Shown here in pieces: positions 1 to 39,712 of a DNA stretch of 39,712 nt. Position 1 is the first letter of the stretch, and every line of letters starts with the position of its first letter. The stretch lies in the NCBI RefSeq assembly GCF_000372725.1, contig NW_005202427.1, forward strand, positions 987,581 through 1,027,292, given 5' to 3'. The notes under the pieces were generated by a model. The model searched no databases, had not been told where the DNA came from, and saw nothing but the letters and a program-made list of their open reading frames with translations. Both the position numbers and the translations under genes were made by a program. The stretch is from Emiliania huxleyi CCMP1516 (lineage: Eukaryota).

Positions 1-29
1 TCTACAACGCAGGCGCCTCGTCACGCGGC

Positions 30-125
30 GGATGTAGAGCTCTACAGCTCTACAGCGCTCCAGAGCGCTCTACATCTCTACAGCTCTACAGCGCTCTACA
101 CTCTACATCCTCTACACCCTCCCTC
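30..125. repeat. Low-complexity CTCTACA(G)-motif repeat, probably the end of a dispersed non-autonomous element
   Basis: Several ctctaca/ctctacag units interleaved with gcgct. It abuts the 3' end of the minus-strand ORF 96..365. Confidence 0.5.
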
Positions 126-501
126 AGCGCACGCCGCTGCCTTGGCCTTCCGCTTCGTCGCCTCAGCGTAGTCGGTGGCTAGGCGCTTGCCGCTCGCCAG
201 CGGGCGCAGCCTGTCATGGTGCACCGCGGTGACGCACGTGCCGTCGTACACCACGGCGCGCGCCGACTCTGCATAGTTGCCGAAGACGCCGTCGCCCCTC
301 TGGTACGGGTTGGTGTCCGGATCGTGCGCCTGCGTCGGGTCCCTGCAGCCGAGCCTCACCTCCATGACCTTTGCCGAGGCGCCGAAGGCGCGGGCGACGT
401 TCGTGACGTGGGTGTTGAGGGATGTGTGCCCCGTGGCCAGCCAGCCGCCGTAATTTTTTTTGTTCTGGGCGATTTGAGGGAGGCTGCCTCTGCAGGAAGA
501 G

Positions 502-1908
502 ATGGCCGCCGACCGTACCCGCCTGGCTGCCTTTTACCACGCGGCGCCCTTCAGCCCAGCTACCCCGAGCTCGCTCATCCCCGCGCCAGATCTGACTCCT
601 CACGCCGAGGCGTTCATTGGGGCGCAGCCGCCGCACAACGCCTTTACTCCTCTCGAGCCCATCCCTTACCACGGCACGCACGCAATCGCCGGTACGGCGC
701 GCAGCGACAGCGCGGCGAGCGAGGCCAAGCTCAGCGCGGCGGCACCTGAGTTCAAGCCGAAGCCGCCGCCCAAGCTCAACGCGGATGCGCCCGCCTTCAA
801 CCCGAGTGAGGCCGCGGCCGAGCAGAAGCAGCTGCGGAGCCTCGTCGCCGCTTCCGAGGCGCAGCTCGCGTCTCAGCGGAAAGAGATCAGCGCGTGCAAG
901 GTGCGCTGACCGTGCGCAGCCGTGCCCGACCCATCCTGCCTCGGCCACCGCCCACCGCCCACCCCTGCTGCGACACAGGCGAGGGAGACGGCGCTGGCCA
1001 CGGAGGCGAGGGAGGCGCGCGCACTGGCGCAGTCGCTGGCGGAGCGAGCCGACCTGGCGGGACGCCAGCTCAGCGCGGCGAACGCCGAACGCGGGCGCGT
1101 CGAGATGAAGCTGCACGACGCGCAGCGCGAGGCGGGCGAGGCTTGCCGTGCCCGCGCCGAGGCGGTCGAGCAGGCGAGGCGCGGGCTGGAGGAGGAGCGG
1201 CGCCAGCACGCGGCCGCGATCGGAGAGGCTCGACACGCCCACGAGGCAGAGCGAGAGCGGCAGAGGCGCGAGCACGAAACGGAGCTTGCGCGGGCGCGCC
1301 GGCTGCACGCCGAGGAGACGACGAGCCTGCGCGACCAGCAGAACGAGCTCGTGCAGCAGAAGGAGGCGCTCGTCCACCAGCTCCACCTGCTACGCCGCAG
1401 CTTGCAGCAGAACCGCCCGCCGCCGCCGAACCACCCGCCGCCGCCGAACCACCCGCCGCCGCCGAACCACCCGCCGCCGCCGAACCACCCGCCGCCGAAC
1501 CACCCGCCGCCGAACTTGCCCCTCTACCGCGCCACCACACCGCCGCCGCCTCTGCCGATGCCGCCGCCGCAGCTACCGATGCACGCGCCGCCGCAGCTCG
1601 GGATGAGGCAGCCCCCCCCGCCGCCGATGCCGCCGCCGCCGGCAGCGGCAGCGGACCCGGTCCTCGCCCTGCTCTCGCAGCACCCGCTCGCCGAGCCCGG
1701 CGCCCCGCGACCCAACCCGGTGCCGCTGACTCGCCGGGCAAACACAAACAGCCTCTGTGCCATGGGCGGGCGCCGGTCGCCGCGCAAGGCAGCGGCCAGG
1801 CCACCTGCGCACGCCCGGCGGCCCGCCTCGCATGGCGCTGCGCACAAGCCTTGCGAGGGGCTCTCTTTCGGGCAGCCTCCGGTGCCCATCTACCGCAGCC
1901 GCGGCTGA
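502..1908 (+). CDS. PAM2-motif (PABP-interacting) protein with a coiled coil and a proline-rich C-terminus; exons 502-900 and 979-1908
   Basis: A GT..AG phase-0 intron (901-978) joins ORF 502..909 to ORF 922..1908 in frame. Motifs KLSAAAPEFKP and KLNADAPAFNP fit PAM2 (LxxxAxxFxP). An E/R/A-rich heptad region and NHPPPP repeats follow. Confidence 0.7.
1411..1515 (+). repeat. Coding minisatellite (aaccacccgccgccgccg)n encoding NHPPPP
   Basis: About six 15-18-bp tandem units. Confidence 0.85.
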
Positions 1909-3108
1909 GTTGGACTGAGGTGAGGGTGATCTCACCACAATCCTTCATCATCCATCATCATGCATCAGCCTCCGGTGCATGAGATCAAGGTGTGCCGCCA
2001 GGTTGCACGGGTAGAGATGGGGTCGGGGAGGGAGGGGGGGGGGGGGAAGGGGTCCGGGGGGTGATGACTGCGAGCGACGAGTGCTCGGCTGGCTGATCCG
2101 CCTCCGGCGCCAAGGGGGGAGGGGGGGGGGGGGGGAAAGGTATTCGGGCGTGTGCGGGAAAAGCCCCCCCACCGCCTGGTGCGCGTCTACCAAATCTGGA
2201 CAAAGGCTGGAAGAATGGCGGGATGGAGTCGTGCCCCTGACGGCCGTCGGCGATTATGTGTGACTGTGTCTCTGAGTCTGGATCGCGGGATCGCCGAGAT
2301 CAGAGCGGAGAGACAGACGATTCATTCAGACGATGCATGAGAAGTTGAGTATGAACACCAACATGTACCAGGCCACGCGCGCGCACGCCATATCGCGCAC
2401 TAATCGCGCGGTAACACCGACCGACGTCTAACGTGTAACGAGACTAACGAGTGCGCGGTCACACGCCAAACCGGCCGGCTACCGTACACCGCGTACCGCT
2501 ACCGGGATGGGGGATCGGGGATGGGGCGGGAACCGGGTAACCCTAACCGCAAACGCATAATCCATAAAACCGCGGCGCGGCCCGCCCGCGCCCCGGCGGG
2601 GGCGTGGCGGCTGGCGCGGTGGCCGGTGGGTTTTTTCCTTTTCGGTCTCGCGCGGTCCGCGGATCTCGCGGTGGACGGTTGCGCGCCACGCGAGAGGCTC
2701 TCGGCACTCGGGAGAGGGGGAGAGGCGCAGACCGCAGAGCCAGAGCGCAGAGCGCAGAGGCCCCGAGACCTCACGACCCGCAGCACACCCCCACACGCGC
2801 ACCCAGTCCAAGATCGGTCTCGCCGCGAGATCTAGGCGTCTATATTTGTAGATAGAGAGAGCTTATAGAGGGATGGGATTACACGCGGAGTTTCTCGGCC
2901 GTATGTCGGAACGGCGCAGCACCCTCTGCACGGGCGGGCCGTCCCGCGAGGGGTGGGGAGGGGGAGCGCCGGCCGCCGGTCCCCGAGCGGCTACTGACGT
3001 TTACATGATGAGATACATGTGCGCGTGGGCGCCGCCCCGGCCACGCCTCCCTGCGCTGGGCGCGGCTGCGCCGTGAGAGATGCCAGAGGAGGAGGTCGAG
3101 CCCGATGA

Positions 3109-5546
3109 TCATCGCTTCCGAGGCGGCGTCAGCGGCCGGTTCGCCGAGAAGCCGAATTTGTGCTTCTCTGTCGGCTTGAGGATGCGGAAGGAGCACATCA
3201 GGCTCTCGTCTACCGACATGACGGCGCCCGCGTTGTCAAACTCGCCGCAGTAGTTTGGCGCCGAGAAGATGGTGACTAGCTGCCGGTCGGCAAAGAACTC
3301 GTACCCGTCCTCGACAACCTGACGGCAAGACCAGTGGGGGGAAAGAGCTCAGCGATGTCTCCTCCGCCAGCCACAGCCCGCCCCGCCGCAGCAACGCCCC
3401 GTTGCAGCAACTCCCGCCGCATCCCGCCCCGCCGCATCCCGCCCCGCCGCCGCCTCCCGCACCTGGTGCGCGCGCACGACGAGGTCGAAGTCGTGCTTCT
3501 GCAGGAACTTCGAGACGACGTCGGCGCCAAACGTGAAGGAGACGCCGCGGTCGTTCTCCGCCCACCCCGTAATATCCGCCTCCGGGTCCGACCAGAGCAG
3601 GTCGCAGAGCAGGCCCGCGTCAGGCACCTGCCCCGCGCGCGCGCGCGACTACCGGGTGAGCAGCGGAGCGAGGGCGGGCGCCACAGCGCACGCGCGCGGC
3701 AAAGGGAGGAGCTCCCCCCNNNNNNNNNNNNNNNNNNNNNNNNNNNNNNNNNNNNNNNNNNNNNNNNNNNNNNNNNNNNNNNNNNNNNNNNNNNNNNNNN
3801 NNNNNNNNNNNNNNNNNNNNNNNNNNNNNNNNNNNNNNNNNNNNNNNNNNNNNNNNNNNNNNNNNNNNNNNNNNNNNNNNNNNNNNNNNNNNNNNNNNNN
3901 NNNNNNNNNNNNNNNNNNNNNNNNNNNNNNNNNNNNNNNNNNNNNNNNNNNNNNNNNNNNNNNNNNNNNNNNNNNNNNNNNNNNNNNNNNNNNNNNNNNN
4001 NNNNNNNNNNNNNNNNNNNNNNNNNNNNNNNNNNNNNNNNNNNNNNNNNNNNNNNNNNNNNNNNNNNNNNNNNNNNNNNNNNNNNNNNNNNNNNNNNNNN
4101 NNNNNNNNNNNNNNNNNNNNNNNNNNNNNNNNNNNNNNNNNNNNNNNNNNNNNNNNNNNNNNNNNNNNNNNNNNNNNNNNNNNNNNNNNNNNNNNNNNNN
4201 NNNNNNNNNNNNNNNNNNNNNNNNNNNNNNNNNNNNNNNNNNNNNNNNNNNNNNNNNNNNNNNNNNNNNNNNNNNNNNNNNNNNNNNNNNNNNNNNNNNN
4301 NNNNNNNNNNNNNNNNNNNNNNNNNNNNNNNNNNNNNNNNNNNNNNNNNNNNNNNNNNNNNNNNNNNNNNNNGAAAGGAAAAAAAGGAGAGGAAAGGAGG
4401 GGAGACGAAAGAAAGAGGAGGGGGGGGACAGAAAATAAAAACAACAAAGAGGGGGGGGGCGAAGTCGCTGCACCGGCTGGAGGATGAGCGGGCTCGGCAC
4501 GGAGGGGTGGGGCGGGGCAAGCGGGAAGGGGGGGGGGGGGGGAGGGGGCCTCTTGGAAGCGCTTCCAAATCTTGATGTTGAGCCGCCGCTTGCACTCGTC
4601 GTAGAAGCCGTAGATGCGGTTGATCGAGGCGCACTCGTGGTTGCCGCGCAGCAGGAAGAAGTTTTCCGGGTACTTGACCTGAGACGCGAGCCGGAATACA
4701 AGAATGGTGTGCGACATCATACCGTGTTCTCTTCTGTAGGACTTGGACGTGTGCGCGAGCAGCAGGCACATGCGATCTGGGGAGATACGGGGAGATCCGG
4801 GGAGATCTGGGGAGATACGGGGGCTCTTGACCTTGTACGCGAGCAGCAGGCACATGAGATCTGGGGAGATCTGGGGAGATACGGGGAGATCTGGGGAGAT
4901 ATGGGGGCTCTTGACCTTGTACGCGAGCAGCAGGCACATGCACTCGAGTCCGTTCTTCCCGCGGTCCACGTAGTCGCTGCGAGGTGCGGAGGGGGTGCGG
5001 GTGGGCGGCGGGGAGGCGCGCGAGGCGGGAGGGGCGAAGCGGCGGCACAGCCGGGGCCTCGCGCGCGAGTCGCAACCTCCCGTCCGCCCCCGCCCACCTT
5101 GCCCCGCGCCTCTCCCCTCCCCCTCCGCGCGGGCGCTCACCCGAGAAAGAGGTAGTTTGCCTCCGGAGGGAAGCCGCAGTGCTCAAAGAGGCGCAGCAGG
5201 TCGTGGTACTGCCCGTGGATGTCGCCCACGATCTGTATCGGCGCCTCCAGCTCGAGCAGCGCGTGCTGATTCTGGATGACCTCGCTGCTCTGGTCGATCA
5301 GCATCGTCACCTCGTCCGTGGTCAGGTTCACGTTTGTCCCCGGCTTCTCTGCGAGGCGCGAGGCGGGCAAGGGCGCTCGGCGCGCGCGACGCTGAGCGTG
5401 AGCCGCGGCGCCCCTCCCCTCCCCCCTCCCTCGGGCCACAGGCGCGCGGGTAGCGCGGCGTCGGGTCGCGTGAAACGCTCACTTTCTCTGGCCTCCAGCA
5501 GCTTCTTGATGATGGCGTTCAGCTTTGCGTCATTGGGATCGCCCAT
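3109..5546 (-). CDS. PP1: Serine/threonine protein phosphatase 1 catalytic subunit; exons ~5546-5483, 5348-5141, 4976-4916, 4678-4550, [exon(s) in N-gap], 3627-3463, 3318-3109
   Basis: PPP motifs [38 protein letters not shown] and [13 protein letters not shown]. The C-terminal RPLTPPRKR carries the PP1 CDK-site motif. Visible splice junctions keep the frame; one uses a GC donor (4549). Confidence 0.96.
4754..4940. repeat. Intronic ~10-bp (GGGGAGATCT/ATAC) repeats interleaved with duplicated exon ends
   Basis: gggctcttgaccttgtacgcgagcagcaggcacatg occurs at ~4822 and ~4905, with a partial copy at ~4754. The copies are separated by ggggagatct-type units. Confidence 0.85.
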
Positions 5547-6102
5547 CGCGCCGGCGCGGGAGATCGGCCGATTCTTGCGGCGCGGCGCTCTCCCCTCCGA
5601 TCAATCCCGCGGCGCCGAGCAGCAACCGACCTTGCCAAGACGGGGACGCACGGCCCGTCGGCGGGCAAACGGGAGCAGCAGGGGGCGGGGGCGGTCGGGG
5701 GGGGGGGCGCGATCACTAGGGGCGCGGCGGGACGGCGCGACGGTGGGTTGGGCGTGAGTGTCTGCTGCTGTGGCTCGAGCCGACCTCCTGTGGGCGCCTA
5801 GCCTAAGCCTCCAGGCCACCAAGCCGAGGAGTTCCGCGAAGAGAAATCGCTCAGTGAGGTTGCGTCGTCATGTTAGCCTCTACTGTCTACTAGCTCCAAG
5901 CCGGAACGAAAAGAAAGAAAATATTTAGAGGACAGGAATTTGTTCAAGCCGTCGCCCACCCTGGGCGTCTGCCTCTTCCTTTGCAGTTCCGCTCGCGACA
6001 AGCCGCCGACTGGTCATCTTGCTCGATCTGCGCGTCGCGTGGTCGGCGGCGTGCTCGACTGGCGTGCGCTTGCTGAAGAGGCCGCGGTCGGGGGGTGCAT
6101 GC

Positions 6103-6843
6103 ATGCGTCTGCCCTGGGGGCCGCGCGGGTGGCAGGAGAGCGGCACGAGGGCGTCGGTCGCCGACTCGATCGACTCCGATGTGAGCGAGGAGGGCCACCG
6201 CCGCTTCCACACCGCCCCCGCTAGGTACGGTGCGCGCTCGGGCCAGCTCAAGCGGCGGTCGGCCCCCCCGATCTGGGAGGTGGCGGATCGGTTCCACGAG
6301 GAGCCTGACCGCTCCGCTCTTGACGATCCGAGCGCGGCGAGTCAGCGGCGGGAGAGGCTCCGCGACGAGGCTCAGTCCTCGGCGTGCGCGTTTCTGCAGC
6401 GAGAGAGGGACCTCCTCGCGCGCTTGCCTCAGAGCATCGGCCGCGGCGGCAGCGGCGCCGACAAGCTCTGGAGCGAAGTAGCCGACTTCAAGCGAGAGGC
6501 CCTCGCGGAGCGCGCGCGGCTGCAGCGGCTTTGCCAGGCGAGCGACATTGCGGGGCGGCGCGGGGCGGAGCCGCCGCTCGAGTCCCTCCTCGCCGAGGAC
6601 CCGACGGTGACCGCCTTCGACCTCTCGCTGCAGCACTCCCTCCTCTTCGAGGAGCTCCTGCGTTATCAGGAAGCGGCGAGCGGCGCAGCCGAGCAGCCCG
6701 AGCTGCCCCCCGGGCACCCGATGCTGCGCGCGCGCGCGGCTCAGTGCATGCCACTTCTTCCGCTCTCGCCGCCGGTCCTGCCGACCGCGGCCTCGCCTGT
6801 CAACGAGAACGGCGACAACGACATTTTTGAGATGGACAGCTGA
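6103..6843 (+). CDS. Hypothetical protein (~246 aa)
   Basis: Uninterrupted ATG-TGA ORF with coding-like codon usage and AT-richer flanks. No family recognised. Confidence 0.5.
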   Translation: MRLPWGPRGWQESGTRASVADSIDSDVSEEGHRRFHTAPARYGARSGQLKRRSAPPIWEVADRFHEEPDRSALDDPSAASQRRERLRDEAQSSACAFLQRERDLLARLPQSIGRGGSGADKLWSEVADFKREALAERARLQRLCQASDIAGRRGAEPPLESLLAEDPTVTAFDLSLQHSLLFEELLRYQEAASGAAEQPELPPGHPMLRARAAQCMPLLPLSPPVLPTAASPVNENGDNDIFEMDS

Positions 6844-7480
6844 GCAACCCCCCCCCCCCCCCCCGCTGCGAGCATGGACACCATTCATTGTACATTTTGG
6901 CGCTCGGCCGCGCCGTGTATCTTTGGTCGCGGAGCGTGAAGCGCATGCCTCTTGTCCTCGTCGTGTGTTCGGGACCCCGTACTTGGGTCCCCGTTTTTCG
7001 CAGGCATGCGCAGCGCTCCATGTGTGTACGCGGCGTGACTGTGCCATCTGTGTGCGGAGATCATCGATTCTCTCAAGGATCATATGTCGCTGCTCTCGTC
7101 TCATGTTTCATTCATGATCATGTAAATTCATGTATCATGATATCATGTGTGCGCGTGTTCATGAGATTGTTTGAAATTGTCCCCTCCCCGCCATAGACCC
7201 CACAATACCCTCACCAGATATACGTATACCACATCTCGTGTGTTGTGTTTATAATAATTCATCCACACACGCAAAAAAGCTCACGCCGCCAAATGCAAAT
7301 CTGTCCTCTCTCCCGGCGCCGACACACGGCAGACACATGCGCGGCACACGCCGCGTCTCTCAGAGAGCACAGAGGCGTTCTCTGTGCCTCCACACGGGGA
7401 GAGGGAGCGCGCCCTCACACACATGGCGGCGACATCTCCTGCACCGGCCCTGCACCGCCGGGCTTGAGACGCGGGCCGTC

Positions 7481-9289
7481 TCACGCCGCCGGGAGGACGA
7501 GGGTGCTAGAGAGCACCCACGAGAGGTCCGGTAGCGAGTCGACCCACGCAGCGACGTCGCCTGCACACGCGAGGGGCGGGGGGGTGAGACGCGCGACTCT
7601 CCCTCCCACCAACCGCCCCTCCCGCCGCCGGCGCGCCCTCGGCGCGCGCGCCAGCGGAACTCGGGGCCGCCGCAGGCGCAGCGCCCATCCCGAGCTGCGC
7701 CATGTCTGCACTCAGCAGGTCACCCGCCGCCGGCGACGCGAACGCGCCTGGCACGCGCGGGCGAGGGGGGGGGGGGGGGTCAGAGCCGCAAGGCCGGCGG
7801 GCGGACTGGAGGGGCGAAGGCAGGTCAGCGGCCCGCCCGCGTCTCCGAGCATGCTCACGTCTCCGAGCGTGCTCAGGTCGAGCATCGACCCGGCGGCGGA
7901 CGCGGGGCCGCTCGGCGGAGCAAAGGCGGCGGGCGTGGCGCTGAAATCGCCGAACCCATCGTCGGGCGGCGGCGACGGGCTCGAGGCCGGGGCGGCGCTC
8001 GGCGCCGCCACCGGCGCGGACCCCTCAAAAGTGCTGAAGTCCCCGAAATCGCCCGCACCGGACGCGGCAGCCGGCTGTGCAGGCTCCGGCGAGCCAAAAG
8101 TGCCAAACTCACCGAAGTCGTCCTCGGGCGAAGAGGACGAGGGCGCGGGCGCGAGCGAGGAGGAGGCGCCACCCGAGGGGGCGGGAGGCGCGGCGGGCTC
8201 GGGCGAGGCGAAGGGGGGCGGTGAGCCAAACGGCGTCGCCCCCTTCAGCCCCTCGCCCGGTGGCGTGCCCGCCGCCGCCGCGCCTGGCGGGGTGATGCCG
8301 GAGGGCGGCATGACGGCGCCTGGAGGAGGCGTCGGCGCGAAGCCGCCCGGGCCGGGGCTAGGCGTGTCGACGTCGGACACGGCGAGGCCGAGCGCCTGTT
8401 CGGGAGGGTCCGAGAGGGCTTGTGGGATGCTTCGAGGCCGACGAGCGGCGCAGGGTGAGTGCGAGGCTGGGAGACTGGCGCTTTGCCGTTGGCGTCAGCC
8501 TTGGCGCTCGGGCTCTGAAAAGGGGGGTGTCAAGTTCAGTCGGGGGGGGGGGGGGGGAGCCTCGATGAAGCGCTGCTGGAGGAGGGAGCCCGCCCACGCG
8601 CCCGCCTCGCTCGGCTCGGGCTGCCAGAGCGACGTGTTGCACGCGAACCCGCTCCCGTTCTCCTTGTCCGTCAGCGCAGAGGCGAGCGCCTCTTCCAGTC
8701 TCACGCCCGCCACCGAGGAGGAGGCAGAGGCGGAGGCGGCGGGGAAAACACCCGCGAGCACCTCCCTCGCGACGCGCCGCAGCTCCGCACCGTCGCCCTC
8801 AAAGGCGGACGCGCTGACGAGGCCGACGGCGGGCGCGGCGGGAGGCGCGGCGGCGGACGGCGCGGCGGGCGCGGCGACCGGCTGAGCCTGGCTCGAGTCG
8901 AAGTCGCCGAAGTCATCTCCGCCGCCGTCGCCGCCAAAGTCGCCAAAGTCGTCGTCTCCGCCTCCCCCGCCGCCGAAGTCGCCGAAGCCGTCGTCCTCTT
9001 CGCCGCCTAAAGGAGGAGCGTGGCACCCCCTCCGAAGAGGGCTGCGATGGGCGGGCCCCTCCCAGGCCCACGCAGTCGCACCGCCCCCGCCGCCAAAGTC
9101 TCCAAAGCCGTCATCCTCGCCGCCGCCGCCGCCGCCGCTGCCGCCGCCGCCACCAAAGTCACCAAAGTCGTCATCGCCCCCGTCGCCCCCGCCGCCCCCG
9201 CCGCCGCCCGCCCCCTCCTCCGGCGGCGCAAACCGGTCAAACTCCTCCGCAGCGCCCAGCCCGCCCGCCGCCTCGCCGCCGCCGCCAGC

Positions 9290-9322
<33 letters not shown>

Positions 9323-10249
9323 CCCAATCTCGAAGCTCGCCTCCTGCATCTCCTCCCCAACCTCGAAGTTGCCGCCCGGCACCGACGCCGCCACGGCCGT
9401 GCGAGCCTCCGCAGGCGCCGCCTCTGCCGGCGGCGCAAAGCTCCGCGCGAGCTCCTCGTCCGCGTCGTCGTCCTCCTCTGCGCTCCCCGCCTCGAAGGGG
9501 TCCCCCTCGAAGGGATCCCCCTCCGGAGCCGGGGCCGTGGCGGGCCCCGCGACCTCGCCACCGCCACCCTCGCCGCCGCCCCCTCCCCCGCCGCCATCAT
9601 CCCCGCCCTCGCCGCTCACGCCGCCGCTCACGCCGCCCTCCCCGCCGTCAGTCTTGTCCCCTCCGCCGCCGCCCTCGCCTTCTCCCTCGCCACCACCGCA
9701 CTCCCCGCCGCCCGCCCCACCTTCGCCCTCCTCCCCCAAATCCTGAGCCTTGGGATCGGCCGCGGCGGGCGTCTCGGTGGCCGCCGCGGGCGGCTCGGCG
9801 GCCGCTCCACGCGCCAAGGCTGCCTCCTCCTCCTCCTCGGAGTCGGTCGCTGTCGGACCAGCGCTGCCCTCCCGCTCCATCGACTCGATCGACAGGCTCG
9901 AGCCGAACGAGACGGCGCTCTTGGCGGGCATCGCAAACTCGGCAAACTCATCGTCGTCGTCCTCCGCTTTGCCTCCGGCCGGCGGCACGGCGGGCACTCC
10001 AAACTCGCTGAACTCGTCGTCGTCGTCGTCCAGCGCGCCGGCCGCGGGCGCGGGATCGCCCAGCTCGATCCCCGGGCTGCCCAGCTCGCTGCCATACTGC
10101 GAGGTGCTGTGGGCGCCGAGGCCAAAGGCGGAGAAGTCGTCGTCCTCCTCCTCCTCTGGCGAGGTGGTGGGCTGGCGCGCCCGGTTGTCGCTGCTGAATT
10201 CGCTAAAGTCGTCGTCCTCCCACTCCTCCTCTCCGTTCTTGCGAGACAT
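7481..10249 (-). CDS. Aftiphilin-like acidic AP-1/clathrin accessory protein (multi-exon)
   Basis: More than 10 DDFGDF/DDFSEF/DFGEF gamma-adaptin-ear-binding motifs. WAGSLLQQRFIE|ALG (across a GC-AG intron ~8559-8396) and terminal WVDSLPDLSWVLSSTLVLP resemble the two conserved aftiphilin C-terminal blocks (WGGS..LL..LG; LPDL.FM). Confidence 0.75.
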
Positions 10250-10784
10250 GGCTGCGCGCTGCTGTGTAACACACGCCGGCCGCCAGGCGAGGCACGGCGC
10301 TCACAGCAGGGCCCAGCAGAGGGCGAGGGAACCCGAGATGCTGGGGCGAGACTCGTCGAGACTGCGTCAGCTGTTCCCACAGCAGGCTGGAAGTACCTGA
10401 CCGCAATGGGATTCTTTTTTGATAGCACGCGGCCAGGCCAGTCCGCACCTGTGTCGAGCAGCCTGCGTCTTCCACTTTCTTTTCTGTGGTTTTTGTGATT
10501 TGACATTTGTGTGTGTCTGTCTGTTTGAGAGTCATCCTGAGAGAGCGAGTTTGTTTTGTTAATGTAATTCTTTTTGGCGAGAGAGGCGGTTTAAGAATTC
10601 TTCCAAAAAGAAATATGAGAACGGCCGTGGCTTGGCACCTTGGCTGGGAGCGGCGCTGCAACGTCGGTCCTCGGTGCGGGAGACGTAGGGAGTGTCTCTT
10701 GGGGCTGCTGTGCTCGTCCTGGCAGAGCCCGTCCCTTTCCTTCAGCGCGCCCGCCATGGCGCCGTCGAGGCGGAGCGCACTGCT

Positions 10785-11306
10785 TTACGAGAGAGCGGGC
10801 AGGTTCTTGTTGTGGTTCGGTCCTCTGGAGCGCTTCGGCGATCCCCACCTCTTCCGGCGCGAGGAGGCGGCGCGAATCTGGCCGTGCCTCCGGATTGCCC
10901 AGTGGTCTTTGAAGCGAGCCTCCGGTGTGGCGCGCACCTTGATGACCTTGTTCCTCAGTGCGTCCATCAGGACCCTCCGCTTGAGGTGTTTTTTGTGCGG
11001 CACCACGCCGGGGTAGCGGTCCTGCACGAGCTCGTACAGCCGATTCGTGGTCTGCATCCCAGTGTCGCGCAGCACATTCATCACGGCGCCGCATGGGCCT
11101 GGCAACGTTGCCGGCTCCGGCAAGGGCATCACAAACTCGCCGCCCGCCCGCGCGCTGTCGAGCGCTCTCCTAAGTCGCTCAGCGCGGGCTCGCCGGCTAA
11201 ACGACGCTGCAAAGGCAGCGGGCGTCGCCGCCACAGGAGACGCGCAGAGTGCGCGGCTGCGCGGTGCGAGGACGACGCCAACTGTGCGCGCAGCGAGGCG
11301 GAGCAT
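10785..11306 (-). CDS. Small basic, probably mitochondrion-targeted protein (possible mitoribosomal winged-helix protein)
   Basis: ATG at 11306 starts an Arg/Ala-rich, acid-free presequence (MLRLAARTVGVVLAPRSRALC). The basic helical core is VMNVLRDTG..TT..LYELV...HKKHLKRRVL. Confidence 0.6.
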   Translation of the reverse strand: MLRLAARTVGVVLAPRSRALCASPVAATPAAFAASFSRRARAERLRRALDSARAGGEFVMPLPEPATLPGPCGAVMNVLRDTGMQTTNRLYELVQDRYPGVVPHKKHLKRRVLMDALRNKVIKVRATPEARFKDHWAIRRHGQIRAASSRRKRWGSPKRSRGPNHNKNLPALS

Positions 11307-11416
11307 CGCTGGCAAAAGAATTTTGGCACGCGCGTTGCTAGACGGATTGAAGGAGAGCGATGAGTCAGAGGATGAAACAGCAGGGGAGAGAACGAGGACG
11401 AGAGTGAGAAGAACGA

Positions 11417-11600
11417 GAGGTGGCATGAAGGTCGCTGCGAGAATTGGTGAGAAACTGCGAAGAGAGATAGGAAGTGGTAGACGAGCGGGCGGTGGGCGAC
11501 GGCTAGCACCACACTCCTCTCCTTAAAATCCCTGTGTGGTGGCGGCGTGCCGTCCTCCCATCCCTCCCTTGGGTTCTCTGTTTTCTTTCTTTCTTTCTTT
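11417..11600 (-). repeat. Copy of the dispersed ~110-240-bp 'AAAGAAAGAAAACAGA..GGGAGGGATGGGAGGACGGCACGCC' element
   Basis: Its reverse complement is near-identical to copies at 35912, 36030, 36576 and 37406. Confidence 0.9.
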
Positions 11601-12108
11601 GGATTGAAGAAGATCCACACAAAGATCCCTGACACCAAGATCGTGGTTCGTGCAGGGCGGGGACACATGTCCCTGAATCCCATCTCGTCTGAGAGTTTGT
11701 GCCAGTGCCCAGTGCAAACGGGCCTCCTTCTGTTTGGGCACGGGCAGGATTCAGAGCCTGAACCTTAGGGTTGCCCACAGGACCCAAAAGAAAAATAGCT
11801 AGAGCCTCAAACCATGTATGAGCAAATAAAAGAGACTCCTCCCCCACACGCTCTGGAAGGCAGCCCTCGCTACCGAGGGCCGGCGCGCAGAGCTGCGGAC
11901 CTACTCGAGAGGCTCTACTCGGTATGTGTAAGCGGCTCGCTCTCGTGGTGGGTTGGCCCTGAGACCCTATCATGAGAGCCTTCCGGGGCCGCGCCAAGCA
12001 GCGCGGCAGTCCTCCGCGCACAGGCGAGTCTGTAATGAACATCGTCGATGGCCGGGGGGCGTGGCTCGATCGCCGCGATCCATGCGATGACGCGTGAGGC
12101 CGCCGGAC

Positions 12109-13485
12109 TCAGGCTGCTGCGGCGGTCGTCGCTCCGCTCGAGTCGGCCTGGGCGCACTCCGCCTCGGACTCGGAGCTCGCCTCGGACGTCTGGTTGGAGA
12201 GGAAGGACTCGGAGTTTTGCACCCAGCCGCTCGCCTTGAGGATCGAGGTGCGAGGCGACACGATCTGGACCAGCGGGGACACGGTGGACACCTCCGCGCC
12301 GACCGCATCGTCGCATTTCTCCTCCGCCGCGTCCGTCTCGGCGGCCACGTCCGGCTCAGCAGCCACCGCTTCCGGCTCGACCGCCCCTTCGGAGCGCGGC
12401 GAGAAGAGCTTGCTCACCGTCTTGGCGAAAGACTGCAACAGGTTGAGCTGCGGCGCCTCCTCCTCTGCGGGTGCTTCCGCCGCCTCCTCGGGCTTCGGCG
12501 CCTCGAGTTCCGGTGCCGACTCCTCCGGCGCCGCCTCGGGCTGCGCCGCCTCCTCTGCCGTCGCCTCCACCGGCGCCTCAGCCTCCGTTGGCTCCTCAGG
12601 CTGCGCCGCCTCCTCTGCCGTCGCCTCCACCGGCGCCTCAGCCTCCGTTGGCTCCTCGGGCTGCGCCGCCTCCTCTGCCGTCGCCTCCACCGGCGCCTCA
12701 GCCTCCGTTGGCTCCTCGGGCTGCGCCGCCTCCTCTGCCGTCGCCTCCACCGGCGCCTCAGCCTCCGTTGGCTCCTCGGGCTGCGCCGCCTCCTCTGCCG
12801 TCGCCTCCACCGGCGCCTCAGCCTCCGTTGGCTCCTCGGGCTGCGGCGCCTTGTATGCGGCCTCCTCCGGCGCCTCAGCAGCCTCCGCTGCTGACTCCTC
12901 GGGCCGCAGAGCCTCGGCCTCGTGTGAAGACGCCGCTGCCGCCTCGGCGGGAGCCTCCGGCGTCTCCGCCACTTGCTCCTCGAGAGCCTCCGCTGTCGTC
13001 GCTGGCCCCTCCGATGCCTCCTCTGTCTTTGCTGCCTCCTCTGCAATTGGCGCCTCTGGCGCCGCGGCGCCGGCCACGGCATCCTCCGAATCTTGTGTGT
13101 ATTCGGCCGACGTTGCCTCGGGGGCGGCGGCGATGGGCTCGGCGTCGGGCTCGGTGCCAAATATTGCGGTGGCGTTGGTCTCAGTGGCGTCGGGCTCGGC
13201 GGCGGTGTCGGCGGCGAAGGCGGCGGACTCGGTCGCGACAGTGTCCTCGCTAAAGACGGCATCTTTGACCGCCATCGCGACCGCTGAGGACACGATCTCC
13301 TCTGCCGCTCCCTGGTGCTCTTCCGAAGGTTGCTCGGCCTCGCTCGTCACAAATGGCTCTGAGGAGTCAGAAGCGGGAGAGGGTGGGCATGCCGTAGCCA
13401 CCTCGAGCTCCGAGGGCTTCGGGACGGTCTTCAGTGAGGAGGGCTCGACGACGCTGACGCTACTCTTGGAGCCGCAGGCGCCCAT
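12109..13485 (-). CDS. N-myristoylated/palmitoylated acidic Glu/Ala/Pro-rich repeat protein
   Basis: ATG at 13485 gives MGACGSK (Gly2, Cys4, Ser6, Lys7 acylation consensus). The ORF is long, acidic and low-complexity with 20-aa repeats. The 3' end may be spliced. Confidence 0.7.
   Translation of the reverse strand: MGACGSKSSVSVVEPSSLKTVPKPSELEVATACPPSPASDSSEPFVTSEAEQPSEEHQGAAEEIVSSAVAMAVKDAVFSEDTVATESAAFAADTAAEPDATETNATAIFGTEPDAEPIAAAPEATSAEYTQDSEDAVAGAAAPEAPIAEEAAKTEEASEGPATTAEALEEQVAETPEAPAEAAAASSHEAEALRPEESAAEAAEAPEEAAYKAPQPEEPTEAEAPVEATAEEAAQPEEPTEAEAPVEATAEEAAQPEEPTEAEAPVEATAEEAAQPEEPTEAEAPVEATAEEAAQPEEPTEAEAPVEATAEEAAQPEAAPEESAPELEAPKPEEAAEAPAEEEAPQLNLLQSFAKTVSKLFSPRSEGAVEPEAVAAEPDVAAETDAAEEKCDDAVGAEVSTVSPLVQIVSPRTSILKASGWVQNSESFLSNQTSEASSESEAECAQADSSGATTAAAA
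12536..12845 (-). repeat. Five near-perfect 60-bp coding tandem repeats (QPEEPTEAEAPVEATAEEAA)
   Basis: Near-identical 60-bp units start at 12541, 12601, 12661, 12721 and 12781. Confidence 0.95.
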
Positions 13486-13615
13486 GAAGCTGAGCGGAGC
13501 GCCAAGGAGAGGGCGGCTCGTGCTCTGAAATCGGCAACGCATGTCACGCGCGCCGATTTTTCTCTTTTTACTTATGAGCAACAACAAACACAACAAACTC
13601 CTTACTTCAGCTGGC

Positions 13616-14980
13616 ATGTCGGCTGTCGGGCCTCTTCGGCTCGCGGCCGCCGTGCTGCTGATCCTGAGCGATCCTGCGCTCGCACTCGCGCAGAGCACGC
13701 GTGCTCTGCGCCCCGTGGACGCCGCGACAGCGGAGTCCCACGTCGGCGCTGTCCGACACCCACTCCTCGGCTCGACGCTCCAAGAGCTGCCAGCTCGACC
13801 CGCTTCAAACATCTGCAGCGCGGTCGAGCCGGTCCAAGCTATCGTCGAGCACCCGACGGCTGCCGACGCGGCTCCCGAGCCAGCCTCGGCTGCCGCCTCG
13901 GCTTCCGCCACGGCTTCCGCCACGGCTTCCGCCACGGCTTCCGCCACGGCTTCCGCCACGGCTTCCGCCACGGCTTCCGCCACGGCTTCCGCCACGGCTT
14001 CCGCCACGGCTTCCGCCACGGCTTCCGCCACGGCTTCCGCCACGGCTCCCGCCACGGCTTCCGCCACGGCTGTCGCCACGGCTGTCGCCACGGCTTCCGC
14101 CACGGCTTCCGCCACGGCTGCCGCCACGGCTGCTGCCACGGCTGCCGCCACGGCTGCTGCCACGGCTGCTGCCAAGGCTACCTCGTCTCGTGTCCTGTCT
14201 TTTGTGTCTGTGTCGCATGACGAGTCTAGTGTGCCTAGCGTGTCTAGCGTGTTTTCTACCCGCTGCACAGGTCCGGCGCCGACTACCTCGACCGTCCCAC
14301 CCACCTGGCACCGTGCAGAATGGCTCTGTGTCGGACCAAAGGCAGCCACAAGGCAGCCTGTCCCTCACAGTGTCCACAACGCCGGTGGGGTCCCCTCGGA
14401 TGAGGGGGCGGGGGCGGCACGACCGTCTTTCACATTGCCCTCGACGACTGGCAGAGCCGGAGCCAACCGCACCGACCACAGCCCGACCAGTAGCCAGGAA
14501 ACTACCCCGCTGGGCGGGGGCCTGGTTGGGCTGTGCGAGGTGCGGCCCTCTCGGAGCCACGAGTTGTACAAGTTCATTGACTCCGAGCGCATCTTCTACC
14601 CGTCCGACGACTCGCTCCTGCCGGGACCCGGGCCGACCGGTACCGAAGGCAGTCGAGCACCAGGACGAGGAGGCGCCGTTCTGGCGTCGCCCGTCCCCAA
14701 CAACTCCGACATGGACATCTTCGTTGGCGGCACGCCCGCAAACGAGACCATCACCAGTCTCTTCTCGCGCGACGCCTCGTCGGCGGGCGGCCTCTGGGAC
14801 CTCTCCGACCCGCTGGGACTGGTGATGGCAAAGCTCCCGGGAGATCTCTTACTCGCCGGCCTCATGGCGGCTTACACCAAAAACGGCATTTTCGCTTCGC
14901 CGCCGCCGCCGCCGCGGCCGCGGCCGCCGCGCCGCCCGCGGCTCGTGCCGAGCCTAACTGCGCTCGGCATCCGCTCGTAG
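13616..14980 (+). CDS. Putative secreted Ala/Thr/Ser-repeat (mucin-like) protein; exon structure after the repeat is uncertain
   Basis: ATG at 13616 is followed by a hydrophobic signal-like segment (LAAAVLLILSDPALALAQ) and an (ATAS)n tract. A probable intron lies at ~14177-14270. Confidence 0.45.
   Translation: MSAVGPLRLAAAVLLILSDPALALAQSTRALRPVDAATAESHVGAVRHPLLGSTLQELPARPASNICSAVEPVQAIVEHPTAADAAPEPASAAASASATASATASATASATASATASATASATASATASATASATASATASATAPATASATAVATAVATASATASATAAATAAATAAATAAATAAAKATSSRVLSFVSVSHDESSVPSVSSVFSTRCTGPAPTTSTVPPTWHRAEWLCVGPKAATRQPVPHSVHNAGGVPSDEGAGAARPSFTLPSTTGRAGANRTDHSPTSSQETTPLGGGLVGLCEVRPSRSHELYKFIDSERIFYPSDDSLLPGPGPTGTEGSRAPGRGGAVLASPVPNNSDMDIFVGGTPANETITSLFSRDASSAGGLWDLSDPLGLVMAKLPGDLLLAGLMAAYTKNGIFASPPPPPRPRPPRRPRLVPSLTALGIRS
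13899..14170 (+). repeat. 12-bp minisatellite (gccacggcttcc)n
   Basis: About 22 tandem units, degenerating to gccacggctgct/gcc. Confidence 0.95.
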
Positions 14981-15340
14981 ACGGTGCCCTTGAAAGCGGT
15001 GCCGAGGAGCTCCTCGTAGTTGACGCTGACGCACGGCGCGTGGCGGCAGCGGGCGCTGATCTTGCAGGGGAGGCCGGTCTGGTTGAAGGTCGTGCAGAAG
15101 CCCAGCCCGTCGCGCGTCGCGATCGCCTTGACCTTGCCCGCCGCGCGCGCGACCTCGACCTTGTTGTCGGCGAGGAGAGTCTGGAAGCCCCTCTTCTTGG
15201 CGACGCCGGCCGCTGCAGCGCGCCGAGCCTTGAGAGCCTGCGCCTCGCACAGCGTGCCGTGGACGATGTCGGCGTTGGTCGACCCGAACGCGCGGCAGGA
15301 GGGGCGGAGCTTGTTGCCGAGGATCTTGACGCACCCTACG
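14890..15340 (-). pseudogene. Possible retroelement gag-like fragment with a Cys/His knuckle and RGG tail
   Basis: Coding-like stretch ...FCTTFNQTGLPCKISARCRHAPC...RGRRGGRGRGGGG with no clear start. It overlaps the end of the + strand ORF. Confidence 0.3.
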
Positions 15341-15560
15341 TCGAGGCGGCGCAGGGGTCCAGACCGTGCCGCGCCGAAAATTCTTTTTCTCACCGAACAC
15401 CAAAAAGCGAGCCCCCAAAAGGACTCTCGACGAGCGTCTCGTGGCGGACCGACCTGCTCACGAAAATACCACACAAATGCACATTCCCGGGCGCAGGAGC
15501 CCACCGTGCACGCGGCAGAGCCCGAGCGCCAAGGCTGACGTCGGCCTCGAAGCATCGTGG

Positions 15561-18023
15561 ATGAGCGGCTACACCTCGCCCACGTCATCCCTCAACTCCG
15601 CGGGCGCTGTGGCCACCGCCAACCCCGGCGGCACGTCATCACTCAACCCCGGGCGGAGGCGGCGGCGCTGGCTGCTCTTCGGCTGCGGCGGCTCGAGCGC
15701 AGAGTCAGAGGGCTGGGAGTCCGTGCGGCAGCTGCCCAGTGCGGAGCCCGGGGCCGTGGGTGAGGCGCCGCTGCTCCCCGGTCTGGCTGCGCTGCTCAGC
15801 AAGCCGGGGGCGGCGGCGCTGCGGGCGCTCGGTGACAAGGGCGACGAGGGGACGGGTGCTCGCTCCTCGCTTCCGCTCGAGGGCGGCGCCGTGCTGCTGC
15901 ACCACTGGCCGCTCGGCCTCGCGCTGACCTGCGTCGGCGGCGCCGTCGACGAGGTGGAGGTGTTTTGCGACCGCCACCCCTTCCAGCAGCGGCCGCCCGG
16001 CCGCCAGCTCCTTCCCGGCGTCTCATTCGGCTCGTGTCGCGCCGCCGTCGAGGCTGCGCTCGGCCCCCCCATCGGCGAGGGGTCGGGCTGCAAGGGGGGG
16101 TGGCTCTTCTACGGCCCGTGGCGGCTGCCCGGCCGCAAGAAGCGGGGCCTCGTGACGCTCGCCCTCTGGTTCGGGGAGGGGGCGGCCGGCGGCGGAGGCG
16201 GTCCTGAGGCCGGCGGCCCCGGCCGCAGGACAGAGCTCGATCCGGAGAGCGGGGGAGGCGGCCGGAGGGCGCCGCCCGGGGCGGAAGCGGAGAGGGTGGG
16301 GGGCGCGTGCGAGAGCGGGGGCGGGCTGCAGGCGGTGCGGCTCCTCCGCTCCGACGACCGCTCCCTCTGGCGCTCGACGCACGCGGTGCGGGAGGCTTCC
16401 CTCCGGACGGCAGACGCGTGCATCGCGGACGCGCAGCAGGGCGAGGCGGGGCGAGGCGAGGCCGAGGCGGGCGGGGCGGAGGAGGGGCCGCAGTGGCGGT
16501 GGCTGCGCAACCGGCGCTTCAACGCCGCGACGAACGCCGTCATTCAGGCGCCACAGCCGCCCGCCAGCAGCCGCAAGCAAACCCGCCCTCCGCCCTCGCC
16601 GCCCTCGCCGCCACTCCCCGCTCCCCCCCCACCCCCCTCCCCTCCCCGCCCCCACCCCCCTCCCCCCCGCCGCCACACGGGCAGGTGGCTGGCCACTCGA
16701 ACCTGTTCGAGCGCCTCTGCGAGTCGGTCATCATCAAGCAGAGCTCCACGCCCGAGAGAGCCGCGTACGAGGGCATCTCAGCCACGCCCCTCGGCCCGTT
16801 CGTGCCACGCTGCCTCTGCGCCTGCCAGCGCGGGGAGGCGCGGCCTTCCCCTCCCCCTCCTCCTCCTCCTCCCCCTCCTCCTCCTCCTCCTCCTCCTCCT
16901 CCTCCTCCTCCTCCTCCTCCTCCTCCGTCGGCCCCGCCCTCTCCCTCTCCTCCTCCTCCGTCGGCCCTGCTCCCTCTGCTCGCTTTGGTAGCCCCGCCTC
17001 CTTGTCAGCTGCCAGACCCTCGCTGCTCCCGACACGCTGACGCGACACCCACCCGAGAAGCGACGTCTCCCCCCCCCCCTCCCTCCCTCCCCCCCTCCCC
17101 TCCCCTCCCTCCCTCCCTGCAGGTGCAGCTGCTCTACATTGAGGACCTGACTGCTCGCTACCGCCGACCGTGCGTCATGGACGTCAAGGTTGGCACCCGC
17201 ACATTTCTCGAGGCGGACGCCGCCAGCACGCGCCGCCGCGTCGACCTCGCGCTCAAGATGCTTGCCGTCGACCCCGCCGCCCTGAGCGAGGAGGAGGCTG
17301 CGGCGGGCGTCACAAAGATGGAGNNNNNNNNNNNNNNNNNNNNNNNNNNNNNNNNNNNNNNNNNNNNNNNNNNNNNNNNNNNNNNNNNNNNNNNNNNNNN
17401 NNNNNNNNNNNNNNNNNNNNNNNGAGGAAAGGAGGAAAGAGGTCCGTGGGAAGGGAGGAAGAGGAAAGGTGGGAGACCGGGAAGGACGAAAGAGGAGGGC
17501 ACAACGGGTGGGGGAATGGGGGGAAGGAAGGAGAGAGGAGTGGGGAGAGGGAACACCGATCTTCACCTCCCCCTCACCACTCTGCGACAGGCAGCGCCGC
17601 TCGACGGAGCCCTCGTGCTCACGCACCGCGCGCCGTGGCAGCCGGGCAACTGCGAGGACGGGTGCGCACCGCACCGCGCCGCACCGCGCCGCACCGCGCC
17701 GCACCGCACCGCACCGCACCGCACCGCACCGCACCGCACCGCACCGCACCGCACCGCACCGCACCGCACCGCACCGCACCCCTCGCCGCCTCCCGACTGC
17801 TGCAGCTACCTCTCCGGCGTCGACCTAGACACTTCCTAGACACTTCCTAAACAACTTCCTTGTCCACAGCTACCTCACCGGCGTCGACTCGCTGCTCCAC
17901 CTCCTCTCGCGCCCCGACCCGCTCGCGGCCCTCTCGGCGCGCCAGAGGGGCCTCGCAAAGTGGCGCGGAGCGGGCGTGATGGTGCGGCATCAGCTCAGCG
18001 TGCGACGCGCCAAGCAGGCCTAG
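15561..18023 (+). CDS. Inositol-trisphosphate 3-kinase-like (IPK superfamily, ITPK type); exons 15561-16547, 16685-16837, 17123-gap, 17591-17661, 17870-18023
   Basis: Motifs Q|VAGH, IEDLT, PCVMDVKVGTRTF (PxxxDxKxG), the DLALKMLAVDPAALSEEE..GVTK lobe, and C-terminal HRAPWQPGNCEDG|YLTGVDSLL. It has two GC donors; part is hidden in the N-gap. Confidence 0.85.
17665..17780 (+). repeat. Intronic (GCACC)n microsatellite
   Basis: About 23 pentamer units. Confidence 0.95.
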
Positions 18024-18752
18024 CGCCTGCCTGGAGCCAGGCAGGATAGGCACGAGGAGCGTACCCCAGCTCGCGCCTGCTGGCCCGCATATTGAGTGTT
18101 GATTTCACCGCCTCCCTGGCGCCTCATCGCCTCCCGTGCGCTTGCTTCTCGCCACGCGCGGCCCGAACTGCTGCCGCACAGAGAACGCGCCCCCCCGAAC
18201 ACAGAGAAACGCTGGGTTGCGAGAGAGCGGTCCGAAGAGGCCACGACGAACGCGACGATCTGCATATCATGAGCGAGTCAGATTTGAATATATTTTTGCA
18301 ATTTCGTAATTCAATTTGGTGGTGTGCTGACTCGGCTGTCCTTGTGAGTCCCTACAGTCCCTTCGGAGAGAGTACGTACGGGAGTTTGTGATAATATCAA
18401 ATATTTCTATAATGTCTAACAAAACAAACATCTCTCTCTCTCTACGTCAGTAATGTCTTATGTGATCAAAAACGAAAAAGCCCAGATAACAGGAGCTCGT
18501 CCGACGTCGTTTTTGGCCACGGCCCACTGACACGCGCCCGGGGGACGGACGCACAGAGGCCACAGCGGCACGCCCGCACCGGGAAGAGACGGATTCGGCA
18601 TTCGCCAGGCATTCGCAGGATTTCGCACAGCGCGCGCGGTGGAAACTGGAATCTCCAATATCGGAATGCGCACGAGCTCTGTATATAATCTCTCGGCGTT
18701 TTGGAGGCTGGAGCCGCACTGGCTGTTGCGCTCGATGTGGCGGATCCTTTCG

Positions 18753-19466
18753 TTAGCGCACGTACTGAAACAGGTCTCCGAGATCGTCGTCGTCGTCGGA
18801 CAGCACCACCCTCCCCCCCTCGCCCTCCTCCTCCTCCCCAGAGAGAAAGTCCTCCTCCTCCAGCTCCTCCTCGCCCTCGACGAGGCCATGCTCGTCCCCG
18901 CCGCCGACGCCAAACGCGTCCTCGTCCGACGCGCCAAAGTCGAGCCCGTCGTCGAGCAGGTCCGCGCCGCCCTGCCGCTCTCTCTCCTCCGCCAGCCGGT
19001 CGAGCCGCACCATCACGTCGACCGCCTTTGAGACGTCGACGTGCACAAAGGAGAGGCGCGGCACGCGGCGCATCTCCTTGAGCTCCTGCGCCATCACGTG
19101 CCGGATCGGACCGGCCGACGACTGCAGCCACCGGATCGCGCTGATCTTGTCCTTGCGCTCGCCGATGATGGACACCTTGACGCGTGCGTTGCTCAGGTCG
19201 GGCGAGAGGTCGACATCAACGATCGAGATCATGTGTCGCAGCCGCTCCTGGATCGCTCGCGGTCCGTGCACCGTGCCGGAGCGGATGATGGTGGAGAGCT
19301 CCTGCTGCACAACCTGCGCCACGCGGCTCACCCGCCGGCCGTCGCCGCGGGCGCCGCGGCGCTGCGAGAGCCGAAGCGCCGGCAGACCGGCGCGGGTGGC
19401 GACCGCCGGCCGGCTGCACCAGTGGTGCGGGGCGAGCCCCACCAGGGTGAGGACCAGGAGGAGCAT
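18753..19466 (-). CDS. rbfA: Plastid-targeted ribosome-binding factor A
   Basis: RVSRVAQVVQQELSTII, ISIVDVDLSPDLSNARVKVS and MRRVPRLSFVH match RbfA. It has an N-terminal signal plus transit-like peptide and an acidic tail. Confidence 0.9.
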   Translation of the reverse strand: MLLLVLTLVGLAPHHWCSRPAVATRAGLPALRLSQRRGARGDGRRVSRVAQVVQQELSTIIRSGTVHGPRAIQERLRHMISIVDVDLSPDLSNARVKVSIIGERKDKISAIRWLQSSAGPIRHVMAQELKEMRRVPRLSFVHVDVSKAVDVMVRLDRLAEERERQGGADLLDDGLDFGASDEDAFGVGGGDEHGLVEGEEELEEEDFLSGEEEEGEGGRVVLSDDDDDLGDLFQYVR

Positions 19467-19787
19467 GAATGCGCTCACTGGCAGCTCAGGCTATCAGGCC
19501 GCGTGCGTGAGCGAGAGACGACGCGTTCACAGCCGCGCCGACGGTTGGGCGACGGCGTTTACCCCGGTATTGACACGACATTGACACCTGTGTGCTGTGA
19601 GGCAGCAGTACACGCCTCTAGTGACATACTGGTGGCTCATCACTGTTTTGTACCCAAGCCACGTCATCGTTACCCCTGCAGGCCAGGCGACGATCCGAGA
19701 TGCAGGCGAGATAACGTACTCCCGTCTCTACTCTTGCCCGCGTGCTTGCGGCCCGCAGTGCCGCAACGCCGCGGTGCGCGGCGGACC

Positions 19788-20540
19788 TCAGCTGGCGCCG
19801 CCGCCCCCGCTGAGCTTGTGGATGCTCACGGCGAAGAGGCCGACTGCGGCGGCGCCGCCGAAAGCCTTGACGGGTAGTAGCAGCAGGGCGGGGTCCGAGG
19901 CGTGCACCTTGGAGAGGGCGCGCGCGAGGAGGAGGAGGTGGACAAGGACGAAGAGGACGGCGAAGGCGAGGATGAGGAGGACGAACGTCGACCGGTACCA
20001 CGGCCGCCCGAGCTGCGGCGCCTCGATCGCGTTCCCGAGGTGGTTGAGCCACTCTGCGGTCGACGCCGCCTCCGAGGCGGGCTCGAGCGCCATCGCCTTC
20101 TTGAGGGCCGGGTGGCGCTCCCGCCCGTCGGGCCGCATCGTCCACCGGTTACCGTGCACCTGGTACGACTCGACCACCTCCGCCTTGTTGAGAAGATTGG
20201 CCGCGTCCGCCGTCGTGCGCGTCACCTCTCGCTCGCGCCGCACGACCAGCAGCAGATAGTTGCGCGCCTCCGGGCGGAGGTCGAGCCAGTCGGGCAGCGC
20301 GGAGGAGACCGCCTCGCCCGGCCCCTTGCTCCGCCGATCCAGCCGCTCGGCACCGCCCGCGACGAGCAGCGCAGCGAGCAGCGGCCGCAGCGTTGCCTCG
20401 TCGTCGAGCACGGCGTCCGGAAGGTGCGCCGCGCGCGCGGCAGCGCGTAGCGAGTCGACCCCGTGCTCGGCCACGGGCAGGCCCTCGAGCGCGTAGGCTG
20501 CCAGGTCCTCCTTCGTGACCGGGAGGAAGAGGACCGACAT
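19788..20540 (-). CDS. Hypothetical membrane protein with two C-terminal transmembrane helices
   Basis: Single ORF from ATG 20540. Hydrophobic segments are FVLLILAFAVLFVLVHLLLLA and LLLLPVKAFGGAAAVGLFAVSI. Confidence 0.65.
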   Translation of the reverse strand: MSVLFLPVTKEDLAAYALEGLPVAEHGVDSLRAAARAAHLPDAVLDDEATLRPLLAALLVAGGAERLDRRSKGPGEAVSSALPDWLDLRPEARNYLLLVVRREREVTRTTADAANLLNKAEVVESYQVHGNRWTMRPDGRERHPALKKAMALEPASEAASTAEWLNHLGNAIEAPQLGRPWYRSTFVLLILAFAVLFVLVHLLLLARALSKVHASDPALLLLPVKAFGGAAAVGLFAVSIHKLSGGGGAS

Positions 20541-20716
20541 TGTTGAGTGCTGTGTCGACTGTGGCGTCGGGCAGTACAACAAGAAGAAAAACATTGGGTC
20601 GGCGTGCACTTTCTTCAAATCGTCACGAAGGGGTGACAAGTGTCATTACGAAACAGCGACGGACAGAAGGCCCGCCCTTTGTCGCGCCTCCATTCGGCCA
20701 GTTCGGACCGCCGCCT

Positions 20717-23021
20717 ATGAACGCGACCATCGAGGATCTCCTCGCGAGGCTGGAGCAGCTGGAGGCCCGGGTCGACGAGCACAGTCTTTTCCCTGGCGCG
20801 TCTGCCGACGTCCTCTTCCTTCTTGTGGCGTCGCTGAACGTCTTCTTCATGCAGGCGCCCCGCGCCCCGCCGGCCCCCCCACGCCCTGCTTGCGTCGGCG
20901 CTCCGCCTGGAGCCGCGTGCGTGTGCGTGCACCTCAGCTCGCCCCGCTGCCGCCCCGCGCAGTGCGGTTTTGGAATGCTCGAGGCGGGCTCGGTGACTTC
21001 CCGCTCGACGCAAGCCATCCTGCTGAAGAACCTGCTGGACGCGTGCCTCTCCGCCTTCATCTGGTGGGTGGTGGGGCACGGCATCGCGTTTGATGGCACA
21101 AACGACTTCATCGGCACGGCCGGCTCCGACATGAGCTCATTCTTCCTTTCCGGCTACGGCGCAGGTTCGCCGGCCGCCCATCACGCGCCCTCCCCCCTTT
21201 CCCGCCGCCAGCCCGCTCGCTCGCCCCCCCCCCCCCACCCTATCCCTCAGGCCCCGACTCGGGCTACCATCGCGTCTTCTGGTGGTTCCAGTGGACCTTC
21301 GCCGCCGCCGCCGGCACCATTGTCTCTGGCGCAGTGGCAGAGCGCGCGCAGCTACTCGCCTGTGCGCCTCCCGCTCCCTCGCCCCCCCTTCCCCCTTCCC
21401 CCTCCCTTCCCCCTCCCCGCCCCCTCCCGACCACCATCTCAGCCCACCCCCTCCCGCAGACCTGGCCTACACCTTCATCCTCACCGCCGTCATCTACCCC
21501 ATCATCGTCCACTGGTGCTGGTCCGAGGCGGGGTGGCTGTCCACGAAAAACGGGCATGTCGATTCCGGGGGTAATTTCCCCAGCGACGCGGTGCTGGACG
21601 GGGTGATCGACTTTGCAGGCGGGGAGACCCCCCCCCTTTAACCCCCCCCCCCCCCCCTCTCCCCCCCCCTCCCCAACCCCCCCCAACCCCCCCCTTCACC
21701 CCCCGATATGCGCCTCGCAGGCGCATCGTCGTCAACACGACACTGTCCGCCGCCGGGTCCGGACTCGTCTCGCTCGCCATCGCCACCCTTGGCCAGTGGC
21801 GCCGAGGCACCGTCAACTACGAGGCTCCTGCCATCTGCAGCCGCCATCCTCGCCCAGAGAACAAGACCGCCCCCCCGCCGAAAGAAGAAACACAGCGCGC
21901 TAGGTTCCCGCCATCTGCAACGGCATCCTCGCCGGCCTCGTCTCCATCACCGCCGGCTGCGCGACGGTGCGCCCTCACCCCCACCGCCATCCCCGCCGCC
22001 GTCTCCACCGCCGCCCTTGCCGCTGCCCATCCGTCCGCCGCCCTCACCACCGCCCTCACCACCGCCCTCGGGACGGCCACCACCGTCTCCGAGATTGGGT
22101 GAGACGAGCGTTGCGGCTAGGTGCACCCCTGGGCGGCGCTCGTCATCGGGATGATCGGCGGGCTCGTCTACCGCGGCTGCTCGCACTGTGTGCTCCACAA
22201 GCTCAAGGCGCCGAGAGGTCTAGAAGCGGAGAGACGCAGTCTTGTGCTCCAACTAGCGCGCGAGCGGGCACGTCTTCCGCCGTATTCGGCCCTCTTCTAT
22301 TCATGGTCTTCGCAGTCCGTGTATTCACGACAGTTGCTACCCCCCCCCCCACGGGACACCCACACTGGATTCGATACTATGGAGGTATGGTACAGGTGGA
22401 CGACCCGCTCGACTCGTCGTCAGTGCACGGCGCGTGCGGCGCGTGGGGCGTGATCGCCGCCGCGCTGCTCACCACGGAAGAGTTCGCCGCCGCCGCCGGT
22501 TACCAGCGGCGCGCGGGCCTCTTTTACGGCGGGGGCAAGCTGCTCGGCGCCGCGCTTCTGCAGGTGGTCTGCATCCTCTGCTAGTAACCCTAACCCTACC
22601 CATAACCCTAGCCCTAATCCTAACCCCAGCCCTAACCCCCACCCTCACCCTAACCCTTACCCCAACCCCAACCCTAGCCCTAACCCTAGCCCTAACCCTA
22701 GCCCTAGCCCTGCTATTGCAGATGGTGTGCATCCTCGCCTGGTCGGGCACCAACGCCGGCCTCGTCTTCTTGCTCCTGAAGAAGGCGGGCAAGCTGCGGC
22801 GGAGGGAGACCTGTGCGGAACCCCCTCCCCCCCCCCCTTTTCCCGCAGACATGGCCGCCGCCCCCGAGGAGGACCTCGACTCGTCCATCCACGGAGGGGC
22901 CCCCCTGGAACCCGCCGAGCACGGCTCGGGAAACACGTCGCGGGCAGAGTCCGTCGACACCTCCGACCCCGTCATCGAGATGCCCGATGCCACCCCAGAC
23001 AAGGACCAGCCGGCCGCGTGA
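20717..23021 (+). CDS. AMT: AMT1-type ammonium transporter (multi-exon; central TM5-TM6 exon(s) absent from this sequence)
   Basis: Motifs FFMQ|CGFGMLEAGSV, ILLKNLLDAC, WFQWTFAA..TIVSGAVAER, VIYPIIVHWCW, VIDFAG, VVNTTLSAA, CNGILAGLVSITAGC and KLK|VDDPLD..VHGACGAWG. Several GC-AG introns are present. Confidence 0.92.
22585..22710 (+). repeat. Interstitial telomere-like (CCCTAA/CCCTAG)n tract inside an AMT intron
   Basis: About 20 degenerate taaccc/tagccc hexamers. Confidence 0.9.
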
Positions 23022-23455
23022 GCCGGCCGCCCCCACACACATGCCGCATAATCCCCACGCTGCTAGACTCGCGCGGCCGCCGCAGCGAGCCCTTCTCGAT
23101 ACTGTCGTCTGTACTGTCGTCTGTCGCCGGCCTCATCGCACATGGCCGTGCCTTCCCTACACATGTCGTGACCTTTGTGCTTTGATAGCGTGGCCGGGGC
23201 ACCGAGCTGCGTCTGTGGTCATTGGTCTGTTCCTGGGTTAGAGGTGGTGCAGGAAATTCTCAGCCTCGCACGCACGCATGTCGTCGCGCGGCCGTATTGC
23301 ATAAGACTTTGCATAAGACGTACATAAGACACGCTTCCTCCCAGTGATGGGCTTGCCTCCACCCGCCGGAGTGCGAGTGGTTCGACCCCCCCGCCCCGCA
23401 CACCGCCTCCGCCCACGCAAATGCCCGAAATGCAAATCCGAGACGGGTGATGGGA

Positions 23456-26400
23456 TACTATGTTCAATCCCCCCTCCGGGTGATGCCAGGGCAGCAAAAC
23501 GGGCTACGGGTGGTGCCATGCAGCCAGCCTGACCCCCTAGAGCCGCCCGGCACCACCGCACCGGTGCGAGGCGTGATCGTGCTGCTTGGGGTACATTGTT
23601 GTTTTCATGGGCTCGAATGCGGTGTGAAAAAGGCGCTCCGAGGTGCCGATTTTGCACGAGAGTGCGAGGTTCGAGCTCTCGTGCTCCGTCCACAGGCTGC
23701 GAGCCGTCGAGTGCTCGCTTCGCACTTTCCATTGGGTCCGTTGGCGCATATCGGGCGCCTCGCAGGCACGCCGTCCCCGCGTCTCTGTGGAGGAGATGCG
23801 TCACCCGGTTGCACTCAAATCGCAGCCGAACGCCATATCGCTCCGTGTGCCCCACCGGTGGCTAGCCTGCCGCCACCGCTTCTTCGCACTTTCCACCAGA
23901 TGTGTGGGCGCGGGGCGGATGCCTCGCCGGCAGCCGAGGTGCTCTCTCCTCGGATCCTTTGCGTCACCCGCAAAAAGTTCTTCGGAAGCCACTGCCGTCT
24001 GGGCACTCCACCAGCCCTCCTCGCCTTTTGAGGCTGGGATTGGTGTCGCCCGTGGCATCTGCGCCGGTCGAGAGCTTCCACGTCGCTCATGCGCATCAGG
24101 GCGAGCGAAACGCTCGCCCTCGGACCGGTTGCCTCTGTAGAAGCTAGCCCGCTACTGTGCACCACGCTGTGTCCCTCTCTCAAAGAGGGTGTGTGTGACG
24201 ATACGTTCCTTCTAATCTATACCCGTGCCGAACATCACACGCACACACATCTGAATCACACACACATCTGAAGACAACTATCTGAATCACACGTCGGTCT
24301 AGGTCAACATCTCAAAGTCCGAGTCTGTGTCCTCGGCAGGCTCCTGCTCCGCCGCTGCGCCAAAGGCGGTCAGCGTTGCGGAGCCTGTGTGCGGCAGTTG
24401 GCGCTGGACATAGGCTAGACGTAACAGCGTGCGCACGTCGTTTCGGCGCTGTGCGACGAAGGCGTTGTTTTTTGCCTTCGCCGTCTTCATCGCCGTGCAA
24501 GTCCGCCGCATGCCGTTGAGCGGGGTGATCTCCTCACGCCTGCGGGGGCGGCGCGACACCGGTCAGCCTTATTGCAGGCATGCACACACACACACAGGGA
24601 GAGCGCACCCGCGAAGGTACTCGCTGAAGGAGCGAGTCAGGTCGCTCCTCACGTAGTCGACAGCCACCTCCGCGACAAAGTCCACCCAGAGCGCGCACTC
24701 GTGAGTGCAAGACTGCAGCTGCACATCCACCACCTCCAGCGCCCAGCCGGCGGCAGGCCCGGGGCTCCGGTGGAAGCAAGACGCGATGCCCGAGTCGATT
24801 GCGCCGCCATAGGGCTCGTGGTAGAGCACCCGTCTCTGGTCGACGAAGAAGAGGAGCTGGTGCCAGTGCCCGCCAAACTCGCTGCCGTCGGTAAAGCGCT
24901 GCATGACCAGCTTGCGCTCCGTCGGTGCCTCGCCCGCGAACAGCTTCGCCACCCACCCGGTGGGGGCTCCCGATTTGAAGCGGTTGAAGAGCGATCCGGC
25001 GCGAATCGTCATCCCCGAGATCGGCGCCCTCGCCTGCACGTCCTGGCTGTCGGCCCACGGTGAGAGGTCCTGCATGTTATGCACAATGATGTCGTTCAAG
25101 TGCTCGTCGTACCTGTCCGTCGGCACGGGGCAGCTCGAGCGACGCTGGGTCGCCCGGCCGTAGAGCGTCGGCTCTAGCTCTGTCCACGAGATGCCGAGCC
25201 CAGCTTCTGAGGAGACGGTAGACGAACCGGCCTGGGCGGAGCCAGCAGCACCGCTAGAGGCCGCATCCGTGGTGGAGCTAGAGGCCGCGGCGGAGGAAGT
25301 GGCGGCGGCGGAGCTGGCAGAGCTGGTGGCGGCCGCGCGGTTGAGAGTGGCGGCGGAGGCGGAGGTGCCAGTAGCGGTGGCGGAGGAGGGAGGGTCTGCG
25401 CGTGCCCGACGCCACACGCGGAGGGTGCCGGGCTGGAGCCGCGCGCCGGGGTCGCTCCGGATCGCGTCCAGAGCAAGACGTAGCGCCTCGCCCGCCAAAG
25501 CTTGCCCGGCCTCGGCGGGCAGCAGCTCTTCCACGCTCGACAGCGGCTCGGCCACCTTGCGGATCGGAGTCTTTGACTCGCCGCGGTTCCACGGATCCAT
25601 GATGTAGAGGTCCGACCCATCCAGCACCTCGTGTAGCCAAAGGTGGCTGACCTTGTTTGCCCTGGCGGCTGGAGTCTCCGTAACCAGAGCGAGGTAGACG
25701 CCGGGCTCGTCGCGGTAGGTGATCTCCGCGACGCGGTCCTTCAGGAGCCGGGACCGCGTCTCGGCGATCGATGACACCGGCGACTCGGTCGCGCCTCCGT
25801 CGTGCTGCTGCGCGGCCGTGGCAGCGTCCGCCGCCGCCGCCTCCGCCTCCTCCGCCGCCTCCCCTTCCGCCTCTGAGTCGACGTCGTCGTCGTCATCACT
25901 GCCGTCTACGTCCATTTCGCCAGTCATCGGCAGCTGCGCCGCGCCGCTCGCGCGCTCTGCCCGCCTGGCAGCTACCTCGGCCCTCTCCTCGCTCTCGGCC
26001 CAGCGAAAATCGTCGTCGCTCGCCTCGTACAACTTGTCGGCGTCTCGGTGGGCGGCAGCCATGTAGACCTCGAGCGTGAGAGGGTTGCGAAAGACGGAGT
26101 GATGGACGCCGGTCTTCGCCGTCTTGATCTGCTGTTCGCACTTAAAGTTCGAGATCGGTAGGCTCCGCGAGACTTCGCGAAGGTGCGATAGGAGGTCGAC
26201 CGAGTCCTTGACGAGGTCGCGGTCGACAATCTCCTCCAGCGTCAGCGACGCGTTGCCCGGCTGCTCGAGGACCTCCGAGATATCGTGAAGGATCGCCCGA
26301 AGCGTCGAAGAGCAGATGTCGCCCGGACCCTCGTACCTGTCGGACTCTATCGCGCTCTGCACCTTCTCGGTCGTGCTGCCGTCAAACATGTGGTTCGCGA

Positions 26401-29400
26401 TGCTCTCGTAGAATCCGGTGGCGCCCTGCTTCTCGTACGAGAGCAGGAGGTCGATGGTCGCCTTCAGACCACCCTTGTCGTCCAAGAGGCCATACTGCAG
26501 CAGAAGCGGGTTATCAAAGAAGGGCGAAGACTCGCGCTCAAAGTAGCCACTCGTGCCGAGGCCGTCCACGGTGTATTCGTTGGCCCCAAAAATACTGGTG
26601 GCGAGCGACTCCACGTTGACCGCTCTGAGGGCGGGATTGGCGGCCCGTTGCACAAACTCCTTGACCGGCAGGAGGTCGACAGCCCAGACAGAGGCGATCG
26701 GCGCGTTGGCGGAGTCCGCGGCCGAGGCAAGCCAGGCATAGCAGCGGCGCAACACGCGGTGGACCTTCTCCATCGCTTTCCCCTCGTCATTCTCGGTGAA
26801 GCTTAGGAAAGAGTCAAGCAAGAGGTTGTCGAATTCAGCGATGAGAGCGAGAGCGACGCGGACCTTGGGCTGCGCCACCTCGCGCAGCAGCGCCGCGAGC
26901 TTGGCGCCGATCGAAGTGGGCGACGAGTCGAACTTGTCGTCCAGCAGCACCGCCATACCCTCAAAGCCGATCGGGTCGGCGAGCGGGTCGTCCACGCCGC
27001 CCGAAGCAGGAGCCAGGCCACCGAAGCCGTTTGCGCGCAGCTCGTAGTCGACGACAAAGGTCAGGCCAATCTCAAGCCGCCGGCTTGTCGGGGCGAGGTA
27101 GGAGGCCTGGCCGCAAGAGTAGCCCCAACGCATTCCGGGCGACAGAGGCGCGCCGCCGAGCGTCTTCAGACCCTCCGTCTTTCGGATGTGCTCGGTGCAG
27201 CCGGGGGTCGTGCGAAGGGCGTAGCAGAGGTCCTCCAGCAGCTCAGTCGCGCGCCACCGACTCCCGCTCACCTCGTCGTCTCGCCTCTTTCGGTGCGAGA
27301 GGAGCAGGCCCGGAGCCCGCGTGAGCGGCCCGAGTGAGCGGAGGGCTTGCAGCCCCGAGTTGTGGCCGATGTGAGAGAGGCACGGGATGCGCGTAATCAG
27401 CCAGTGGCCGCCGCCCGTGTCCGCCTCGATGAGCTCGCAGAGCTGCTTGTGCACGCCTGCGTGTCGGCCGCTCATCGTGTTGTCGTTGTCCGAGCAAATG
27501 AAGTGCAACAGCTCGAGCGGCGCGCCCGTCGCCTTGACCGACCGCAGCGTCTCCCTGGCGATTACCGCAGCGGTCTTTTGCTTGCCGAGGTGCGAGGCGA
27601 AGCAGGAGACCTCACGGAGCCCGTCGTGCGGGCGAGTTGCTCCGAGGTGTCCCGCTATGAACCCTCTCCGAGAGCGGGAGCCGAGGTCGAAGGCGACGAA
27701 GTAGGTCACGCGCGAGAAGGTGAACTCCACCTCTTGCATGCGCTGCACCCGGTGGACGGCCCGGTCGATGAGGGAGCACGTGCCCGCGCTCGGCAGCCGC
27801 ACGCGTGCGATATCGTCGTCCGAGATGTCGAACAGGAGCGTGGCGCCATCCCGAGCGAGCGACGCAGCGCCGCGCATCGAGATTGAGCGCTCCGTACCGC
27901 TTTTGTGGCGGTACAAGTACACGGCCTTGCGCAGGGCGGCCGAGTAACGATTACCCGTCATGTTTTGACGCAGCGCGTACTCGACTCGATGGCGTGGCCG
28001 GCCGCGCTGCGGCCGGCGCGCCTCCGCTGCCCGCACCTCCGCCGCGCGCTGCCACAGGCCGAGGAGCGAGTCGGCCTCTGTCGGCTCCACCTTGCCGAGC
28101 ACGCCGGGCAGGTGGAGCGAGAAGAGCTTCACGTCGTCGATCGCCTGCAGGGCGGCCCGCTGCAACAGCGGAGTGTTGAGCGACGCCTGCAAGACGTCGA
28201 GGCTGTAGAGGCCCGGGAGCGTCGGCACGTCGCTGGGCTCGTACACCAGCAGCAGCTGCGAGCGAAACGCTACGCCGAGGGAGCGGCCGGAGCGGCCCTG
28301 TACCTCTGGCCGCATGACGAATTCGCACATCATCAACTGAATGAATGCACCCCCGCCAAAGTGTCGCAGCGGGTTCGAGAGCTTCAGCGCCAGTTCTCGA
28401 ACGAGCCTCGTCGTTGCCGCCGCGTGCAGCCGCTGCCGCCGCCGCTCCTCCTCGCGCAGCCCTACGACTTGCAAGTCGAGCCGGGCTTGGGCACGCAGCT
28501 CGCGAGGCGTCGGCACGCCTGATGTTTGCGTCCCGGTTGTCGCTGTAATCGCTTCGCGAGCGGCGGCACGGTGGCCAACCTCCTCCAGCTCGAGGCGTCC
28601 GATGTCTGCCACCAGCGTGAGCACGCTTGCTTGCTGCTGCTGCTGCTGCTGCGCAGGCTCCGCTGGAGCACTGCTCAGAGAGGGAGGTTCCTCGTCAACC
28701 TCCATGCGATCTCCGTTCGAGGCCGCAGCCGACGAGCCGCCGACGAGCCGCTGCGGCGCTGCACGGGAGAGCGATCCTCGGCGTCCGTGCTCTCTCTGGT
28801 TGTAGATCCCGTCGCGGCGGCCCTCGTCGCTCGTGCTATGCAGCTCCATGGCCTCGCCGAGGACGTCGCCAACCGTAGCATGCCGCGGCGCTCTCAGGTT
28901 CTTTGCGACGCCGACTCTGCGCGAGCCAGCACGGCTTTGCGGCCGCGAGGACGTTGCACTCGGCGAGGGCGCCTGTTGTGACGAGATCGGAAGCGTGAGA
29001 TAGCGACGACTGCGCAGGCACAGAGTCGCAAACTGGCGGTACCGAGCGGCGATCTGGTCCTGGCCTGGAGCCGGGACGGACTCCTTGGCCGCTTTTGCGA
29101 CGCTGTCCCAGGCCTGCGCCCGCTCTTTTCGGCATGGCTCGAGCACGAGACAAGTCGGAAAACCGCGACAACTTCGGCGGGCATTCACAGATTTTTACCA
29201 CCTCGGAAGCAACGCCTGTGTGTTCACCGGTGCTAGAGAGTGTCGAAAAGGAGTCCACACTGCATTCATCGACATCAACGCGCCCCGCTGCGCCGCGCTA
29301 CTCGCGAGAGCGGGAGGAGATTTGGGGAGATTGTCGGGAGATTTCCAAGATTGTCACCGGGGTGTGCGTGGGTAAGTCGTGCGTCCTACGTGCCAAGGCG

Positions 29401-29647
29401 ATGTGCATGCTAGTCTGGCTCGTCCCAATACGCTCAGGGGGCCGAGAACAGCGCTCTGTCGCGCGCTACTTTCCGTGCTGCTGAGAGAGGCCCGGAGGGG
29501 CCCACCACGGCCCACGCTCGCCTCGGAAATGCAAAAAAATGCTCCCAGGCCCCCTCCCGCCCACCCCGCACACCTGCTTGACTACTCCCGAGCCCCACGA
29601 GCCGAGGCGAGAAAGTTCGAATTAAAGTGCGGAGTTTGAACATGGTA
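23456..29647 (-). mobile_element. Autonomous hAT-like DNA transposon (~6.2 kb) with 12-bp TIRs and a 6-bp TSD
   Basis: Left end TACTATGTTCAA (23456-23467) and right end TTGAACATGGTA (29636-29647; reverse complement TACCATGTTCAA) match at 11/12. ATGGGA directly flanks both ends (23450-23455 and 29648-29653). The ends enclose the transposase gene. Confidence 0.75.
24299..29135 (-). CDS. hAT-like DDE transposase fused to a C-terminal Ulp1/adenain-like (clan CE) cysteine protease; exons 29135-29043, 28972-24609, 24539-24299 (~1565 aa)
   Basis: Transposase motifs FVAFDLGS (D), FICSDNDNTMSG..AGV (D), RIPCLSH (CxxH), MRW and LPISNFKCEQQIK (E). Protease motifs GGHW, LYHEPYG and QLQSCTHECALWV. Two ~70-nt GT-AG introns restore one continuous frame. 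Confidence 0.8.
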
Positions 29648-31813
29648 ATGGGATGCTGGCTCTGTGGTCTCAGGCCCAGTGAGGTAGTGCACGCGACTAT
29701 CTCCCGGATCCTGCTGAACAAGCTCCTCTTGTAGCTCGATCGGTCACACCGCCATCACCGTCGAGGAGAGGGGGGACGACACTGCCTCAGCACACAGAGC
29801 AGCGTGCACCTCGATCCTGTACCGTGTTTGTTATGACCCCCCCCAGTGAACACACCAATGAGGGTGGGCGAGACGATCGAGGGGTCCCGTACCACGCGGA
29901 ATCGACCCTATCCAGTGCTCAAGTGCTCAAGACACGCTATGGACTAAGATATGCATTCGCGCGACGTCTAACCCTGCCAATGCACTGTGTACTCTCTAGG
30001 AGAGTACATAAGCTAAAAGTATACGTACATAGGCAGGACACACCGGTGCATATAGGGCCGGTACATACACATAGCAGTACTGGCCACGTCCCGCGCTGCC
30101 TCCCGGCCCAGTTTCAGATTTTTCAGCGCGCCGCTCGCATGTGCGGCGCGATCGTCCGCCATGAGTCGATCGGCAGCGCGACTCGTAACTTGCGGCCATG
30201 CTATCACCCTTGCGACAGCCTGTCGGCGCTGCTGACCGTGCCCTGCTGCACAATTGACCACCTGCATAGCTCGCGGCCTTAGCATCCAGCACATTCAGTG
30301 ACGACCTGATCGACCTGATCGTACGGCCAGTAGGAAGGTGTCCTTCCAGCGCGTGCACGCTTCTGACGCAATGCGCGTCACAAACTGCCTCGGATTGGCT
30401 GCTGGCAATCTCGAGGCTATGCCTACACAGCCTCGCGCGCATGGGTAGTCAAGAGGGACCACGCACCTTCTCAGGACAGCGCCGGTGCCTCTCTCTTGGA
30501 CCGGCCTGTCTGCTGTCTGGAGTGATATGTCGGCGGTCAGTACGACCGATCAGGTCGGAGTTTGCTGATGATTGGAGGGTCTATCTGTATGTACTCCTCG
30601 AGATCTCTCCAAATCTTCCCTCTAATCAACCGTAATCATTCGGGAAGTTGGCGCTCTGAGCGACTCTGAGCGCCGGGGCCCCGTTTCCGCACTGCTGCGC
30701 GGCGCACGGTGCCTCCGGGGGCCCCCGCCTCCCCCCAGAGCCGGATGCTCGGGGACGGGCTACGGGCAAGAGAGCCCTGACCCCGAGCACTTGGAGCAGT
30801 TGGGAGCCTCACACCCAGGGCCGGGGAGCTCAGAAGCGCACCCAGCGGGCCAGATGATCGGGATCGGGTTGCGGGCAAGAGAGCCCTAGCCCTGGGGGGT
30901 GCGCGTTCGCAGGGAAGGGGCCATAAAGAAGTAAACACGGTTCTCCGAGGGTTGGACCCGCGTACCGGGTTTCCCTTAACTGCAGGACGCCCCCTCTACT
31001 CGGAGCTAGATGCAGTGGACATTACACTGTACACCACGCACAATCACAGACACTTGCTTAGAGCCGTAGAGCACTTGGAGCACTTGGAGTGCAGTTGGCA
31101 GCCGCACGCCCAGGCAGGGCCGGGGAGCTAAGAAGCGCACCCAGAGGCCGGACGATTGGGGCAGCGGCGCGCCTGCAACTGGCTCGATGCGGCCGCCGGC
31201 GACGGGTTGACGCGGCTCGATCTGCTTCTCATCTTCACGTTCGTCGCGTTTTGGAGGAGCTCATCTCCATGTATGCAGCGTCGAATACACGTCGTGCATG
31301 AGGGTGCAGGATGAGAACGTAGAGCCGCGGGCGCGCCGGGGTGACCCGGATGAGACGACAGAAGACGTACTGCAGTGGATACACGCACTACACACACCAA
31401 AGATCACCAAGCACAGAAGATCAGCCTAGGAAAGACAAGCAGAGCACGGGCTGTCGGCGCGATCCATTTCAAGCCACCCAGGGCCCGGCGCGGCTAGAGG
31501 GGGGGGTGTTCTCTAGGCCCCTAAAGGCCCTACGCGCGGCGTGAGAGCTCGGAAGCGAGCTTACACGGCGATCGAGGATGGCGCGGTTCACCCCCTTCAC
31601 CGAAGCGATGGACCAGATGCGTTCCGCGTGGTGTGAAACAAACGAGAGGCGGGAGTGCTCTCTCTAAATGTACGTAAGAGCCACATAAAAGAGAGAGGTG
31701 GTCAACGAGACCGAGCATCAAAACTTCAGGAAAGAAGAAAAAGAAAAACTCCGGTCTGAATCAACATTCTGTACCCCTCCTCTGCACCCCACACTCCGTC
31801 GGTCAAGCGGTCA

Positions 31814-34800
31814 ATGGCGTTGGCCCACGGCGTCGTGACGGCAGAGCTCGAGCGGCCGTTGCTTGCGAACGATCGGCAGGCCTCGAATCCGCGGGAGGGT
31901 CTTACCTCCGCCCAAGCCGCTGCGCTTCTGCAGGAGTTTGGTCGAAATGAGATCGTCGAAGAGAAGGTCGCCGACGACCACCGCCGCTTCGTGAGTTACG
32001 CTTCGCATAGTAACCGCCACCTCCTCGGCCCACACCACAGGAGTCCATGCTCTACATGTTCACCAAGCAGTTCCTCGGCACGATGCCAGCCATGATCGAG
32101 CTCTCGGCGATCCTTGCAGCGGCGCTCGGCGACTGGCTCGACTTTTTCATCATCGGCGCTCTGCTGCTCACAAACGCGACCCTCGGCTTCATCGAGGAGC
32201 TAAACGCCCAGAGCTCTGTCGACGCCCTCAAGGACGGCCTCATCCGCAAACTCCCGGTCAAGCGCGACGGCAAGAGTGTCATGATTGAGATCACCGAGGT
32301 AGTTCCCGGGGACGTGGTCTGCCTCTCCCGCCGTTGCAGTCCGCTGTTCTCCAGCCCCTTCCCAAGTCTGCGCGCTTCACTGTAGGTCTTTGTGCGCGGC
32401 GGCAACGTCGTGCCTGCAGACGGCCGCTGGCTGCATGGTGACGAGCTCTCGGTCGACCAGGCTGCGCTCACGGGAGAGTCGCTGCCCGTCGCCGTGCCGC
32501 GCGAGGACGGCGATGAGGTCGGCTCGGGCGAGAAGCTGTGGAGCGGCTCCATCATCAAGACGGGCGAGGCCGAGATGCTCGTCACCGAGACGGGGCTCAA
32601 CACGATGATGGGCGAGGCCGCCAAGTCGATCCAGGAGTCGAGCGGCCACCAGGTCGGCCTGCTCGAGTCCAAGATCCAGGCGTCGGGCAAGGTGCTGATC
32701 CTCATCACGCTCGTCGCCGTCTCGGCGCTCCTCTACTACCAGGTGGTCGTGCGCGGGCAGGAGCTGGGTGAGATCCTCGAGATGTCGCTCTGCCTCGTCA
32801 TCGCCAGCGTGCCCGTGGCGCTGCCGATGGTGCTCAAGGTGACGCTCTCCGTCGGCGCAAAGGAGCTCGCGGGGGAGGGCGCCATCGTCACTCACCTCAC
32901 CGCGCTGGAGGAGGTCGCCTCGATGCGCGTGCTGTGCTCCGACAAGACGGGCACGCTCACCACCGCGCAGATGACGGTCTACCACTCCATGGCGAAGTGC
33001 TGGAACGGCTTCACCGCCGAGCAGGTCCTGACTTACGCGGCAGTCGCCTCCAATGCGGCCAACAAGGACGACGCCATCGACCGCGCGGTCTACCAGGCCT
33101 TTGCCGAGATGAGCGTCGGCCCGGGCGGGGACGTGGACGTCGCGGCCGACGCGCTAGGAAAGAAGTTCCGCACCGAAAAGTACTTTGGCTTCAACCCGAC
33201 TGTCAAGCGGACGGTCGCGGACGTGCTCGATCTCAACACGGGGAAGAAGTTGCGCGTGGCGAAAGGCCACCGTCGCGATGGCCTCGAGACCCGAAGCTGT
33301 GACATATCACTGATACCACGACACCTGGCCATAGGCATTGTCTCCAAGATCCTCGAGACGGGCGCCGACGGCGGCGAGACCTGGAAATGCTCCGACTTCG
33401 ACACGATCGCGCCAAGCGTCCGCGTGGCCGATGCGGAGTTCGGCAAGCAAGGCTACAAGACGATCGCGGTCGCGGTGGGCGTCAACGGAGGCCCGATGAA
33501 GTACGCCGGCACGTTGCCGATCATGGACCCGCCGCGCTCAGACACGGCGTCGACGATTGCCAATATCCGCGGCTCTGGCGTCGCCGTCAAGATGATCACC
33601 GGGGACCACCTCAACATCGCGAAGGAGATGGCGCGCCAGATTGAGCTCGGAACCAACATCATGCCCAACACGGAGCTATGGCCGGTCTCGGCCCAGCGCG
33701 ATGAGCTCATCCACTGGGCCGACGGCTTTGCCCAGGTGATGCCGAAGGACAAGCACGAGGTGGTGGCGGTCTTGCAGCAGGCTGGCCTTGTCGTCGGCAT
33801 GACCGGAGACGGCGTCAACGACGCGCCAGCTCTGGCGAAAGCACAGGTTGGCGTCGCCGTCGCCGGCGCCACCGACGCGGCCCAGACAGCGGCCGACATC
33901 ATCCTTACCCGCGAGGGGCTAGGGCCGATTTACACTGCGATCCTCACGTCGCGGCGCATCTTCAAGCGGCTCAAAGCGTACGTCGTCTACCGCATCTGCT
34001 GCACCGTACAGGTCGTCTGCTTCCTGTGCTTCCTGTCCTTCGTCTTCAACGAGGCCTTCTCCGCGCTCTACATCATCCTGCTCGCGCTCTTCCACGACCT
34101 GACCATCGTCACCATCGCGTACGATAAGCAGACGCCGTCGGCGCAGCCAGAGACACCGACCGTTCGCGGGCTGGTCGTCCAGTCGTACGCGATGGGCCTC
34201 TTCCTTGCCGCCGGCTCATGCATCCTCTTCGTCTACGGCCACGCGTTCATGAGCGAGTCCTTCGTCGAGTCTTTCAAGTACAAGGAGGCGCTCATGTTCT
34301 TACAGATCACAAACTCGTCCGCCTTTCTCATATTTTCGGCGCGCACCCCCGGCTTCTTCTTCGCTTCGACACCCGACAACAAGCTCGCCGGGTCGGCCAT
34401 CGCATCGCAGATCGTCGTGAACGGACTCGTTCTCTTCTCGGGCGGGTGAGATGCAGCCTAGACGAAGCCGTTACGTAGCTTCCTACACCCCCGCCTCTGC
34501 CCCGGTGCCAGTTGGCTGGTGAACGAGCTCCGGCCACAAGATGTGCTCATCACCTGGCTGTACAACCTCGTCTTGCTGCTGCTACTCGACGTGGTCAAGA
34601 TGGGGGTGCTCGAGGCCGAGGCCCTCCTCGAGGGCGGCGCCTCGCGGCCATCGGGCCGCAACGCCTTTGCCGGCCTCGCGTCGTGCTGTGGCCTCCTCGG
34701 CGGCTCGAAGCGGACGGCGACGTCGGCCGGCCGCGGTACTCGCGCTTCCGTCTCGCGCTTCCAGTCGGGCTCGAGCCGCCTCTCCCAGGCGAACGTCAGC

Positions 34801-34965
34801 GGGCTGCACAAGATGAACTCGCTGAAGAACATCGACGCCCTCGGCTCGCCAAAGTCGCAAAAGGGTGCGCTCCTCCCCGGCCCGGCGATCGTGGCTGCGC
34901 GCGTGAGCGGCTTCGGGAACGTGGACGAGAAGTTCGACCGCTTCCTGCTGCAGCGCCACCAGTAG
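31814..34965 (+). CDS. P3A-type plasma-membrane H+-ATPase; exons 31814-31966, 32041-32316, 32386-33265, 33335-34445, 34512-34965
   Basis: Motifs GLTS..A..LL..FG.NEI, VVPGD, DQAALTGESLPV, VLCSDKTGTLT, DPPR, MITGDH, FAQVMPKDK, MTGDGVNDAPAL, YVVYRI and ALFHDLTIVTIAYD (proton-acceptor Asp). Confidence 0.93.
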
Positions 34966-34987
34966 GCAGCGCGAATGCGCGTGCGTG

Positions 34988-35229
34988 TGCGCATGCACGC
35001 ACATTTCTAGATTTGGCGCTTGCAAGCGAGTCGTCTCGGGGCGCTCTCTTCTCCTGGCCCCACCGTGTCTCGCGCTCGTCGCCCCCAGGCTGCAGAACCG
35101 GCCCCAGATGCGCATGCACGCACATTTCTAGATTTGGCGCTTGCAAGCGAGTCGTCTCGGGGCGCTCTCTTCTCCTGGCCCCACCGTGTCTCGCGCTCGT
35201 CGCCCCCAGGCTGCAGAACCGGCCCCAGA
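34988..35229 (+). repeat. Apparently perfect ~121-bp tandem duplication just 3' of the H+-ATPase stop
   Basis: Units start at 34988 and 35109. Confidence 0.9.
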
Positions 35230-35911
35230 AGGGGACGATCCGGGCGAGTGTGGCAGTCTAGTATCGTGCCCTGTGTGTGAAGAGTAGTGGCAATTCGGGA
35301 TCGTGAAAAGTTGATGAAATCATTACCCCGGGACACGCGCCCCCGGGGCGCGCAAACTGTCACTTCTCGCAGGCTGCGAGAGACAAGCTTTCTCGGAGCG
35401 ACAGGCTCAAAACAAATAAGGGTATGTTGGGTGCGATCACTAGCGAACGCCAGTGCGCTCCAGAATGGTGCGAATGCCCTTCGATCGCGTCGGTCCTTCG
35501 AACACGCCGTACGCCACCCTAGGGTTCGGTACGTACTTTCTATCCTCCGCCATTTTGTCTTCCTGGTCCATTCCTCCGTCCGTCGCCGCAAAGTGTGTGA
35601 AATCGTGTGAGACGTGCAGCGCGAGGCATGTCTGCGCTACTTTCACGTTCAGGGCTCGTCCCTTCCCGGATCGGAGCGGCTCGCTGTCTGTTCCCATCTT
35701 GATTTGCGCTCCTTTGCCGTCTCTCAGCTCGCCCCCGTCTCAAATTCGTCGTATCGGAGCAAGAAGCGCGTTAGGAGCTTAGGGGATCCTCCTGTAGCTC
35801 CCCTACTCTGATCGCGCTCGCCCCGTGTCCGTTATCCCACAAACAGCTCGTAGCCTTCGTTCTGCCAGTTTCTGTGTCTCTGGGGCGCTCCCTCTGGGAA
35901 CCAATTTTCTC

Positions 35912-36209
35912 AAAGAAAAGAAAGAAAACGTACAACCCAAGGGAGGGATGGGAGGACGGCACGCCGCCACCACACAGGGATTTCACTGGAAGGAAGGTGT
36001 GTTGCTAGCCGTCGCCCACCCTTTTTCTCAGAAAGAAAGAAAGAAAACAGACAACCCAAGGGAGGGATGGGAGGACGGCACGTCGCCACCACACAGGGAT
36101 TTTAAGGAGAGAAGTGAGGTGCTAGCCGTCGCCCACCCTTGTGCGTCTACCTTTTCCTATCTCTGTTCGCAGTTTCTCGCCAATTCTCGCAGCGACCTTC
36201 ATGCCACCT
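35912..36209 (+). repeat. Two adjacent copies of the dispersed AAAGAAAGAAAACAGA element (35912-36020, 36030-36209)
   Basis: Near-identical to the copies at 11417-11600 (reverse complement), 36576 and 37406. Confidence 0.9.
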
Positions 36210-36249
36210 TTTTTGCCACCCTTTTTCTCCTGCGAAAGGAGTTCGCTGC

Positions 36250-36575
36250 GAAAATTCTTTTTCTCGAGTCGTTCGGTGGGTTCGGGAAGGGGGTCGGCGA
36301 GATCCTCTGGAAGGCGGCGGACGTTCGACAGAACAAGCTGACGCGGGCCCAGTACCTCGATGAGGTGACTTGGACCACCAAGAACGGGCTAAGGCTGCAG
36401 AAACAGCGTATCTCAGTCGTTCTTCACACGGCCATCGCAGAGCAGATTGTGAATGAGCTTGCCTGCGGCGAGGGCGGTCGAGTGCACGGAGCTAAGTGCC
36501 TCACCGTCCTCGCAGGAGTCGCTTAGGCGGCTCCCGTGGTGTACCTGTGTTAGTGCCAGTGCGCGCCAGTCCCGC
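36250..36575 (+). mobile_element. 5'-truncated fragment of an RLE-type (CRE/R2-like) non-LTR retrotransposon
   Basis: ILFLESFGGFGKGVGEILWKAA...QKQRISVVLHTAIAEQI resembles the C-terminal restriction-like endonuclease end (P..hEThG.hG.....L..LA...QRLSV.LQ.GNA). The stop at 36526 is followed by a short UTR and an A-rich tract. Confidence 0.55.
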
Positions 36576-36682
36576 AAAAGAAAGAAAGAAAACAGAAACC
36601 CCGAGGGAGGGATGGGAGGACGGCACGCCGCCACCACACAGGGATTTTAAGGAGAGGAGTGTGGTGCTAGCCGTCGCCCACC
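36576..36682 (+). repeat. Dispersed element copy
   Basis: aaaagaaagaaagaaaacagaaaccccgagggagggatgggaggacggcacgcc...gtcgcccacc. Confidence 0.9.
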
Positions 36683-36742
36683 TGTAGAGGCCGCCGGAAA
36701 CGGGACTATACGCGGCACCCGCGCTCGTCGCGCCCCGGGGCG

Positions 36743-37360
36743 GTGCGCAGACATCGCGAATTTGCCCGCTCGCTCGACCCTTTTGCCGCGAGAGGGCGCC
36801 GGCCGCGTGTAAGAGGTGGCTGGCGCCCTCTCGCGGCATTTGGTGGCGTGGGGAGTGTGGAACGCTACTGGCGGTGTGACAGGGCCTCTCTCGGTTGCGT
36901 ATGCCGCCATCGGCACGCGGGTGCACAGACATCGCGACTCCTGCGCGACTCTGCCCGCTCGCTCGACCCTTTTGCCGCGAGAGGGCGCCGGCCGCGTGTA
37001 AGAGGTGGCTGGCGCCCTCTCGCGGCATTTGGTGGCGTGGGGAGTGCGGAACGCTACTGGCGGCGTGACAGGGCCTCTCTCGGTGCGTATGCCGCCATCG
37101 GCACGCGGGTGCGCAGGCATCGCGACTCTGCCCGCTCGCTCGACCCTTTTGCCGTGAGAGGGCGCCGGCCGCGTGTAAGAGGTGGCTGGCGCCCTGAGGC
37201 GGCAATTGGTGGCGTGGGGAGTGTGGAACGCTACTGGCGGTGTGACAGGGCCTCTCTCGGTTGCGTATGCCGCCCCATCGGCACGCGGGTGCACAGGCAT
37301 CGCGACTCTGCCCGCTCGCTCGACCCTTTTGCCGCGAGAGGGCGCCAGCCGCGTGTAAGA
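36743..37360 (+). repeat. ~180-bp tandem repeat (about 3.4 units), each full unit carrying a GC-rich hairpin
   Basis: Units start at ~36743, 36921, 37109 and 37289. The inverted repeat is tgccgcgagagggcgcc...ggcgccctctcgcggca, degenerate in unit 3. Confidence 0.9.
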
Positions 37361-37405
37361 CTAACCCAAGGTCAGCGTGCGGGGCTAAGTCATGTTGTTG
37401 CTCTT

Positions 37406-37700
37406 AAAAGAAAGAAAGAAAACAGACAACCCAAGGGAGGGATGGGAGGACGGCACGCCGCCACCACACAGGGATTTTAAGGAGAGGTGTGTGGTGCGCT
37501 ATCCGTCGCCCACCCTAGGGAGTCTGCCTCTTCCTATCTCTCTTCGCAGTCTCTCGCCGATTCTCGCTGCAACCTTCATGCCACCTCGCGGTCGTCCCAC
37601 CCTCGTCGTTCTCTCCCTTGTCACTTCCTCCTCTGTCGCGTCGTTCTCTTAAAAGAAAGAAAGAAAACAGACACGCCAAACGAGGGATGGGACGAGCGTC
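37406..37700 (+). repeat. Long copy of the dispersed element followed by a variant copy starting at 37651
   Basis: The same 5' AAAAGAAAGAAAGAAAACAGAC start occurs at 37406 and 37651. Confidence 0.85.
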
Positions 37701-37808
37701 GTTCTCTTGGAGGACCTCCTACAAGTGGTTGAATTCTTATTCTCTCACTGCGACTTGTCGTCGGGAGGCCTCTTTGTTTGCCCTGCCATCTGGGCCGCAG
37801 CGTCTGGC

Positions 37809-38594
37809 ATGTCATCTGGCTTCCTCCGTGGCGGCTCGTCGGGAACGATACCACGAGAGGCGCGTGTCACGGCTCCTCAAAACAGACCGGCCGAGATCCG
37901 CGCACTCACGTCGTGCGGTCGGCGCCTAGGGCAACTTCGCCCTCAAGCCGTACTTGGACTGTATCCGAGAGACGCTGGGCGCCGCGCTCTGCGTGAGCAA
38001 CTTTGCGTCGCAGATCGTCGAGAGGCACAACAAGCCCGAGGTGGAGGTCGGCACGTCGAGCGAGCTGCTGCTGAACCCGATCGTGATCAGGCGATCCGAC
38101 CATGAGTCGGTCCTCATCGAGTCGGCAGTCAACTCCGTCCGCTTCTCCATCAAGGCGCGCATTGCTGCGGAGGGAGTCGCCCGCCTCGCCGCCGCCTCGC
38201 CCCACCCCGCCCCCCCTGCCCCCCCCCTCCGCGGGTCGCAGGTCAAGCAGCTCGATGAGATGGACGAGATCCTGGCGCGCAAGTTCACGCGCTTCCTGAT
38301 GCTGCGCGCCGACAACTTCATCGTCCTGCGGCGCAAGCCGGTCCCCGGGTACGACATCTCCTTTTTGCTGACAAACTTCAACGTCGAGGCCCTCTGGAAG
38401 CACAAGCTTATTGACTTTGTGATCCAGTTTATGGAGGAGATCGACTCGGAGATCTCGGTACGCGCACCGCCGCGACGAGTGCCCCCTACCCACCCCAACC
38501 CGCCCCCCGCCCACATCCGGCGCAGGCGATGAAGCTGGCGGTGAACGAGCGAGCGAGGATGGTAGGCTACCAGTACCTGCGCGAGATGTGCTAG
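37809..38594 (+). CDS. ARPC4: Arp2/3 complex subunit 4 (p20); exons 37809-37859, 37930-38154, 38242-38457, 38526-38594
   Basis: Motifs [76 protein letters not shown] and [21 protein letters not shown]. Two GC donors are used. The first exon is less certain. Confidence 0.95.
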
Positions 38595-39712
38595 CGGGGG
38601 GAACCACTACATTGCGCGTGCTGTGCGTCTGTGCGTGCGGCTGGCCCCCTGCACCCAGAGGGGCATCTCTCGAAGCCATGTCAAGTTGTCGTGTCCCTCG
38701 CCTGTCGCCTGCGCCGCTGCGCCTGCGCGCCTCCCCGCGCCTGCCGCTTGCGACGGCTGCGCGGCGCGGGCGCGGGCGCCGCGGCCGTGCGCGGCGCGCG
38801 AGCCGGGCGGGGGCGGCGCGGCGCGTCGCTCGCTTGGGCTTGCGCGTCTTTTGGGACTCTCCACCTCCGCCGGGTCCTTATTAGCTTTTTTTGCAATAAG
38901 ATATGCAATATCCGCGCGCCGCACAATAGTACATGCACGTGTGTGACATACGCCTAGGCTAGCAGTAACACTCAAGAGTTCATCGAGTTCGAGAGACATG
39001 CATTGCGCACACGCGCCGGCAGCCCGGCACGTCCCACGCACACCTGTGCATACATACACACACATGCACACCGCACGACATAATTGTTACATTCGTGTAC
39101 GGTGTACGCGTAGGTGTGTGCGTTATTCCCTGCGCCCTTGCATGCTGTAGTATGGCAGGAGGTTACGGCGAGGTAGTAGGGATGTGGGGTGGTTAGTAGA
39201 GCGCCGGCGCCGTCAAACTGTGTCGGAGAGACGGCGACCAGGGCTTCAGGAAGCTTCCCGGGCAGCGGAGGTGAGAATGTACAGTCGGGCTGCCAAGCCC
39301 GAGGACGGGGATTGCGCAGCGGCCCGAAGAATAGTGCGCTGCGGCCTGCTCGCTGCTGCTGCTGATGATGATGATGATGCCAGCGCTCGCCTCAGCTGAC
39401 TTGGCAGCTGCAGCCGCCGGACTCTTGGCCGCCGCCGCCGCCGCCGCCGCCTCGCCCAGCTTTGGTGGCGCCGCCTGCAGATCATCGGGCGGAGGGGTGC
39501 GGCCGGCCCAGGGGAGGGAGGGGCGCGGAGGGGCGGGGAGGGGGTGGAGGGGGGGTGGAGGGGGTTGGGGGAGGGGGTTGGGGGGGGGAGGTGGTGGTGG
39601 CGGGGGGGGGGGTTGACCGCTGATGCGCATCAGGAGGCAGGTCGTGTCGTCCCCCGGCGGAAGGTAACCGTCTCAGTCCTACCCGTGCCTGCGCAGCGCC
39701 CCGGGGGGGGGG

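What the first reader, a model, noticed from the sequence alone, without database searches (positions are those of the whole stretch)
23450..29653. Intact element ends: 12-bp TIR (TACYATGTTCAA) with an unusual 6-bp TSD
Seen: ATGGGA|TACTATGTTCAA...TTGAACATGGTA|ATGGGA brackets the transposase gene. Canonical hAT elements make 8-bp TSDs, and shorter TSDs mark atypical sub-lineages. A perfect TSD plus an undisrupted 4.7-kb CDS suggests a recent, possibly still active insertion. An alternative reading is an 8-bp TSD with one mismatch (GATGGGAT/AATGGGAT) and 11-bp TIRs.
Basis: partly seen in the sequence, partly recalled or inferred. Interest (0 to 1): 0.75.

Follow-up and report, generated by a model that had tools for sequence, protein, structure and literature searches.

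The report
Coccolithophore hAT transposon, six-base duplication
This is a complete 6.2-kb jumping gene, likely from a coccolithophore alga, whose exact ends are shared by many other copies; it duplicates six rather than the usual eight target bases, and its transposase is predicted to have the hAT fold plus a likely SUMO-removing protease, an uncommon but not unprecedented variant.

Summary
Observation confirmed. The element spans 23456-29647 between two ATGGGA copies. 16 of 21 metagenome hits are true ends of other copies; all 16 begin with the perfect TIR TACCATGTTCAA although the search pattern left the terminal TA free, and their flanks differ. This fixes the ends and refutes the 8-bp-with-mismatch reading. 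A second insertion (L013/L003) also shows exactly 6 bp. The gene has no Pfam or PDB sequence match, but its predicted core (pLDDT 86) matches Hermes best (Z 19.2, next family 10.2) and keeps D503, D569, CxxH, RW and E1020 across relatives. A Tudor/BAH-like barrel and a Ulp1-like protease follow; no BED finger was found. The nearest named protein is from Emiliania huxleyi (98-99% identical). Six-base TSDs are already known in hAT (hAT6), and Repbase holds a haptophyte subgroup, hATv (T. lutea Shanks: 6.8 kb, 7-bp TSD, no Pfam hit), which this probably joins; that could not be tested. Recent mobility is supported; present activity is not shown, and this copy's left TIR carries a change seen in none of 11 other left ends.

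The parts
23450..23455 (.). left copy of the 6-bp target-site duplication (ATGGGA)
   Evidence: sequence; only length 6 fits
23456..23467 (+). left TIR; T at 23459 where the family has C
   Evidence: 11 of 11 other left ends read TACCATGTTCAA; an X2 contig starts exactly at 23456 and X11 loose ends lie before 23456
23456..29647 (-). whole element, 6,192 bp
24569..28849 (-). transposase ORF from first ATG, 1,426 aa (frame open from 29194; residue numbers below follow the 1,541-aa stop-to-stop protein P0001)
   Evidence: GC3 0.83 against GC2 0.50
25985..28330 (-). hAT-fold transposase core (aa 289-1070): helical N-part, RNase H domain with D503 (27688) and D569 (27490), C605xxH608, R689-W690, helical insertion, E1020 (26137)
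   Evidence: conservation; model pLDDT 85.7; Hermes best match
25409..25762 (-). Tudor/BAH-like beta-barrel (aa ~1145-1262), possible chromatin reader (weak)
   Evidence: model pLDDT 67-92 here; best Z 7.9 Tudor, 6.6 BAH, all under 8; present in clusters of P0010, P0015, P0017, P0019
24572..25177 (-). Ulp1/C48-like cysteine protease domain, H1443-E1460-Q1494-C1500
   Evidence: Atlas score 0.95 to PF02902 clusters; weak Pfam C48 in 6 of 11 alignment members, best E 0.02; four residues invariant in the 10 rows that cover them
29636..29647 (-). right TIR, family consensus
   Evidence: 5 of 5 other right ends identical
29648..29653 (.). right copy of the 6-bp target-site duplication
25407..27687 (.). 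2,281-bp stretch deleted in a common non-autonomous derivative; removes the catalytic core from D503 on
   Evidence: joint 25406>27688 in X1 and X5; P0004/P0005 leave the frame at this point

Best explanation
This is a full-length 6,192-bp transposon with 12-bp inverted ends and a 6-bp target duplication, whose single large gene is predicted to encode a hAT-fold DDE transposase that likely cuts the element out and pastes it with a 6-base stagger. Shown: the ends, the multi-copy family with internal-deletion derivatives, the 6-bp duplication at two sites, the conserved D-D-CxxH-RW-E residues. Predicted: the Hermes-like fold. Inferred from Hermes (partly recalled): binding of both TIRs, excision through hairpins on the flanking DNA, strand transfer at two phosphates 6 nt apart, gap repair giving the duplication; deleted copies would be moved in trans by full-length copies such as this one. 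Inferred, weaker: the Ulp1-like tail would remove SUMO/ubiquitin-like tags to ease silencing or repair control, and the Tudor/BAH-like barrel could tether the enzyme to chromatin in place of the missing BED finger. It most likely belongs to the haptophyte hATv subgroup of Repbase (about 60%, untested).
For: Ends: 16 of 16 true ends start TACCATGTTCAA with 15 different flanks, terminal TA not in the pattern. TSD: among 72 left x right flank pairs and lengths 3-10, only two match, both at 6 (window; L013/L003, same assembly prefix); chance of one non-window match about 2% over 55 pairs, 0.3% over 9 same-prefix pairs. Empty-site-like junction with one copy of the hexamer in 2 of 4 DNA runs (X1, X2; table 7). 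Catalytic residues: D503 38 of 39 rows, D569 39 of 42, C605 42 of 42, H608 37 of 41, R689 40 of 47, W690 38 of 41, E1020 14 of 19. Fold: Hermes E 9e-8 against 0.018-0.02 for ISCth4 and P element; Z 19.2, 389 aligned, rmsd 3.6, next family Z 10.2. Host: P0006, E. huxleyi CCMP1516, 98-99% identical; Prymnesium members in the P0019 cluster. Analogue: Shanks/hATv, TIR 9 of 14 letters alike by eye.
Against: No Pfam hAT family matches P0001, P0003 or 34 of 35 relatives scanned; one relative has PF05699 at E 0.047, below cut-off. TSD length rests on two filled sites only, and the second is paired across two contigs by the match itself. The TIR does not start like Shanks (TACCA against TAGGG), the TSD is 6 not 7, and Shanks is described with two ORFs. 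This copy's left TIR is mutated. The protease and barrel assignments are from a language-model score and sub-threshold matches; the protease part of the model is of low confidence. The empty-site-like junctions differ from the window flank at two or three letters and may be paralogues rather than alleles.
Confidence: 0.85

Rival explanations
1. Ordinary hAT with an 8-bp TSD carrying one mismatch and 11-bp TIRs.
For: The two 8-mers differ at one base, and an empty site would read the same under both readings.
Against: The T and A claimed for the TSD are present in 16 of 16 other ends with unrelated flanks; at L013/L003 the first base of the right flank excludes 7 and 8.
Confidence: 0.02
2. IS3EU element: 6-bp TSD and TAY..RTA ends are that superfamily's marks.
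For: 6-bp TSD and TAC..GTA termini; fungal IS3EU make 6-bp TSDs (PMC12730594).
Against: IS3EU there end TAYGG..CCRTA with TIRs over 30 bp; here TACCA..TGGTA and 12 bp. The core has CxxH, RW and a 450-residue D-to-E spacing and matches Hermes far above integrase-like cores.
Confidence: 0.03
3. A hAT-derived but separate superfamily-level group (as Dada or KDZ are held apart from hAT; recalled), sharing only the fold.
For: 10-12% identity to Hermes; no Pfam hAT match; no BED pattern in 9 of 9 N-termini examined; the nearest Atlas clusters are unnamed, hAT-labelled ones score 0.85 or less.
Against: The match to Hermes runs from its dimerisation region to its C-terminus (model 117-769 to Hermes 82-609); short TIR and hAT-like size; Hermes is the only hAT in the structure library, and Dada/KDZ have no solved structure among the rows, so the test is one-sided. 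Repbase files the similar Pfam-less haptophyte elements under hAT.
Confidence: 0.08
4. A member of the animal hAT6 group that reached haptophytes by descent or transfer.
For: hAT6 is defined by 6-bp TSDs.
Against: hAT6 sits in the Blackjack/animal lineage and hAT6-1_NVp was aligned with ordinary hAT proteins (PMC3942097), whereas none of the 83 relatives found is named as animal and the 35 scanned lack Pfam hAT matches. Most relatives have no taxon, so this is indirect.
Confidence: 0.05

Closest known systems
Repbase hATv subgroup / Tisochrysis lutea Shanks (PMC10138859; passages and supplement S6 parts 1 and 33 seen)
   Same: Haptophyte host (16 Repbase elements from T. lutea, Chrysochromulina sp., E. 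huxleyi); 6-7 kb; no Pfam hit; non-8-bp TSD; many internal-deletion derivatives; TIR TA....G.TCAAAC shared, 9 of 14 letters by eye.
   Different: Shanks has a 7-bp TSD, 26-bp imperfect TIRs and two ORFs (793 and 580 aa); this element has 6 bp, 12-bp TIRs, one ORF. No domain was assigned to Shanks in that paper. Protein homology not testable here.
Hermes (canonical hAT; PDB 6dwz, 4d1q; PMC10368747 passages seen)
   Same: Predicted fold over dimerisation, RNase H and insertion domains; D-D-CxxH-RW-E order; short TIRs.
   Different: Hermes has 612 aa, a BED finger, 17-bp TIRs, an 8-bp nTnnnnAn target; this protein is 1,426 aa, lacks a BED pattern, adds barrel and protease, and 14 target hexamers show no fixed base.
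hAT6 (Repbase; PMC12730594 section 3.1.2 seen)
   Same: 6-bp TSD in a hAT-type element.
   Different: Placed with Blackjack and other animal hATs; no sequence link shown; likely an independent shift to 6 bp.
Ulp1-bearing DNA transposons: Ginger1, Mutator (PMC2836005 passages seen)
   Same: C-terminal Ulp1/C48 protease fused to or carried with a DDE transposase.
   Different: Different transposase superfamilies; here the triad acid is Glu.
IS3EU (PMC12730594 section 3.1.3 passage seen)
   Same: 6-bp TSD, TAY..RTA termini.
   Different: TIR length and sequence, and transposase architecture.

Membership tests
hAT superfamily | RNase H-like DDE core with large helical insertion between second D and E (Hermes fold) | tested here: met
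   D2-E spacing about 450
hAT superfamily | CxxH and RW motifs after the second D (motif definition recalled) | tested here: met
   C605 42 of 42, H608 37 of 41, R689 40 of 47, W690 38 of 41
hAT superfamily | short TIRs (10-25 bp; PMC3942097) | tested here: met
   12 bp perfect in 16 of 16 ends
hAT superfamily (canonical) | 8-bp TSD | tested here: not met
   6 bp at 2 of 2 paired sites; 5-, 6- and 7-bp groups are accepted exceptions
hAT superfamily (canonical) | C-terminal hATC region (PF05699) | tested here: inconclusive
   no Pfam match; one relative at E 0.047; the fold match reaches Hermes residue 609
hAT superfamily (canonical) | N-terminal BED zinc finger | tested here: not met
   no Pfam match; no CxxC..H..H/C pattern in 9 of 9 N-termini; an unseen upstream exon is not excluded
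hATv (Repbase, haptophytes) | haptophyte host | tested here: met
   E. huxleyi and Prymnesium records
hATv (Repbase, haptophytes) | transposase homology to Shanks or other hATv entries | not testable with these tools
   Repbase not held; supplement cells cut at 400 letters
hATv (Repbase, haptophytes) | 7-bp TSD as in Shanks (not known to hold for the whole subgroup) | tested here: not met
   6 bp against 7 bp
hAT6 | 6-bp TSD | tested here: met
hAT6 | placement in the Blackjack/animal lineage | not testable with these tools
   no hAT6 sequence obtained; names not found in the supplement text held
IS3EU | TAYGG..CCRTA ends and TIR over 30 bp | tested here: not met
Ulp1/C48 protease | H, acid, Q, C catalytic residues in order | tested here: met
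   H1443, E1460, Q1494, C1500 invariant in 10 rows from 4 clusters
Ulp1/C48 protease | fold and SUMO-cleaving activity | tested here: inconclusive
   Atlas 0.95; Den1 E 0.08, Senp2 E 0.18 on a low-confidence model; activity untested

The most novel reading that the evidence does not exclude
A haptophyte lineage of hAT-derived transposases has dropped the BED finger, gained a Tudor/BAH chromatin reader plus an active Ulp1 protease, and varies its target stagger (6 bp here, 7 bp in Shanks) independently of animal hAT6. This would give a natural pair for finding what sets TSD length, and a native, still mobile tagging tool for a bloom-forming alga.
Probability: 0.35. Interest if true: 0.62.

Novelty: new variant of a known kind. 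Interest (0 to 1): 0.42.

Why it matters
The element is real and young, and it is invisible to Pfam, so such families sit as 'hypothetical proteins' in haptophyte genomes. The fold prediction gives the first domain map I could find for this kind of haptophyte element (searches; Repbase Reports and subscription papers not searched). If it is the sister of the lab-mobile Shanks, the 6 versus 7 bp contrast makes the structural basis of TSD length testable, and the system could serve for insertion mutagenesis in coccolithophores. The 6-bp TSD on its own is not new.

Tried and rejected
No whole genome is held for this window, so copy number and the empty allele could not be counted directly. Pfam and PDB sequence searches gave nothing usable. 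A word-based search with aa 289-1541 found nothing although one search found full-length relatives. No relatives in viral contigs or prokaryote genomes. Rfam: 0 matches in the window. 5 of 21 pattern hits (L004, L009, L017, L018, L020) were dropped as chance: no BLAST match to the element at E 1e-8; L009 happens to start with the same 12 letters. RNA runs X11 and X16 (contigs only) cover the ends and patches of the gene but not most of 26351-27813; this shows neither expression nor its absence. Contig depth (ends 4-14 times the flank in X1, X2, X5) is only a hint, not a copy number. MazF and other SH3-barrel rows for the C-terminal model were taken as a shared common fold. No regular subterminal repeat array was found; CGCACTTT occurs near both ends. 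Literature searches for hAT with Ulp1 gave 0 papers holding all terms; two reviews were not held; PMC5753468 had no hAT6 passage; hATx-6 has an 8-bp TSD, BED and hATC, so hATx was set aside (PMC8721813 passages). Three look-ups of earlier scan notes returned nothing.
Full report
Observation. The window reads ATGGGA (23450-55), TACTATGTTCAA (23456-67) ... TTGAACATGGTA (29636-47), ATGGGA (29648-53). In 3 kb on each side of the ORF this is the only pair with an exact duplication of 4-8 bases and an 11/12 inverted repeat; 4 of 300 shuffles gave one. The ORF on the minus strand is open for 1,541 codons (24569-29194), 1,426 from the first ATG at 28849.

Ends. No genome is held, so I scanned metagenome contigs with a pattern covering positions 3-26 of both ends and leaving the first two bases free. 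16 of 21 hits align to the element's ends (11 left, 5 right); 5 were dropped as chance. All 16 begin TACCATGTTCAA and the base just outside varies; 15 flanks are distinct (L008 and L012 share one). So the terminal T and A belong to the element, the ends are 23456 and 29647, and the 8-bp alternative fails. All 11 other left ends have C at position 4, so the window's T at 23459 is peculiar to this copy. Laid contigs agree: an X2 contig starts at 23456, X11 loose ends lie before 23456 and an X1 loose end behind 29648.

TSD length. Comparing 12 left with 6 right flanks at lengths 3-10 gave two matches of 72 pairs, both at 6: the window, and L013/L003, which share an assembly prefix. L003 has only six flank letters before what I recall as a library adapter, but its first flank base already excludes 7 and 8. 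The chance of such a match is about 2% over 55 non-window pairs and 0.3% over 9 same-prefix pairs. In 2 of 4 DNA runs (X1, X2) a contig joins left-flank-like sequence to the right flank with one copy of the hexamer; it differs at two or three letters, so allele or paralogue is open. 14 target hexamers show no fixed base.

Family and age. Core contigs differ from the window at 2 of 1,793 (X1), 0 of 1,034 (X5, possibly not independent of the window) and 3 of 1,531 bases (X8, another organism label). Several internal deletions recur, among them 25406>27688, which removes the catalytic core and explains the truncated proteins P0004-P0006. 5 of 7 metagenome copies aligned over aa 1385-1389 carry a frameshifting indel that the window lacks. 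The nearest named protein is an E. huxleyi CCMP1516 hypothetical protein at 98-99%; Prymnesium polylepis records fall in a relative's cluster. Most relatives carry no taxon.

Protein. Pfam and PDB sequence searches found nothing. A full HMMER scan found 83 clusters. In a 72-row alignment (72 of the proteins then held) D503, D569, C605, H608, R689 and W690 are kept in 38/39, 39/42, 42/42, 37/41, 40/47 and 38/41 rows and E1020 in 14 of 19. The model of aa 289-1070 (pLDDT 85.7) puts D503 on the first strand, D569 after the fourth, CxxH after the fifth and E1020 on a helix after a long helical insertion. Foldseek ranks Hermes first (E 9e-8); ISCth4 and P element follow at about 0.02. VIA-align gives Hermes Z 19.2 (389 aligned, rmsd 3.6) and integrase cores 10.2 or less. 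No BED pattern was found in 9 of 9 N-termini. After an acidic linker comes a beta-barrel resembling Tudor and BAH domains, best Z 7.9, under the tool's threshold of trust, then a low-complexity linker and a Ulp1/C48-like domain (Atlas 0.95; weak Pfam support) with H, E, Q and C invariant in the four clusters that reach it.

Mechanism. Shown: ends, duplication, family structure, conserved residues. Predicted: hAT fold. Inferred from Hermes (PMC10368747 passages; hairpin chemistry and residue roles recalled): TIR binding, excision, staggered strand transfer, here 6 nt apart, and host repair. Deleted copies keep both ends and would be moved in trans. Ulp1 domains on Ginger1 and Mutator transposons have been proposed to act on SUMO or ubiquitin pathways during transposition (PMC2836005 passages); the same is the likeliest role here, untested. 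Present activity is not shown.

Comparison. hAT families with 5-, 6- and 7-bp TSDs are published as hAT5, hAT6, hAT7; hAT6 lies among animal hATs (PMC12730594). IS3EU also makes 6 bp but has TAYGG ends and TIRs over 30 bp. The closest description is T. lutea Shanks, 6.8 kb, 7-bp TSD, two ORFs without Pfam or HHpred match, mobile in culture, which Repbase places in hATv, 16 haptophyte elements including E. huxleyi (PMC10138859). Its TIR matches this one at 9 of 14 letters by eye. I could not see Repbase, the paper's S4 figure, or the full Shanks sequence; these bear directly on novelty, and the family may already be listed there.

Verdict. A real, intact, recently mobile hAT-type element with a true 6-bp TSD and an unusual domain set; a new variant of a known kind, possibly already catalogued as hATv. 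Interest 0.42.

Noticed in passing
window 29700-29931: A ~230-bp repeat of extremely high copy number begins about 50 bp right of the element (summed contig depth 10^5-10^6 against about 40-70 for the left flank in X1 and X2, sharp edges near 29702 and 29931); also in L011. No Rfam match; type unknown.
   Followed up: partly
window 20500-22600 (+): Ammonium transporter gene pieces (PF00909) end under 1 kb left of the insertion; an effect on its expression is possible, untested.
   Followed up: no
window 32386-34449 (+): P-type ATPase ORF (PF00122, PF00702).
   Followed up: no
window 18756-19490 (-) and 16208-17323 (+): Ribosome-binding factor A (PF02033) and inositol polyphosphate kinase (PF03770) exons.
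   Followed up: no
window 22585-22711: Degenerate (TAACCC)n array, 21 copies, telomere-like, inside or just after the ammonium transporter gene.
   Followed up: no
window 35900-37700 and 11397-11598: Repeat of ~106 bp in at least four direct copies plus an inverted copy 24 kb away, and 177-189-bp tandem units with a 55-nt palindrome; likely another mobile element.
   Followed up: no
window 30785-30988; L006, L011, L021: A dispersed repeat here has copies into or near which other copies of the element have inserted (L021 junction falls at the homologue of 30988).
   Followed up: partly
run X11 on window 23465-24266 and 29567-29654: RNA contigs of the element's ends are far deeper than those of the ORF, suggesting read-through or a transcribed short derivative; contigs cannot show strand or level.
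   Followed up: no

Follow-up and report, generated by a model that had tools for sequence, protein, structure and literature searches.

A multicopy Emiliania huxleyi transposon in which a predicted Hermes-like transposase shares one exon with a predicted clan CE cysteine protease

Results

The transposon, its ends and its copies

The window, by which we mean the whole 39,712-nucleotide stretch of contig NW_005202427.1 of E. huxleyi CCMP1516 that was analysed, contains a multicopy transposon of 6,192 bp with no N inside, whose limits were set by a scan for terminal inverted repeats (TIRs) and target-site duplications (TSDs), by a step in depth and by contig breaks. Its outer features are as follows:

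23456..29647, minus strand, whole transposon
23450..23455, no strand, target-site duplication ATGGGA, left copy, 6 bp (TIR and TSD scan)
29648..29653, no strand, target-site duplication ATGGGA, right copy, 6 bp (TIR and TSD scan)
23456..23472, plus strand, terminal inverted repeat at the element 3' end, TACTATGTTCAA (comparison with the opposite end)
29631..29647, minus strand, terminal inverted repeat at the element 5' end, TACCATGTTCAA (end comparison, metagenome copies)

The two TIRs are identical at 11 of 12 positions in a 12-bp core and at 14 of 17 over 17 bp, the termini reading TACCA..TGGTA, and on metagenome contigs the 3'-end TIR of other copies reads TACC(A/G)TGTTCAA. Eighteen of the 20 metagenome pattern matches are family members, with 11 different left flanks and five different right flanks (the other two, L002 and L009, are chance matches outside the family), and in 18 metagenome contigs the family similarity breaks off at the terminus or at most one base from it. 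A second insertion with a pair of 6-bp duplications was found among these contigs (L014/L004). Contigs from three DNA runs start or stop no more than about 30 bases from the termini. In all four runs the summed depth, which is not a copy number, is 3-33 in the bin flanking the element and climbs to 51-508 in the first bin inside it. A candidate duplication of 8 bp, with one mismatch, was dropped because other copies end at TAC; the duplication is 6 bp, and position -6 is already matched by the base past the right end. No tRNA or snRNA gene was found at the insertion site, and the flanks of the copies are heterogeneous. The ends had been overlooked in an earlier, sequence-only reading of this DNA.

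Gene structure and transcripts

The element carries one gene on the minus strand:

29043..29135, minus strand, exon 1, encoding a basic stretch of 31 aa from an inferred start codon
28973..29042, minus strand, intron 1, 70 nt, GT-AG
24609..28972, minus strand, exon 2, 4,364 nt, stop-free, with all transposase and protease catalytic residues
24540..24608, minus strand, intron 2, 69 nt, GT-AG, containing a (TG)n tract whose length differs between copies
24299..24539, minus strand, exon 3, encoding the C-terminal helical extension up to the stop

A stop-free frame runs from 29194 to 24572 (1,541 aa), and splicing from the ATG at 29135 to the stop at 24299 gives exactly 1,565 aa with a single terminal stop, which reproduces the spliced frame of about 1565 aa proposed in the sequence-only reading and places both domains within one stop-free exon. 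The GC content is 84-87% at codon position 3 as against 47-48% at position 2. Intron 2 is absent from RNA contigs of two studies (a 69-nt jump in X14; bridged, with nine additional letters, in X12) and is retained in DNA contigs. Both introns had been proposed earlier, and the RNA bears out the second in two studies, while for the first there is a single joint in X12, with a short side of 23 letters, against one unspliced contig (X15). Sequence similar to the exon 3 product also comes after the protease in relatives. In the four RNA runs no contig spanned transposase to protease and none covered 26296-26723 or 26938-27365, although contigs cannot show absence.

Three folded domains are predicted within the protein:

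26027..27901, minus strand, predicted hAT-type transposase, an RNase H DDE core that carries an all-helical insertion domain (predicted fold, conservation)
25508..25774, minus strand, conserved small domain of beta strands, flanked on each side by a disordered linker (predicted model, conservation)
24611..25135, minus strand, predicted clan CE cysteine-protease domain (profile match, fold comparison, Atlas)

Transposase domain

The transposase is predicted to have a Hermes-like (hAT) fold. Hermes is the best structural match of the model (pLDDT 79), of which residues 3-627 align over 419 positions, insertion domain included, at Z 16.3 and rmsd 5.0, while integrase cores reach Z 9.8 at most. 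In Foldseek the 11 best rows are all Hermes (E 5.5e-8) and the P-element transposase appears only at E 0.01. The identity to Hermes is just 8-12%, with an rmsd of at least 5. Atlas leads to hAT clusters at 0.84-0.87, and the best viral-library match is a hAT protein; no match to the window transposase was found in viral contigs. These fold matches sustain the hAT-type assignment made earlier from the letters.

In the spliced protein the characteristic residues (codon starts and conservation in brackets) are D460 (27688; 15/15), D526 (27490; 20/21), C562xxH565 (27382 and 27373; C 22/22, H 21/22), R646-W647 (27130 and 27127; 23/24 each) and E977 (26137; 13/13), the second aspartate and the glutamate being 451 aa apart. 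Among hAT features is an RW motif within a helical insertion domain. The counts come from a 42-row alignment (A5), are taken among the rows covering each site and include some near-duplicate rows; a previous 64-row alignment (A1) was misaligned and was dropped, and 22 of its rows, short or redundant ones, are absent from A5, to which P0123 was added. The codon starts computed here, including those of the protease, agree with the catalytic coordinates first proposed.

Canonical hAT transposases carry an N-terminal BED zinc finger. No BED-like pattern was found here or in the three long relatives checked, and the first 450 aa hold two Cys. The Pfam hAT domains (Dimer_Tnp_hAT and kin) gave no significant match in the 42 members, nor did Pfam as a whole in the window protein and its parts. 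Armadillo repeats, the sole PDB matches of the transposase profile (A3), were judged to be chance, as was the one match of a single-sequence PDB search.

Protease and beta-strand domains

The tail of the protein is predicted to adopt a clan CE protease fold, as the earlier reading had proposed, and profile matches, Foldseek and Z-score comparison agree on this. The four residues it had placed in clan CE order were all found and are conserved, namely His1400 (codon start 24868; 16/16 rows of A5), Glu1417 (24817; 15/16), Gln1451 (24715; 16/17) and Cys1457 (24697; 16/16), and they align with their equivalents in 7fiu and ChlaDub2. All six matches of the sequence profile are clan CE enzymes of the ULP/DUB type (7fiu, E 2.4e-7). 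In the structure comparison ranks 2-25 are clan CE-type folds with deubiquitinases on top; OtDUB leads (Z 13.8, rmsd 2.6, 143 aligned), followed by CidB (12.7), RickCE and SseL (both 12.0), pS273R (11.2), I7L (11.0) and adenain (10.8), and Z ranges from 13.8 to 10 across OtDUB, CidB, NEDP1, adenain and Ulp1. The OtDUB, CidB DUB, RickCE, SseL, NEDP1, I7L and adenain enzymes share the fold and the His-acid-Gln-Cys order, but the window protease is 8-19% identical to such bacterial and viral enzymes, the Z gaps are small and the subfamily cannot be assigned. In Foldseek the poxvirus I7L ranks first among proteases, and NEDP1 and SENP also appear. Atlas leads at 0.95 to clusters in which 17-42% of members are Peptidase_C48, while PF02902 (Peptidase_C48) itself stays below its cut-off (about 13 bits at best against 20.7, in 4 of 42 members; best E 0.074). 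A single-sequence PDB search with the protease gave no match, and a single-sequence fold (pLDDT 35) was discarded.

A His-Glu-Cys triad is a feature of adenain (family C5). Of the "Ulp1/adenain-type" label used earlier, the clan CE part holds and the adenain part finds no specific support, since adenain ranks 15th, three Z units under OtDUB and also below CidB, and is absent from the six profile matches. In place of the Cys-Gly and Trp/Tyr-Leu-x-Asp of most relatives, the window family shows Cys-Ala and His-Leu-Asn-Asp, and because of these variant residues the protease of this copy could be weaker.

The small domain between transposase and protease has six predicted strands (pLDDT 72-94) and is 20-29% identical in relatives; it gave no Pfam match and no PDB sequence match, profile search included. 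From its appearance we infer an SH3/Tudor-like barrel, a label that is tentative because the profile found nothing and the structural searches barely probe that region. The two long linkers are disordered in the model, and their sequences are not conserved. This third folded domain was absent from the earlier reading.

Conservation of the fusion

Transposase, barrel and protease occur in that order in 11 of 187 fetched proteins, a count for which the HMMs were built partly from the proteins counted; these form four lineages, the window's included, with core identities of 26-49%. The three other lineages, at about 26% identity, retain the architecture and every catalytic residue. A true fusion, as first read, is borne out by the shared exon and by its retention in distant relatives. 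With the window protease alone as query, the three full-length relatives reach only 27.9, 25.2 and 15.0 bits. The protease is present in all 11 proteins that extend at least 450 aa past the transposase. Of the 40 proteins reaching the end of the transposase, 29 terminate no more than 374 aa beyond it and show no protease; introns or contig ends may have truncated these gene calls, or they may be genuine protease-less members. All named relatives belong to two haptophytes, E. huxleyi and Prymnesium polylepis. Among the seven metagenome copies covering the protease, its frame is broken by indels in five and probably in a sixth, and the differences among copies (five silent, nine replacement) are too few to show selection.

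Discussion

Classification and closest known systems

The element combines a DDE triad in a predicted RNase H fold with CxxH, RW and short TIRs, as in hAT elements, and its 6-bp duplication, seen in two insertions, lies within the 5-8 bp of that superfamily; the duplications are usually 8 bp, with 5, 6 and 7 accepted as hAT5, hAT6 and hAT7 (accessible part of PMC12730594). Hairpins formed on the flanking DNA are a further character of the superfamily. It shares the DDE core, CxxH, RW, the helical insertion domain and the short TIRs with Hermes and canonical hATs (Ac, Buster, Tip), but differs from them in its 6-bp rather than 8-bp duplication, in the lack of a BED finger and of a Pfam hAT match, and in the 1,565-aa length, 451-aa spacing of the second D and the E, beta-barrel and protease tail of its protein. 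A 6-bp duplication is also found in hAT6 (Kapitonov and Jurka 2007, via PMC12730594), which sits among Blackjack and animal hATs and for which the accessible part of that source mentions no protease, the comparison being by description only.

That the element is not a hAT, and belongs to another superfamily with a C/DxxH motif (Dada, Kolobok, P, MuDR), to IS3EU or to one of its own, we consider very unlikely. The C/DxxH motif past the second D is common to hAT as well as P, MuDR, Kolobok and Dada, the 6-bp duplication and TAY..RTA ends resemble IS3EU, the absence of a Pfam hAT match and the low Hermes identity at high rmsd fit a non-hAT origin, and solved structures exist for few of the candidate superfamilies. 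Against this, the Hermes alignment includes the insertion domain, and CxxH and RW are conserved. Fungal IS3EU members have termini TAYGG..CCRTA and TIRs longer than 30 bp (accessible part of PMC12730594), unlike the TACCA ends and 12-17 bp TIRs found here. Dada elements are without TIRs and insert in small-RNA genes, and the Dada paper reports an exonuclease and leaves Ulp1 unmentioned; the presence of TIRs, the lack of a tRNA or snRNA gene at the site and the heterogeneous flanks speak against membership.

Close by description are the haptophyte hATv elements, a Repbase subgroup of 16 that includes E. huxleyi members and is reportedly moving in cultured T. lutea; for a T. lutea member no recognised domains and no Pfam or HHpred matches are reported in the accessible part of the source (PMC10138859). 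The hATv element Shanks and ours share haptophyte hosts, a size of 6-7 kb (6,768 and 6,192 bp), no Pfam match, short imperfect TIRs (at one end, nine of their first 14 bases agree by eye), a duplication other than 8 bp and many deleted copies, and the Shanks ORFs (793 and 580 aa) sum to near the size of the window protein. Shanks differs in its 7-bp duplication, its 26-bp TIRs starting TAGGG and its two ORFs, and no protease is reported for it in the accessible text (PMC10138859). Compared by description, the lineage is probably hATv or its sister, and the fused protease architecture likely accounts for the unannotated ORFs of haptophyte hATv elements.

Ubiquitin-like (Ubl) proteases on transposons have precedents. 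Ulp1 domains occur on Ginger1 and Mutator elements, and VANC/Kaonashi is a further case (accessible parts of PMC2836005 and PMC13317346). Like the window element these are DNA transposons bearing a clan CE protease, which in Ginger1 lies C-terminal to the transposase, but they belong to other transposase superfamilies and their C48 domains are recognisable by Pfam (same sources). The window protease, unlike the C48 of Ginger1 and Mutator, falls below the Pfam threshold and has Glu as its acid residue. Zf-BED-DUF-Dimer_Tnp_hAT-Peptidase_C48 models in cotton join hAT and C48 in one predicted protein; these are automated domain classes of canonical BED-hAT type in Gossypium only, known as gene models alone (accessible part of PMC9296551). 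With the reported hATv elements and these cotton models (PMC10138859, PMC9296551, accessible parts), the earlier suggestion of an undescribed lineage is doubtful, and the element is not a new class. The open-access literature searched, Repbase Reports apart, yielded no account of a hAT that is mobile and bears a clan CE protease.

Possible role of the protease

The element, which has defined ends, a target duplication, dispersed copies, a single exon for both domains and conserved catalytic residues, is in our favoured reading a likely autonomous Hermes-like cut-and-paste transposon, and its predicted clan CE protease probably takes ubiquitin-like marks off the transposase or the surrounding chromatin. 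By analogy with hAT biochemistry, the D460/D526/E977 site, aided by CxxH and RW, would cut the element ends, insertion would follow with a 6-bp stagger, and deleted copies would be mobilised in trans. The tethered protease may then locally remove ubiquitin, NEDD8 or SUMO, which would shield the transposase from degradation or inhibition, or relax silencing at the donor or target site, and the small beta-barrel may read chromatin.

Clan CE also includes polyprotein processors, and the first rank of I7L among Foldseek proteases likewise counts against mark removal. It is conceivable, if unlikely, that the protease cleaves its own polyprotein and so frees or activates the transposase, as adenain, I7L and pS273R act on viral precursors; the triad shared with adenain, the Z values of these three enzymes and the two long disordered linkers would suit such a role, but the deubiquitinases OtDUB and CidB score higher, the profile matches are all Ubl proteases and the linker sequence is not conserved. 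Distinctly unlikely, in our estimate, is a protease that works after cutting, tuning ubiquitin or SUMO repair signals at the donor or target break rather than opposing silencing or degradation. Such a role has been suggested for the Ginger1 Ulp1/OTU domains (accessible part of PMC2836005), and the fusion tethers the protease to the cut site, but the identical enzyme activity would fit mark removal and nothing here separates the two. The idea of a captured passenger with no part in transposition draws on the frequent capture of genes by transposons (accessible part of PMC13317346), on the Cys-Ala variant in the window family and on the free loss of the protease frame in non-autonomous copies; with His, Glu, Gln and Cys retained in four lineages, and protease domains that have diverged (23-47% identity) to about the same degree as the transposases, we regard it as highly improbable.

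Ginger1 and Mutator elements repeatedly bear Ulp1-like domains, and here such a domain and a hAT-type transposase are joined within one exon. We tentatively raise the possibility that the hAT lineage is old and spans the haptophytes, and that each of its autonomous transposases would carry a chromatin-reading barrel and an active ubiquitin- or SUMO-removing protease as an anti-defence module. If true, the element would be the first hAT shown to be mobile with a tail of this kind, and would offer the simplest single-protein system in which to ask why unrelated transposons repeatedly capture Ubl proteases. Since the 12-bp ends of the element are defined, its multicopy gene is intact and the catalytic residues are conserved, a Cys1457Ala change would directly test whether the protease aids transposition.

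Gene structure and expression

The multicopy element on the minus strand at 23456-29647 is real, well delimited and conserved, and represents a divergent hAT lineage of haptophytes whose transposase is fused to a clan CE protease; none of its parts is new, and there are precedents for their combination in other superfamilies. The minus strand carries a reading frame without stops from 29194 to 24572, and a 1,565-aa protein is obtained from the ATG at 29135 to the stop at 24299 once two GT-AG introns are removed. This agrees with the single spliced frame of ~1565 aa proposed in the sequence-only reading, which had also placed the catalytic and motif residues of both domains correctly.

29042-28973, minus strand, intron 1 (GT-AG)
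28972-24609, minus strand, exon 2, spanning the first catalytic Asp through the protease Cys
24608-24540, minus strand, intron 2 (GT-AG)

Since exon 2 by itself includes both the first catalytic Asp and the protease Cys, with all that lies between, the fusion is independent of both splices. In RNA, intron 2 was borne out, being absent from contigs of two studies and retained in DNA contigs, although one of the two skipping RNA contigs is 9 letters longer than expected and another RNA contig, a third (sequencing run X15), continues into the intron for 12 bases. For intron 1 there is a single weak RNA joint, beside one RNA contig that reads unspliced. A contig of RNA run X10 skips 25725-28753 without a frame shift (net 3,027 nt), so that the N-terminus runs straight into the barrel (the small domain between transposase and protease) and the protease; another X10 contig lacks 1 nt at 24982, which would cut the protease short.

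Predicted folds

The structure was modelled from a 42-row alignment (mean pLDDT 78.9). The predicted transposase fold matches Hermes best, in keeping with its earlier description as hAT-like: the 11 best Foldseek rows were all Hermes (E 5.5e-8; P-element transposase, E 0.01), and an independent structure aligner gave Hermes a Z of 16.3 (rmsd 5.0, 419 aligned) and integrase cores at most 9.8. With that aligner the modelled tail was closest to OtDUB (Z 13.8, rmsd 2.6, 143 aligned), followed by CidB (12.7), RickCE and SseL (12.0), NEDP1 (11.3), pS273R (11.2), I7L (11.0), adenain (10.8) and Ulp1 (10.2). A sequence profile retrieved six clan CE chains, among them the CidB DUB domain (E 2.4e-7), and the His, the acid residue, the Gln and the Cys line up in these matches. 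Given these structure and profile matches, the predicted protease can be assigned securely to clan CE, its subfamily not being secure; of the Ulp1/adenain-type label proposed from the sequence, the clan is supported and the adenain subfamily not specifically so (Z 10.8 vs 13.8 for OtDUB). The model also shows a conserved six-strand domain between two disordered linkers, which from its appearance may be SH3/Tudor-like and found no match in any search run.

Termini and copies of the element

Of 30 candidate pairs of inverted ends flanked by duplications that a scan brought up, 23456/29647, with ATGGGA on either side, was the longest, and these ends are confirmed by DNA and RNA contigs and by metagenome copies. 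Summed contig depth, which is not copy number, steps up at the left end in all four DNA runs (run X1 may be the source sample). DNA contigs begin at 23456 and 23476 or end at 29619-29627, and two X10 RNA contigs depart from the window precisely at 23456. A pattern for both ends retrieved 20 metagenome contigs, 18 of them family members (13 left ends in 11 distinct flanks and five right ends in five), in which similarity to the window ends at the terminus or at most 1 base from it. Among the left/right pairs, one has a 6-bp duplication in common, and duplications of 4, 5 or 7-10 bp fit none.

Many copies carry internal deletions. The one that predominates in run X1 spans 2,281 bp (25407-27687), has a depth of 148 vs ~15 for the core, and takes out that core, starting with its first catalytic Asp. 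The N-terminal ORF of ~460 aa is left intact (proteins P0007 and P0008, with 30 members), and one might speculate that it gives a repressor-like product.

Relatives and host range

In a full search with HMMER, 69 proteins reached an E-value of 0.001 or lower. The annotation of Emiliania huxleyi includes a piece with 100% identity, and Prymnesium polylepis is the only other species among the named relatives; the rest are metagenome proteins, so that the term haptophyte lineage rests on few names. Transposase and protease share one ORF in three other lineages (P0024, P0028, P0029 and their cluster members), whose identity to the window is 26% over the core and 23-27% over the protease. The order transposase, barrel, protease was found in 11 of 187 proteins examined, with profiles to which some of these proteins had themselves contributed. 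Forty proteins reach the transposase end, and all 11 that continue for at least 450 aa carry the protease; the other 29 end earlier and are either uninformative or true exceptions. Catalytic columns are nearly invariant in the alignment of relatives. A sister family, the P0123 cluster (13 members, 49% identical), has an ORF that stops 109 aa past the transposase. Its tail resembles a TG repeat and may represent an additional intron, which would give a two-ORF look like that of the T. lutea element Shanks.

Classification

The element works like a hAT, with the catalytic, structural and terminal features of the superfamily. It differs from canonical Ac/Buster/Tip elements in lacking both their 8-bp duplication and their BED finger, and hAT6 likewise has 6-bp duplications (PMC12730594). 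IS3EU and Dada do not fit in their termini and targets. The Repbase subgroup hATv is reported to comprise 16 haptophyte elements, including some from E. huxleyi, and its member Shanks (6,768 bp, 7-bp duplication) to have two ORFs of 793 and 580 aa that give no Pfam or HHpred matches (PMC10138859). Judged from this description, hATv is the probable home of the element. Ulp1 domains, of unknown function there, occur on Ginger1 and Mutator elements (PMC2836005, PMC13317346), and hAT plus Peptidase_C48 is listed for cotton gene models (PMC9296551). The suggestion of an undescribed lineage is made doubtful by the probable placement in hATv. In the literature search no mobile hAT with a clan CE protease was found described, Repbase lying outside that search.

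Possible role of the protease

hAT elements move by cut-and-paste at a DDE site, and from this biochemistry and its ends the element would do so with a 6-bp stagger. The protease likely matters to the element, since its conservation is as strict as that of the transposase; that it is a passenger is very improbable. It would be tethered to the transposase, an enzyme sitting on chromatin, and its nearest predicted folds are deubiquitinases. We consider that it probably acts locally, stripping ubiquitin, NEDD8 or SUMO off the transposase or off chromatin proteins close by. That the protease cleaves its own fusion protein we regard as unlikely, and a role in tuning DNA repair as slightly less likely still.

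The element's own family has Cys-Ala and His-Leu-Asn-Asp in place of the usual Cys-Gly and Trp/Tyr-Leu-x-Asp, replacements that would count against full protease activity in that family. It is conceivable, if doubtful, that throughout the lineage the protease is active and serves as an anti-defence module.

Insertion site and neighbouring sequence

The element is located between an ammonium transporter gene and a P-type ATPase gene.

21094-23021, plus strand, ammonium transporter gene (PF00909)
31800-34960, plus strand, P-type ATPase (E1-E2 ATPase) gene
37930-38529, plus strand, ARPC4 (Arp2/3 subunit) gene

An AACCCT-like repeat (22573-22717) lies in the transporter gene, apparently within an intron. 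Repeats of very high depth adjoin the element at 29650-31200 (summed contig depth 6,000-265,000 vs 3-58 in unique flank). The flank of the copy on metagenome contig L020 (L020:1854-1883) nearly equals 30957-30986, part of this high-copy repeat, and another copy has therefore inserted into the same repeat family. An X15 RNA contig joins sequence like the left flank (23376-23455; starts GAGTGGTTCGACCCC) to the right flank (29644-29690) and is probably an empty-site relative of the repeat into which the element inserted; its GGTTCGA motif resembles a tRNA B box, and no tRNA was called at the element's flanks despite this motif. In one X10 RNA contig the match continues for 7 bases beyond the right end (29648-29654, ATGGGAT) before the sequences diverge, which may reflect a rearrangement of the same locus or a second insertion with the same target. 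Further along, a 106-nt repeat family occurs in 4-5 copies at 35898-37695, with an inverted copy at 11397-11598, and at 36742-37274 a 167-nt unit containing hairpins is repeated three times in tandem; these repeats are possibly a small mobile element.
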